This document shows, piece by piece, positions 1 through 64,000 of a DNA stretch of 64,000 nucleotides (its first letter is position 1; each line of letters begins with the position of its first letter). The notes below the pieces were generated by a model. The model made no database searches. It worked only from the letters and a program-made list of their open reading frames with translations, and was not told the DNA's origin. The DNA lies in assembly GCA_036574075.1 (NCBI GenBank), contig JAINCN010000031.1, positions 386 to 64,385 of the forward strand, given 5' to 3'. Source of the DNA: Deltaproteobacteria bacterium (GTDB lineage Bacteria > Desulfobacterota > Dissulfuribacteria > Dissulfuribacterales > UBA5754). The translations under genes and the position numbers were made by a program.

Positions 1-57
1 GCCTTGTCATCGAATGAAGTTCCTTTTTTAGATGTCTCCTAAATACCGAATGCGCGC

Positions 58-133
58 AGGCCAGTAGCTCTAACGGTAGAGCGCCGGACTCCAAATCCGA
101 GGGTTGGGGGTTCGAATCCCTCCTGGCCTGCCA
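58..133 (+). tRNA. tRNA-Trp (anticodon CCA)
   Basis: 76-nt cloverleaf read by eye. Acceptor AGGCCAG/CTGGCCT, D-arm GCTC..GAGC, anticodon loop CTCCAAA, T-arm GGGGG-TTCGAAT-CCCTC, encoded CCA end. It sits at the canonical position just upstream of secE-nusG. Confidence 0.93.
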
Positions 134-202
134 ATTGTTTTCGTGCTGTTTCTGTGGTAAAAGGTGCTTTTCCCCGAATGCCATCTGTAGCATTTTAAGA
201 CT

Positions 203-466
203 ATGGAAGAAAAAAAGAAGACTGCAAAACATACCTCGGGCGAAATTTCGGCCCAGGATGCCCGCAAAGGCATTACGGGATATGTGGAAGATCTCAAGGT
301 TTTTTTGAGCGAAACGAGGCTGGAGTTCGGAAAGATTCATTGGCCTACCCGTAAGGAAGCCACTTCCCTTTCCGCTGCTGTTCTCATGTTGACGTTATTT
401 TTTACAGCATATTTAGGGGTAGTGGACGGGCTGCTTTCGCGACTCGTCGGCATTCTCCTTCGCTGA
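203..466 (+). CDS. secE: preprotein translocase subunit SecE
   Basis: 87-aa ORF between tRNA-Trp and nusG. Carries the SecE-like FLSETRLEFGKIHWPTRKE segment followed by one TM helix (LSAAVLMLTLFFTAYLGVV). Confidence 0.9.
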   Translation: MEEKKKTAKHTSGEISAQDARKGITGYVEDLKVFLSETRLEFGKIHWPTRKEATSLSAAVLMLTLFFTAYLGVVDGLLSRLVGILLR

Positions 467-495
467 GACATTTCTCTGGAAACATCTTCAGACCA

Positions 496-1029
496 ATGGC
501 GCTCAAGTGGTACATAGTGCAGACTTATTCAGGTTTTGAAAATAGGGTCAAGCTTTCTCTTGAGGAGAGGGCGCGACAGTATGGGATGGAAGACCGCATT
601 GTCTCTGTCGTAGTTCCTACTGAAAAGGTGGTAGAGTTCATCGGTGGAGAGAAAAAGACCTCATCCCGAAAGGTTTACCCTGGTTATATCCTTGTGCGTA
701 TGGAATTTGATAAGGATACATGGCATCTCGTACAGGATACCCCAAAGGTGACCGGTTTTGTTGGAGGCCACGAGAATCCAGTACCCTTGAGCGATGAAGA
801 GGCAGAGCGCATCATCCATCAGATGGAGGAGCGGGCAACCAAGCCTGTCCCCAAATATACTTTTGAAAAAGGGGATCAAGTGGTCGTCGCTGATGGGCCC
901 TTTGCCAATTTTCGCGGGATCGTGGACGAGGTTAAGGCAGACAAGGGAAAGGTCAAGGTCCTGGTCTCGATTTTTGGCCGTTATACCTCAGTTGAGTTGG
1001 AATTTGCCCACGTCCAAAAGGCGAGCTGA
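496..1029 (+). CDS. nusG: transcription termination/antitermination factor NusG
   Basis: 177 aa with an NGN domain (KWYIVQTYSGFENRVK) and a KOW motif (GDQVVVADGPFANFRGIVDEV). Conserved secE-nusG-rplK order. Confidence 0.97.
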   Translation: MALKWYIVQTYSGFENRVKLSLEERARQYGMEDRIVSVVVPTEKVVEFIGGEKKTSSRKVYPGYILVRMEFDKDTWHLVQDTPKVTGFVGGHENPVPLSDEEAERIIHQMEERATKPVPKYTFEKGDQVVVADGPFANFRGIVDEVKADKGKVKVLVSIFGRYTSVELEFAHVQKAS

Positions 1030-1040
1030 ATATTGATATT

Positions 1041-1215
1041 CCTGAATCCGTGAGATATGCACTCAACCTTTCGATTTCACAGCATAAGCCTACGGCCGGG
1101 GTATTTGTGGAGTGAGGCGCCCATGGACGGGGCTCGAACGGCAAACCTGCCCCCATGGACGGGGGCTATTTGCCGCACGAAACAAATACCCCGGCCGTAG
1201 GCTCACGGATTCAGG
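1041..1215 (+). mobile_element. MITE-like repeat, copy 1 (175 bp)
   Basis: Perfect 14-bp TIR CCTGAATCCGTGAG / CTCACGGATTCAGG. Internal perfect 20-bp palindrome CCTACGGCCGGGGTATTTGT / ACAAATACCCCGGCCGTAGG. Flanked by direct GATATT (1035-1040 and 1216-1221). Near-identical copies lie at 21628, 30868 and 45122. Confidence 0.85.
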
Positions 1216-1275
1216 GATATTCTGAAGGATTTCCTATTACTGGGTATCTGCTGTTAAGGAACAAGGAGAATTATC

Positions 1276-1701
1276 ATGGCCAAAAAGATAACTGCATGCA
1301 TAAAGCTTCAGCTTCCAGCCGGGCAGGCGAATCCTTCACCCCCTGTCGGGCCTGCTCTCGGCCAGCACGGCGTCAATATCATGGAGTTTGTCAAGGCTTT
1401 TAACGCACGGACCCAGGACCAGGTCGGCATGATCATTCCCGTTGTCATTACCGTATATGCCGACCGTTCATTCAGTTTCGTTCTCAAGACCCCGCCTGCC
1501 GCTGTCCTGCTGAAAAAGGCTGCAAAGATTGAAAAGGGTTCCGGGGCCCCGAACAAAGATAAAGTGGGGAAGGTGACGCGCGCCCAGGTCGAGGAGATCG
1601 CAAGGCTCAAGATGCCTGATCTGACTGCCGGCAGCCTGGATGCAGCATACCGCACCATAGCGGGAACGGCCCGCAATATGGGCATAGAGATTGTGGATTA
1701 G
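1276..1701 (+). CDS. rplK: 50S ribosomal protein L11
   Basis: 141 aa with the hallmark [38 protein letters not shown] lies upstream. Confidence 0.98.
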
Positions 1702-1716
1702 TGGGAGGATGGCAAC

Positions 1717-2421
1717 ATGTCGACCCATGGGAAAAAATACCGGGCTTTGAAGACCCAGATCGATACCACCTCAAAATATTCCATCCCGCAGGCTGTCGAT
1801 CTCGTCCTTGCATGTCAAAGGTGTAAGTTCGTGGAGAGCGTGGACGCTGCCCTCGTTTTGGGGGTTGATCCGCGCAAGGCGGATCAGAATATCCGTGGAT
1901 CTGTCGTACTCCCTCATGGAACGGGGAAGACTCCTCGCGTTCTTGTTTTTGCAAAGGCCGAAAAACAAAAAGAGGCTGAGGAGGCAGGTGCGGATTACGT
2001 TGGCGCCGAGGATTTGATCGAGAAGATCCAGGGTGGATGGCTTGACTTCGATAAGGTTATTGCAACACCTGACATCATGGGGCTAGTCGGTAGAGTTGCG
2101 AAGATACTAGGACCTCGCGGGCTTATGCCCAATGCAAAGACAGGATCTGTCACCTTTGACGTATCTAAGGCCGTTCGGGATCTCAAGGGTGGCAAGGTGG
2201 ATTTTCGGGTCGACAAGGCAGGAGTTATCCATGCACCCATTGGGCGAACGTCTTTTGAAAAAGAAAAGATAGAGGAGAATCTCGTATCGCTTGTGGAAGC
2301 CCTTGTCCGTCTGAAGCCTGCGAGCGCCAAGGGGACGTACATTCGGAGTGTCACACTTTCAACGACCATGGGGCCTGGGATAAAGATCGATCCTGCAGCA
2401 GTGAAGACACTCGGATCCTGA
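1717..2421 (+). CDS. rplA: 50S ribosomal protein L1
   Basis: 234 aa, L1 family ([22 protein letters not shown]). Follows rplK. Confidence 0.98.
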
Positions 2422-2574
2422 AGATTTCGATGCCAATTGGCGTCAAAGACAGTAGGTACACCAAGGTGTTTAATGGGGTATGTGCAACTCGCCGTACCCT
2501 ACCTACCGAGACTGGTGAGCCTCTGCCTTTCGCAGTGAATAACCAACTGCCTACGGCTGAAAGGGGGGATTAGA
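2422..2574 (+). promoter_or_regulatory. probable rplJ (L10) leader RNA
   Basis: 153-nt untranslated spacer between rplA and rplJ with several complementary segments (e.g. GTAGGTAC ... GTACCCTACCTAC). This is the position of the L10(L12)4 autoregulatory leader in other bacteria. No covariance-model search was possible. Confidence 0.35.
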
Positions 2575-3102
2575 TTGGCATTAAGCAAGGAAAAGAAGGA
2601 AGAGAAGGTCGCTGAGCTGAGAAAATTGTTTGAGATGGCACCGCTTGTCATCGTTGTCAGCCACCAGGATCTCAAGGTTTCAGACGCCGACGATTTTCGG
2701 CGTGCTCTCAGGGAGCACGGAGCAGTACTGAGGGCGGGCAAGAATACCCTTTTTGCCATTGCAGCCCGTGGAACCTCCAGTGAGGTGCTTACAAGGCATT
2801 TCGTTGGTCAAAAGGCCCTTGTTTTTGGGCAGGGCGATCCAGTGGCGATTTCGAAGGTTGTGGTCAATTTCGTCAAGGAACGTGCAGAATTCTTGAAGAT
2901 CCATGGCGCGGTCCTCAACGGATCGCTCATTGATGCAGAGGGTGTCACGGCCCTATCCCAGTTGCCGAGCCGCGATGTCCTTCTCGCCAAGCTCCTGTCC
3001 GTTCTGGTCGCGACGCCCAGGAATCTCGTTGGAGTCCTGAGCGGAATACCGCGTTCATTTTTGTACGTGCTCAAGTCATTAGAACAGCAAAAGTCTCTGT
3101 AG
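2575..3102 (+). CDS. rplJ: 50S ribosomal protein L10
   Basis: 175 aa, TTG start 6 nt after the GGGGGGA SD. L10 family sequence and conserved position. Confidence 0.95.
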   Translation: MALSKEKKEEKVAELRKLFEMAPLVIVVSHQDLKVSDADDFRRALREHGAVLRAGKNTLFAIAARGTSSEVLTRHFVGQKALVFGQGDPVAISKVVVNFVKERAEFLKIHGAVLNGSLIDAEGVTALSQLPSRDVLLAKLLSVLVATPRNLVGVLSGIPRSFLYVLKSLEQQKSL

Positions 3103-3385
3103 TTTCTGTATGATCGAACTCAAAAAAGGGAAAAATATGCCGTTCAAAAAATCAGGATTCAAGATGAGCACTTTCTGATTCATAGGGTATATCGCATGTA
3201 TATTGAAATGACGTAAGGATGCAGCTTGCAAATCTGTATGACAGTCGATTTGTTATGCCATAGGCTGAAGCCAAGGGTTGATGTCCAAGGAAGGACGCCA
3301 TGAACAAGGCATGGTTGGGTTTGTCCATCGGCATCAGTAATCAAAAAGAAAATAGACAAGATCTCGAGGAGGTTTTAATTTTGCC

Positions 3386-3775
3386 ATGGCCATTACACGG
3401 GAAGATGTGATTGACTTCATATCCAACATGACCGTTCTTGAGCTTTCCCAGCTCGTCAAGGAACTCGAGGACAAATTCGGGGTGACTGCTGCAGCGCCGG
3501 TTGCCATAGCTGCCGCTCCGAGTGCTGGAGCAGCTCCTGCTACTGAGGCTCCGGCCGAAGAAAAGACGGAGTTTACGGTCATTCTTACAGAAGTAGGCAG
3601 TCAGAAGATTAACGTCATCAAGGAAGTGCGCGCTGTCACCGGATTGGGTCTCAAGGAAGCCAAGGAACTTGTCGAGTCGGCCCCCAAGCCCATCAAGGAA
3701 TCCGTGTCCAAGGAAGAAGCCCAAAAGATCAAGGAGCAGGTGGAGAAAGCCGGCGCAAAGGTGGAGATCAAATAA
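3386..3775 (+). CDS. rplL: 50S ribosomal protein L7/L12
   Basis: 129 aa with an Ala/Pro hinge ([18 protein letters not shown]) and a conserved C-terminal domain ([24 protein letters not shown]). Confidence 0.98.
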
Positions 3776-3831
3776 CCTGCTTTTTTGCTGATCGTCTTAA
3801 AACGAGGCTTAACAACCTTGCAAATCCATGA

Positions 3832-3895
3832 CCCGAAACGTTCGACTCGGGGCAGTAGCCCTGCGTCGAACGTTTCGGGATATTTTCATTTTTTG
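3832..3895 (+). terminator. rplL-rpoB intergenic attenuator/terminator hairpin
   Basis: 15-bp perfect stem CCCGAAACGTTCGAC / GTCGAACGTTTCGGG (3832-3846 / 3865-3879) followed by ATATTTTCATTTTTT. This is the same position as the partial terminator known between rplL and rpoB in E. coli. Confidence 0.6.
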
Positions 3896-3940
3896 CATCT
3901 GTTCATTTGACATAGATCCGTACACCGAGGCTGCCCACTC

Positions 3941-6900
3941 ATGAAAAAAGAAATAGTCTATCCTGTCAGGAAATCATTCGGACGTTCTATTCCTGTCATC
4001 GAGCATCCCCATCTCATCGAATTGCAGAAGAGATCGTACGAAAGATTTTTACATGGTGGGGAAAAGGGGGATATATTTGCGGATTCGGGCCTGGCGAAAG
4101 CCTTTAAAAGCGTATTTCCCATTGTTGATTTTACAGGGGCTTCTTCCCTCGAGTTCGTCAAATATTCAATCGGGGAGCCCAAGTTTTCTGTTGACGAATG
4201 TCTTTCACGCGGAGCGACTTATGAGGCGCCCGTCAAGATCGTCGTTCGTCTCATTTCCTACGACGTTGACAAGGAAAGCGGCATACAGAGCATTCGAGAC
4301 ATCAAGGAACAAGAAATCTATTTTGGAACCATCCCGCTGATGACCTCAACAGGGACTTTTGTCATCAACGGGGCCGAGCGGGTTGTAGTGAGCCAACTTC
4401 AGCGTTCTCCCGGGGTCTTTTTTGATCACGACCAAGGGAAAACACATGCGAGTGGAAAGGTCCTTTACAGTGCCCGCATTATACCGGTCAGGGGTTCGTG
4501 GCTGGATTTCGAATTCGACGCAAAGGATATCCTTTATGTGAGGATCGATAGGAGGAGAAAGTTTCCCGTCACAATCCTGCTGAAGGCCATCGGAATCGAA
4601 AATATTCTGGAAAGTTTTTATCTTTTCGACATATATCAATTTGACGGTCCTCTTCTTTATCGAAGGGCGGATGCGAGGATCCTTGCTGGACAGAAGGCAT
4701 CCTTCGATATCGTCCATCCCGAGTCGGGCAACGTCCTTGTGAAAAAGGGGAACAAGATTTCCAAGACTGCACTCAAAAAGTTTGAGGAGCTGGGCATTAC
4801 TCGTATACCTGCCGATCCTGAAGATCTCATAGGCAAGATCACCGCACGCGATCTCGTCGATCCTTCCACCGGGGAGGTCATAATTTCGGAAAACACCCCC
4901 CTTTCCGAGGAGGATATCCGGCGCATTCAGGAGCATGGGATCGCGGACATTCCTGTCCTTTTCATCGAGAGTGGAAAGGTGAGTTCATCCATTCGTGACA
5001 CCCTTGCCCTCGACAAGACCAGGAATCGCGATGAGGCCATTGTCGATATCTACCGGCGGCTTCGTCCCAGCAGTCCCCTCATCCTCGAGGTAGCGGAAAA
5101 ATACTTCCAGACCCTCTTTTTTAAGCCCGAAACCTACGATCTTTCTGAGGTGGGGCGATACAAGATAAACGAACGCCTTGGTTTGTCCGTTCCGCTCACC
5201 GAAACGGTTCTTTCACCCAATGACATTTTTCTGACTGTGAAGGAATTGGTCCGACTTAAGGATGAACGCGGCCCGGTGGATGACATCGATCACTTAGGCA
5301 ACCGCCGCATTCGTACAGTCGGAGAGCTCATCGAAAATCAGTACCGCATCGGGCTGGTCCGTATGGAAAGGGCCATCAAGGAGCGTATGACCCTCCAGGA
5401 GGTCGAGACGCTCATGCCCAACGATCTCGTCAACCCAAAGCCAGTGAGCTCGGTCATCAAGGAGTTTTTTGGCTCGAGTCAGCTTTCCCAGTTCATGGAT
5501 CAGACCAATCCCCTCTCCGAGATCACTCACAAACGCCGCCTTTCCGCCCTGGGGCCCGGAGGTCTTTCCCGGGAGCGGGCCGGTTTCGAGGTCCGTGATG
5601 TCCATCCCACTCATTACGGCAGGATCTGCCCCATTGAGACGCCTGAAGGTCCCAATATCGGACTAATCGTCTCGCTGAGTTCATATGCGCGTGTAAATGA
5701 CTACGGTTTTATCGAGACTCCCTACCAAATCGTCAAAGATCGCGTGGTCACGGAAGAAGTCCGGTATCTTACCGCCTCCGAGGAGGAAAAAGAGACCATC
5801 GCCCCGGCCACTATCGAGAAGGATCCGTCCGGCAGGCTCGTATCCGATTTCGTAGGCGCCCGCAAAAAAGGGGAGTTTCTCATGGTATCAGCGGAGGAGA
5901 TCACTGCAGTGGACGTTGCGCCGAATCAGATGGTGAGCGTTGCTGCGAGTCTTATTCCGTTCCTTGAAAACGACGACGCCAACCGCGCCCTCATGGGATC
6001 GAACATGCAGCGGCAGGCTGTCCCCCTTTTGGTCTCTGATCCCCCCATCGTGGGGACCGGTATGGAGAAGATCGTCGCTAGGGATTCGGGTGTTTCCATC
6101 GTGGCAAAAAGGGATGGGTGGATTGAGGACGTGGATGCAACCCGCGTTGTCGTCGGCTACGACGAGGACGAGTCTATGGACCTCCCCGTGGAGGTCGAGA
6201 TCCACAAACTGACCAAATATCGCAAGTCAAACCAGATGACAACACTCAACCAGAAGCCCGTGGTCATCCCCGGCCAAAGGGTTCGGAAAGGGGATATCTT
6301 AGTCGACGGTCCGTCAACTCATCAGGGTGAACTGGCCCTCGGAAAGAATGTCCTCGTGGCCTTCATGCCGTGGCGCGGTTACAACTTCGAGGACGCCATC
6401 ATCGTCAGCGAACGAATCGTCAAGGAAGATATCTTCACATCCGTCCATATCGAGGAATTCGAGGTGGATGCCAGGGATACCAAGCTCGGCCGGGAAGAGA
6501 TTACCCGGGATATCCCGAACGTGGGGGAAGATGCCCTCAAAAATCTGGATGACAGCGGCATCATCCGGCTCGGGGCCGAGGTGAAGCCAGGAGATATACT
6601 CGTGGGAAAGGTCACGCCAAAGGGTGAGACCATACTCTCTCCCGAGGAGAAGCTCTTGCGGGCGATTTTTGGAGAAAAGGCAAGCGATGTGAAGGACACC
6701 TCTCTTCGGGTCCCGCCGGGTATTGAGGGCGTGGTCATGGACGTCAAGATCTTCACCAGGAAGGGCATTGAAAAGGATGCGCGCGCCCAGGCCATCGAGG
6801 ATCTTGAGCTTGCCCGAATACAGAAGGACATGGCCGACGAACTCAATGTCATCAGACGAAGTGCGGTCGGCAAGCTCGCCCACCATCTCAAGGGCAAAAG

Positions 6901-8026
6901 GGTCGCGATTCCCGTAAAGGACAGCAGGGACAGGGTCCTTCTCGATGTCGGCGAGGACATAACGTTTGAACGCCTCATGAAGATCCCCATGCATCGGTTT
7001 CGGGACCTCATACTCGAGGGGGGGAGAAAGATCGATCCAGCCGTAGCAGATGTCATTGACTGGTACGAGCGTGAAGACGAAAGGATTCGTTCCGCCTTTG
7101 AGGCAAAGATCGAGAGACTAAAGAAGGGAGATGAACTGCCCCCTGGGGTCGTCAAGATCGTTCGTGTCTATATCGCCATGAAAAGGAAGCTTTCCGTCGG
7201 GGACAAGATGGCGGGTAGGCATGGTAACAAGGGCGTGGTTTCCAAGATTGTACCCATTGAGGACATGCCCTATTTCGCAGATGGGACCCCGGTCGACATC
7301 ATTTTGAATCCCTTGGGTGTGCCGTCCCGTATGAACGTCGGCCAGATTCTCGAGGTCCATTTGGGGTGGGCAGCGCGGAAACTCGGAGAGCAGATTGCAG
7401 AACTTGCCAGAAAGGCAGATCTCGAGGGTGTCCGAAAGAGGCTTGCGGAGATCTACAGCCCGTCCGAGGTAGAAGGGCTTCTCGCTGGAAAGGACGAGGC
7501 TTGGATCCGGGACCTCGCCTATTCTCTTGAACGGGGTGTGCCGGTCGCAACACCTGTCTTCGACGGGGTCTCCGAGGAGACCGTGCGAAGGCTCCTCGTT
7601 GCGGCAGGGCAGTCCGAACTCGGGCAGGTCACCCTATACGACGGACGGACAGGTGAGCCGTTTGCAAGTCCGGTCACGGTCGGAGTCATGTACATGCTCA
7701 AACTGCATCACCTTGTAGACGACAAGATCCATGCCCGCTCTACAGGTCCCTATTCCCTTGTGACACAGCAGCCCCTTGGCGGAAAGGCCCAGTTCGGAGG
7801 GCAGCGCCTCGGGGAGATGGAGGTCTGGGCTATGGAGGCCTACGGGGCTGCGTTCGCCCTCCAGGAGTTTTTGACCGTCAAGTCGGACGACGTAGCCGGG
7901 AGGTCTCGCATGTACGAGCGCATAGTCAAGGGCAACAACTTCCTCGAGGCAGGGCTTCCTGAATCTTTCAACGTGCTCGTGAAGGAATTGCAGGGGCTCT
8001 GCATGGATATGGATCTGATCGAATAG
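3941..8026 (+). CDS. rpoB: DNA-directed RNA polymerase subunit beta
   Basis: 1361 aa with conserved RpoB blocks ([34 protein letters not shown]). Confidence 0.99.
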
Positions 8027-8138
8027 ACGAGCTGTGTGTTTCGGCCGTCTTTATCGTGTCGAATCGTCGCCAGTCACGGTAAACGCGGGAAGGAAGATAC
8101 CCGCATGCCCAAAAGCCTAAAGAGGTCAAAGAGACGCC

Positions 8139-12208
<4,070 letters not shown>

Positions 12209-12212
<4 letters not shown>

Positions 12213-12931
12213 ACGGATTCGATTATATGGGAGTCAGGATCCCGCCGGAGGTCCAGGAGATTTTCGTCCGGCTCCAGACCCGCTACGAGATCGAATTCGA
12301 GCCCATCGTCATTCGGGATCGCCGTTTTCGGTTCATGACGCTCAAGAACATCGAGCCACTCATCGCTGGAAAGGATCTCTTTGCCGAATCCCTCGAGTTC
12401 CCATTTTGGGTGAAGATCTGGGAATCATCTACCGTTCTCGCGGATTTTCTCGCCCGCATGGAACCAGTTTCCGAAAGGCGCATCCTCGAGATAGGGGCCG
12501 GGCTCGGTGTCTGCGGCATCGTTGCGGCCGCCTTTGGGCACCGGGCGGTCATCACCGACTACGAAGAGGAGATCCTGGATTTTGCGCGGGTCTCCGCTGC
12601 GGTCAACGGGTGCGGAGGCATCCTATGTCAGAAGCTCGACTGGTTGCACCCGGCGGACATAGGAAAGTTCGAGATGATCGTCGGCTCCGAGGTCCTCTTC
12701 CATCCCAGTTTTTTCGAGCCCATCCTCCATGTCTTCAGGACCTGTCTTGCTCCTGGAGGGACCATCTATCTGGCCCACGATGTACGGCGAAAGAGTCTCG
12801 CCGGTTTCCTTCCCCTCTGCGAGCGGGAGTATGACATCGCTGTGCAGAGACGTAAACTCAGCTCCGGAGACGAGACCTACGACATCCTCCTGACCCGGCT
12901 TGTTCCGAAAGATGGCCCAAGGGCCTCCTGA
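12209..12931 (+). CDS. class I SAM-dependent methyltransferase, protein-lysine MTase (Methyltransf_16)-like
   Basis: 240 aa with motif [15 protein letters not shown] followed by VITDYEEE. The ATG overlaps the rpoC stop (ATGA at 12209-12212). Family assignment is by motif pattern only. Confidence 0.7.
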
Positions 12932-13553
12932 CGTGGGCACGGAAAGCGAATACGCGGCATCATGCCGAAAGAAATTATGGCAAGAGGTGTTCCGAATCGA
13001 ACTCGCGTATCTCGCAAGGCATCTGGAGGGGTGCCGGGATGTCCTGAGTGTGGGCTGTGGGCCGGCGATCATCGAGGGCGGACTTGCGGAGCTGGGGTTT
13101 CGGGTAACGGGGCTCGATGTATCCCGCGAGGCCCTCAGGTACGCCCCTGACACGGTGCATACCGTGGTTGCCCGAGCAGAGGACATGCCCTTTCCGGCAG
13201 ATTCCTTCGATGCCGTCATCTCTGTCGTATCCCTCCAGTTTCTGGACGACTGGCGCCTGGCCCTGGAAAAGATGCGTTGGGTCCTGCGTCCCTGCGGCAG
13301 GATCATCCTGTTGCTGCTCAACCCGGATTCGGATTTTTTCCGGAGGAAGTCCCGTGATCCTGACTCCTATATTTCCAAGATTCGGCACGTGGATCTAACG
13401 GCCATCGAGGAGGTGGTTGCACAGGGCTTTTCTATCGTTACAGAATATTTTCTTCGTATTGACGGCGAAACGGTCAGCGCGGAATCGGGTGGACGGGACG
13501 CGGTCTTGTATATCATCCGAGGGACGAAGAGAAAGACGGCCCTTTCGCGGTAA
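12900..13553 (+). CDS. class I SAM-dependent methyltransferase (Methyltransf_11-like)
   Basis: 217 aa with motif I VLSVGCGPA, then GLDVS and the post-I/II pattern DSFDAVISVVSLQF...LRPCGRIILL. Start is uncertain: TTG 12900 or ATG 12912. Overlaps the preceding gene. Confidence 0.75.
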   Translation: MFRKMAQGPPDVGTESEYAASCRKKLWQEVFRIELAYLARHLEGCRDVLSVGCGPAIIEGGLAELGFRVTGLDVSREALRYAPDTVHTVVARAEDMPFPADSFDAVISVVSLQFLDDWRLALEKMRWVLRPCGRIILLLLNPDSDFFRRKSRDPDSYISKIRHVDLTAIEEVVAQGFSIVTEYFLRIDGETVSAESGGRDAVLYIIRGTKRKTALSR

Positions 13554-13594
13554 CCGGCCTGGAAAGGTCATGGCGCCGTCTTTTCGAGGGGTCC

Positions 13595-13855
13595 TTATTT
13601 CTTATAGCCCGGGAGTTCAAAGGTGCTGCAACTTCCGGATCCGCAGGTTCGATGCCGAATCTTCGGCGTGTCAGCAGATGCGCCGCCTGATGGCTGGGCG
13701 TTATTCCCGGCGCCGACGTTGGCCGCGCTCATGAGTTTTACTACTTCGGGACTTTGGCAACGGGGGCATAACAGCTCCTTCATCTCCTCCTTGCTCATAA
13801 GAAGGATCTCAAAGGTATAATCGCAACTTTGGCAGCGGAATTCGTGTATGGGCAT
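13595..13855 (-). CDS. FmdB-family zinc-ribbon protein
   Basis: The real start is the internal ATG at 13855 (SD AAGGGAGGA upstream), giving 86 aa MPIHEFRCQSCDYTFE...CPRCQS. This is the typical FmdB CxxC..CxxC ribbon. The 112-aa ORF in the track is a 5' over-extension. Confidence 0.75.
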   Translation of the reverse strand: MPIHEFRCQSCDYTFEILLMSKEEMKELLCPRCQSPEVVKLMSAANVGAGNNAQPSGGASADTPKIRHRTCGSGSCSTFELPGYKK

Positions 13856-13879
13856 GGGGGATCCTCCCTTTAGGACAAA

Positions 13880-13911
13880 GAAAAAGGGGAGGTTGTCCCT
13901 CCCCCTTTTTT
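13880..13911 (-). terminator. rho-independent terminator downstream of the OM protein gene
   Basis: On the minus strand: AGGGGAGG-GACA-ACCTCCCCT hairpin followed by TTTTTCTTTG, immediately after the stop at 13934. Confidence 0.6.
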
Positions 13912-13933
13912 TGGCTTGTATTCTTGGAATCAT

Positions 13934-15538
13934 TTAAAAATAGACCTCAAATGTCACATAGGCGTTGTCGAGCTTGTCGACCGGTGCGAATAGTTGGGCG
14001 TTCATGGGATCATCGAGTTCATCTATATCGATGGGTTTGCCGAGCCAGTTTCCGCTTCCTGTGTAATTAAACCAGTAATACTGGTAACCGGCGCGGATGA
14101 AGGCCCTTCCGTATTTGGAAAGCGGGGTCTCCGGGAGGTCCCAGATCCAGTAGATCTCGCCCACGTGACCGCGGGTCGAGAGTTTCGCCTGGTAGAGGTC
14201 GTCGGCCGCAGGCGTAAAGTTGATCCAGTACTGGGAGCCGTAGTTATACTCCAATCCGATCTTGCTGTTTAGTTGTTCGACCGGTACCCGGATGCCAGCA
14301 TATGCCGCCCATCCCCAGTGGTTCTCGTCCTCTCCGGGGTTGTTCAGAAGGCCGTAGCCACCGAAGCCCGTGCCCCGGTTGTCGGTCCTGCTGAGCCCTC
14401 CGCTCACGAACCAGTCGATGCCATTGTACTGGTGCATGAATACGCCGCTTGCGTGATAGATGTCTCCGAGCTGTCCGGTCAGAGTTCTCGGAAGCCCCCA
14501 GATGTTTTCGTTTTCAAGGATGTCGGGGATGTCTGCCGCCTTGAAGACCTGCAGATTGGCGAAGAGGTTTTCGTCCTTGTCGTCAATGACGTCCCAGCTC
14601 ACCCCGTAGAGGTCCACGTCATCAAACTTTTGCTCTCCCGGGATGTCCTTGAATCCTGACTCGTAACCCCGTCCGTAACAGACACGGACCTTGCCGGGGA
14701 AGGGGTCTTGATACATATAGCCGAGGGTTGCCCCGTCAAAGGTCCAGTCCACTCCGAGCCCCACGGGCGTGGCGTAACGTTCGTCGATGTTGAGTTTGAG
14801 GTGGAGGGGAGGTCCGTCCACGGTTGGCCTCCTTCCTACCGAGAACCAGATGGGCAGTCCCCCGATATTGGTCCAGTTCACGTATGCCATCTCCACCCTA
14901 AGGGTGTCGTCATTGGGCCTGCGGCTGATGTTTGGATCCCAGAAGAAGCCGTTGTTCCCGAAGAACGGGGATGCAGTGGCGTTTGCCGTCTCCATGCCCC
15001 AGATCTTGTACATGGCGAGCCGACCCTTGAAGGTGACATTTTCCGTGGCGTCTGCCTTGAGATTGAGCCGGAGGCGGTTGGTGTAAAGCGTGTCGTTGTC
15101 TGCGTCGTAGCCCTTGGTCTTGGAATAGCCCATGCGCTGGAGCATAGCCTCACGCTGCTCTGCGCTCATGCCGGACAGCATGGCGTTGATCTGTTCCTGT
15201 GTGTATCCCATTGCTTGGAATGCGCTCATGGCGGACAGGATCGTCTGGGCGGCCCAGTACGAATGCGTATCCGCCCTTGCGGAATCGAGCCTGAAGCGGT
15301 AGTCCCCGGACAGATCGAGTCGGCCGCTCCCTGCCTGCTCGGATAGCTCGCTCACGGTCTCCTTGGTCTCTGCTTGGGTGTTTTTGACCTCTTCAAGCTG
15401 TTTCTTGACGGTCTGTAGCTCCTTCGTAAGGCTTTCGATCCTTTTTAGGAGCTCGTCCGGGCTGGGTTGAGGAGCCGCGGATACGATTCCGGGAAAGGCG
15501 AGAGCAGATGCAGCAACGCCTGCCAAGAATTTTTTCAT
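13934..15538 (-). CDS. outer-membrane beta-barrel protein (possibly DUF3373-type porin-like)
   Basis: 534 aa with a signal peptide MKKFLAGVAASALAFPGIVSA|AP and an N-terminal coiled coil. Aromatic-rich alternating pattern, with C-terminal YVTFEVYF ending in Phe (OMP signature). The DUF name is from memory. Confidence 0.65.
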   Translation of the reverse strand: MKKFLAGVAASALAFPGIVSAAPQPSPDELLKRIESLTKELQTVKKQLEEVKNTQAETKETVSELSEQAGSGRLDLSGDYRFRLDSARADTHSYWAAQTILSAMSAFQAMGYTQEQINAMLSGMSAEQREAMLQRMGYSKTKGYDADNDTLYTNRLRLNLKADATENVTFKGRLAMYKIWGMETANATASPFFGNNGFFWDPNISRRPNDDTLRVEMAYVNWTNIGGLPIWFSVGRRPTVDGPPLHLKLNIDERYATPVGLGVDWTFDGATLGYMYQDPFPGKVRVCYGRGYESGFKDIPGEQKFDDVDLYGVSWDVIDDKDENLFANLQVFKAADIPDILENENIWGLPRTLTGQLGDIYHASGVFMHQYNGIDWFVSGGLSRTDNRGTGFGGYGLLNNPGEDENHWGWAAYAGIRVPVEQLNSKIGLEYNYGSQYWINFTPAADDLYQAKLSTRGHVGEIYWIWDLPETPLSKYGRAFIRAGYQYYWFNYTGSGNWLGKPIDIDELDDPMNAQLFAPVDKLDNAYVTFEVYF

Positions 15539-15648
15539 GTGGTACCCTCCGATTACAAGATTTCCCTCATGTGAAAAAGGATAATTTATCTTCTAAAATG
15601 GAAGATCTTGCGTGTCAAGGTGATATTCCAGGGGAAAGGCAGAGAAAA

Positions 15649-16005
15649 ATGGATTGTGCGACATTTTTGAATCGGATCAGGGAAAAGGCGGGAGGGAGTG
15701 CCGGAATGATACTCGTCCATGAGGGTATCGTAAGGGCAACGTCGCGGAACGGGACCCCGGTGGCGGGCATCGACGTGGCCGTGGATCATGATAGACTGCG
15801 TGCGATCGTTGAGGAGGCCCGAACGCGGCCAGGGATCGTCGCAGTGGAGGTCGAGGTCCGTGAAGGAAGGTTTGCCGTGGGCGAGGACATCATGCTCCTT
15901 GGAGTTGCGGGGGACGTCCGTGAAAACGTGATCCAGGTCCTTTCCGAGACCCTCGACCGGATAAAGACGGAGGCAACGAGAAAGCAGGAGCATTTCTATG
16001 GATGA
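15649..16005 (+). CDS. MoaE-like small protein
   Basis: The internal ATG at 15649 gives 118 aa. The pattern GMILVHEGIVR...IVEEARTRPGIVAVEVEVREGRFAVGEDIMLLGVAG...RIKTEATRKQEHF parallels E. coli MoaE (AVVTFTGKVR...HRIGEL.PGDEIVFVGV...PFWKRE). Confidence 0.5.
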   Translation: MDCATFLNRIREKAGGSAGMILVHEGIVRATSRNGTPVAGIDVAVDHDRLRAIVEEARTRPGIVAVEVEVREGRFAVGEDIMLLGVAGDVRENVIQVLSETLDRIKTEATRKQEHFYG

Positions 16006-16603
16006 GAAGGAGGCAAGACGGTGGATCGTGCGCGTATCGAGGCTTCTGTCGGACAGAGGCCTCGTCGCCGGCTCCGACGGGAACGTGAGCGTGCGGCTCG
16101 GCCCGGATGGCCCATTTTTGGTGACGGCGTCCGGCATCCACAAGGGCTTCCTTTCCGAGGACGACATCGTCCTTGTGGACGGCTCAGGGACGCAATCTGG
16201 GCAGGAAAAGGGCAAGGCGAGTTCCGAGTTTCCACTGCATCTTGCCCTTTACCAGGCCGATCCCGAGGCCAATGCAGTGGTGCATGCACACCCTCCCTGG
16301 ACGCTCGCCCTGTTCCTTGCCGGTCGGGGCCTTGATCCCCATCTCCTTATGGAGTCGAGGATCCTTCTTCGGGATGTTGCCCTCATCCCGTATCATCCCC
16401 CGGGAAGCGAGGCCCTGGCAAGGGCGGTCGCTGCCGAGATCCACCGGGGACCGGTTCAGGTGATGGCCCATCATGGGGCAGTTTCTCGCGCCGATACGTT
16501 GGAAAAGGCCCTCTCGTTCATGGAGTGCCTCGAGCATTCGGCAAAGGTCACGCTCCTTGCGCACATGATCGGAGAGCCTTTACCATTGCCGGGCGAGGGC
16601 TGA
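15998..16603 (+). CDS. class II aldolase/adducin-family protein
   Basis: 201 aa with GSDGNVSVRL, SSEFPLHLALY and AVVHAHPPW motifs typical of the fuculose-phosphate aldolase / MTRu-1-P dehydratase fold. Confidence 0.8.
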   Translation: MDEKEARRWIVRVSRLLSDRGLVAGSDGNVSVRLGPDGPFLVTASGIHKGFLSEDDIVLVDGSGTQSGQEKGKASSEFPLHLALYQADPEANAVVHAHPPWTLALFLAGRGLDPHLLMESRILLRDVALIPYHPPGSEALARAVAAEIHRGPVQVMAHHGAVSRADTLEKALSFMECLEHSAKVTLLAHMIGEPLPLPGEG

Positions 16604-17461
16604 CATGGGGATGAGTCTTCCTCTGGTCCCATCCAGCACATATTCCCCCCCGAGGAGGAGTGGGTGATTTTCAGGTCCGTGGCCGCACGGCAGGTCGGAG
16701 ACGATGGGTATGCAAAGGCCTGAAAGGCGTTCCAGGATCACCTCGGTCACTGTCTTTTGTTCGCGGCTGTCTTCAGAGAAGGTGCCTAATGCCACGCCAC
16801 GGATTCGGGAGAGCCTGCCCGCTAAGAGGAGATGGGTCATCATGCGGTCGATTCGGTATGGTGCCTCGTGTGTGTCCTCGAGAAAGAGGATGGCGTCATC
16901 CCAGGTCGGGGCGAAGTCGGTCCCGACGAGATGTGTCAGACAGGTCAGGTTGCCGCCGACGAGCCGTCCGCGGACAGTGCCAGGGCTGCAGGGTGTGCCA
17001 GTGAGAATGGGAAGCGTCCCCGCGGCGAGAAACATCCTGAGCGATCGTCGGGTCTCTTCTGAACTGCGGGAAAGCGTGGTGACGAGTGGGGCATGGAGGG
17101 AGGGGAATCCATGCCGGAGATAGACCGAGTGCAGGACAGTAACATCACTGAAGCCTATGAGTAGCGGAGGGCGGCAGACGGGCCACTCGATCCTGTTGGC
17201 CCATCGAAGTGCCCCGTATCCCCCTCGGACTGCCCATATTGCGTCTATGTCTGGACGTGCCATGAGCTGTGAAAATGCCGATGCCTGCGCGTTGTCCGCA
17301 CCTGCGAGGTAGGGAAAAGGCGCAGGCGATCCACATGACCGGGGCACAAGTGTGATGGCTGGGAATTCCCCAGCTATTATGGCCTCCGCCTCCTCCATTG
17401 CATCCTGTGTGGAAGGGCTCGAGGTCTCGAAAAGGGCTATGGTGATACCGGGTCCGGTCAT
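16580..17461 (-). CDS. LD-carboxypeptidase (peptidase S66, LdcA-like)
   Basis: 293 aa with a nucleophile-Ser motif GFSDVTVLH and C-terminal CGHGPENHPLLLG. Confidence 0.8.
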   Translation of the reverse strand: MTGPGITIALFETSSPSTQDAMEEAEAIIAGEFPAITLVPRSCGSPAPFPYLAGADNAQASAFSQLMARPDIDAIWAVRGGYGALRWANRIEWPVCRPPLLIGFSDVTVLHSVYLRHGFPSLHAPLVTTLSRSSEETRRSLRMFLAAGTLPILTGTPCSPGTVRGRLVGGNLTCLTHLVGTDFAPTWDDAILFLEDTHEAPYRIDRMMTHLLLAGRLSRIRGVALGTFSEDSREQKTVTEVILERLSGLCIPIVSDLPCGHGPENHPLLLGGEYVLDGTRGRLIPMSALARQW

Positions 17462-17549
17462 GGTATCCGTTTGGGGGTTCCCTTGACTTTACAGGGCGTA
17501 TAGTTACCTTGATTCGTGTTTTTTAATAAAAAAAATACGGAATGCGTGC

Positions 17550-18503
17550 ATGACAGATCATAAAGACTACTACAAGATACTCGGGGTTTCGAAGACCGCC
17601 ACCCCGGATGAGATCAAGAAGGCCTTTCGAAAACTCGCCCTCAAATATCACCCGGACCGGAACAAGGGGGACAAGGCTGCCGAGGAGAAATTCAAGGAAG
17701 TAAATGAGGCCTATGCCGTTCTAAGCGATGCTGAGAAGAGGAAACAGTATGATTCCTTCGGTTCGGCCGAGTTCCACAGGAAGTTTTCCCAGGACGACAT
17801 CTTTCGAGATTTCGACCTGGGAAACATCTTCAGGGATCTCGGTGTCGGCGGAGACGCCTTCGGCCGTATCTTCACCGGAGGAAGGGGTGGGAGAACCGTC
17901 CAGTTCGACGACCTCTTTTCCCACATCTTCGGGACACAGGGGGCCGGATTCGGCCCAGCCTATTCCAGGGAATTCACCCAGGCCAGTCCGCCTGGGCAGG
18001 ATGTGGAACTTACCCTTCGACTCACGCCCAAGGAGCTCATCATGGGGGCGGAGAAGATCGTTTCCCTTTCAACAGGGGGCGTTCCTGAACGGGTCTCTGT
18101 TCGAATCCCCAAGGCAATGAGCCCTGGCAAAAGGATCCGTGTGGCGGGTAAGGGAGCGCCTGGCCCCGGCGGGCGGGGGGATCTCTACCTCATCCTCGAC
18201 GTAAAGGAAGAAGGCGGGGTCCACATTACGGGTTCTGACGCCGAAATAGAGCATGCCATCCGTTTTTCAGATGCATGTCTTGGCGTAGAGACCGAGGTAG
18301 AGACCCTCGAGGGGGGAAAGGTGAGCCTCAAGATCCCGCCTGGCACGGGATCGGGCAGACGGCTTCGCCTGAGAGGAAAGGGCCTTCCGCTTCCCTCAGG
18401 TGGGCGGGGGGATCTCTACATTCGAGTAGTGATTGCAGTCCCGAAGCGGCTCACCGCAAGGCAGGAGGAGCTCATTCGGCAGTGCCGCGAGGCGGGGCTG
18501 TGA
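17550..18503 (+). CDS. DnaJ-domain co-chaperone without zinc-finger (CbpA-like)
   Basis: 317 aa with a J-domain (DYYKILGV...YHPDRNKGD) and a G/F-rich linker. Two C-terminal beta domains and no CxxCxGxG repeats. Confidence 0.85.
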
Positions 18504-19896
18504 CAGCGTGCGCCTCCAGGTAGCGTTTCACCGCGGCTGCATCCGCATCCAGGATTTCGCACCTCCTGGGGCGCTTTTCCAGGTCTTTTAGTGCAGCCGG
18601 CCTTTCGGGTTCCTTTCCGATGGCCTTTTTGACCGCTTCAGGGAACTTGGCCGGATGGGCTGTCGCAAGGCATACGAGATGACCTGGGGGGAGCTCAGGG
18701 GCAAGGCGTCTTCCGGCCGCCACCCCCACGGCCGTGTGTGGGTCCATCACATATCCCGTTTCCTGGTAAAGATCCCGAATGGCGGCCACAGTAGCTGCCT
18801 GGTCAATGGTCGCTGAGGAGAAATCCTCGCGGATCCGGGTCCGTTCCTCCTGGTCGAAAACGATCTCCCCGCGTTTTTCAAAACCATCCATGGCCGTTCG
18901 GACCCGTTCGGGATCCCCGTTATAAAGATAGTAGAGGTACCGTTCGAAATTGCTCGCCACCTGGATGTCCATGGACGGGCTCATGGTCGGGACGACAGTC
19001 CCCTTCACGTAGCGGCCTTCGAGAACGAAACGGGTCAAGATGTTGTTTTCGTTGGTGGCAAGTATCAGCCTTCCTATTCTGGGGCGGATGAGACGCCGGG
19101 CCACGTAGCCTGCGAATATGTCTCCGAAGTTGCCGGTTGGCACGGAAAAATGCACCGTCTCGGCGCCCTGCTCGCGGCCGAGCTTGAGTGCTGCGTATAC
19201 ATAATAGACCACTTGGGCAAGGACCCGCGCCCAGTTGATGGAATTGATGGCCCCAAGGCGGAATCGCGCCTTGAAGTCCAGATCCCGGAAGATGGATTTC
19301 ACTATGGCCTGGCAATCGTCGAAGGTCCCGCGTATGGCGATATTGAAGACGTTTCGGTCGGTCACCGTGGTCATCTGGAGGGCCTGGACCTCGCTTACCC
19401 TCCCGTGCGGATGGAGGATGAAGATATGGATGTTATCCTTGCCCTTGACCCCGTATATGGCCGCGCTCCCCGTGTCCCCAGAGGTCGCCCCGAGGATGTT
19501 CATGGTGGTCTTTCTCTGGGAGAGCAGGCAGGAAAAAAGGTTTCCGAGAAACTGGAGGGCGATGTCCTTGAAGGCAAAGGTGGGGCCGTGAAAGAGCTCG
19601 AGGATGGAAAATCCGTTCATACCCACTAAGGGCGTGACATCGGGCGTGTCGAAGGCGGAGTAGGCGTTTTCCACCAGCTCCTTGAGTTTTTCGCTGGGTA
19701 TGTCATCCAGGAAGAGACCCATGATCTCTCGGGCGAGTTCGGGGTAGGAGAGGGTTTCCCATCGCGAGATGGTCTTGGCGTCAGGCCTCGGGTAGTGCAC
19801 AGGAAGGAGGAGTCCGCCGTCCTGGGCAAGGCCCATCATGACGGCCTCGGTGAAGGGAATGGGGTCGATAAGCCCCCGCGTACTCAGATATCGCAT
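18472..19896 (-). CDS. thrC: threonine synthase (long form)
   Basis: 474 aa with the PLP-lysine motif [12 protein letters not shown] and [10 protein letters not shown]. Confidence 0.93.
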
Positions 19897-19928
19897 GGTT
19901 TTTCGCGGTTTCGGGCAGGTCGAATGGC

Positions 19929-20123
19929 TCAGGGTGCCATGGGTTCGAGGACGATCCGGTGCTTAAGAAGGTCGATGGTCGCGATCCTGGCCTTGACGAC
20001 CTTGGGGGACTCGAGGAATCCCTGGATCTTTACGCCTTCGTCACATGGTTCGACAAGGATGGCATCCTTGAGGATCGGCTCCTCCACCCCGCCCTTTCTC
20101 AGATATATTGTGGATTGACACAT
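19929..20123 (-). CDS. CooT-family nickel-binding protein
   Basis: 64 aa starting with MC (the Cys2 ligand). The overall pattern MCxxxxYL...V..I..IDLL...I.L resembles R. rubrum CooT as I recall it. Confidence 0.55.
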   Translation of the reverse strand: MCQSTIYLRKGGVEEPILKDAILVEPCDEGVKIQGFLESPKVVKARIATIDLLKHRIVLEPMAP

Positions 20124-20238
20124 GGTATTGAGGTCCTTTTCTGATTGACGTAGAGTATCTGTTAAAGAAGATAATTTATTCCGTTTTTTCCATCAATCGC
20201 CCCCTTATGCGAGGGGCGCCGAAGGGAGGATCTGAAAC

Positions 20239-21507
20239 ATGGCGGAGATCACGGATATCAGCGCAATCGAGATACTCGATTCACGGGGATTTCCCACGGT
20301 CAGGACCGTTGTGGAGCTGGATGATGGGAGCATTGGGGCGGCCTCCGTTCCTTCCGGGGCCTCGACGGGTGAAAACGAGGCCGTCGAACTCAGGGACGGT
20401 GACGCGAGACGTTACTCAGGCAAGGGGGTCTTGAAGGCCGTCATGAACGTGGAGGAAATCATCGCCCCCCGGCTTCTCGGAATGGACCCTACGCGCCAGC
20501 GCGAGATCGACGACATCATGATCGAGCTGGATGGAACCCCTACGAAAAGTGTCCTGGGGGCCAACGCCATACTTTCCGTCTCCATGGCGGTCGCCCGCGC
20601 CGCTGCCCGGAGTCTGGGACTCCCCCTTTATAGTTATCTCGGCGGTGTGGGGGCGGTGAGGATCCCCGTTCCCATGATGAACATCCTGAACGGTGGAAAG
20701 CACGCGGACTGCAGCGTGGATTTCCAGGAGTTCATGATCATGCCTCACGGTTTTGGGACCTTTGCCGAGGCGATCAGGGCCGGGGCCGAGACCTTCCACT
20801 CCCTTAAGGCGATCCTCAAAGAAAAGGGATATTCCACAGCGGTGGGCGACGAGGGAGGGTTTTCCCCCAATCTGACGAGCAACGAGGAACCCTGTGAGCT
20901 TATCGTACAGGCCATCGAACGGGCAGGGTACCGTCCGGGAGACGAGGTCGCCATAGCGCTGGATCCTGCTGCAAGCTCCTTTTTCTCGAACGGTAAGTAT
21001 CGACTTGACCGATCTGGCAGCGGCGAAAAGACCAGTCAGGAGATGGTCGAGCTCTTCAAGGATTGGGTCAGGAGATATCCCATCGTCTCCATCGAGGACG
21101 GCCTTGCCGAGAATGACTGGGAAGGGTTTAAGAGCATCACGGCCGAGATCGGCGACCGTGTTCAGATCGTGGGAGACGATCTCTTCGTCACCAACACGGC
21201 ATTTATCGCCAGGGGCATCGAAGAAAATGCGGCAAATGCCGTTCTTATCAAGCTCAATCAGATCGGTACGGTGAGCGAGACGATCGATGCCATCCGGATG
21301 TGCCGTAAGGCAGGATGGAATTACGTAATCTCCCACCGGTCGGGCGAGACGGAGGACGCCTTCATCGCCGACTTTGCCGTGGCCATGGACGGATGCCAGA
21401 TCAAGACCGGTTCCGCCAGCAGGAGTGAACGCCTCGCCAAATACAACCGCCTCATCGAGATCGAGGCGGAACTCGGGGCCTCTGCCCGTTACGAAAGCCC
21501 CCTGTAG
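20239..21507 (+). CDS. eno: enolase
   Basis: 422 aa with [25 protein letters not shown] and SHRSGETED motifs. Confidence 0.99.
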
Positions 21508-21627
21508 TCTTGGCGAAGGCCGCAATGGGACCTCGAAAAGGCCGTGTTCGCGGTCCCCTCAAAGTTCTTCGACAACGATGGTTCCACTCAACTTGACCTC
21601 CTTGCCGTTGTCGTCGATGAACGAGAT

Positions 21628-21801
21628 CCTGAATCCGTGAGATATGCACTCAACCTTTCGATTTCACAGTATAAGCCTACGGCTGGGGTATTTGTGGAGT
21701 GAGGCGCCCATGGACGGGCGCCGTCGGCAAATCTGCCCCCATGGACGGGGGCTATTTGCCGCACGGAACAAATACCCCAGCCGTAGGCTCACGGATTCAG
21801 G
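21628..21801 (+). mobile_element. MITE-like repeat, copy 2 (174 bp)
   Basis: Same TIRs and architecture as copy 1. Flanked by direct GAGAT (21623-21627 and 21802-21806). Confidence 0.85.
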
Positions 21802-22019
21802 GAGATGTAACCCCCCTGTATCTCGATCTTGAATCGCCCTTCCCATTCCCGAATGACGCGGCCGTTCATGTCGTAAAGTGTGATCTTGCGCTTGAGTCCG
21901 ATGATGTCGGACTTGATGTGCTTGATCTCCTTGCGCTGCTTTTCCGTGCACGCGGGGATCCCGAAGGCGATGGCAAGACCGAGGACCGCGCTGATGATCA
22001 GTCGCATAGCCGCCTTCAT
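21789..22019 (-). CDS. small lipoprotein, C-terminus supplied by MITE copy 2
   Basis: 76 aa with a signal peptide and lipobox (LAIAFGIPAC). The ATG overlaps the iorB stop (ATGA). The last 4 codons and the TGA stop (21789-21801) lie inside the MITE TIR. Confidence 0.6.
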   Translation of the reverse strand: MKAAMRLIISAVLGLAIAFGIPACTEKQRKEIKHIKSDIIGLKRKITLYDMNGRVIREWEGRFKIEIQGGYISLNP

Positions 22020-22603
22020 TGCACCTGGACGAGGCCCTTGTCGAAGGCTGCCAGGTTCACATCCACGAGTTTCGGTTTTATACGGCGCCGAATGGTCTCC
22101 CGAAGGGACTCTGGCCCCAGGGGAAGAAGCCCGGTCGCACAGAGGGTGCCGAGAAGGACCACATTGAGCGTCTTGGTGGATCCGGCCTCCCGAGCTACTG
22201 CCTCGGCATCATAGGCAATGACCTTGCGGAAGGTGGAGCCCATGAATTCCAGCCAGCGGGGGACGTCGGGATATTCGGCTTGGCCTAAGGTAACGGTGAT
22301 GGGAGGGATGGGGGCGGTGTTCGTGACGATAACGGTGTCAGCCGAGCAGAAACGGAGGGCACGCAGGGTCTCGAGGGGCTCGAAGCCCACGAGCAGGTCG
22401 GCCTCTCCCTCTGCGATGATCGGACTTTCGATCCCGCCGAGCATGACCGTGGATTCCACAACGCCTCCCCGTTGGGCCATGCCGTGGACCTCGCTCACCC
22501 GGACCGGGATACCAGCCGACATGGCGGCCTCACCGAGGAGGCGTGAGGCGAGAAGAGTACCCTGGCCGCCTACACCGGTAAAGAGGATGCGCATGCGTAT
22601 CAT
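22016..22603 (-). CDS. iorB: indolepyruvate:ferredoxin oxidoreductase subunit beta
   Basis: 195 aa with N-terminal ILFTGVGGQGTLLASRLLG (2-oxoacid:Fd oxidoreductase gamma-type domain). Overlaps the iorA stop. Confidence 0.85.
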   Translation of the reverse strand: MIRMRILFTGVGGQGTLLASRLLGEAAMSAGIPVRVSEVHGMAQRGGVVESTVMLGGIESPIIAEGEADLLVGFEPLETLRALRFCSADTVIVTNTAPIPPITVTLGQAEYPDVPRWLEFMGSTFRKVIAYDAEAVAREAGSTKTLNVVLLGTLCATGLLPLGPESLRETIRRRIKPKLVDVNLAAFDKGLVQVQ

Positions 22604-24357
22604 GTCCGGTCTTCCCCCTTGTCATCGGCCCTTGTCTGTTCCGTAATATGGGGCCTTTTTTGTGTTTTTCCCTCCATCCTTTTGAGATACAGGATGCATG
22701 GGGCCTCGGAGATGATGACGGAAAGTTCGTCCTTTGCAAATATCTCCAGAACGGTCTCCACGGCCTCTTTTTTCTTGTATGGATTTATGACGGCAAGATT
22801 TCGTACCCCGCATGCCCTGACAATGGCCTCGATAGAGATCCTCGGGTGCCTTTCGCTGTAGCCGGGCGGGGTAAGTCTGATGCCCGGGTTGGGTTGGTGA
22901 CCGGTCATGGCGGTTGTGCCGTTGTCGAGGATCACGAGACAGAACCGGTGACCATTGTGCACGGCGTTGACGAGGGATGGAATGCCGGAGTGGAAGAAAG
23001 TGGAATCCCCTATGAAGGAGACGACCTTCTTGTCCATGGATAGGGAGAATCCCGCTGACGACCCGATGCTCGAACCCATGCAGAGGAGGTAATCCGCCAT
23101 CTGTATTGGTGGAAGCAGACCAAGGGTGTAGCACCCGATATCCGTGGGAAAGATCGTCTGCTCCAAGAGTCCGAGGCGTGAGAGCGCCTCCTTGATGACA
23201 CCGTATGTCTCCGTATGAGGGCAACCCTTGCAGAGGAACGGAGGGCGCTGGGGAAGGGAGGGGAGTGCACCCAGGTCCGGGAGGGGGGGGGAGGGGAAAT
23301 CCAGTGAAAGGATCCGGCAGATCGCCTCTTCCACGATTCTGGGCGTCAGCTCGTAAAGCCGCGGGATATGGCCGCTCGCCTTTCCGAAGATGGGAAGGGT
23401 AAGCCCCATCTCCTGGGCAACGACCTTGATAGTGTTTTCTTGAAAAGGTTCTAGCTCCTCCACCACTAGGACCTGATCGAGACCCGCGAGAAAAGCACGA
23501 ACGAGATCTCGGGGCTGAGGATATACGAATCCAAGGCGGAGAAACCGGACTCGATCAAAAAGATGGAGTTCTTCTAGGATATCAGCCACATAGCAGGCCG
23601 AGACCCCGGTGGCGATGATCCCGGTTTTGCCGCTACCGGAAAGCGTGTTGAACCTGGAGGTATTGGCCAGACGACGCGCCTTTTCGAACTGATCGAGGAG
23701 GACCTTGTGGCGGGTGCGTGCCACTGCAGGGACGGCGACCCACCTCATGGGGGCCTTCTCGAAGTGGCCCCGGATCTTTTTGGTTTTGGGGATGTTGCCG
23801 AGTTTGACAGGTCCCCGGACATGCGCCGTCCTTGTTGTGATTCTAAGGATAACCGGGAGCTCAAGGGCCTCAGAGAGATCGAATGCCTCCATGGTCATGT
23901 CCTTGGCCTCCTGGGGGGAGGTGGGCTCGAGAACGGGCAGGGATGCCATCTGGGCGTAAAAACGGTTGTCCTGTTCGTTCTGACTCGAATGGAGCGAGGG
24001 ATCATCGGCGCAGACGATCACCATGCCACCCTTGGTCCCCATGTAGGCCAATGTCATGAGGACATCGGATGCGACGTTCATCCCCACGTGCTTCATGGAG
24101 GTCAGTGTCCGGAGGCCAGCTGCAGAAGCCGCTGCCGTGACCTCCATAGCGACCTTTTCATTGACAGAGAACTCGAAATAGATGTCGGATGAGGGATCCT
24201 GGGCGATCTGGAAGAGGTTGTTTCCGATCTCAGAGGATGGGGTCCCAGGATATGCCGCGGAGACGGCAAGTCCTGCCTCGATAGCCCCGCGCACGATGGC
24301 CTCGTTGCTGAGGAGAAGCATGAATCTGCCGGGATCATTGGTGAGAAGTTCGTGCAT
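22600..24357 (-). CDS. iorA: indolepyruvate:ferredoxin oxidoreductase subunit alpha (TPP-binding)
   Basis: 585 aa with an N-terminal pyrimidine-binding domain (GNEA-type LLLSNEAIVRGAIEAG, YPGTPSSE) and a TPP motif GDSTFFHSG...NG. I could not see a C-terminal 2x[4Fe-4S] CxxCxxCxxxC segment. Confidence 0.85.
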   Translation of the reverse strand: MHELLTNDPGRFMLLLSNEAIVRGAIEAGLAVSAAYPGTPSSEIGNNLFQIAQDPSSDIYFEFSVNEKVAMEVTAAASAAGLRTLTSMKHVGMNVASDVLMTLAYMGTKGGMVIVCADDPSLHSSQNEQDNRFYAQMASLPVLEPTSPQEAKDMTMEAFDLSEALELPVILRITTRTAHVRGPVKLGNIPKTKKIRGHFEKAPMRWVAVPAVARTRHKVLLDQFEKARRLANTSRFNTLSGSGKTGIIATGVSACYVADILEELHLFDRVRFLRLGFVYPQPRDLVRAFLAGLDQVLVVEELEPFQENTIKVVAQEMGLTLPIFGKASGHIPRLYELTPRIVEEAICRILSLDFPSPPLPDLGALPSLPQRPPFLCKGCPHTETYGVIKEALSRLGLLEQTIFPTDIGCYTLGLLPPIQMADYLLCMGSSIGSSAGFSLSMDKKVVSFIGDSTFFHSGIPSLVNAVHNGHRFCLVILDNGTTAMTGHQPNPGIRLTPPGYSERHPRISIEAIVRACGVRNLAVINPYKKKEAVETVLEIFAKDELSVIISEAPCILYLKRMEGKTQKRPHITEQTRADDKGEDRT

Positions 24358-24425
24358 GAAGTTTTCCTTTCTTCCCGCTGTTCATGAGGCGTTTTGTCGA
24401 CATCATGGCTGCCTTATCTTCATCA

Positions 24426-25526
24426 TCAGGCCAGATGTGACATCTTGACCACGTCGCCTGGCCTGATGGGGATCTTTTCCTCCAGGACCTCTCCCTGGGA
24501 TGCGTCGGTCCCAAATAGGTCATTGATGACGATCTCGCCCTTGATCTCCCCTGGGGCGAATCCAAGGGACCTGCCGGTCAGGGGATCCACGAGCTCCCTG
24601 CCCTTTCCATATACCCGCAGATGATCTCCTGGTTGGAGGCCTGTCAGGCGACCTGCGTTCAGATACACCTTACCGCCCTCGATCTTGACCACCCGGCATG
24701 ACCACTCCGTTCCCCTGACCACGTCATCGGACATGCGCTGGGCTGTGGCATCGAATCTGTCTATGGGTGTTATGTAGGAGCCGATGAGGACACTTTCCGT
24801 TGCATGGACGAGGTCAAGGCGGATGTTCGGGCTCTCCCCCTGGGCTAGTATCTGGTTTTGAGGGATCGACACGAGGACATAGGCTTGGATGCCCACTGAG
24901 GCCGCTATCTCCCTTCGTACCGAGGCGGAGGCGAGATCCATTGCTGTGAGACCTCGATCATTCAGGAGATTTTCGAGTTGGGATGCGTCCACAGGGACCA
25001 TGCCGTCCGTACGCCGCATCGCCGACGGCAGGAGTGAGAGGACGTCGATGCCCAGATCTCCAAGGAGAGAAAGGAGCACTACCTTACGCCTGAGGACAGG
25101 CATTCCCTTAGCATCCTTCGCCCTGTGCGGAAGCCCCATGAGACGCTCCTCCAGTCGGGCGAGCCGTTCCTCAAGCTCCTTTTCCTTCTTGGAGTCTCCG
25201 AAGAGCTTGATGGATTTCCCTTCCCCGGCCGTCTCACGGAAGTAATCCGAGGTGATGAGCATGGGGGAGGCCACTACCCTTTCCTCAAGCGCCTTTTTCT
25301 GTTCTTCCTCTTTTAGTTTTTCCTCGCCCATGTCCTTCGATGGTTGAGAGCCTTCTGCCTTCCCCGCCTTGGCCGTCTGGGTCGTCTTCTCGGGTAGGGC
25401 GTGCGTTTTGGGAGAGCATCCCGCAATGAAGCCCAGGAGCAGGGGGACGAAGAAAAAGGCCGCAAGGAGAAACAACGCGGGACGCGATCGGGATTGAGTG
25501 GACATGGTCATCTTCATGGCGCTCAT
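24426..25526 (-). CDS. lipoprotein of unknown function
   Basis: The real start is near 25526 (MSAMKMTMSTQSRSRPALFLLAAFFFVPLLLGFIAGC, lipobox IAGC), giving about 366 aa. It has a K/E-rich linker followed by a globular C-terminal part. The 502-aa track ORF is a Pro/Arg-rich 5' over-extension into the upstream gene. Confidence 0.65.
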   Translation of the reverse strand: MSAMKMTMSTQSRSRPALFLLAAFFFVPLLLGFIAGCSPKTHALPEKTTQTAKAGKAEGSQPSKDMGEEKLKEEEQKKALEERVVASPMLITSDYFRETAGEGKSIKLFGDSKKEKELEERLARLEERLMGLPHRAKDAKGMPVLRRKVVLLSLLGDLGIDVLSLLPSAMRRTDGMVPVDASQLENLLNDRGLTAMDLASASVRREIAASVGIQAYVLVSIPQNQILAQGESPNIRLDLVHATESVLIGSYITPIDRFDATAQRMSDDVVRGTEWSCRVVKIEGGKVYLNAGRLTGLQPGDHLRVYGKGRELVDPLTGRSLGFAPGEIKGEIVINDLFGTDASQGEVLEEKIPIRPGDVVKMSHLA

Positions 25527-25546
25527 ATAACAAGACGTTGAGATGG

Positions 25547-27301
25547 TCAAACTTCGTCTTCTTGCATTGAGATCAGGAGGGTGGGAAGAAAACGGGGATC
25601 TATTTCCGTGCCAGGGGGGATCCCGGCAAGGGCGTCTGCAGTCTCCTCGAAGGGTGTGCGGATCAGGCGGGTGATGCGGTCGGCCGGAATGCCCGACCGG
25701 GAGGCGAGGAGCCCGATCCCGTCCGCAAGGGATTTCATGGCGGTTTCCACCGTTTCGAGAGCTTCGTGCGGAAACGTCTCCGCCGGTACCCACAGCCTGC
25801 GGAGTTCCGGAAGCATCCTTCGGGGGATGGGGGCGAGTTCGAGCGTTCCCGTGAGCTGCCAGAGGGCGAGGGCCGTGAGGATGGCCGAGGGCCACAGGAG
25901 TTCCCGTGGATCCTGGAGATTCGTGTGCGACCACGGAAAGGCCTTTTCCCAGGTCGACCAGTGGGGTTCGATGCAGGGCATGATCCGGCAGGCGTCCTCA
26001 ACGAGTAGGAGCCTCTTTTCCGCCTCTTCGATCTGTCCCATGGAATTCGGAGTCTCGTGATGCTCCGTAACGGGATTCCACAGGACCGGTCTGTCCCGGG
26101 AAAGGCCTTCGACGAGAAGCCCCCACGGCTCTGGGAGGTGGATCAGGTCCTTGGGAACGAGCCCCTCACGGATAAGGGAGCGCGCCCGTTTTGAAAGACC
26201 CCGGATGATCCCGTTTGCCAGGTGGATCAGGTCCTCGATGGTGGTATGGGTGAGGACCTCAACGGGCTTGCGCCCGTAGAGGCATTTTTCATGATCGAGG
26301 GAGAGATTGAGGAGGGAGGACACCTTTTCCAGGGCGGAACGGAGTGCAGAGACGTCGTCCCAATCGACCTGATCGGCCACAAGGATCTTGTTCGCCGCTC
26401 CGGTCCATTCGAGGACGATCCTTCCCATGGCCGAGGTCCCGGAAAGGGCGTTGACGGCCTCGGCAAGGGGACCTTCCCTAAGGCCGTAAAGGGTGGGGAC
26501 AAAGACGGGAAGGGGGATGTCTTCATACGCAGGCTGAACGAATGCGCGGCGCTTCAATCGTTTTTCAGGAAGGGGTGCATAGATCTCTATGGCATCAAAG
26601 TAATCCGGGATGCCCCAGGACCCAAGGCGTGCGCATCTCATGCGGTATGAGTGTTCGAGGGTCTCGGTCGGTGTATCCCAAAGCAGGGTCTCCATGACAT
26701 CCCGGTACGACCCGGGGGAGATGCCAAGGAGTTCCTTCAGGAATTCCGCAAGGAGGGGAACGAGTTCCTGTTTCCGGAAGGAGATGTAATAGACGTCGTC
26801 CAAGGTGAATGGGGGGAGGGTGTCCCGCGCCTCCTGGATGTCCATGTCATCCGGGCGCTTTACGACGCGAAGAAAGGGCTGAAGGGCTGCGGGAACGAGC
26901 GCGTAGTCCTGGGCAAGTATCCATGTCAGCCAGGAAACAAGGACAGACCGGTCGTTTTCGAAAAGAAGGACGAGCCAGGCGAGGACCTTTTCCGGCCGGA
27001 GCTGGTCCTTTGCCCACCAGTCCAGATCGAACATGAACTGGAGCTGTTCAGGGAGGGCAAGCTCAAACATGGCCAAGGCGTCTTCCGGGCTCGATGCCTT
27101 GATGGTCCAGAAGAGTTCCTCCACGGGCAGACCCCGGACGAGTTCCCGTGAGTTGGGTGAGTGCAGGATGATCTCATGGCGTTGTTCCCAGGGGGTGAGG
27201 AGGACGAGGATCGCCTGATCGTCTATGGAGAGGGTCTCCAGGTTTTTTTCCCGTTCTTTTGGGGGTAAGGATAGGTAAAAGGCCGGATCGATCTGGCTCA
27301 A
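25547..27301 (-). CDS. hypothetical protein, 584 aa (MgtE-N/FliG-like helical repeats at N-terminus?)
   Basis: Long ORF with coding-like composition, 20 nt upstream of the lipoprotein gene on the same strand. No catalytic motif recognised. Confidence 0.6.
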   Translation of the reverse strand: MSQIDPAFYLSLPPKEREKNLETLSIDDQAILVLLTPWEQRHEIILHSPNSRELVRGLPVEELFWTIKASSPEDALAMFELALPEQLQFMFDLDWWAKDQLRPEKVLAWLVLLFENDRSVLVSWLTWILAQDYALVPAALQPFLRVVKRPDDMDIQEARDTLPPFTLDDVYYISFRKQELVPLLAEFLKELLGISPGSYRDVMETLLWDTPTETLEHSYRMRCARLGSWGIPDYFDAIEIYAPLPEKRLKRRAFVQPAYEDIPLPVFVPTLYGLREGPLAEAVNALSGTSAMGRIVLEWTGAANKILVADQVDWDDVSALRSALEKVSSLLNLSLDHEKCLYGRKPVEVLTHTTIEDLIHLANGIIRGLSKRARSLIREGLVPKDLIHLPEPWGLLVEGLSRDRPVLWNPVTEHHETPNSMGQIEEAEKRLLLVEDACRIMPCIEPHWSTWEKAFPWSHTNLQDPRELLWPSAILTALALWQLTGTLELAPIPRRMLPELRRLWVPAETFPHEALETVETAMKSLADGIGLLASRSGIPADRITRLIRTPFEETADALAGIPPGTEIDPRFLPTLLISMQEDEV

Positions 27302-27348
27302 GTCTTTTCTCCTGTTGACCGATGTTAAAAATAATACTTAACTCAACA

Positions 27349-27475
27349 TGAAATCGAAAGCCGATGCCTCTGAAAAGGCCTGATCCGCAGATCCTGTTCC
27401 ATATTTCTGACCTGAATCCGTGGGCCGACGGCCGGGATATCTGCTTCGTGCGGATTGCGCAGAATAACTGCCATT
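27349..27475 (-). repeat. degenerate MITE relics
   Basis: 27411-27475 (CCTGAATCCGTGGGCCGACGGCCGGGATATCTGCTTCGTGCGG...) matches roughly 80% of the TIR plus inner-stem arm of the MITE. 27349-27360 (TGAAATCGAAAG) matches its unique segment. Confidence 0.5.
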
Positions 27476-27636
27476 GCCCTGGTCTCGCCCTCCCTGTGGC
27501 TCGGGCCATCTGAAGGGGTGACGTCCGGGGACGGACGTCGCCCCTGGAGTGGATCTCAGTGGCATCAAGGATGGTTCCTGTGCAACTGTGCGCCGGGAGT
27601 TTTCCCCGCGGCATAGTGAGGAAGGATGGTGCCCCC

Positions 27637-28317
27637 ATGAGCAAAGATGACAGGACGAGCGGAGAACCCATATACGTCCTGATAGCGGAAGATGAGCGGA
27701 ACATCAGCGAACTTCTCGAGGAGATCCTTGCCCAGGAGGGCCGCAGGATCAAGATCGCCCACAACGGCCGGGAGGCGATAGGTGCACTCGAAGAGAGGCC
27801 TTTCGATCTTTTGATCACCGACCTCATGATGCCGGAAGTGGATGGCATGGAATTGATCCGGAGGGCCAAGGCCTTGTACCCCGACATCATGGTCATCATC
27901 ATGACAGGGTACGCAACCATTGAAACGGCGATCCAGGCGGTCAAGGAAGGGGCCTACGATTATCTCCGAAAGCCCTTTCGTCTCGACGAAATCCGCATCA
28001 GCGCGGACAACGCATGCGAGAAGATCCGTCTCATGCAGGAAAACAAGAGACTCCTGGCCATGCTTCACCATGCGAAAGACCGTACAGAAGGGGACCCGTC
28101 GTGCCTTTTGCCCGTAGCAGGGGATGAAAATCCACGAGAGGACGTGCCCATTTTCTCTCTCGAGAAGATTCCTCCTTCCTATTTCCAAACCGGTGCCATC
28201 CAGGCGGGCGCGGCCCTTACCGAGTTCGAAAGGCTAGGGGCCCTCAGGCAGGCAGGACATCTGACCGATGACGAGTTCCGCTTCATGAAGCAAAAACTCT
28301 TCAGCAGGATCTCCTGA
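27637..28317 (+). CDS. response-regulator receiver protein with C-terminal SHOCT-like tail
   Basis: ATG 27637 (SD GAGGAAGGA) gives 226 aa. REC domain (VLIAEDE...DLLITDLMMPEVDG...KP). C-terminus LGALRQAGHLTDDEFRFMKQKLF resembles the SHOCT motif. No DNA-binding domain. Confidence 0.75.
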   Translation: MSKDDRTSGEPIYVLIAEDERNISELLEEILAQEGRRIKIAHNGREAIGALEERPFDLLITDLMMPEVDGMELIRRAKALYPDIMVIIMTGYATIETAIQAVKEGAYDYLRKPFRLDEIRISADNACEKIRLMQENKRLLAMLHHAKDRTEGDPSCLLPVAGDENPREDVPIFSLEKIPPSYFQTGAIQAGAALTEFERLGALRQAGHLTDDEFRFMKQKLFSRIS

Positions 28318-28328
28318 GTCCCTTTTCT

Positions 28329-29933
28329 ATGGCGACACTTCAGGCCATACATGCGCCAAGGGTGGGCCAGGACGCAGACGGGACGCCGGGTAGTGTCCCC
28401 CGTTTCCGCCTTCTCGTGGTGGATGACGACGAGATGGTCCGCAAGCTCCTTGTCGAGCACATTCGTGCCTTTGGGGATTTTGATGTGGACGAGGCTGCTG
28501 GCGCCTTTGATGCCTTGGCGCTCTTGGAAGGGTCTGCTTCGTATGACGGTGTCCTTGTTGACATCAACATGCCCGGAATGGACGGGATCGAATTCATATC
28601 CCGGATCAAGGAGCGGGATCGGACTATCGTGGCCATGGTCATCACGGGGTATCCATCCTATGACCGGATCCTTGATGCCATGCGGGCAGGGGCCATGGAT
28701 TTCCTTGCCAAGCCTTTCAAAAGCGATCAACTGAAACTCGCGCTCGAGAGGCTGGTCAAGGAGAGGGAAATCCTCCTGGAAAACAGCCTGCTTACCCAAG
28801 AACTCGCCGGGAAAAAGGCCCTCGAGGCCGTCAACGAACAGCTGAAGAAAAAGATCCGGGAGCAGACGATCATTCTCACAATCAGCGAAACGCTCGGAAA
28901 GGTCCGGAGCACGCGGGAGCTCTACCGCAGGGTGGTGGCCCTTGCCGCGAATCTGACCGACGCCGGGCACGCCTTTTTCTGGGTCGTCGACCACGAGGCA
29001 CGACGGCTCGTCCTCATGGCCTCAGAGGGCATGGGTGTCCCGGAATGGGAGGTGGGTGATATCACGGATGAGGCCATGCCGGCATCCCGCGTGGCAAGGG
29101 AGGGGATTCCGATGCTTTTCACCCGTACCCGTTTATCCCGCACGGAAGGCCCAGTCTCCCCCTTCGCGGAGACCGCCCTCGTACCCTTTCGAATACGGGA
29201 GGAGATCTTCGGCGTCCTTGCCATCGCCCGTACGGAAAATGAGCGGATCCTGACCGAGGAGGTCCTTTTTCTCCTTCTCATCCTCGCGGAGCGGGCAAGC
29301 CTCACGGTAGAGAATCTCCTCCTTTACGAGAGTGTCTCCCTCAATCTCCACGCTACCCTCCGCGCCCTTGTCAGAATCCTGGAGGCCAAGGATCCGTACA
29401 CGAAAGAGCATTCGCTGAGGGTCACCCGGCTTGCCGTGGCCGTGGCCGGGCACATGTCATGCGATTCAGACGAGATAGACTCCCTTCGCTTTGCCGGTCA
29501 CCTCCACGACATCGGAAAGATCGGCATTCGGGACCAGATCCTCTTCAAACCCGGACGGCTCACCGAGGAAGAATACGTGATCATCAAGACCCACCCGGTC
29601 ATAGGAGAAGAGATCGTCGGGCATCTCGGGGTCCTTCCCCGCGAAAAGGCCTGTATCAGGCACCACCACGAGAGGTGGGACGGGAAAGGATACCCGGACG
29701 GGCTTTTGGAAACGGAGATCCCGCAACTCGCGCGTATCCTCGCAGTCGCCGATACCTTTGACGCCATCACGACGAACCGTCCGTATCGGCCATGCCGTAC
29801 GCAGGAAGAGGCCGTGATGGAGATCAGGAAAAATGCCGGCACCCAATTCGACCCCCACGTCGTTGATGCCTTTCTCGATACGTTTTATGATGGTGATTCA
29901 TGGGGAAAAGCGGGTGAATCCACTGAACCATAG
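28329..29933 (+). CDS. response regulator with GAF and HD-GYP domains (c-di-GMP phosphodiesterase type)
   Basis: 534 aa with REC (LLVVDDDE...VLVDINMPGMDG), a central GAF-like region, and HD-GYP motifs HLHDIGKIGI and HHERWDGKGYPDGL. Confidence 0.85.
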   Translation: MATLQAIHAPRVGQDADGTPGSVPRFRLLVVDDDEMVRKLLVEHIRAFGDFDVDEAAGAFDALALLEGSASYDGVLVDINMPGMDGIEFISRIKERDRTIVAMVITGYPSYDRILDAMRAGAMDFLAKPFKSDQLKLALERLVKEREILLENSLLTQELAGKKALEAVNEQLKKKIREQTIILTISETLGKVRSTRELYRRVVALAANLTDAGHAFFWVVDHEARRLVLMASEGMGVPEWEVGDITDEAMPASRVAREGIPMLFTRTRLSRTEGPVSPFAETALVPFRIREEIFGVLAIARTENERILTEEVLFLLLILAERASLTVENLLLYESVSLNLHATLRALVRILEAKDPYTKEHSLRVTRLAVAVAGHMSCDSDEIDSLRFAGHLHDIGKIGIRDQILFKPGRLTEEEYVIIKTHPVIGEEIVGHLGVLPREKACIRHHHERWDGKGYPDGLLETEIPQLARILAVADTFDAITTNRPYRPCRTQEEAVMEIRKNAGTQFDPHVVDAFLDTFYDGDSWGKAGESTEP

Positions 29934-30705
29934 CACCTGTGAGGGGAAGGGGGATGAATTGACGGGGCATCTCGCTGAACATTTTCAGGAATATCTCATC
30001 GGGAGCCTTGTGAAGGGTATCGTCCACAACATCAACAGTCCTCTCCAGATCCTGTCGATGCAGATCGAATTTTTTCGGCGCACGCTGTGCGATGATCTGA
30101 AAACCCTTGAATCCACTCTCGCCGGGGTCATGGAGCCGGAGATTGTCCAGACCTTGAAATGCGTAGGCGACCGGTGCAGGAAAAACGAGGCCCGCATCCT
30201 CCAGATGGAGGACATCCTCCATCGTCTCCAGAGGATGGTCGATATCCTGGGAAGGCGCGCTGACCGGGGCGGCGGACCGGCCCCATTTTTCAGTGACCGT
30301 CTTGTGGAAGAAGAGATCGAGTTTCTGGCGGCGGATCTCTTTTACAAACACTCCGTAGAGACAAAGTTCGTGTGTCCGAAGCGGCCGCTCCTTCTCTCCG
30401 GCCTGGAGTGCGATTTCCGGGACCTTGTAGACGCCTCTCTGATCGCATGCATAGAACAGCTTCGGAATGCGGACGAGAGGAAGGTGTTGATTTCCGTGGA
30501 TCAGGAGGCCACAGGTGCGTACAGATACACTTTTGAGCACACTGGGGTGGCGTTTCCTCCGCCGGAAAATCAACCCGGGCCTTTGAAATGCAATGCCTCG
30601 CTGGATCCCCTCGGATTCGCCTTGTTCGTGGTGCGGGAAAAGGCCCGGTCTCTCGGGTATCCCGTCGTGATGGCGCCTCGTTCCATATCCGTAACGTGCG
30701 GGTGA
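29887..30705 (+). CDS. histidine-kinase-like protein with degenerate ATPase domain
   Basis: H-box-like GIVHNINSPLQIL is present. I could not find the N-box Asn or the G1 box, and only a weak G2-like segment (FEHTGVAF, LDPLGFALFVV). No sensor or TM region. Start is uncertain: ATG 29887/29890, GTG 29914 or TTG 29959. Confidence 0.55.
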   Translation: MMVIHGEKRVNPLNHSTCEGKGDELTGHLAEHFQEYLIGSLVKGIVHNINSPLQILSMQIEFFRRTLCDDLKTLESTLAGVMEPEIVQTLKCVGDRCRKNEARILQMEDILHRLQRMVDILGRRADRGGGPAPFFSDRLVEEEIEFLAADLFYKHSVETKFVCPKRPLLLSGLECDFRDLVDASLIACIEQLRNADERKVLISVDQEATGAYRYTFEHTGVAFPPPENQPGPLKCNASLDPLGFALFVVREKARSLGYPVVMAPRSISVTCG

Positions 30706-30867
30706 TCCTTCCCGTCCATCTTTCGTTTTTCTTGTCTTGCCCCGGCAGGTCTGCAGGTGCATACGGGACACTGGCAAAAGACCTTGGATGATGATGTGAT
30801 AAGGAAACATGGTGAGTCGAGGCGGGCCCGTGCATTCGTTGACACAGGGCCTGGTGATGCTATCCTT

Positions 30868-31043
30868 CCTGAATCCGTGAGCCTACGGCCGGGGTATTTG
30901 TTTCGTGCGGCAAATAGCCCCCGTCCATGGGGGCGGATTTGCCGTTCGAGCCCCGTCCATGGGCGCCTCCATCCACAAATACCCCGGCCCGTAGGCTTAT
31001 GCTGTGAAATCGAAAGGTTGAGTGCATATCTCACGGATACAGG
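30868..31043 (-). mobile_element. MITE-like repeat, copy 3 (176 bp, inverted orientation)
   Basis: TIRs CCTGAATCCGTGAG / CTCACGGATACAGG (1 mismatch). Flanked by direct ATCCTT (30862-30867 and 31044-31049). Confidence 0.85.
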
Positions 31044-31106
31044 ATCCTTCTGCGATGCAAACGGGAGGCTTACTGAGTATCTGCATCTTGCTTGTACAGG
31101 TCCGGC

Positions 31107-31703
31107 ATGGGTGATGTGACAATGAAAAACCCGCCCTTTTCCCCTTCGGGGATTGGTTTTGATATCGACGGCGTGGTGGCAGACACCATGGCAGCATTCT
31201 TGCGCATTGCACGGGAGGAGTACGGTCATTGCCATCTGGAGAAGGAGCGCATCACCTCATATTGGCTCGAGGAGTGCCTCGACATCCCTTCGGAGACGGT
31301 AGGTGCCATCATCCAGCGCATTCTCGATGACCCCTTCGGGGTCGGACTCGAGCCCATAGTCGGGGCCAGGGATGCCCTCCTGCGTTTCGCAGCAAAGGGA
31401 CCGCTCACGTTTGTCACGGCCCGCCCTTCTGGAGAGTCCATCGAGGAGTGGCTCTGTGACCTCCTTCCCGAGGTCCCTCGGGGGGATCTTCGGGTCATCG
31501 CGACCGGCAGGCATTCAGCGAAGAAGGACGTCCTCCTGGAATTCGGGATAGGTGCCTTTGTGGAGGACCACCTGGAGACGTGCGAGGATCTCCATGCCGC
31601 GGGTATATGGGCTGCTGTCTTTGACCAGCCATGGAACAGGGCGCGCACCCCCTGGATACGTGTGGGTTCCTGGGAGGAGATCCTTGCCCTGACAGGGGAG
31701 TGA
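31107..31703 (+). CDS. HAD-superfamily hydrolase
   Basis: Motif I FDIDGVVAD. About 198 aa. Start is uncertain: ATG 31107 or 31122 (the track gives TTG 31092). Confidence 0.65.
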   Translation: MGDVTMKNPPFSPSGIGFDIDGVVADTMAAFLRIAREEYGHCHLEKERITSYWLEECLDIPSETVGAIIQRILDDPFGVGLEPIVGARDALLRFAAKGPLTFVTARPSGESIEEWLCDLLPEVPRGDLRVIATGRHSAKKDVLLEFGIGAFVEDHLETCEDLHAAGIWAAVFDQPWNRARTPWIRVGSWEEILALTGE

Positions 31704-31709
31704 CGGGCG

Positions 31710-32324
31710 GTGATCCAGCCCGGCGAAGACATCCTCGTAGAATTCTGGCGCTCTTTCGTTCCGCTCTTCGTGGCCGTGGACGCCATCGGCGTCGTCCCTT
31801 TTTTCATGGCCTTTACAGAGGGGATGGAGCCGGGCCGGGTCCGTTCCGTCATAATCCAGTCCGTAGTTACGGCCTTCGGAGTCGCTCTCTTTTTTATCTT
31901 TGCAGGCCCGGAGCTCCTGCGCTTTCTCGGCGTGACGGTTGCCGATTTCATGATCGCGGGCGGGATCCTCCTCCTCGTTATCTCCATGACTGACATCGTG
32001 GCCGGTGAGAAGCGACGCATGCGGGTAGATCGGGCGACCCTCGGGGCGGTACCCATCGGCGTCCCCCTAATGACGGGGCCGGCCGTCCTCACCACGAGCC
32101 TTCTACTGGTCCAGGTCCATGGGAGGTTCATCACCTCCTCAGCCGTCCTTGTGAACATCCTCATAGCCGGGGCGCTTTTCCTGTCTGCAGGCAGGATCAC
32201 CGCCTTCATCGGGACCCTCGGGGCCAAGATCGTCTCCAAGATCATGAGCCTCATCCTGGCCTCCATCGCCATCATGCTCGTGCGCAAGGGGATCTTGGAG
32301 ATTGTGCAGGGTTTGTCGCAATAG
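31710..32324 (+). CDS. MarC-family (UPF0056) integral membrane protein
   Basis: 204 aa with a GTG start, about six hydrophobic segments and the N-terminal FVAVDAIGVVPFF signature. Confidence 0.8.
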   Translation: MIQPGEDILVEFWRSFVPLFVAVDAIGVVPFFMAFTEGMEPGRVRSVIIQSVVTAFGVALFFIFAGPELLRFLGVTVADFMIAGGILLLVISMTDIVAGEKRRMRVDRATLGAVPIGVPLMTGPAVLTTSLLLVQVHGRFITSSAVLVNILIAGALFLSAGRITAFIGTLGAKIVSKIMSLILASIAIMLVRKGILEIVQGLSQ

Positions 32325-32357
32325 CAGTCATCGGGGATACGCCCGTGCTGGTGTGAC

Positions 32358-32397
32358 TTGTCACGAAAATGCCACCAAAATGTAACGCAATCGTCAC
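32358..32397 (+). promoter_or_regulatory. four heptamers at 11-bp phasing (Pho-box-like array)
   Basis: TTGTCAC-gaaa-ATGCCAC-caaa-ATGTAAC-gcaa-TCGTCAC at 32358, 32369, 32380 and 32391. On the coding strand 37 nt upstream of the 805-aa ORF. Confidence 0.5.
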
Positions 32398-32433
32398 GCA
32401 TCCGATGTCAAGGCGTGGTATGGCTCGAAAGAG

Positions 32434-34851
32434 ATGCAAGCACGCCTTTTTGTTACCATGCCCATGGAGTCCGACGGAAACGCCCATGTCTTTCTCCGGG
32501 GTCATCTTTCAGGGCTTCCGTTTTCTCCTGCCGACGTCACTGCAGGCGTGGAGAACGAGCTCCAGGCGGTCGTAAAGGGCAGCCGGGACTCCGTTGACCT
32601 GCCCCTCGCCATTGCGGGGTCCAACTACTATGCGAACATCGTGAAAAGGGCCGTCTCTGGCGAGGCCAGAAGGCGCGAAGTGACTGCACTTGAAGACTTC
32701 CTCGCCGCAAATGACGAGGGGGTCTGGGAACACAGTTGGGTCCGTTTCCCCAGAAGGTGCCTCTCGCCCGGGGCCGTCGAGATCCTCGAAGAGGATCTTC
32801 GGGCAGACAGGCGTGATCCTGATTCTGGCCCTCGGAGGGACAGGGAGCGGTTTCTTTTTGAAAAGGCGGGTGAAGACTGGGTCCGGGTCCCAGTGAGTTA
32901 TCTCTTGAAGATCGCCCTTGCGGACGCCGTCCTCTCGCCCGGGCCTCTTCCCAGGGGAATCCGGCTCGCCGGGCGTGCCCTTTTGGACCACTTCCTGAAC
33001 GACAACGTCTCCCCGGAGACCACGTCCTTTTTCGTGCACGAGGGGGGCGGCGGATGGGGGCCGGGACGGGCCGCGGCACTGGAGACGGCCCTCCGCTATC
33101 TCCTGACCCAGCTCATTGTCCGATACGCGAACATCAAGTTCGACCTCGTCCAGAACGATCAGGAGGTCGTGGTGTACTTCGCTCCGTGCCCTCCGGTCCG
33201 GCTCAGGGAGCTTAACGAGATCATATCGGACGCCTTCTACGCGGAGCTCTTTGTGAGTCCGTGTCTTTCAGGCTGGGATCGGGGCGAGGAAAAATATCGC
33301 TACATGCTCCTCTGCCACCAGGTCCTTGGCAGGAGCCAGCTCAACGCCATCGGCAAGCTCCGGGACGCGGGGATCGTCACGAACAACCTGGTCGTCCTGC
33401 CCAATACATCCCACATCGGGCTTGCAAACAACGGCACCCACGTGACCCTCGGGAGCAAGGCACTGACGCGTCTCCTTGCCGAGGGGCATCCCTGGTTCGG
33501 CCCACGCCAGGAAAAGTACATAGGGGACCTGGTCACCAAGGTAGTCGAGCACTTTCTGCCCCTTTTCGTCGGCACGTACACGGCCGCGCCCTGGAGGCTC
33601 TCCTTTGCGGAATTCCATCCGGAAAAGGTCCTCGGTTACCTCCCCCATGAGCTCGACTTCACCCATCTCAGGATGATATGGAGGCGCTGGAAGGGAAAGG
33701 CCCGTAACAAGGTCCTCGGAAGGGCCTTCACCCCATTCGGCCCCCGATGGATCGATCGTCCCCTGAGTGCCCTTCTCGGGCTAAAGGGGGATTTCGTGCC
33801 TGATTTTCGTCTCGTGGACTATTTTGTCTCCCTCATGAGCACGGAGAGCTCTCCGGGGCTTGACGGAAGACTTGGCAATCAAGAACGTCTCAAACGGGAT
33901 CTGGCCACCCTTGGGGTCTTCGACCCTGCCATGGCGACCTATCTGCTCTTTCGCCAAAGGGAATACGAAAAGTCTGGTTTTTTCGGCTTCGAGGCCAGGC
34001 ACTACAGCCTTTTTGAGGGATTCGACCGGGATATGACCCCTGCGGTGGACCTTCAGGCCCTCGTGACAGCCTTTGCCTTTAGGTCTGTCCTCCATTCTGA
34101 GGTCCGCCATGAACACATTCCGGACGATCCCGAGACGGAAAGCGAGCGGAGGCAGATCTTTTTCGGGGCAGCCATCGGGATCCCCACCTTTTTCGTGAGA
34201 AAGGGCACACGGAACGCCTTTTTGAAAAGGGTCATGGAAAGGACGGAAAAGGTGAGGGAGAGCAGGAGATATCCGGGCTTTCTCCGGGTGCATAACGATG
34301 AATACAGAAAGGCCCTCGTCCGCGTCCTCCGGGAGGACGGGGCCGATCTCATCGAGGATTTCGGTCTGGAGGACACGGTCAGGGATCTGTCCGAAAGGTT
34401 CGAACTGCACGGGGAAAAGGACGCACTTTCCCGCATTACCTCAGGGGTCATCCAGACCGCTGGCCAAAGGGATGCCTTCTCTTGTGAGGCGCGCGCCTTT
34501 AACGTGGCCGCTGAGCGATATTTCCGTACGACCCTTCGCCGCAGGCACGTAACAGAGGCTTACGCCTTTTTCAAGGAGACGATCCGATCCCTCGAGGGGT
34601 CAGGCGCCCTTGACGGGCGGCAGGAACGGGAATCAATCCGGGCCGTCCTCAAGGGGCGATCCGCTCTGGAGATCGTCCAGGAAGCGGAAAAGGACATCTG
34701 CCAGGATGCCGCCCACCTCGATTTGACCGTCCGGATCATCCATCTTCTCATTCTTGTAATCCACATCCTGGCGGGCCGAAACACGGCCGTGCATCCATTC
34801 GAGGAGATCATTTCCCATGATGCACCAGTATATCGAACGGGAATCGGGTAG
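32434..34851 (+). CDS. orphan 805-aa protein, no family recognised
   Basis: Long ORF with coding-like third-position GC. No motif I can assign, and only a hydrophobic C-terminal segment (LTVRIIHLLILVIHILAG). The start could also be 32458 or 32464. Confidence 0.7.
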   Translation: MQARLFVTMPMESDGNAHVFLRGHLSGLPFSPADVTAGVENELQAVVKGSRDSVDLPLAIAGSNYYANIVKRAVSGEARRREVTALEDFLAANDEGVWEHSWVRFPRRCLSPGAVEILEEDLRADRRDPDSGPRRDRERFLFEKAGEDWVRVPVSYLLKIALADAVLSPGPLPRGIRLAGRALLDHFLNDNVSPETTSFFVHEGGGGWGPGRAAALETALRYLLTQLIVRYANIKFDLVQNDQEVVVYFAPCPPVRLRELNEIISDAFYAELFVSPCLSGWDRGEEKYRYMLLCHQVLGRSQLNAIGKLRDAGIVTNNLVVLPNTSHIGLANNGTHVTLGSKALTRLLAEGHPWFGPRQEKYIGDLVTKVVEHFLPLFVGTYTAAPWRLSFAEFHPEKVLGYLPHELDFTHLRMIWRRWKGKARNKVLGRAFTPFGPRWIDRPLSALLGLKGDFVPDFRLVDYFVSLMSTESSPGLDGRLGNQERLKRDLATLGVFDPAMATYLLFRQREYEKSGFFGFEARHYSLFEGFDRDMTPAVDLQALVTAFAFRSVLHSEVRHEHIPDDPETESERRQIFFGAAIGIPTFFVRKGTRNAFLKRVMERTEKVRESRRYPGFLRVHNDEYRKALVRVLREDGADLIEDFGLEDTVRDLSERFELHGEKDALSRITSGVIQTAGQRDAFSCEARAFNVAAERYFRTTLRRRHVTEAYAFFKETIRSLEGSGALDGRQERESIRAVLKGRSALEIVQEAEKDICQDAAHLDLTVRIIHLLILVIHILAGRNTAVHPFEEIISHDAPVYRTGIG

Positions 34852-35821
34852 GATCCGTACCGAGGTCTTCTTTGGTGAATCGCTCGTGAAGTTTCTCTAT
34901 GGTCCGGTTCGTGAAAATGCCCCGGCCCTGTTTGATATCCTCACGTCGGCACGCATATCCTCCTTTCTGGGATTTCTGAACTACGATGTCTTTCTCGGCC
35001 AGCGCATCAACAGGCGTTTTTTCCAGGACTTAGGGATCGACCTCTCCGAGTGTCTCGACCCACCACATACCCTTGACACGCCCCGAAAGGTCTTTGAGCG
35101 CAAGATCCGCTACTGGGAACTCCGGCCACTTGCGCATGGACAGGATAGTATCCTTTCCCCTGCTGATGCGAAGGCATTCGTGGGCTCCCTTCGAAAGTCA
35201 TCGAGCCTGTTCGTCAAGGGGAAGTTTTTCGATCTCGCGGAGCTCCTCGGAGAGGAAAGAGGCGGCTGGGTCCCTGCCTTCCAGGATGGGGACTTCGCCG
35301 TATTTCGGCTGACGCCTGAAAAATACCACTACAACCACGTCCCGGTCTCTGGAAAGGTCCTCGACATCTACGAGATCCCCGGGAGATATCATTCCTGCCA
35401 TCCGGAGGCGGTCCTCTCGATTCCCACCCCCTATTCCAAAAACAAGAGGGTGGTGACGATCCTGGATACGGACCTGCCCGGGGGGACCGGGGTCGGCCTC
35501 GTCGCCATGGTAGAGATCGTGGCCCTCATGATCGGTGGGATCGAGCAGTGCTACAGCGAAGAGCGTTACGACTACCCACAACCGATCACACGCGGGCTCT
35601 TTCTTCGGGCAGGCTGTCCCAAGAGCCTCTTTCGCCCTGGGAGCAGCACGGTGATCCTGCTCTTTCAGAAGGATCGGGTCATTTTCGAGGAGGACATCCT
35701 TCGTAATCAGAACACTGTCAACGTGGAGAGTCGCTACAGCCTCGGGTTAGGCCGCCCGGTGGTGGAGACAGAGGTCCGTGTTCGATCTGCAGTCGCACGG
35801 GCGAGGAAGGTCAGGTCATGA
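34817..35821 (+). CDS. phosphatidylserine decarboxylase-family proenzyme
   Basis: 334 aa with FRLTPEKYHYNHVPVSG (PSD DYHR-type motif) and the self-cleavage motif FRPGSSTVILLF (GS|S/T). Overlaps the preceding ORF by 35 nt. Confidence 0.8.
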   Translation: MMHQYIERESGRIRTEVFFGESLVKFLYGPVRENAPALFDILTSARISSFLGFLNYDVFLGQRINRRFFQDLGIDLSECLDPPHTLDTPRKVFERKIRYWELRPLAHGQDSILSPADAKAFVGSLRKSSSLFVKGKFFDLAELLGEERGGWVPAFQDGDFAVFRLTPEKYHYNHVPVSGKVLDIYEIPGRYHSCHPEAVLSIPTPYSKNKRVVTILDTDLPGGTGVGLVAMVEIVALMIGGIEQCYSEERYDYPQPITRGLFLRAGCPKSLFRPGSSTVILLFQKDRVIFEEDILRNQNTVNVESRYSLGLGRPVVETEVRVRSAVARARKVRS

Positions 35822-36873
35822 CGATCTCTGCCCTCGTTTTTCTCGCCGGGCTTTCCGTCTTTTTGGGCATATCTCTTTTTTGGGGCATACGCGTCCTTCC
35901 GGGTGAGAGGTGGCAGATGCTCGCCTCAGTGCCCATTGTCAAGGAAAAGGACGGGACATGGTCCGGCCTAAACCTGACCTATTATGGTGCGCTCACGGCA
36001 AATTCCTATGTCCTTGCTGCGGCGGTCTTTCTCGTCCTTCTCGCCTCGGTCGGGGTCCCGGTCTGGCTCTCTGTTTCCGGGGTCGTCCTGGTCCTTGTCG
36101 TCTGCATGCCCCTTTCACGGGTCATCGCGGGGGTCGTTGAAGGAAAGCGCCACACCTTTACCGTGGGCGGGGCGTCTTTTGCCGGGCTCATGCTGGGACC
36201 GCCGGTCTTTTGGGGCCTGAACGCCGTGGCAGATGCCCTTGGGGCCGGCGCGGTGGAGGTGGCCCCGGCGGTCACGGCCATGGCAGTCGCCTATGCCTTT
36301 GGGGAAGGGTTGGGAAGGCTCGCCTGCCTGAGCTTCGGGTGCTGTTACGGACGGAGGCTGGAGGAGGCGCCCCGCTTTCTTCAGCGGATGCTCATGGGCT
36401 GGGGTACGGTCTTTACGGGAAAGACCAAGAAGGCGGCCTACGAGTCCGGGCTGGACGGGGTGAGGCTCGTCCCGGTACAGGCCATGACAGCAGTCCTTTA
36501 CGCCGGAACTGGGCTCGTATCGACCGGCCTTTTTCTTCTCGGCTGGTACCGGTGGGCCTTTCTCTTGGCGGTCCTTGTCACCCAGGGGTGGCGGGCGTGG
36601 TCAGAGACACTTCGGGCAGATTTTCGGGGTGGAGGGAGGATCAGCGCCTATCAGTGCATGGCCGTTGCGGCCATGGCATATGCCGTCCTCCTTGCCTGGT
36701 TCCTCCCGGACGGAAGCGGCAGGTCCGATGTGCTCATGGGGATGAAGGCCGTCTCGAATCTCCCAACCGTCCTTTTCCTCCAGGGGCTCTGGATCGTGAG
36801 TTTTCTTTATACCGGCAGGAGTTCTGTGACGGGATCAAAGGTCACGTTTTACGTCTTCTCAGAGAGGATTTGA
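35818..36873 (+). CDS. Lgt-like (prolipoprotein diacylglyceryl transferase family) polytopic membrane protein
   Basis: 351 aa with about 7-8 hydrophobic helices and a GRLACLSFGCCYGR motif resembling the Lgt GRxGxFxNGxxxG block. ATGA overlap with the PSD gene stop. Confidence 0.55.
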   Translation: MTISALVFLAGLSVFLGISLFWGIRVLPGERWQMLASVPIVKEKDGTWSGLNLTYYGALTANSYVLAAAVFLVLLASVGVPVWLSVSGVVLVLVVCMPLSRVIAGVVEGKRHTFTVGGASFAGLMLGPPVFWGLNAVADALGAGAVEVAPAVTAMAVAYAFGEGLGRLACLSFGCCYGRRLEEAPRFLQRMLMGWGTVFTGKTKKAAYESGLDGVRLVPVQAMTAVLYAGTGLVSTGLFLLGWYRWAFLLAVLVTQGWRAWSETLRADFRGGGRISAYQCMAVAAMAYAVLLAWFLPDGSGRSDVLMGMKAVSNLPTVLFLQGLWIVSFLYTGRSSVTGSKVTFYVFSERI

Positions 36874-38068
36874 TGGATGAGGCGGCGTCTTTGAGGATCT
36901 CCGCCTTGTCCGTCATCTCCCACGGAAGACCCAGGTCGGCCCGACCGACCTGTCCGTACGCGGCCAGTTTCTTGAAGAATCCGCCCTTTATCATGCGGGG
37001 CAGATGGCGAAGCCTGAACTGTTTGAGGATGCCGGCCGGACGGAACTCGAAGTGTTCAGAGAGGAGACGCACGATCTCCTCGTCCGGGACCTTGCCGGTC
37101 CCGAAGGTCTCGACCAGGATGCTGACAGGCCTGGATCGACCGACTGAATAGCTCACCTGGACCTCGCACTCGTCGGCGATCCCGGCGGCCACCACATTCT
37201 TTGCGGCGTATCGCGCGGCATAGGCGCCTATGCGGTCCACACGCCTCGGATCCTTGCCGCTCAGGGCGGCGCCGCTGTGCCTGGCGTATTCTCCGTAGGT
37301 GTCGATGGCGTTCTTTCGCCCGGTGAGCCCTGAATGGACCGCGGGCCCGCACCCCAAATGGGAAAAATCGGACCGGATGTCGATGTTCGTGTCTGCGTCC
37401 GGGCGGATCTCCTCCTCCTTGAAGACCTCGTCGATGACCGTCTCCTTGACGTCGTCGAAAAGCCTCTTGGGATCGGCCGATTTCTTCACGCATGTCTGGA
37501 TCGTGATGGTCTGGATCCGGCTCGGTCGTCCATTTTTGTATTCCACCCCCACCTGGGTCTTGGCGTCAGGCGTGAGATAGGGAAGGATGTTCGTGTAACG
37601 GACCCGTGAGATCTTCCTGGCGAGCCGATGGGCAAGGAAGATGGGCATGGGCATGAGGACAGGCGTCTGATTGCAGGCATAGCCGAAGGCGTTGGCCTGG
37701 TTGCGTACCGGAATCCGCTCGATCTCGTCCTCGTCGATGGCCAGCTCGTCGAAACGGAGGGCTTCTTCGAGGGGCTGTTCCTTGAGGCTCGTGAGCGCTG
37801 TGCAACTCCGTCCGCTGAAGGCCTCGTCCCGGTAGCCCACCTCGTTGATGATCTCCCTGGCCACATACGGGACGTCCACAACCGCTGTCGAGGCGAACTG
37901 GACCGCGAGGAAGACGATGGACTGGGAGATGGCGCATTCGGCGATGATGGACGAGAGGGAGTCCTGCTGGAGGAACCTGTCCACGATGGCGTCGCTGATC
38001 TGGTCACAGAGTTTGTCCGGATGTCCTTCCGTGACCGATTCTGAGGTGAAGAGAAAATCCTTTCTCAT
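36842..38068 (-). CDS. divergent S-adenosylmethionine synthetase (MetK-family) protein
   Basis: 408 aa from ATG 38068, which overlaps the ATPase stop (ATGA). N-terminal FTSESVTEGHPDKLCDQISD. PDAKTQV, GLTGRK and SGKDPRRVDRIGAYAARY are conserved, but the GAGDQG and GD(C) motifs are altered (see findings). Confidence 0.8.
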   Translation of the reverse strand: MRKDFLFTSESVTEGHPDKLCDQISDAIVDRFLQQDSLSSIIAECAISQSIVFLAVQFASTAVVDVPYVAREIINEVGYRDEAFSGRSCTALTSLKEQPLEEALRFDELAIDEDEIERIPVRNQANAFGYACNQTPVLMPMPIFLAHRLARKISRVRYTNILPYLTPDAKTQVGVEYKNGRPSRIQTITIQTCVKKSADPKRLFDDVKETVIDEVFKEEEIRPDADTNIDIRSDFSHLGCGPAVHSGLTGRKNAIDTYGEYARHSGAALSGKDPRRVDRIGAYAARYAAKNVVAAGIADECEVQVSYSVGRSRPVSILVETFGTGKVPDEEIVRLLSEHFEFRPAGILKQFRLRHLPRMIKGGFFKKLAAYGQVGRADLGLPWEMTDKAEILKDAASSIKSSLRRRKT

Positions 38069-41000
38069 GGCGATGGCCTTTTTCGTTTTTTGATGGACTC
38101 GTTGATCAGGAACGGGAGGCATGCGGCGCATCCCGTAACGACCGCATCCACGGCCCCGATCGCTCCTATTCCGAGGAGGGAGCGGAGGCCGGGAAGGAAA
38201 AGGGCTGCCCCCTGAAGGGCCAGGGATCCGCCCACGGCCGCATGGAGATATGGGTTGGGCCGGGAGGCGACCTCGAAGGCGTTTTTCGTCTCAGACCTGC
38301 AACTGTACGCATGTAGAAGCTGGGAGGTGGTGAGGGACAGGAAGGCCATGGCGCTGGCCCCGGGGCCCACACCGTGGCGGAGGATGCCGTAGCCGTAGGC
38401 CCCGAGCGTGGAGACGCTGATGATGGCCGCCTCCCGGCCGATTCGGTGCATGTCGTCACGCCTGACGATCGCCTCTCGCGGATCCCGCGGGGGATGATCC
38501 AGGACGTCCGCCTCCGGGGCCTCCATGGAGAGGGCAAGGCCGGGAAAGATGTCCGTCACGAGGTTTATCCAGAGAAGCTGCATCTCCGTCAGGGGCTGCC
38601 CGGTCCCGAGGATGTTCGACACAAAGGAGACCATGATCTCGCTCATGTTGGTGGAAAGGAGATACCCGAGGGACTTGCGGACATTGGCATAGATGGTGCG
38701 GCCCCGGGAGATGGCAAGGATCATGGTCTCGATCCGGTCGTCCTCGATGACCACGTCAGCCACCTCGCGGGCCACGTCGGTCCCGGTCTCTCCCATGGCC
38801 ACACCCACGTCGGCCGCCCGTAGGGCAGGGCTGTCGTTCACCCCGTCCCCGGTCATGGCCACGACCTTTCCGGCCCCCTGGAGGGCCTGGACGATCTCGA
38901 GCTTGTTGGCTGGGCTCACCCGAGAAAAGATGCTCGCCCGCACGGCGAGTCCTTGAAGTGCCTGGGGATCGAGGTTCGAGATGTTGGAAGAATCGAGGAT
39001 GACCAGTTTGTCCTCTCCGCTGATCTCGAGTTCCTTGCCCACGGCAAAGGCGGTCGGAGACTGGTCTCCGGTGATCATGACCGTGTCGATCCCCGCCCGG
39101 TGGAAACGTCTGATGAGCTCCTTGACCCCGGGCCGAATGGGATCCGTCATGCCGGTAAGCCCAAGCCAGGTAAGGTCCTGTGTGAGGACCTCGTCATCCG
39201 GAAGGGGATCCCCGTCAAGGAACTTGTAGGCAACCCCGAGGACCCGGAGCGCCCTGCCTGCCATGCGTTCGTTCTGCATGCGGATCCTCATGATGTCTTC
39301 TTCCTCGAGGGGGCACTGCGCACCTTCGAGGATCCAGGTGCGGCACAGGGCCAACACCTCCGAGGGGCTACCCTTGACGGCGACGAAGTGGCGACCGGAG
39401 GGGAGGCGATGGACGGTCACCATGAAGTTCCTTTGTTCGGCCCTATGAAGGATCTTGACCCGAGGGGTGTTGGTTTTGAGACGATGGATGTCGATACCGC
39501 CCTGCACGGCAAGGGCGAGTAGGGAGTTTTCCGTGGGGGTCCCCTGGATCTCGAAGTCGTTTCCGTTGCGAGGAATGATCTCGCTTTCGTTGCAGAGGGC
39601 GCATACTACGAGGATTCCCCTGAGCTCGTCGGCGATGTCAAGCCCATCCTGCGGGCAGGGAGCGAGGGACCATTGCCCGTGGATGGGGACGACCTTCTCG
39701 CCTGCGTAAAGCTCCACGACCTTCATGCGGTTTTCTGTTATCGTCCCGGTCTTGTCGAGGCAGATGACCTGGATAGCGCCCAGGGCCTCGATGGCGTCCA
39801 GATGCCGGATGAGGATGTTGTGACGCCTCATGTCACGGACCCCGAGGGCAAGGGTCGTTGTGGCCACGGTGGGAAGGCCTTCTGGGACCGCTGCCACGGC
39901 GAGAGAAATGGCGGTCTTGAGCATGGGCAGGAGTCCGTGGCCTCTAAGGAGACCGAGAACGAATACGAGCCCGCAGAGGACGCCGGAGATGGCCACGAGT
40001 CGGGTCCCGATGGCGTCAAGCTGGCGCTCCATGGGTGTCTCAGGCACTTGTGCCTCGCCGACCAGGGTCTGGATCCTGCCCATTTCCGTGTAACGCCCCG
40101 TGGCGACGGCGATGGCAAGCCCCTGTCCTCCGGTAACAAGGGTGCCCATGTAGCACATGTTCGTCCGATCGCTCAAGGGAATACTACCTTCGGATGCGAT
40201 GCGCAGAGGGTTTTTCCCGACCGGAATCCCTTCTCCGGTGAGAGCGGATTCGTCGATGCTCAACCTTGCTGACTCGACGATGCGGGCGTCGGCAGGGATG
40301 TAGTTTCCAGGCCGAAGTACGATGAGGTCTCCGGGGACGATCTCCTCAGCGCCGATCTCCAGGAGTTTTCCTTCCCGTATCGCAATGGCCCTGGGGCGTA
40401 CGAGCGTCTTAAGGGAGTGGATGGTCTTTTCCGCCTGACTCTCGGTTATGTAGCCTATGATGGCGTTGATGACCACGACCCCAAGGATGACGGCAGCGTC
40501 CATAAGTCCGCCCGTGAGGGCAGAGATGCCAGATGCCAAACCGAGGAGTGCCACGGGAACCGAGGCAAACTGCCCGAAAAAGATCTTGAGCCCTGAACGG
40601 GGAACCGCCTCTGGCAGGACATTCGGGCCAAACCTTCGGAAACGTTCTTGGGCCACGATGGAGGAAAGGCCGTCGCGGGGCGAGGTCTCGAGAAACCGTG
40701 CCACCTCGTCAGACTCCATGAGGTGCCAAGCAAGGGCCTTTTGTTCCTCAGATGTACTGACCAGCCTGACGAGCCGACGCCTGGAGATTGCGGATTTCTT
40801 CTTTTTAGTGGATCGGTTCGGGGGATCGTATGCAGATAGAGAGAGGGTTTTCCCTACTCCTACAACGGGTTTTGAACCGTTCCTCGATTTGACGACCGCT
40901 TCAACAATGGAGATGACCTGCGCAAGTTCCTGAGTCGCCGGAAACGTGACGAGAAGGTGACCGGTCAAGGGGTTGGCCTTGGCCTGGGAGATCAACTTCT

Positions 41001-41124
41001 CGTCACGCAGACGGCTTTCGAGATGACGCTTCAGGTCCTGGGAGCGGTAAAGGCCGGTGACGTGAAGACGTACCCTTCCCGGAACGGCCGTATGGACCGG
41101 CTTGACGACACGCGATGCCTCCAT
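38065..41124 (-). CDS. P2-type cation-transporting P-type ATPase with N-terminal HMA-like domain
   Basis: 1019 aa with DKTGTITENRM, PEGLP (VAAVPEGLPTV), MITGDQ and TGDGVNDSPALRAADVGVAMG. The first ~75 aa (VPGRVRLHVTGL...ANPLTGHLLVTF) are paralogous to the two small proteins upstream. Confidence 0.9.
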   Translation of the reverse strand: MEASRVVKPVHTAVPGRVRLHVTGLYRSQDLKRHLESRLRDEKLISQAKANPLTGHLLVTFPATQELAQVISIVEAVVKSRNGSKPVVGVGKTLSLSAYDPPNRSTKKKKSAISRRRLVRLVSTSEEQKALAWHLMESDEVARFLETSPRDGLSSIVAQERFRRFGPNVLPEAVPRSGLKIFFGQFASVPVALLGLASGISALTGGLMDAAVILGVVVINAIIGYITESQAEKTIHSLKTLVRPRAIAIREGKLLEIGAEEIVPGDLIVLRPGNYIPADARIVESARLSIDESALTGEGIPVGKNPLRIASEGSIPLSDRTNMCYMGTLVTGGQGLAIAVATGRYTEMGRIQTLVGEAQVPETPMERQLDAIGTRLVAISGVLCGLVFVLGLLRGHGLLPMLKTAISLAVAAVPEGLPTVATTTLALGVRDMRRHNILIRHLDAIEALGAIQVICLDKTGTITENRMKVVELYAGEKVVPIHGQWSLAPCPQDGLDIADELRGILVVCALCNESEIIPRNGNDFEIQGTPTENSLLALAVQGGIDIHRLKTNTPRVKILHRAEQRNFMVTVHRLPSGRHFVAVKGSPSEVLALCRTWILEGAQCPLEEEDIMRIRMQNERMAGRALRVLGVAYKFLDGDPLPDDEVLTQDLTWLGLTGMTDPIRPGVKELIRRFHRAGIDTVMITGDQSPTAFAVGKELEISGEDKLVILDSSNISNLDPQALQGLAVRASIFSRVSPANKLEIVQALQGAGKVVAMTGDGVNDSPALRAADVGVAMGETGTDVAREVADVVIEDDRIETMILAISRGRTIYANVRKSLGYLLSTNMSEIMVSFVSNILGTGQPLTEMQLLWINLVTDIFPGLALSMEAPEADVLDHPPRDPREAIVRRDDMHRIGREAAIISVSTLGAYGYGILRHGVGPGASAMAFLSLTTSQLLHAYSCRSETKNAFEVASRPNPYLHAAVGGSLALQGAALFLPGLRSLLGIGAIGAVDAVVTGCAACLPFLINESIKKRKRPSP

Positions 41125-41142
41125 GCAGGGCGCAGATGTCTC

Positions 41143-41823
41143 TTACTCTTTGGCCTTGACCGGAGCCGCCTTTTTCACGGAATGCGTCTCCACCTCATGC
41201 ACGGCCTCGGCCGGTGGCGCAGCGGTCCTTCCCGTTTTGGGCAGGATGGCGCAGAGGACCTCCTTCGCACCGCTGGCGACACCGACAAGGACCTCTGTAA
41301 CCGAGGTGGCCGCGCTCTTTCCGATGGTTCCAGCAGCCTCGATTGCCCCGACTACAGCGACCTTGGCGACCTCCTCCACGTTTCCTCCGACCTCTTTAGT
41401 CGCCTCGATTACGCCATCAACAGCCCGGCGAGCGACCATGGCGACGTCAGCACCCACGTCTGCTGCCCCCTTGACGGCGCCGCGCACCGTCTGGCTCGCG
41501 AAGGTCACAAGGTCTCCCCCTACGTCGCTCACCCCCATGATCACGCCCTTGGCGACACTCTTGGTCCCCATGATGAGCCCGGTACCCACCTCCTCGGTGG
41601 CCTGGATCGCGCCCTTGATGACATCCGAACACACCTTGAGCCCTTCCTTGCTCACATCTCCGGTGGCACGAAGGGTGCTGGAGACCGTGTTACGGGCCAG
41701 GGAGACGATTTCGGCCTCGATCTCGTTGATTCCCTTGAGGCTGTTGACGATCCCTTCCTTGACAATACTTCCCGCCTTGTCGAGCGGCGTTCCGGTTTTT
41801 TGGATCTCTTTCTCTTCGGCCAT
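41143..41823 (-). CDS. Ala/Gly/Val-rich protein made of 15 tandem 11-residue repeats
   Basis: 226 aa with SD AGGAGG 6 nt upstream of the ATG. Residues 24-188 split exactly into 11-mers (VIKGAIQATEE/VGTGLIMGTKS/VAKGVIMGVSD/...). Confidence 0.75.
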   Translation of the reverse strand: MAEEKEIQKTGTPLDKAGSIVKEGIVNSLKGINEIEAEIVSLARNTVSSTLRATGDVSKEGLKVCSDVIKGAIQATEEVGTGLIMGTKSVAKGVIMGVSDVGGDLVTFASQTVRGAVKGAADVGADVAMVARRAVDGVIEATKEVGGNVEEVAKVAVVGAIEAAGTIGKSAATSVTEVLVGVASGAKEVLCAILPKTGRTAAPPAEAVHEVETHSVKKAAPVKAKE

Positions 41824-41991
41824 GGTGTCCTCCTGTGCAGTTTGGGTTATTTCGGTCGATGATTTTTCTCTCTGTGTACTCTGTGCCCTCTGTGGTGAGG
41901 GGTATGTGCAGTTGAAGTTATTTCGGTCAGTAATTCCTCTGGCCGTTTTCAGAAAGATCCCGTTCGATCGTACGTATAAGACCCTTCATGA

Positions 41992-42474
41992 TCATTTCGT
42001 TGATTCGCCTCCCTTTAGAAGCAGGTTCATTCCGTACCAGAGGGCGGTGTACCAGGCAGGTCCGGCGACCCTGCCCTGAAGGATCTGATACGCCCCCCAA
42101 CCCGCCAAGGCGAGAAAAGCGGCGGTTGGGATGTCAATCTGTCCGTTCGTTCCGGCCGTCACTGCGGAATTCAGGGTTCTGTATCCGTCTTTTATCCTTT
42201 GGGACAAGGGGCGAGTGTGTTTAGATGGCTGCCGTACGATGGTAAAAAGGCCAAGTGTCTCTGCCGCTTGACTGATTTGCCCAGGTGTTGAGCGATGCAT
42301 GATGAGTACACTGGCGGTTGTGGGGTTGGCCCTGACCTTCGTGACCATGTCGATATTGGAAAAGGCCTTTTCAATGTCTGCGAAATAGCCTGGGTCGTAT
42401 CTCCTTTCAGGGATCCTGAGACGGATTCTCCCTGTGCTTTCGTGAGCGACGGACGCCTCAGGAAGCCTTTTCAC
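41992..42474 (-). CDS. HMA-like domain protein with C-terminal hydrophobic region (copy b)
   Basis: Contains TGRIRLRIPERRYDPGYFADIEKAFSNIDMVTKVRANPTTASVLIMH and a C-terminal TM-like IPTAAFLALAGWGAYQIL...WYTALWYGMNLLL. There is no in-frame ATG after the upstream gene stop, so I propose GTG 42474, and the start is uncertain. Confidence 0.55.
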   Translation of the reverse strand: MKRLPEASVAHESTGRIRLRIPERRYDPGYFADIEKAFSNIDMVTKVRANPTTASVLIMHRSTPGQISQAAETLGLFTIVRQPSKHTRPLSQRIKDGYRTLNSAVTAGTNGQIDIPTAAFLALAGWGAYQILQGRVAGPAWYTALWYGMNLLLKGGESTK

Positions 42475-42751
42475 CCTCTTCCGCCTGGGAAGCCAAAGTG
42501 GCCTTGGTATGCTCTTCCTCGATTTCGGCCTGGACCTCGGCCCACATGTCCTCAATGGACTCGGCAAGCTCTGCGGCGGCCTCCTTCCCCTTCTCGTAAA
42601 AGAGAAACCCACTTTTAATGAAGGCCTTGGCTACGGGTTTGACGGTCTGGCCCAGGACAGGGATGAGTTTAGGGGCGACGGCTGCGGCGCCCAGCCCGAT
42701 GGCAAGACCTGCTAATGTCTTGTTCTTGAAGATATCTTCGACGATGCCCAC
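42458..42751 (-). CDS. small membrane-associated protein (DUF5132-like, from memory)
   Basis: TM-like LAGLAIGLGAAAVAPKLIPVL followed by an acidic helical tail. GTG 42751 has a strong SD (GGGAGGGA 6 nt upstream). The track start, ATG 42778, has none. Confidence 0.6.
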   Translation of the reverse strand: MGIVEDIFKNKTLAGLAIGLGAAAVAPKLIPVLGQTVKPVAKAFIKSGFLFYEKGKEAAAELAESIEDMWAEVQAEIEEEHTKATLASQAEEGEKAS

Positions 42752-43131
42752 GTTTTTTCCCTCCCATTTTATATTCATGAGGATACCGAAATATTAAACT
42801 TACGCAAACGGGAAGATTCATTACTTTCCTCATGGAGATTGTTAGCAAAAGGATACCGATAGATAGTGTATCATGGGTGCATGATTGACGCCGCCTCCAA
42901 CCTCTTCGACACAGCGACCTTGCTCGTCCTTCTGCGCCATGCCGAGCAGGAGAATGATTTGCTGCGCGATCAGATCCGTTCTCGTTCAAAAAGGCCCGAG
43001 ATGCAATGCGCGATACTTTCCCCTCCCCATCCCTACCCAGCGGGGGAGGGGAAGGGTGGGGGATCATCAGCCGCATGGGCTGAAAAATCGAAGTAACGCC
43101 GCGAGAATCGGGTTTTTCAGTGGGATCAGGG

Positions 43132-43500
43132 CTATATGAGCGCTGATACAAAGGAGAGGCCCATGGATTCAAGGGCCTTTTCCGCGGTGTATCCGAAGAT
43201 GGCCTTTCCGATAAATTCACCGGCGACCGCGGCCTGCCTGCTGACAAAATCCTCCTGTTCGATCTTTGTGCGGTCGAAATAGCCCGAGTTTTCCAGGGTC
43301 GTGAGGATGATGTCGTGATGGAGGACGTTTTTGTCGTACGTGATGAGGATGCTTCCTGTTGTGGTGTTGGTCTCGACGGACCTCACTCCCCGGAGCTGGC
43401 GCACTATGGTAGAGACATGTTCGGCCCGTGCGGGATTCTTTTTGATCAATGGGGTCTTGATCCGGATCCTGCCCGCAACCTCATGAAGATAGTAGCTCAT
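43132..43500 (-). CDS. HMA-like domain protein (copy a)
   Basis: 122 aa from ATG 43500 (SD GGAGAGG). Contains AGRIRIKTPLIKKNPARAEHVSTIVRQLRGVRSVETNTTTGSILITYD. The 206-aa track ORF is a 5' over-extension. Confidence 0.7.
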   Translation of the reverse strand: MSYYLHEVAGRIRIKTPLIKKNPARAEHVSTIVRQLRGVRSVETNTTTGSILITYDKNVLHHDIILTTLENSGYFDRTKIEQEDFVSRQAAVAGEFIGKAIFGYTAEKALESMGLSFVSALI

Positions 43501-43772
43501 GATGTCCTCTCCATGTATATGATCTTTTTGTAAGTTTTGCACATGGGATATTTTGAGCACCTGAATCTGATGCAGGTCTTCTCCCGCCTGTAAACGTACA
43601 TGATGTGCCCGCATAAGGGACAAACAAGTCGGGATCCCGGAAGTAATTTTGGCTCTGCGGAGCCGGAATACTGCCGGCCGCATGACATGCAAAGATAGCG
43701 TTGTTTTCCTCTTCCGGTCTTGCCATATCGGTAAAAGGTGTCTGATCCGCAATCAGGACAGCGTATTTCCAT
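43497..43772 (-). CDS. double zinc-ribbon protein (IS1 InsA-like ribbon plus topoisomerase-type C4 finger)
   Basis: 91 aa from ATG 43772: MEIRCPDCGS..GKQRYLCMSCGRQY then CPLCGH..FRCSKYPMC. ATGA overlap with the next gene. Confidence 0.65.
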   Translation of the reverse strand: MEIRCPDCGSDTFYRYGKTGRGKQRYLCMSCGRQYSGSAEPKLLPGSRLVCPLCGHIMYVYRREKTCIRFRCSKYPMCKTYKKIIYMERTS

Positions 43773-43796
43773 ATAACTTCTTAATACCGCTTGTTT

Positions 43797-43836
43797 GTTA
43801 CAGGCGTGTGACAAAATTGTGACAATTCTGTGACAA
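43797..43836 (-). promoter_or_regulatory. two tandem Pho boxes (four heptamers, 11-bp phasing)
   Basis: Minus strand reads TTGTCAC-agaa-TTGTCAC-aatt-TTGTCAC-acgc-CTGTAAC. A TATTAA hexamer (43781-43786) lies 10 nt downstream and the ATG follows 8 nt after it. Confidence 0.7.
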
Positions 43837-43870
43837 TGATGGTTGAGAGAGGAATGGAGAGTCATGGTTC

Positions 43871-43899
43871 TTGAGGGTAAGACGCGGTGGGCGTATAAA
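43871..43899 (+). promoter_or_regulatory. possible sigma-70 promoter for the PHA-system protein gene
   Basis: TTGAGG-17 nt-TATAAA, 53 nt upstream of ATG 43952. Confidence 0.3.
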
Positions 43900-43951
43900 G
43901 GGAAAGGGGAGTTATGCGTTAAAAACTCTCTCTGCAAGTGAGAATGCAGAT

Positions 43952-44254
43952 ATGTCCCGCATCGTGATCGAAAAAAGGCATGCACTTGGCGTCGATGAGG
44001 CATGGCGCCGAATAGTTCCGATTATCGAGGAAGCGGCCCGGACCTATGGCCTCGATGTCACTTGGGAAGATGGCAGATGTTTTTTCACCGGTCCGGCAAC
44101 CGGTCATGTGAATGTGTCTGAGGAATCTGTGCGTCTCGATGCGCGGCTCGGATTTGCCGCCCTCCTTTTTCGTTCCGCCATCGAGAGGCAGGTGCGGGAG
44201 GGCCTTGAAAAGGCCCTAAGTGACCTGGAAGATGATTACGATCTTGGTGCTTGA
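43952..44254 (+). CDS. polyhydroxyalkanoic-acid-system family protein (TIGR02610-like)
   Basis: 100 aa from ATG 43952. The pattern I.IEKRHALG...W..G...FTG...G.V.V....V.LDARLGF...F...IE..V...L matches my recollection of this small family. Confidence 0.6.
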   Translation: MSRIVIEKRHALGVDEAWRRIVPIIEEAARTYGLDVTWEDGRCFFTGPATGHVNVSEESVRLDARLGFAALLFRSAIERQVREGLEKALSDLEDDYDLGA

Positions 44255-44286
44255 TGCCGTTTTCGAGGTTTCCTCGAGATGAGGGA

Positions 44287-45006
44287 TCATCCTAAGACGG
44301 TATGGTTCAGTTCCTCTATGGGCTTGTGGCGAATATCCTTTCCCTTCACGAGGTAGATGATCGCCTCGCCGATATTTTTGATGTGATCCCCTATCCTCTC
44401 CAGGGAGCGGGCGGTCCAGATCATGTTGAGAGAACAGGGAATGAGCCGCGAGTTTTCCATCATGGCGAGAACGAGTTGACGAATGAGTGCTTCGTACTTG
44501 TCGTTGATGTCGCGATCCGCACGTATTACGGCAATAGCCTTTTCCAGCTCCAGATGTTCAAAGGCCGCGAGGACATCGCGCAAGGAAACTAGGATATTTT
44601 CTCCGAGATCCATGACGACGTGCGTGACAGGGTGCTCACCCCGTCTGCATCCTTCATCGTTGTCGATGACAAGCCAGGCGATTTTTTTTGCCTCGTCACC
44701 TATGCGTTCGAGATTGCCTATTATAGAGTTGACTGTCACAACGAGACGAAGATCGGATGCCGTCGGTTGACGGGTGGCAAGGATCTCGGTGCAGGCCTCG
44801 CTTATGGAGATGTCGAGCGCGTTGACTTCAGCATCCCGGGCGATCACTTTTTTCGCCTTTTCGATGTCCCCTTCCCGTAGGACACGGAGTGAATCATAGA
44901 CCTGGGTGGCGACGTATTTACCCATGCCAAGGGTACGGTCTATGATTGCCTCAAGTTCGACATTGAATTCTTCCGAGATGTGCGAGACAAATTTTTTTCT
45001 GTCCAT
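44287..45006 (-). CDS. phoU: phosphate signalling complex protein PhoU
   Basis: 239 aa from ATG 45006 with two PhoU repeats (ERIGDEAKKIA, ERIGDHIKNIG). The track ORF extends 73 codons further into MITE copy 4, which is an artefact. Confidence 0.93.
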   Translation of the reverse strand: MDRKKFVSHISEEFNVELEAIIDRTLGMGKYVATQVYDSLRVLREGDIEKAKKVIARDAEVNALDISISEACTEILATRQPTASDLRLVVTVNSIIGNLERIGDEAKKIAWLVIDNDEGCRRGEHPVTHVVMDLGENILVSLRDVLAAFEHLELEKAIAVIRADRDINDKYEALIRQLVLAMMENSRLIPCSLNMIWTARSLERIGDHIKNIGEAIIYLVKGKDIRHKPIEELNHTVLG

Positions 45007-45121
45007 GGAGAGCTCCTTGAAGGATATCCTCTCAGGGGATGGTCTTAAGTATCTGATCTTCTCTCGGCGCTTGGATGATCTCCAACTAACGGCATGATTT
45101 CCTTTGCTTCCGAATCTGCTT

Positions 45122-45296
45122 CCTGAATCCGTGAGCCTACGGCCGGGGTATTTGTTTCGTGCGGCAAATAGCCCCCATCCATGGGGGCGGATTTGCCGTT
45201 CGAGCCCCGTCCATGGGCGCCTCACTTTACAAATACCCCGGCCGTAGGCTTATGCTGTGAAATCGAAGGGTTGAGTGCATATCTCACGGATTCGGG
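45122..45296 (-). mobile_element. MITE-like repeat, copy 4 (175 bp)
   Basis: TIRs CCTGAATCCGTGAG / CTCACGGATTCGGG. Flanked by direct TGCTT (45117-45121 and 45297-45301). Lies between the pstB stop (45304) and the phoU start (45006). Confidence 0.85.
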
Positions 45297-45303
45297 TGCT
45301 TTT

Positions 45304-46140
45304 TTAACCGTAGCGTCCTGTGATATAATCTTCTGTTCTTTTGTCTTTTGGGTTTGTGAAGAGGGTTTTGGTATCCTGCATTTCGATCATCTCTCCGAGA
45401 TACATGAAGGCAGTGAAATCGGAGACACGGGCTGCCTGCTGCATGTTGTGCGTAACAATGACGATAGTGAACTGGCTCTTGAGTTCATAGATGAGTTCTT
45501 CGATCTTGTAGGTGGAAATAGGATCGAGGGCGGAGCAGGGTTCATCGAGGAGGATCACCTCGGGCTCGATGGCAATGGCTCGTGCGATCACGAGGCGCTG
45601 CTGCTGACCGCCTGAGAGCCCTAAGGCGTTGTCCTTGAGCCGATCGGCGACCTCGTCCCACAAGGCGGCCCTTTTAAGGGATCTTTCCACGACCTCGTCC
45701 AAGGTCTTTCGATTTTTTATCCCCTGGATCCGAAGCCCGTAGGCCACGTTTTCATAGATAGATTTGGGAAACGGATTGGGTTTTTGGAACACCATGCCGA
45801 CTCGTCTTCTGAGGTCAGCAACGTTGATCGATTTGTCATAGATGTTTATCCCGTCGAGGAAGATCTCTCCTGTCACACGGCAGCCGTCCACGAGGTCGTT
45901 CATCCGGTTGAAACAGCGGAGCAGGGTTGATTTGCCGCATCCGCTCGGGCCGATAAAGGCCGTGACCTGATGGCGAGGAATGGCCATGTTCACATGAAAG
46001 AGGACCTGTTTAGATCCATAGAAGAGGTCGAGATTCTTTACCTCTATGATGACATCTTCCGGATCGACCCCGCCTTCTCGCTTGCTGAACGCCTTGTTAC
46101 GTGCGGCCAGGTCGATGCCGTGCTTTGTGGTTTCATTCAT
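45304..46140 (-). CDS. pstB: phosphate ABC transporter ATP-binding protein
   Basis: 278 aa with Walker [10 protein letters not shown], signature LSGGQQQRL, and the PstB-specific C-terminus. Confidence 0.98.
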
Positions 46141-46163
46141 GGGCCGTGCCTTCCCGATGGGCG

Positions 46164-47813
46164 TTACGACTCTATCGCCCGGTATTTTTCCCGCAAATGG
46201 TTGCGGATAGCTATGGAAGTGAGATTGAGGATCATGATGACGACTACGAGGAGAAAGGCAGTTGCAAAGACGAGTGGACGTACAGCATCCACGTTGGGGC
46301 TCTGGAAACCCAGATCATATATATGGAAACCAAGATGCATGAACTTGCGTTCGAGATGGATAAATGGATAGTTGCCATCGATGGGGAGAGAGGGTGCGAG
46401 CTTGACCACTCCGACGAGCATGAGCGGGGCGACTTCTCCAGCGGCACGGGCGACCGCGAGGATGAGGCCGGTCATCATGGCAGGGCTTGCCATGGGGATA
46501 ATGGTCCTCCAAAGGGTCTCTGCCTTGGTGGCCCCGAGCGCCAGGCTTCCTTCCCGAATGTTGCTCGGTATCCTTGCAAGGCCCTCTTCGGTGGAGACGA
46601 TCACGACAGGAAGGGTGAGGAGGGCGAGGGTAAGGGATGCCCACAGAAGCCCAGGGGTTCCGAAGGTCGGATCCGGCAAGGCCTCTGGGAAAAAGGCCTC
46701 ATCGATCCAGCCGCCGATGAAATAGACAAAGAAACCGAGACCGAAGACCCCGTATACAATGGAGGGGACACCGGCAAGATTGTTGACCGCAATACGGACG
46801 AGACGGGTGAGAATGCCCTGTTTTGCGTATTCTTTTAGGTAAAGGGCTGCTATGACGCCAAACGGTGTGACGATGACGGACATGATGAGAACCATTACGA
46901 CCGTGCCGAAGATGCACGGAAAGATTCCTCCCTCTGTGTTCGCCTCCCGCGGGTCTTCGGTCAGGAGTTCCCACAATTTCTCCGCGTAAAAGGCGAGTTT
47001 TGAGCCGACTCCCATCTCATTCGGGCGATACGCCCTTACCACCTTGGACAGTGGGATATCCACAGTACGTCCGTCCATGATCTCGGCAGTAAAGGATCCT
47101 TTGCCGATCTCCTGATAGAGCCCGATGAGCTGATCCTGGAAGGCCTTGTATTGGGAGTCCAATGCCTCCTTTTGCCGCTCCAGCTCGGCAAATTTTTCAG
47201 GATCGGTCTCGTTCGCCAGTTCGAGTTTGCGTTTCTTCAGGCGCAGGCGTTCGATCTTGTAATTTATGGACCCGATCTCGTCCCTCTCGATATGGCGTAT
47301 TCGGTCATGAAGGGCAAGAACGCCTGGCAGCAGCTCCTGGAGCTTGGCCCAGGCGGATTCCCCTTCCGCCACAACCTTCCCGTCCACAGAGACCGATTTG
47401 ATATATCCATAGAGATTCCCCCATTCCCGCCGCTCGACGACCATGAGGGCATGTGGGTACCGGGTCTCCTTGATGGATGTCTCTGGAACCCAGCGGAAAT
47501 CGAACCCGAATTTGTCCCTGTTTCCGACCTTGACGAGATAACGTTTCTGGAGGGTGTCCGGGTCCCCTGCCGCAGATCCTGTCTTATCGGCGTGTTGTGC
47601 GGGAATTGTTTCTTCTTCAGTGATCTCTCCTATGAGGCGGCTCTGGGATCCATCCTCCACGACGATGGCTTCCATGACGTCTAAAGGCCAGAAAAAACCG
47701 AGTCCTCGGATGGCGATCAGAAGGATGATCCCGAAGACCGCGACAAGGCTTATACTCACGCCTCCGGCGCTCAGCCACACCCACGGGTCACCGCTTTTTA
47801 TCCAATCGCGCAT
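46164..47813 (-). CDS. pstA: phosphate ABC transporter permease PstA (long form)
   Basis: 549 aa: an N-terminal TM, a ~250-aa extracytoplasmic insert with a coiled coil, then the PstA permease core ([20 protein letters not shown]). Confidence 0.9.
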
Positions 47814-47825
47814 GGAGCTACCTTT

Positions 47826-50072
47826 TTAGAGAGTGCTGTATCTTTTTCTCAAACGGTGGCGCACGACCTCAGCCAGCGTGTTGAAGATGAAGGTCAGGCC
47901 GAAAAGTACGAGCCCTGAGAGAAAGAGGACGCGGAAGTGGGTGCTCGCCACCTCGGCCTCTGGCATCTCAACAGCAATGTTCGCGGAAAGGGAACGGAAT
48001 CCCTGAAAGATGTTGAGGTCCATGATCGGGGTGTTTCCCGTTGCCATGAGAACGATCATGGTCTCTCCTACGGCCCTGCCGAGGCCCATCATGACAGCAG
48101 AAAAGATCCCGGGGCTTGCAGTAAACAGCACTACCTTCTGCAGGGTCTGCCAGGGTGTGGCCCCGAGGGCGAGGGATCCTTGCGTGAGGTGTTTGGGGAC
48201 CCCGAATATGGCATCTTCTGTGATGGAGAAGATGACGGGTATCACTGCAAAGCCCATGGCAATACCGACTATGAGGCAGTTTCGCTGGTCGTAGGATATG
48301 CCGAGGTCATGGGTGATCCATTCTCGGATATTTCCGCCAAAAAATATGTTTTCGATCCCCGGAGCGAGGGTATGAGCGATGAAGCCCGTGGTGATGACGA
48401 CGGGGATGAGGAGCGCGGCCTCCCATCCCTCTGGTATGCGGCTTCGCATGTCGAGGGGAAGAAGGGACCAGAGGTACGAGGCGAGGAAGATTGCAGGAAA
48501 CATCAAGAGGATGATGAGAAAGATCTCCACGAGATGCGCCTCTGCGTAGGGGGCGAGCCAGAGGCCGGCGATAAATCCGAGAATGACTGTGGGAAGGGCC
48601 TCCATGATCTCTATGGAGGGCTTTACGATCCGTCTCATCTCCGGGCGCATGAAATGTGCGGTGTAGATGGCACCGAGGATCGCAAGTGGGATGGCGAAAA
48701 GCATGGCGTAAAAGGCGGCCTTGAGGGTGCCGAAGGTTATAGGGACAAGGCTGAACTTGGGTTCGAAGTCGTCGGTCGCAGCAGATGACTGCCAGACATA
48801 GGCGGGCTTTTCGTAATTCTCGTACCAGACCTTTTGCCACAGGGTATGCCATGAGATATCGGGATGTTCGTTGTCCACGAGCCTGAACTGGATCGTGTCA
48901 CCCGCCTGGGCAAGAAGGGCGTCGGCCCTTGGGCCCACAGCCATGGTCGCGATGCCTGTGGGTGCGATCTCTTGTGTGAGGAGCACACGGTGGGCGGTCG
49001 CGTGGTAGATCCCGAGCGTGCCCTTGGCATCAGAGGCCAAGAAACCCTTTCGTCCGTATTCGGGTGCGAGGCCTGTGATAGGAGAGCCCTGGGCATGAAA
49101 ATCCCTAATGAAGGTCAATTCGGGTGCGCCCTTGTCGGATCTCACCGGAAACCATTGGGCTATCCTGCCTGTGGATGTCCCGCATATGAGAGAGATGCCC
49201 CCGGTGAGAAGGGTGATGGCCGTCAATTCTTCACCCGGCTCTGTCACGCGCACAGTCTGGATCTTTCGTGGGGACCCAGCCTCAGTGAGGTCAAAAAAGT
49301 CCACCTCACCCGACCGGTACGCCACATACAGGGATTGCTGAAGCGGAGGGACGAGGAGGTCGAGAACGGGGCCGTGGGTGTTTCCAGCTGTGGCGTGGGT
49401 GATGTCGAGGCGCACCTCGTCTGAGAGAAAGGATCGGATCCGGCCGATTCGAACGACCTCTACGGAACCTGATTCCGTCAGGCCCGCAAGGGTGCCACCC
49501 TCCTCGTCGGCCTGAACGGCCAGGCGGACAAGGGGGCCTTGTGTGGTCACGGACAAGGGCGTCTCACCGAAAGGATAGGAAACATGGGGTGTTATGAGCC
49601 TTTTGTCGCCAGGAAACGTAACTTTGTAAGAATGTTGACATATGAGGGCCGATCCGTTCGAAAGCCCATATGCGAAGATCCCGCTCCTGGGAGAACCCGT
49701 GGCAAAGGAGGTGATCCTGGTGCCTTGTGGAATGGGTGCCACCTGTTCAAGAACGATATGGCCGTTTGATGTATCGAAAAAGGTGATCTTTCCGTCGTCA
49801 GTGAATCGGGATCCGATCTCATGAAGTTCCTCCATGGCGAGGTACAAGGTCTGCGATCCGGTCGGGCCTGGAATGGGATAGGAGACCCCTTTGGAGATGT
49901 GGGCAGGGCGGAATAGGGGGATGACGACGGAAAATAGGTAGAGAAAGATGAGAAGGAGGGCGATGATGACCCCAACGCCGCCTATCGCAACACAGTAACG
50001 GGCGAGCACGTCCTTTATCATGCGCCACGTGCGAAGCCTTACTGTCGAGGTCATATGTGTTGAATTTTCCAT
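47826..50072 (-). CDS. pstC: phosphate ABC transporter permease PstC (long form)
   Basis: Permease core with [14 protein letters not shown], preceded by a ~430-aa extracytoplasmic region. The track start, GTG 50126, lies inside a hairpin. ATG 50072 or 50054 is more plausible, so the start is uncertain. Confidence 0.85.
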   Translation of the reverse strand: MENSTHMTSTVRLRTWRMIKDVLARYCVAIGGVGVIIALLLIFLYLFSVVIPLFRPAHISKGVSYPIPGPTGSQTLYLAMEELHEIGSRFTDDGKITFFDTSNGHIVLEQVAPIPQGTRITSFATGSPRSGIFAYGLSNGSALICQHSYKVTFPGDKRLITPHVSYPFGETPLSVTTQGPLVRLAVQADEEGGTLAGLTESGSVEVVRIGRIRSFLSDEVRLDITHATAGNTHGPVLDLLVPPLQQSLYVAYRSGEVDFFDLTEAGSPRKIQTVRVTEPGEELTAITLLTGGISLICGTSTGRIAQWFPVRSDKGAPELTFIRDFHAQGSPITGLAPEYGRKGFLASDAKGTLGIYHATAHRVLLTQEIAPTGIATMAVGPRADALLAQAGDTIQFRLVDNEHPDISWHTLWQKVWYENYEKPAYVWQSSAATDDFEPKFSLVPITFGTLKAAFYAMLFAIPLAILGAIYTAHFMRPEMRRIVKPSIEIMEALPTVILGFIAGLWLAPYAEAHLVEIFLIILLMFPAIFLASYLWSLLPLDMRSRIPEGWEAALLIPVVITTGFIAHTLAPGIENIFFGGNIREWITHDLGISYDQRNCLIVGIAMGFAVIPVIFSITEDAIFGVPKHLTQGSLALGATPWQTLQKVVLFTASPGIFSAVMMGLGRAVGETMIVLMATGNTPIMDLNIFQGFRSLSANIAVEMPEAEVASTHFRVLFLSGLVLFGLTFIFNTLAEVVRHRLRKRYSTL

Positions 50073-50122
50073 TGGAGCCTGCAGGTCTTGGGCTTGCGTG
50101 TGATGCGCGTCGCAGAAAACGG

Positions 50123-50149
50123 GCACCCCTCTGGTTTGGTGAGGGGCGC
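50123..50149 (-). terminator. pstS-pstC intergenic hairpin (attenuator-like)
   Basis: Minus strand: GCGCCCCTC-accaaacca-GAGGGGTGC followed by CCGTTTTCTG. Confidence 0.45.
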
Positions 50150-50195
50150 CCGTGAGAATCTGTGAGGTTCGGCTTTTTACGACGCCATCAGGTTC

Positions 50196-51179
50196 TTATT
50201 TGATCTTCGCCAATTCTTTCTGGGCGACGTCAGCTGGAAGGGGAACGAAACCGTCCTTTACGACAATCTCTTGTCCTTCCTTTGAGAGAACGAGCTTGAT
50301 GAATTCCTGCTCAAGGGGCGGGAGGGGCTTGTTAGGGGCCTTGTTTACGTAGATGTAAAGCGGACGGGAGAGAGGATAGGTCCCGTTGAGGGCGTTCTCC
50401 TCGTTGGGTTCGACGAATTTCTCACCAGCCTTGGCGGCAAGGGGTACGGTCTTGACCCCAGCGGTCCGGTAGCCGATGCCCGAGTATCCGATCCCGTTCT
50501 TGGATGCAGTGACGGACTGGACAACAGAAGCTGAGCCAGGCTGTTCGTTTACGGTCGGCTTGTAATCACCCTTGCAGAGGGCGTGCTCCTTGAAATATCC
50601 GTATGTGCCGGAGACGGAATTCCGTCCGAAGAGCTGGATGGACTGCTTTGCAAGATCACCTCCAACCCCGAGCTGCCCCCATGTCGTGATGTCCTCGTTG
50701 TATCCACACTTGCGCGTCGAAGAGAAGATGGCATCCACCTGGGGCATGGTGAGGCCTTTGATGGGATTGTCCTTGTTCACGTACACGGCAATGGTGTCGA
50801 TTGCGACGATGATGGGGGTGGGCTTGTAACCGTACTTGTCCTCGAATGCCTTGATCTCCTTATCCTTCATGGCCCGGCTCATGGGGCCCAGGTTGGAGGC
50901 GCCTTCCGTGAGGGCCGGGGGTGCGGTGGAGGATCCTGCGGCCTGGATCTGGATGTTGACATTGGGATAATTGCGCTTGAACTCCTCCTGCCACATGGTC
51001 ATGAGGTTGGCGAGGGTGTCGGATCCGACGCTTGAGAGGTTTCCGGAGATCCCGCTCGCCTTTTGGTATTTAGGGAGGGCCGGATCCACCTTGACATCTG
51101 CGGAAACCGTTCCGGCGGCCCCAAAGACCGCTGCAGCTGCGCATACACCGAGAAACTTTCGTGCCTTTGACCTTGTCAT
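50196..51179 (-). CDS. pstS: phosphate ABC transporter substrate-binding protein
   Basis: 327 aa from ATG 51179 (SD AGGAGG) with signal peptide [30 protein letters not shown]-like sequence including GSDT and GSS motifs. Confidence 0.95.
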
Positions 51180-51239
51180 GTCATTACCTCCTAATGGGAA
51201 TGTTGCTGACAAGTATACAGATCCCATTCCGCTTGTCTC

Positions 51240-51257
51240 GTTACAATTTTGTGACAA
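51240..51257 (-). promoter_or_regulatory. Pho box upstream of pstS
   Basis: Minus strand reads TTGTCAC-aaaa-TTGTAAC, against the E. coli consensus CTGTCAT-A(A/T)A(T/A)-CTGTCA(C/T). A TATACT hexamer lies at 51212-51217. Confidence 0.75.
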
Positions 51258-51636
51258 TCGACCCCTCGATCACGACCACTGCGCCTGCGTATTCGGCCTC
51301 GTGCGTGAGGCTCAGATGGAATCTCTCCGCTCCCATTTTCTTTGCATGCAAGGCGGCGTTTCCGCCGAGCCTCAGGACGGGCTTGCCGGAAGGCTCGTGG
51401 ACGACCTCCATCTGCCGCCACGAAACCCCATGGCGCATCCCCGTTCCGAGGGCCTTGGAACAGGCCTCCTTTGCGGCGAACCGGGCAGCAAGGGCGGCCT
51501 TTTCATTGGATCGGCCTATGCAAAACCCGAGTTCAGCCGGGGTATAGATCCTCTCCAGAAAACGCGATCCCCAGCGTCTGGCCGCCTGTTCGAGCCTCGG
51601 GATAGAAACGAGGTCGATCCCGATACCAAGGACCAT
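51241..51636 (-). CDS. acpS: holo-[acyl-carrier-protein] synthase
   Basis: 131 aa with GIGIDLV and [14 protein letters not shown] motifs. Confidence 0.93.
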
Positions 51637-51639
51637 TGC

Positions 51640-52806
51640 CTATACGGGCCGTCCGGTCTTGACAATGGCCACCATTTCCCGCACGGCGCGCTCGAGGCCT
51701 ACGAGGATCGAACGGGCTATTACGGAATGCCCGATGCTGAATTCCTCGATCTCGGCGACCGCTGCGAGTCTGGCCGTGTTCCGGTAGGTGAGGCCGTGCC
51801 CTGCGTGGACGCGCAGCTCAAGATCCCGTGCATGCCGCGCCGAGGCAACAATTGCGTCGTATTCCTTCTCGATCGCCCCAGGAGATCTGGCCTCGGCGTA
51901 TCTCCCTGTGTGTATCTCGACGCATTCAGCCCCGGTCTTTTGGGCAGAATCGATCTGATGTATCTCGGGGTCCACGAAGAGGCTCACTGGGATCCCGGCT
52001 CCATGGAGTCGGGCGACGGCCTCCTTGATGTGGGCAAGGTTGCCGGCCACGTCGAGTCCCCCCTCTGTTGTGAGCTCCTTTCGTTTCTCAGGGACCAGGG
52101 TGACGATATCTGGTCGAATGGTCGAGGCCAGACCGATCATCTCGTCTGTTGCGGCCATTTCCAGATTGAGTCGGGTCTGGACGACCTCCCGGAGGATCCG
52201 GACATCCCGGTCCTGGATGTGGCGCCGGTCTTCCCGGAGATGTACGACGATTCCGTCAGCGCCAGCGAGTTCGACAATCCCTGCCGCAGTGACGGGGTCT
52301 GGTTCCACAGTGCCCCTGGCTTGCCGCAGGGTAGCAACGTGATCGATATTGATGCACAGGTCTGCCATGGTTTTCTCCTTGTGAAGAAGGTCGATAAGTT
52401 CTGCCTCGAGCGAGGCCATGCGACGTGCCTCATGCGGACCCAGTTCATGGTCCTGCCCAAGAAGATGGACGATGCCGTGGACGAGGAGCGTCTCTATCCT
52501 TGTGTCGATTCCGGTTCCCAGCTCTTCCGCCTCCCGGCGGGCCGTCTCCATGGAGATGGCCACGTCCCCGAGAAACCATCCCTGCATCTCTTCGGGAAGG
52601 GGGCCGGAAGGGGGAAAAGCGAGGACGTTCGTGGGCCGGGGGACGGAACGCCACCTGGCGTTCAGTTCCAGGATTCCCGGGTCATCCGTGAGGAGGACGT
52701 CCACCTCGCCCTCCGTTTTCCCGATGGCACGGAGAAGGATCTGTCTTGCGCGCTCTATGCGCACGGTATTGACGGAAAAGGGAAGACGGGAATCAGTGCG
52801 TATCAT
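51640..52806 (-). CDS. uninterrupted ORF: YbeY endoribonuclease (aa 1-146) in frame with PdxJ pyridoxine 5'-phosphate synthase (aa 147-388)
   Basis: YbeY Zn motif [12 protein letters not shown]. PdxJ N-terminus [19 protein letters not shown] begins at ATG 52368, preceded by SD AAGGAG. There is no stop codon between the two parts. Confidence 0.85.
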
Positions 52807-53782
52807 CGACCCGTTCTTTTTCCCTTTCTTCGTATGCCTGGATGATGCGGCTCACGAGCTTGTGCCGGACCACGTCCTTTTTGGTAAACGTGACAAAGGC
52901 GATTCCGGGAATGTCCCGAAGGATATGAGCGGCCTCGACGAGTCCGGATGCCCGTTTGTCCGGGAGGTCGATCTGGGTGACGTCACCTGTAATGACCGCC
53001 TTGGATCGATATCCGAGCCGGGTCAGGAACATCTTCATCTGTTCCGAGGTGGTGTTTTGGGCCTCATCGAGGATGATGAATGCGTCGTTCAGGGTTCGCC
53101 CCCGCATGAAAGCGAGGGGCGCCACCTCGATGACGCGTCTTTCGATGAGGTTGGCCACCCGGTCGAAGGCAAGCATGTCGTACAGGGCGTCATAGAGCGG
53201 ACGAAGGTACGGGTTGACCTTTTCGGCCAGGTCTCCGGGAAGGAATCCGAGACGTTCACCGGCCTCTACCGCAGGCCGCGTGAGGATGATGCGCTTGATC
53301 TCGTCCCGCAGGAGATAGGAGACCGCCATGGCCATGGCGAGATAGGTCTTTCCTGTCCCCGCAGGCCCGATGGCGAAGACCACGTCGTGGTTTCGAATCG
53401 CGTCCGTGTATTCCTTCTGGGCGATGCCTTTGGGGGTGACGATCCTCTTGCCGGAGTGGATGAAGAGCTTGTCAAGGAGGATCCCCTTGAGATCGGCCTC
53501 AGGGTTCTCCTGGAGGATCCTGAGCGCGTGGTCCACGTCTCTTGGCGACGGGTGGAAACCGGATTCGATAAGCCCGTAAAGTTCTTCACAGGCGCGGACC
53601 CCGAGTTCGATGTCCGGGGTCTCTCCGGTAATGGTGACCTGATTTCCCCGCGCGTGTATGGATACGCCGAGAAATTCCTCGATCCTTTTCAGGTTCGCCC
53701 CGTGCTCGCCGAAAAACTCCGGTACGAGGCCTGCGTCTTCGAAGGTCAACTGTCTGGTGCGGAGGGGAAGGGGTTTTGTCAT
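52793..53782 (-). CDS. phoH: PhoH-family ATPase
   Basis: 329 aa with an N-terminal KH-like region, Walker [12 protein letters not shown], and ILDEAQN. Confidence 0.93.
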
Positions 53783-53800
53783 GCCTTTTTAGGGCCTTGG

Positions 53801-54763
53801 TCAGAACATACGTTTTTTCACGAAGATATACGCCACGAGCCCGGATAGAAGAAAGGCGAAGAGCATGGTGAAGGGAAAGGCATAGGGGGATGACTGAAAG
53901 GGCAGGGGTACGTTCATCCCGTAGATGCTTGTGATCAGATTGGGAAACATGAGGACGATGGTCACGGCGGTGAGGAACTTCATGACGATATTGAGGTTGT
54001 TGGATATGACCGATGCATAGGCGTCCATCATGCCACTCAGGATGTCGCTGTAGATCTTTGCCATCTCGATGGCCTGCTGGTTTTCTATCTGGGCGTCCTC
54101 GAGGATGTCTTCGTTTTCTTCGTTTATGGGCATGTAGCGGCCGCTTTGGAGCCGCGCCATCACGATGTCGTTCGCCTTGAGGCTCGTGTTGAAATAGACG
54201 AGGCTTTTTTCCAGGTTCAGGAGCTTGATGAGCTCCTTATTGCGGAGGGACCGATGGAGTTCGGTCTCGTATTCGTTCGTCAGTCGGTCTATGAGCCGAA
54301 GATGCCGGAGATAGTGGTTCGCGGTCCGCAGAAAGATATGGAGGACGAAGCGGTTGCGGTCCTCGAGAATGCGGTGCGCGTCCTTTGTGTTCGAAATGGT
54401 CCCGAAGAAGGGGGGTTCCTTCAGACAGACCGTGACGACCCGGTCATGGGTGAGGATGATCCCGAGGGGGATGGTTTCGTAGCGGACATAGTCACCCTCG
54501 TGGCGGGGATCGGGTATCTTGATCGTGATGAGGATCTGTCCCTCATCCTTTTCCACACGGGAGGTCTCCTCCTCGTCGAGGGGATATCTGAGAAATTCGG
54601 GGAGGATTCCGAGCTGCTGGATGACGAGTTCCTGTTCCTCAGGGGTGGGGGCGACGAGACTGATCCAGGTGCCATCCACGATGTTGGGACAGCTCTCGAT
54701 CTTTTCCCCAGTGGATCGGAATGAGGTCAGCATCCCATTTCTCCCGGTCTTTGGAAACTCCAT
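53801..54763 (-). CDS. corA: CorA-family divalent cation transporter
   Basis: YGMNV signature and two C-terminal TM helices. Start is ATG 54763 or GTG 54769. Confidence 0.88.
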   Translation of the reverse strand: MEFPKTGRNGMLTSFRSTGEKIESCPNIVDGTWISLVAPTPEEQELVIQQLGILPEFLRYPLDEEETSRVEKDEGQILITIKIPDPRHEGDYVRYETIPLGIILTHDRVVTVCLKEPPFFGTISNTKDAHRILEDRNRFVLHIFLRTANHYLRHLRLIDRLTNEYETELHRSLRNKELIKLLNLEKSLVYFNTSLKANDIVMARLQSGRYMPINEENEDILEDAQIENQQAIEMAKIYSDILSGMMDAYASVISNNLNIVMKFLTAVTIVLMFPNLITSIYGMNVPLPFQSSPYAFPFTMLFAFLLSGLVAYIFVKKRMF

Positions 54764-54855
54764 GGTCACCGGCTTTTCGACGGCTCAGGGTACATGTAGA
54801 ATAAAAAAATACTACACCCCGAAAAGTGGGGCGACAAGCTTGGCAAAGGGGCCGG

Positions 54856-55557
54856 TTATTCCAGGCGTTCTGTTCCTTCGGCAAGGGCCTCCATCCCGTC
54901 TCCATCGAGGATCCTGATCCGGGATCCGTCCACCTGGATGAGGCCATGGGAGGACATCCTGGCAAGGATTCGGGAAAGGGTCTCCGGAACCGTACCGAGA
55001 AGGCTTGCAAGAAGGCCCTTTCGGAGGTCGAGGTCCAGCTCGTTTGCCCCGCCCTGGCGTTCCCTGAGGAGCAAGAGATAGGCGGCGAGTCTGCCAGGTA
55101 CGTCGCGGAGGGAGAGGTGCTCGATCATGACCGTGAATTTTTTGAGCCTGCGTGAGAGGACCGCAAGCATGGTGAGGGCAAGGGTGGGATCCTTGCGGAT
55201 GAGCGCCACGAACCGGTCCCGAGGGAAGAAAACTGCCTCGCTTTCCTGCAAGGCCTGGGCAGAGGCAGGGAATGGGATCCCCTCGAAGGCCGTGGCCTCG
55301 CCGAAGGGCTCGCCTGGACCGAATATATGGAGGATCTGTTCCTTTCCGTCTGGGGAGAGTTTGAAGATCTTCACCCGGCCGGATGAGAGGACATAGAATC
55401 CGTTTCCCGGATCACCGTCGAGGAAGAGGAGTTGACCCCTATTGAACCGTTTGATCTCGGCGATCGTCGCCAGGTCACGGAGTGTTTCCCGTGTCTGCCC
55501 CTCGAAGAGGGGAAAGGAGGAGATCAGGGCATCAATCCGTCCGGCGGCATCAGACAT
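54856..55557 (-). CDS. Crp/Fnr-family transcriptional regulator
   Basis: 233 aa with a cNMP-binding beta-barrel (GFYVLSSGRVKIF...GPGEPFGE) and a C-terminal HTH (ASLLGTVPETLSRILARM). Confidence 0.88.
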   Translation of the reverse strand: MSDAAGRIDALISSFPLFEGQTRETLRDLATIAEIKRFNRGQLLFLDGDPGNGFYVLSSGRVKIFKLSPDGKEQILHIFGPGEPFGEATAFEGIPFPASAQALQESEAVFFPRDRFVALIRKDPTLALTMLAVLSRRLKKFTVMIEHLSLRDVPGRLAAYLLLLRERQGGANELDLDLRKGLLASLLGTVPETLSRILARMSSHGLIQVDGSRIRILDGDGMEALAEGTERLE

Positions 55558-56599
55558 TGAAGCGAAAGTTGATTACATCCCCGTCCCTGACAGGGTACTC
55601 TTTTCCCTCGAGCCGGACCTTGCCGGCCCGCTGGGCATCGGCGTAGGAGCGGCTTTCGAGGAGGTCGTCGCAGGAGATGACCTCGGCCCTGATGAAACCC
55701 TTTTCGATATCCGAGTGGATGACGCCGGCGGCCTTTTGTGCCTGTGTGCCGGCTGGTATGGTCCAGGCCCGGACCTCGTCTTCGCCCACGGTGAAAAAGG
55801 AGATGAGACCGAGGAGCCGGTATGACTCCTGGATGATTCGAATGGTGGCGGGTATCTCAAGGGCGAAATCCTGACGAAAGACATCCGCCTCCTCGGGTGT
55901 GAGTTGCGCCAGCTCCATCTCGAGCCTGCCCTTCACCTCGATTGCCGGGACATCCGCTGGGAGCGAGAGGGATACCGAGCCCATCTCCGAGTCGTCTCCG
56001 GAGTTGATGACCGCGATGCAGGGCTTGGCGGAGAGAAAGGCATATCCCTTGAGGAGTGGGGATCGGGCGATCTCGTTGTCCGAGCGTAGCGGCGTGCCAG
56101 TGTTCAGGAGATCCCGCGCACGTCGAAGGAGCTCGAGCTCCCGCGGGTCTGACTTTTTCCCTTTTGATGCATCCTTTTCCAGTCTTTCAAGCCTTTTTTC
56201 CACGGAGATGAGGTCAGTGAGTACGAATTCCGCATTGATGGCCTCGAGTTCTGCCTGGGGATCAGGCGGCTCTCCGGGGCGTTCGAAATTTCTCAGGACG
56301 ATGAGCAGTGCATCAGCTGGTCGGAGATGTCTCAATGTCTCTTCAAGGGCCGAGCCCTTTTCTTCCTTACCCGCGATCTCGCCTGCGACGTCTACATAGG
56401 TGATCTGGGCCGGGGTCACCTTCTTCGGATGGTAGCGGTCAGCGAGTTTTTCAACCCGCTCGTCCGGCACGGAAACGACAGCCATATTTGGCTCCCTCTT
56501 TCCACCTGCATAGCCTGAGACCTCTGCCTTACGCCCGGTAAGGGCATTGAATACGGTCGTCTTACCACTTCCAGGAAGCCCGACGATCCCGATCTTCAT
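55550..56599 (-). CDS. ychF: redox-regulated ATPase YchF
   Basis: MKIGIVGLPGSGKTTVFNALTG. ATG 56599 overlaps the upstream stop (ATGA). C-terminal TGS-like domain. Confidence 0.93.
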   Translation of the reverse strand: MKIGIVGLPGSGKTTVFNALTGRKAEVSGYAGGKREPNMAVVSVPDERVEKLADRYHPKKVTPAQITYVDVAGEIAGKEEKGSALEETLRHLRPADALLIVLRNFERPGEPPDPQAELEAINAEFVLTDLISVEKRLERLEKDASKGKKSDPRELELLRRARDLLNTGTPLRSDNEIARSPLLKGYAFLSAKPCIAVINSGDDSEMGSVSLSLPADVPAIEVKGRLEMELAQLTPEEADVFRQDFALEIPATIRIIQESYRLLGLISFFTVGEDEVRAWTIPAGTQAQKAAGVIHSDIEKGFIRAEVISCDDLLESRSYADAQRAGKVRLEGKEYPVRDGDVINFRFNV

Positions 56600-57093
56600 G
56601 GCCTGTGTCCCTTGTGGCACGGGGTGGGGTCCCCCTTGATCTTCAAAAGGGCGTGTTCGAGGACCGGGAGGATCGCCTTGAGACCCGAGGCCGCACCAGA
56701 GGGACTTCCCGGCAGGTTCACGACAAGGGAGCCCGCCCTCACACCTGCGAGCCCGCGCGAAAGCATGGCCATGGGCGTCTCGGAGGCCCCGTGCCGTCTC
56801 ATGGCCTCCGGGATGCCTGGGATCTCCCGCTCGATCACCGAGCGTGTGGCCTCGGGGGTGACGTCCCTGGGGGATAGCCCTGTGCCGCCGGTGGTGATGA
56901 GGAGATCCACCCCACTACGGATCCATTGGAGCAGGGACTCCTGGATGGCAGCCATGTCGTCCGGGACCACGGCCGTGGCCCGCACCTCGAACCCGTGCCC
57001 TTCAAGAAGCCTTGCGAGGGCGGGTCCGGCTGTGTCGATTCTCTCGCCCTTTGATGAACTGTCGCTGACGGTAAGTACCGCTGCGCTGAACAT
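56596..57093 (-). CDS. MogA/MoaB-family molybdenum cofactor biosynthesis protein
   Basis: 165 aa from ATG 57093, with VLTVSDS and LLITTGGTGLSPRDVTPEA. The 278-aa track ORF is a His/Arg/Pro-rich over-extension into the EF-G paralog. Confidence 0.85.
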   Translation of the reverse strand: MFSAAVLTVSDSSSKGERIDTAGPALARLLEGHGFEVRATAVVPDDMAAIQESLLQWIRSGVDLLITTGGTGLSPRDVTPEATRSVIEREIPGIPEAMRRHGASETPMAMLSRGLAGVRAGSLVVNLPGSPSGAASGLKAILPVLEHALLKIKGDPTPCHKGHRP

Positions 57094-57098
57094 GTTTC

Positions 57099-59180
57099 TT
57101 ATGCCTTTGCCTTGTCCTCTGCTGCTGCCGCGATCACCTTTTCCGCCAGGTTGGCAGGCATCTCCTCGTAGTGGGAAGGCTCGACGGTGTATGTGCCCCG
57201 ACCTGCGGTCATGGTGTTCAGGTCGATGAGATAGCGCTGGATCTCCGCGAGGGGGACATGGGCTGTGATGACCTGGTGACCCTCGCCCGGTTCCATGCCC
57301 ATGACACGGCCCCGCCTGCTGTTGAGGTCTCCTATCACGTCCCCGACGGCATCGTCCGGCACCTGGATGGTGAGCTTCATGATGGGTTCGAGCAGGGTGG
57401 GCTTGGCCTCGAGGACGCCTTTCTTGAAGCACTGGATGGCGGCGATCTTGAAGGCGGTCTCCGAGGAGTCCACCTCATGGGATTTCCCGTCATAGAACCG
57501 GACCTTTACGTCCACAACCGGATAACCAGCGAGCGGTCCGGAGAGGATTGCCTCATGGAGCCCTTTTTCTACGGCCGGGACGAAATTTCTCGGGACGTTC
57601 ATGCCTACCAGGGCCTCTTCGAATTCAAACCCCTGTCCGCGGGGGAGGGGGGAGATGTCGAAGTGGACCTCGGCGAACTGACCAGCCCCCCCGGTCTGTT
57701 TCTTGTGGCGGTAGATGACGCCCTTCTTGACACCCTTGATGGTCTCCCGGTAGGGGATCCTCGGGAGTTCCAGGTCCACGTGCACACCGAACTTTCTCTC
57801 CATCTTTTCAACGGTGGTTTCGATGTGGATCTGTCCCATGCCCGAGAGGATGATCCCCCCTGCCTCCGGATCCCTGTCCACAGAGATGGCCAGGTCCTCT
57901 TCCATGAGCCGGGCAAGGGCGATGCTGATCTTTTCCTCGTCCCCCCGGCTTTTGGGTTTGAGTACGTAGGAAAGGACCGGTTTGGGAATCTGGACAAAGG
58001 GATAGGCGATGGGAGCGGACGGGTCGCTCAAGGTGTCGCCTGTCGAGGTCTCCTTGAGTTTGGGGATGGCGATGATCTCGCCGGGGCCGGCGGAATCGGT
58101 GGGGCTGAGCCCCTTTCCTTCGACCCTAAAGATCTGGCCTGCTTTTTCGAGGGTGTTCCCTGCAGTGGAGAAAAGGGTCTGGTCCTGGGAGATGACGCCT
58201 GAGACGACCCTCAGTAGCGAGAGGCGGCCGGCATAGGGGTCGATTGTGGTCTTGAAGACGATCGCCGAGGCCGGGGCATCGGAAGTGGTTGCGCGGTTGA
58301 TAGGCATGCCGGTTTTGGGATCCGTCCCCGGGACCTCCCCGCGCGCATCCGGAGAAGGCAGAAGGGAGGAGATAAGGTCGAGGAGGTTAGGAAGGCCGAT
58401 GCATTGGAGGGCTGAGGCGCATACGACCGGGGCAAACCCACCTGCAGCCATGCCCTTTCCGAGGCCGGAGATGATCTCGTCCTCAGTGAGTTCCTCCCCT
58501 TCGAGGAATTTTTCAAGGAGGGCGTCCTCCGACTCGGCCGCATACTCAATGAGGTTGTTCCTGAGGCCTGACGCCATCTCGAGCATGTCTTGCGGGATGT
58601 CTTCCTGGCGGAATCTCCCGCTCCCGTCCTTTTCATACACGAATGCCTTCATGCGGATGAGGTCCACAAGGCCTGAGAAGGTCTCCTGCGAACCGATGGG
58701 TATGAGGATGGGCACCGTCTTGACGCCCAGGTCTTTTTTCACGGCCTCGGCGGCCTTCATGAAGTCGGCCCTTTCCCGGTCCATCTTGTTGACGACAAAG
58801 AGGGCCGGAAGGCCGTTTTCCCTCACCATGGACCAGATCTTTCCGGTCTGGGGCTTGACGGGGTCCACGGCGTCGATCACGAAAAGGGCGGTGTCGCCAC
58901 AGCGCAGGGCGATGCGCGTCTCGGTGTGAAAATTGTCGTCCCCAGGGGTGTCGAGGAAGAATAGCGCCGTCTTGTTCCAGTAAAGGTGATGAGCAGAATT
59001 TCCAATGGTTATGCGGCGCTTGATCTCCTCGGGTTCGAAGTCGAGAGAGGATGTCCCGTCATCCACCTTGCCCAACCGGCTGGTCGCCTTCGAGGCGAAG
59101 AGCATGGCCTCGGCGAGGGAGGTCTTTCCGGATGCATTTTGTCCCACGATGACAAGGTTTTTAACGGAGCCCGTTTCCAT
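57099..59180 (-). CDS. elongation factor G paralog
   Basis: 693 aa from ATG 59180 with G1 GQNASGKTS, DTPGDDNF, NKMD, and EF-G domains II-V. Confidence 0.9.
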   Translation of the reverse strand: METGSVKNLVIVGQNASGKTSLAEAMLFASKATSRLGKVDDGTSSLDFEPEEIKRRITIGNSAHHLYWNKTALFFLDTPGDDNFHTETRIALRCGDTALFVIDAVDPVKPQTGKIWSMVRENGLPALFVVNKMDRERADFMKAAEAVKKDLGVKTVPILIPIGSQETFSGLVDLIRMKAFVYEKDGSGRFRQEDIPQDMLEMASGLRNNLIEYAAESEDALLEKFLEGEELTEDEIISGLGKGMAAGGFAPVVCASALQCIGLPNLLDLISSLLPSPDARGEVPGTDPKTGMPINRATTSDAPASAIVFKTTIDPYAGRLSLLRVVSGVISQDQTLFSTAGNTLEKAGQIFRVEGKGLSPTDSAGPGEIIAIPKLKETSTGDTLSDPSAPIAYPFVQIPKPVLSYVLKPKSRGDEEKISIALARLMEEDLAISVDRDPEAGGIILSGMGQIHIETTVEKMERKFGVHVDLELPRIPYRETIKGVKKGVIYRHKKQTGGAGQFAEVHFDISPLPRGQGFEFEEALVGMNVPRNFVPAVEKGLHEAILSGPLAGYPVVDVKVRFYDGKSHEVDSSETAFKIAAIQCFKKGVLEAKPTLLEPIMKLTIQVPDDAVGDVIGDLNSRRGRVMGMEPGEGHQVITAHVPLAEIQRYLIDLNTMTAGRGTYTVEPSHYEEMPANLAEKVIAAAAEDKAKA

Positions 59181-59294
59181 GTCTTTTCCCTTTCGCGATG
59201 TGATTTCGCAGCCCTGATCCATTGCAGGCCACGATGAGGAAGATAATGAATCACAACAACTTGCGTCAAGGGAAAACTTCACCTCCTTAAGACC

Positions 59295-59323
59295 TCTGAA
59301 TCCGTGGAATATGCATGCAACTC
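59295..59323 (+). repeat. solo MITE-end fragment
   Basis: CTGAATCCGTGGAATATGCATGCAAC versus the MITE left end CTGAATCCGTGAGATATGCACTCAAC (22/26 identical). Confidence 0.45.
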
Positions 59324-59424
59324 CATAAAATTGCGATCAAGAAATCAGGGGAGCGATTCAACAAGGGGGTAAGGAAATACCAGATCTCGAGGATTCCTGC
59401 GGCCTGAAGGGTCTAAATAGGGCC

Positions 59425-59470
59425 AAAAAACAAAAAAAGGAGTCACAGGCGCCTCAGCCTGAAACTCCTT
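59425..59470 (-). terminator. rho-independent terminator after tRNA-His
   Basis: Minus strand: AAGGAGT...ACTCCTT stem with an inner CAGGC/GCCTG helix, followed by TTTTTTTGTTTTTT. Confidence 0.55.
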
Positions 59471-59478
59471 GATTTCAT

Positions 59479-59555
59479 TGGGGTGAGCGATGGGATTCGA
59501 ACCCATAGCCTTCGGGGCCACAACCCGACGCGCTAACCGTTGCGCCACGCCCACC
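59479..59555 (-). tRNA. tRNA-His (anticodon GTG)
   Basis: 77 nt with an extra 5' G(-1) pairing with C73. Anticodon arm TCGGG-TTGTGGC-CCCGA, T-loop GGGTTCGAATCCC, encoded CCA. Confidence 0.92.
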
Positions 59556-59579
59556 ACAGACGTGTCGTGGGAGTACCTA

Positions 59580-59876
59580 TTAACTGGGATTGGGGAATCG
59601 TGTCAAGGCAATCCCGACCCATGGCAGCCTATCCCTTTCCCCTCGCACCTTTTCCGCGCCCAACGGGAAACAGCCGCAGCCAGAGAAAACCGGATAGAAT
59701 GGTGACAAGCGGGATGAGGACGCTCTCCGGCACGGTGCAGTTTTCCGCGTTCTCCCAAGTCCGGTCCGATCCGCGATGACGTCCCCGTAGACCGAGAGAA
59801 AATAGCCGGAGACGGCGATCGTCCCCGCAACTACGAGAAACTCAGCCCAGACCGAAAGGATGGACGATTCGTTCAC
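59580..59876 (-). pseudogene. possible truncated remnant of a cation antiporter gene
   Basis: The first ~40 aa (ILSVWAEFLVVAGTIAVSGYFLSVYGDVIADRTGLG) look like the N-terminus of Ca2+/Na+-antiporter-type proteins. The rest is low-complexity and the ORF ends after 98 aa next to tRNA-His. GTGA overlap with the trpA stop. Confidence 0.3.
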
Positions 59877-60700
59877 AGACCGCGCCGGGTGGCCTCTTTA
59901 AGGGATCTGACAAACGCGCCCGCCTCCTCCACGAGCCCCGGATCTGCCCTATATCCGGTGTCATCCGCCCGTATGTGGCGTTCCATGACCCGTATGAGGG
60001 CGCTTCCCACAATGATCCCGTCTGCAGCAGGGGCAAGGAGAGAGACCTGCGCCGGTGTGGAGATCCCGAATCCCACACAGACAGGCCTTTTCGACTTCCC
60101 TTTCGCCCGTCTGATCCCCTCGAGGAGGTCCGGGGGAAGCTCGGTCCGTCCGCCAGTGATACCCGTTACCGAGACGTAATAGAGAAATCCCCGGGTCCTG
60201 GAGGCTATCCGTCCAAGCCTTGCATCTGGCGTGGTCGGGGCGGCAAGCAGGATGTTGGCGATTCCGCGGGCAGCTGCCTCCCGCATCCATGGGCCGGCCT
60301 CCTCAAGGGGGAGGTCAGGAATGATGGTCCCGTCGATGCCGGAGGAAGCGGCGCGCTCGGCGAATCGTGCGAGTCCGAACTGAAGAATGGGGTTGTAATA
60401 GCCCATTATGACGATGGGAATCTGGGAATGGGGCCGGAAGCGGGCCACGAGGTCCAGGACGTCTTCGAGGGTGGTGCCACGCCGAAGAGATCGCTGGTTT
60501 GCCGCCTGAATGGTTGGGCCGTCGGCAAGGGGGTCTGAAAAGGGGAATCCGAGTTCGATGAGGTCGGCCCCTGCCTTTTCCAGCTCGAACAGGAGGGCCT
60601 CTGTGGTCGCCATGTCCGGGTCACCGGCAGTGATGAATGGGATGAGGGCGGCCTCATCGGCCTTTTGTAGTCTCCTAAAGAGGAGATCGATCCGGTTCAT
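59873..60700 (-). CDS. trpA: tryptophan synthase alpha chain
   Basis: 275 aa from ATG 60700, with IPFITAGDP and [21 protein letters not shown] overlap with the trpB stop. Confidence 0.96.
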
Positions 60701-61968
60701 GTCTTTTGCCTCTCCTTGAGGATCCCGGCGACCGTGGCCACGTCCTTGTCCCCTCGGCCGGAGAGGTTGAGAAGGACTATGGCACCAGGCCCAAGGACAT
60801 GAGCGAGCTCCTCGAGATAGGCGACTGCGTGGGCGCTCTCGAGGGCCGGGATGATCCCTTCGGTCTCGGAAAGGAGCTGAAAACCCCGGAGGGCAGCCTT
60901 GTCGTCCACTGCGACGTAGCGGACCCGGCCGCAGTCCTTGAGCGCGCTGTGCTCCGGGCCGACCCCTGGGTAGTCGAGGCCTGGGGCAATGGAGTGGGCA
61001 CCCTTGATCTGTCCCCACCGGTCCTGGAGGAGGTAGCTCATGGTCCCGTGTAGGACCCCAGGTGAGCCGCAGACAAGGGTCGCAGAGTGATGCTCTGTCT
61101 CAAGCCCTTCGCCTGCCGCCTCCACACCCACGAGTCTTACGCCCCTGTCCGGGACGAAGGCGTGGAAGATACCCATGGCGTTGCTGCCGCCGCCCACGCA
61201 GGCCACGATTGCATCCGGAAGCCTTCCTGTCCTTTTGAGGATCTCTGCCCTGGCCTCCTGCCCGATGACGCTCTGGAAATCACGGACCATGAGGGGATAG
61301 GGATGGGGGCCCACTACCGATCCGATGACGTAGTGCGTGGTCCGGATGTTGGTCACCCAGTCCCGGATGGCCTCGTTGATGGCGTCCTTCAATGTCTGGG
61401 TGCCCGAGTCCACGGGGATGACGCGGGCCCCGGCCAGCTCCATTCGAAAGACGTTCATGACCTGGCGGACCATGTCCTTTCGGCCCATGTAGATCTCGCA
61501 GGAAAGTCCCATGAGGGCGCAGGCCGTGGCCGTCGCCACCCCGTGCTGTCCGGCCCCGGTCTCGGCGATGATCCGTGTCTTTCCCATGCGTTTGGCAAGC
61601 AGGACCTGTCCGATGGTGTTGTTGATCTTGTGGGCGCCGGTATGGGCGAGGTCCTCCCGTTTGAGGAAGACCCGGATCCCGCCCAAGGCCTCGCCGAGCC
61701 TCCTGGCCTCGGTAATCGGGGTGGGGCGTCCTACATAGTCCCTCAGGATGGAGGAGAGCTCTTCGCGGAATCCCAGGTCCCGCCGTGCGGCCTTATAGGC
61801 CGATTCGAGTTCCATAAGGGCGGGCATGAGGGTCTCGGGGACATAGCGGCCTCCGTAGATTCCTCCGAATCGGCCCTTTGCATCGGGTCCTCGGGTGACG
61901 AGATCCGCACCGGCAAGTTCGGCCGGCATGATCGCCGGTGGGCGTGTCTTTGTAAGGGTTTCGCGCAT
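60697..61968 (-). CDS. trpB: tryptophan synthase beta chain
   Basis: [16 protein letters not shown], the PLP lysine in HTGAHKINN, and GGGSNAMG. Start is ATG 61968 (or 61929). Confidence 0.96.
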
Positions 61969-62039
61969 GTTGTGGGGGTCCTTTGGTAACCTTGGCAGGG
62001 TCGAATGTGGCCGAAGAGTAGTGTATGGGAGGGGACTCG

Positions 62040-63107
62040 TCAACGAAGGGGTGTCATCCATTGCCTTCGGGCGAGGAATGCGAAAAGACCCTGTTCAGGC
62101 AGGCTTTTTACCTCGAGGACAAGGATTGGGGGGGCGGATCCCGATGGTTTCTCGAGGGGCAGGATCTTCACCCGGTCCTTGGCAGTTGTGACGAGGGCCT
62201 GTGCCCCTGCCGCACGCGCTTTTCTCCGAAGCCGTTCCATGTCCGCTTCCGTGTAGGGATGGTGGTCCGGAAAGGATCGCCTTTCCAGGATCCTGGCACC
62301 CAATCTTTCGAGGTCTCTGTAAAAGGGGGCGGGATCGGCAAGGCCTGTGAAGGCAAGGATGCGAAGGCCGGAGAGATGCGAGAGGGGATGCATTTCCCCG
62401 GCAAGGGAGACGAGTGCCGATGGGGCCGTTGCACTCGAAAAGACGGGGATGTTTGGAAATGCCGCGTGCACGGTCTTTCGGGCCCGTTCCGTCTGGGTTG
62501 GATCTTCAGCCTTGGTAAGGATTAGGGCAGATGCGCGTCTGAGCGCAGAGACGGGTTCCCTCAAAGGGCCTCCGGGAAAGACCCGGCCGCCGAGGAAGGG
62601 ATCGCGGGCAGGAAGGAGCACGAGGTCCACGCTCCGTGCAAGCCTCATGTGCTGGAACCCGTCGTCGAGGATGAGGACCCGCGCACCAAAGCGTTCCACC
62701 GCAAGGAGCCCTGAGGCGAACCTGCACGAACCTGCAATGACCGGAACACCCTTAAGTGTCTCTGCCATCATGAACGCCTCGTCTCCGGCCTCCCTGGGGG
62801 ATGTGAAAATCCGGTCTCCGTCCGTGACCACAAGAGGGCCTTTTCCGGCAGTGCTGCCATAGCCTCGGGTAAGGACCGCTGGGGACGTCTTTTGCGACCG
62901 GTACCACTCGGCAAGGGCGATCACGAGCGGGGTCTTGCCTGTTCCTCCGAGGGAGAGGTTTCCAACGCTCACGACAGGGCAAGGGAGGCGTCTTGTGCGG
63001 AGCAGGCCCCTTTGATACAAGGATTCCCTTATGACCATTGCGGCCGAATAGAGCGGAGACAGGGGGCGACATGCCGCGAAGAGGACGGAAAGAAGGTACG
63101 GACTCAC
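62040..63107 (-). CDS. lpxK: tetraacyldisaccharide 4'-kinase
   Basis: 355 aa from GTG 63107 (SD AGGAG, GTGA overlap with the waaA stop), with P-loop [13 protein letters not shown]. The 494-aa track ORF is an over-extension. Confidence 0.9.
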
Positions 63108-64000
63108 AGGGTTCTCCTGTCCCTGAGCATGGTCTCGACGAGGGTGATGTGCCTTTCGATGGCCCCCTGGTTCTTTTCCACCACGCCCCTGGCCTTTTTC
63201 CCTGCGATCTTTCTGGCCGTGTGATCGATGAAGAGACGTTCCAGCGCAGAGGCGAGGTCTTCGACCCCGGCTACCATCAGGCCCCCTCCGGATGTAGCGA
63301 GGCCCCTGGCCATCTCCCGGCAGCTCTCCACATGGGGGCCGAAAAGGACTGGCACCCCCCACGCGGCAGGTTCCACGAGGTTGTGCCCGCCCACCGGGAC
63401 GAGGCTTCCCCCGACAAAGGCTGCGTCGCACACGCCGTAACACCGGAAGAGCTCCCCCAGGGTGTCGAGGATCACCACGTCCACAGGGCCTTGCCTTTCC
63501 TTCGCGCTCCGGAGCCGTGCACAAAGGCCTGAGCGCCTGACCATGTCAAAAACATCGCCCGCACGGGCCGGATGCCGGGGGGCGATGAGCATCTGGAGAC
63601 GGGAAACGGTCTTTCGGACATGAAGAAAGGCCTTCAGGATGATCTCTTCCTCGCCCGGATGGGTGCTTCCCGCGACCAGGACGGGCCTTTCGGGTTCAAG
63701 GCCTATCTCCAGTGCAAATTCGATCTTCTGGTCGAGAGGGAGGTCTGGGAGTGGGCGGTCGTACTTGAGATTTCCCAGGACCGTGACCCTTTCCGGGGGG
63801 ATGCCGATTCCTATGAGCCGGTCCCTATCTTCTTGCGACTGCATGACAATGTGTTTGAAGCCACCGTAAAGGAGTTGGGCCAAGGGACGTACGCGGGTGA
63901 TAAGGGCGGCAGAACGGGACGAAATGCCTCCGTTGACGAGGGCCGTCTGGACGCCGCAGGAGGCCAGGTGCCAGATCCAGTTTGGCCAGATGTCCGTCTC
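63104..64000 (-). CDS. waaA: 3-deoxy-D-manno-octulosonic acid transferase (5' end outside the window)
   Basis: The C-terminal glycosyltransferase domain and its reading frame stay open to the window edge (ETDIWPNWIWHLASCGVQTALVNGGISSRS...). Confidence 0.85.
   Translation of the reverse strand, partial: ETDIWPNWIWHLASCGVQTALVNGGISSRSAALITRVRPLAQLLYGGFKHIVMQSQEDRDRLIGIGIPPERVTVLGNLKYDRPLPDLPLDQKIEFALEIGLEPERPVLVAGSTHPGEEEIILKAFLHVRKTVSRLQMLIAPRHPARAGDVFDMVRRSGLCARLRSAKERQGPVDVVILDTLGELFRCYGVCDAAFVGGSLVPVGGHNLVEPAAWGVPVLFGPHVESCREMARGLATSGGGLMVAGVEDLASALERLFIDHTARKIAGKKARGVVEKNQGAIERHITLVETMLRDRRTL

Follow-up and report, generated by a model that had tools for sequence, protein, structure and literature searches.

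A probable PhoB promoter with a predicted leaderless or near-leaderless start before a small zinc-ribbon gene of Desulfobacterota and Nitrospirota

In an uncultured lineage of the Desulfobacterota the gene for a small double zinc-ribbon protein, here called ZnR, is preceded by four heptamers which lie very close to its start codon. This raises the question whether these repeats form a promoter of the phosphate-starvation (Pho) regulon, and whether the messenger RNA made from it carries a leader. The window analysed, a stretch of 64,000 nucleotides, had been interpreted before from its letters only. This sequence-only reading described two tandem Pho boxes and a probably leaderless start of a Zn-ribbon/ATPase operon. 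The positions of the features are collected in Table 1.

Direct reading of the minus strand confirmed the coordinates of the four heptamers and all spacings between them. All four fit the pattern YTGTMAY with no mismatch and are exactly 11 bp apart, with the spacers agaa, aatt, and acgc (43836-43797). Pairs of the form YTGTMAY-N4-YTGTMAY with zero mismatches occur in the window only as three overlapping pairs in this array and as one further pair at pstS (51257-51240). When four heptamers in 11-bp register were scored on both strands of the 1.99-Mb genome, the array before ZnR reached the maximum score of 26/26 and ranked first of about 4 million positions, while the top array score in three shuffled genomes was 21. 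The repeat is far beyond chance.

Table 1. Features of the ZnR promoter region, its neighbourhood, and other Pho arrays of the genome. Positions refer to the window unless a contig (C) or locus (L) is named.
Feature	Position	Strand	Remark
Pho-box heptamer 1, TTGTCAC	43836-43830	minus	read from sequence
Pho-box heptamer 2, TTGTCAC	43825-43819	minus	read from sequence
Pho-box heptamer 3, TTGTCAC	43814-43808	minus	read from sequence
Pho-box heptamer 4, CTGTAAC	43803-43797	minus	read from sequence
Four-heptamer array, two tandem Pho boxes	43797..43836	minus	11-bp register; top score of the genome; same in sister genome
Spacer aaacaagcgg (10 nt), last heptamer to -10	43787..43796	minus	holds the 8-mer ACAAGCGG; read from sequence
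-10 hexamer TATTAA	43781..43786	minus	identical in sister genome
Discriminator gaagttat (8 nt) and ATG (43772-43770)	43770..43780	minus	predicted transcription start at or within ~2 nt of A43772
Double zinc-ribbon protein ZnR, 91 aa	43497..43772	minus	single copy; Pfam Zn_ribbon_InsA, 2e-9
HMA_2 (CoBaHMA) protein, 122 aa	43132..43500	minus	ATG overlaps ZnR stop (ATGA)
GGAAAGTAATG motif upstream of DUF5132/ATPase unit	42819..42829	minus	conserved across genomes
Copies of (T)AGGAAAGTAATGAAAGA elsewhere	L009:942, L045:2172, L048:3320, L049:8329, L050:16879, L052:1166, L012:11991 and 11879, L011:11241, L054:5015
Weak terminator-like hairpin and T-run upstream of array	43931..43950	minus	6-bp stem, consensus match only
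PHA_gran_rgn gene, divergent	43952..44254	plus	array ~116 bp upstream, opposite orientation
pstS single Pho box TTGTCACaaaaTTGTAAC	51240..51257	minus	motif scan; kept in sister genome
Third four-heptamer array of the window, TTGTCAC/ATGCCAC/ATGTAAC/TCGTCAC, before 805-aa operon	32358..32397	plus	score 24
Four-heptamer array upstream of phoA-type alkaline phosphatase	C4:14692 (loci L062-L064 group)		-10 at 10 nt
Four-heptamer array upstream of PHP-domain/GT4 glycosyltransferase fusion, 815 aa	C5:2815 (loci L062-L064 group)		-10 at 10 nt
Four-heptamer array upstream of unannotated 457-aa protein	C3:7802 (loci L062-L064 group)		-10 at 10 nt

An accidental repeat, or a relic such as the end of an IS1-like element, with no regulatory role would find some backing in the protein itself. 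Residues 2-31 of ZnR match the N-terminal zinc ribbon of InsA (Pfam PF03811, Zn_ribbon_InsA), and ZnR homologues (n=55) are often labelled 'IS1 family transposase' or 'insertion element protein' in public records. ZnR differs, however, from the InsA protein of IS1 by a second zinc ribbon, by its fixed synteny, by its single copy in the genome, and by the missing transposase partner; the gene downstream is HMA_2 rather than insB, and the synteny with HMA_2 and the ATPase genes is kept across phyla. As ZnR is a single-copy gene with conserved synteny and no InsB-like partner, the transposase annotation is wrong, and ZnR is not a gene of a multicopy mobile element. With an array score far above all shuffles in addition, the relic explanation retains next to no probability. 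An AF2 model of ZnR (pLDDT 80) consists of two zinc ribbons. A fold search with this model yielded generic zinc-ribbon matches only (VdcD, Rpb9, and Topo I ribbons), none of them with E < 0.001, and gave no functional clue.

The repeats belong to a motif which fronts phosphate genes in this genome. Further strong arrays stand before pstS, the alkaline phosphatase gene, the gene of the PHP-GT4 fusion, the gene of a PhoB-like regulator, and the 805-aa operon, which identifies them as Pho boxes. By accepted definition, a PHO box is built of repeat units of 7+4 nucleotides (PMC4415409). At the first four of these genes the heptamers and the 11-bp phasing are identical to those found here, and the interpretation as two tandem Pho boxes could thus be upheld. 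At four of the arrays of this genome a TAnnAn hexamer lies exactly 10 nt past the last heptamer, namely, TATTAA before ZnR, TACTAA on contig C3, TATACA on C4, and TACGAT on C5, and the design shared by the Pho promoters reads CTGTAAC, 10 nt, TAnnAn. The 457-aa and 358-aa proteins encoded downstream of the C3 array had no Pfam or NCBIfam match; their designation as porins was a guess and was dropped. The pstS promoter (51180-51257, minus strand) contains one Pho box, which is 22 nt away from TATACT, the only good -10 hexamer downstream of it; AATGGG occupies the usual 10-nt offset, and the sister genome has the same geometry. Among the Pho promoters of this genome pstS is therefore atypical. 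A MITE-like repeat (…CACGGATTCAGG… / …ATATGCAC…AACCTTTCGATTTCACAG…) was seen in intergenic regions of contigs C3 (~8100-8300), C40 (~19870), C28 (~7450), and C62 (~20150), and some of its copies sit between Pho boxes and the genes fronted by them.

Only two full-length OmpR/PhoB-type regulators are encoded in the genome. The best candidate for PhoB, located on contig C62, has PhoB TIGR02154 as its best family with 244 bits as compared to the NCBIfam equivalog cut-off of 296. The kinase gene following it has PnpS and PhoR as best families, both below the cut-offs. The closest solved structure is RegX3, a mycobacterial phosphate-starvation regulator, and for the DNA-binding domain that of E. coli PhoB (1GXP) is among the ten best matches. 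The recognition helix reads RTVDTHIRRLRK, which we take to be close to that of E. coli PhoB, and a single box, ATGTCACgtaaATGTAAC, is found upstream of the regulator gene. Given that 11-bp direct repeats are generic for the OmpR/PhoB family and that the C62 protein stays below the PhoB equivalog cut-off, the heptamers might instead be bound by another OmpR-family regulator, such as that of the two-component pair on contig C38, or by an unrelated factor, and the promoter would then be blind to phosphate. The same heptamers, however, front pstS, the gene of the alkaline phosphatase, and also that of the C62 regulator; in the distant relative G120 both pstS and ZnR carry the same TTGTAAC-type boxes; and the ZnR locus adjoins pstSCAB-phoU here and in two other genomes. 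Control by a regulator other than PhoB is very improbable in the light of these findings.

The ZnR promoter shares with the E. coli phoA and pstS promoters the 7-bp repeats of CTGTCAT/TTGTCAC type, the 11-bp phasing, the replacement of the -35 hexamer, and a box end located 10 nt before the -10. The pstS promoter of E. coli likewise has two tandem Pho boxes. The Pho-box consensus of this organism has been published (PMC4415409, PMC8601176), and the Pho box of phoA reads CTGTCATAAAGTTGTCAC (PMC8601176). In 5234 of 5426 complete E. coli genomes this box is followed by 10 nt and TATAGT just upstream of phoA, in agreement with the distance of about 10 nt given for E. coli in the sequence-only reading. 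Both spacings claimed for the ZnR promoter were found as well: TATTAA follows the array after exactly 10 nt, and the ATG comes 8 nt further. TATTAA has an A at position 6, where T is usual. A TTGACA-like -35 hexamer was not found 16-19 nt upstream of TATTAA, the nearest one, TTGTCA, being 22 nt off, and this is the usual picture of an activator-dependent PhoB promoter. Some differences to E. coli were also observed. The box spacers agaa and acgc are less A/T-rich, and whereas E. coli PhoB transcripts have ordinary Shine-Dalgarno leaders, with the phoA coding sequence beginning about 40 nt after the -10 region, ZnR starts 8 nt after it. Pho boxes of the cyanobacterial regulator SphR, with the Synechocystis consensus PyTTAAPyPy(T/A) and 3-nt spacing (PMC4195498), resemble the units of ATTTAAC/CCTTAAT type with an 11-bp period which are found at ZnR promoters of more distant relatives, whereas the boxes of the window are of the E. 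coli-like TGTCAC type. All defining features of the promoter sequence are present. The ZnR promoter appears to work in the manner of those E. coli PhoB promoters which have a tandem pair of boxes, and that it is a PhoB promoter can be assumed with high confidence.

It had also been suggested that the ZnR and pstS promoters share a common design at the junction GTAAC-N2-3-ACAAGCGG. This junction is indeed present at both promoters, but a common design is contradicted by the sister genome, which reads ATGAGAGG at ZnR and ACAGACGG at pstS, with heptamers and -10 both preserved. ACAAGCGG was rejected as a promoter element because its 47 genomic copies are about as many as expected by chance, it is missing from the other Pho promoters, and it is not conserved in the sister genome. 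The shared junction is probably fortuitous.

With the array so close to the start codon, an mRNA with almost no leader is expected. None of the 4-mers in the 25 nt upstream of the ZnR ATG could pair with the 16S 3' end GGATCACCTCCTTTCT. The anti-Shine-Dalgarno sequence of this genome is canonical, and AGGAGG is present at pstS and at the 11-mer-repeat gene. The coding sequence opens with ATG GAA ATA CGC TGT, its cysteine being the first zinc ligand. Between the -10 and this cysteine there is a single start codon, ATG 43772, which is the only possible start of ZnR. An upstream in-frame reading frame reaching position 44003 (168 aa) is an artefact, since in the sister genome a stop precedes the ATG by five codons. 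An in silico criterion for leaderless genes asks for a TANNNT which precedes the start codon by about 12 nt (PMC3160421). The first T of the hexamer stands 14 nt before the start in the window, and this distance amounts to 11 nt in the sister genome and ranges from 11 to 16 nt in the homologues; the layout thereby agrees with the criterion, TATTAA itself ending in A. Genome-wide, a crude analysis of open reading frames only revealed no TANNNT peak near -12 before start codons. Leaderless initiation therefore does not seem to be a habit of this organism, and the ZnR case would be gene-specific.

The layout was compared in related genomes. In the sister genome, 'Deltaproteobacteria bacterium UBA5754', which encodes a ZnR protein with 82% identity, none of the 28 heptamer bases is changed and TATTAA is the same, while the spacers differ. 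The 10-nt spacer reads aaatgagagg there as compared to aaacaagcgg here, and the ATG follows the -10 after 5 nt instead of 8 nt. A homologue search with the single ZnR sequence found only the query itself. The homologue set comprised four more genomes of the same order besides the window's genome and the sister genome, matches in 18 genomes out of a phylum-wide sample of 401, including two counted before, and three more from Nitrospirota; class-level and order-level genome searches gave the same 69 genomes. An array, 10 nt, a TATAAT-like hexamer, 5-10 nt, and a start codon were found in this order in 17 of 23 ZnR homologue loci from Desulfobacterota and Nitrospirota, and these 17 represent at least nine families of the two phyla. 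In all 17 the length from array to hexamer is fixed at 10 nt, the gap from hexamer to start has a median of 7 nt, and the distance from the end of the array to the in-frame start codon (16 ATG, one GTG) is 21-26 nt. The hexamer composition at the 10-nt offset (n=17), T15, A8/T6, T12, A9, A9, T13, accounts for its designation as TATAAT-like. Under a null of about 10%, in which the array is randomly placed upstream and the nearest in-frame start falls within the 21-26-nt window, 17 of 23 loci correspond to a binomial p = 4e-13, and 9 of 12 lineages at the family level to p = 1e-7. As the same layout stands before ZnR relatives in two phyla, it can be regarded as a real promoter. A Shine-Dalgarno leader does not fit into 5-10 nt, and with a correctly assigned -10 the transcript would therefore have to start at the AUG or a few nucleotides before it. 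With the 8-nt spacer of the window a canonical start would fall 1-2 nt before the ATG, and a leader of 1-3 nt is thus just as probable as none.

Six of the 23 loci (G007, G031, G353, G401, G447, and G146) are exceptions to the layout, and G146 has a clear GAGGAG Shine-Dalgarno sequence and a longer leader. In lineage f42 an in-frame GTG after GAAGGA just before the first cysteine is a possible alternative leadered start; variation at third codon positions upstream of this GTG argues for coding there. Second promoters of the ZnR type (four units, 10 nt, -10, 7-8 nt, ATG) were observed in G346 (L047:1136-1260) and G319 (L051:3845-3960). The short truncated ZnR-like reading frames behind them, with 35 and 26 codons, respectively, look like decayed paralogues which have retained the promoter. 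In G120 the pstS promoter (L053:11598-11680) consists of three TTGTAAC, 10 nt, TAATTA, and a leader with AGGAGG. Its boxes are of the type seen at the ZnR promoter of this genome, at a distance of 2 kb, and it can thus serve as a control which has a leader.

A different possibility is a real PhoB site with a normally leadered mRNA. The transcription start would then lie further upstream or the -10 would be misassigned, the ATG would be reached by a weak or non-Shine-Dalgarno mechanism, and the boxes might act as a repressing or modulating operator rather than as a substitute for the -35. The minus strand of the 179-bp intergenic region, however, yielded no sigma-70-like promoter, and the terminator-like hairpin upstream of the array would limit read-through from phoU and antisense PHA_gran_rgn. 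The purine-rich AAGAAG located 5 nt before the ZnR ATG speaks for a leadered start but is missing in the sister genome, which reads gccat. Shine-Dalgarno-bearing leaders do occur in some ZnR homologues, and the 22 nt from box to -10 at pstS demonstrate variable geometry in this genome, whereas a box-to-start distance of 21-26 nt kept in two phyla would not be needed by a leadered design. A leadered ZnR mRNA is therefore rather unlikely. If the promoter is a PhoB promoter, its mRNA is with good probability leaderless, and a PhoB-activated transcript with no or nearly no leader, well supported by comparison, appears likely on the whole. The leaderless start proposed before has gained support from the sister genome and 15 more distant homologues with a start 5-10 nt after a -10 at fixed offset.

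The ZnR gene shares its 179-bp upstream region with the divergent PHA_gran_rgn gene, which adjoins the cluster in two other genomes too, and the array could in principle mainly serve this gene or serve both. The boxes point to the ZnR gene, though, and the -10 is on the ZnR side; seen from the ATG of PHA_gran_rgn, the boxes are about 116 bp away, and their orientation is wrong for activation by the classical mechanism. In most ZnR homologues the array occurs without PHA_gran_rgn as a neighbour. That the array mainly serves this gene, or serves both, is highly improbable.

How far transcription from the ZnR promoter extends was judged from the downstream genes. HMA_2 has its own Shine-Dalgarno sequence, GGAGAGG, inside the 3' end of ZnR. 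The two genes adjoin, in tandem or divergently, in nearly every homologous locus fetched; no match for the HMA_2 partner was obtained by tblastn in L011 and L051. In 13 of the 18 loci fetched the pair is found less than 10 kb from a unit of DUF5132, HMA_2, 11-mer-repeat, P2-type ATPase, and MetK-like genes. In other genomes the pair is often on the strand opposite to the ATPase genes, or its two genes are divergent. In the window HMA_2 is followed by a gap of 353 nt (43131-42779), of which only the last ~70 nt are conserved in the sister genome. A motif in this conserved stretch, GGAAAGTAATG, is found again, as an exact or nearly exact copy, before the DUF5132/ATPase unit of at least 10 genomes and could be an operator, a promoter element, or the start of a tiny uORF. 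The motif had no Rfam match, and an Rfam scan of 42300-44300 gave nothing credible. Pho boxes before DUF5132 were found neither here nor in most relatives, and only G146 has an array there. From the opposite strands in other genomes, the gap, the motif of its own, and the lack of a Pho box before DUF5132 it follows that the ZnR promoter surely serves the ZnR/HMA_2 pair and that the ATPase unit is probably under its own control. Of the Zn-ribbon/ATPase operon suggested by the sequence-only reading the pair thus stands, while a single unit including the ATPase genes is doubtful in view of the gap and the strand swaps elsewhere.

Some further observations were made in this region. The conserved motif at 42819-42829, in the form (T)AGGAAAGTAATGAAAGA, is non-coding and occurs in several families 50-200 nt before the first gene of the DUF5132/HMA_2/ATPase/MetK-like unit. 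A G+C-rich hairpin, CCCTTCCCCTCCCC...GGGGAGGGGAAAG (43010-43060, minus strand, about -33 kcal/mol), lies in the gap after HMA_2; it has no U tail and is absent in the sister genome. For the DUF5132 gene (42749-42778, minus strand) a GTG at 42751 with the Shine-Dalgarno sequence GGGAGGG 7 nt upstream competes with an ATG at 42778. The sister genome lacks an equivalent of this ATG and keeps the Shine-Dalgarno sequence and the GTG, and the gene probably starts at the GTG. In cyanobacteria DUF5132 and CoBaHMA genes neighbour the calcyanin gene ccyA (bioRxiv 10.1101/2024.07.07.602159), a neighbourhood which hints at ion or mineral handling by the cluster but proves nothing.

The sequence anatomy, the membership of the motif in the regulon, and the conserved layout are shown by these comparisons, and from them we infer PhoB binding, phosphate dependence, the exact transcription start, and the mode of translation at the ZnR promoter as follows. 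Upon phosphate limitation the PhoR-like kinase would phosphorylate the PhoB-like regulator encoded on contig C62, and two PhoB dimers would bind the four heptamers head-to-tail. The promoter-proximal dimer would replace the missing -35 and recruit sigma-70 RNA polymerase to TATTAA, and the transcript would begin with the A of ATG 43772 or no more than about 2 nt away from it. ZnR would be translated without a Shine-Dalgarno sequence, and HMA_2 by coupling via its own Shine-Dalgarno sequence and the ATGA overlap.

A leaderless gene of the Pho regulon is not without precedent. In Streptomyces (S. coelicolor, S. lividans, and S. filipinensis) phoR of the phoRP operon is a Pho-regulon gene with the transcription start at the A of its ATG (PMC6283541), so a Pho-regulated leaderless gene is already known. 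The ZnR gene resembles it in its predicted combination of Pho regulation with a leaderless start. The Streptomyces gene, however, encodes a sensor kinase, has GTTCACC-type PHO boxes, and comes from the Actinobacteria, a group in which leaderless genes are frequent, whereas ZnR is a small zinc-ribbon protein of Desulfobacterota and Nitrospirota, and this genome has no general leaderless signal. The array before ZnR thus looks like a phosphate-starvation promoter of a rather ordinary kind, in which the leaderless start is the unusual element, and what appears to be notable is that a single gene family has kept this layout in two phyla. It would represent a clean case of a gene-specific leaderless design kept across phyla, in genomes in which leaderless genes are not the rule.

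For the uncultured lineage studied here the analysis defines the Pho box and the promoter geometry as four heptamers, 10 nt, and a -10. By its promoter, a widespread family of small proteins which public records mislabel as 'IS1 transposase' would be assigned to the Pho regulon in anaerobic members of the Desulfobacterota and Nitrospirota. By linkage, the conserved CoBaHMA/DUF5132/P-type ATPase cluster would be placed in the Pho regulon as well. It is conceivable, though unlikely, that ZnR is a second-tier regulator of phosphate starvation which is switched on by PhoB through a promoter leaderless by design in both phyla and acts on the CoBaHMA/DUF5132/11-mer-repeat/P2-type ATPase/MetK-like unit, perhaps at (T)AGGAAAGTAATGAAAGA; if true, this would tie an uncharacterised ion-handling or inclusion-forming system to phosphate starvation.
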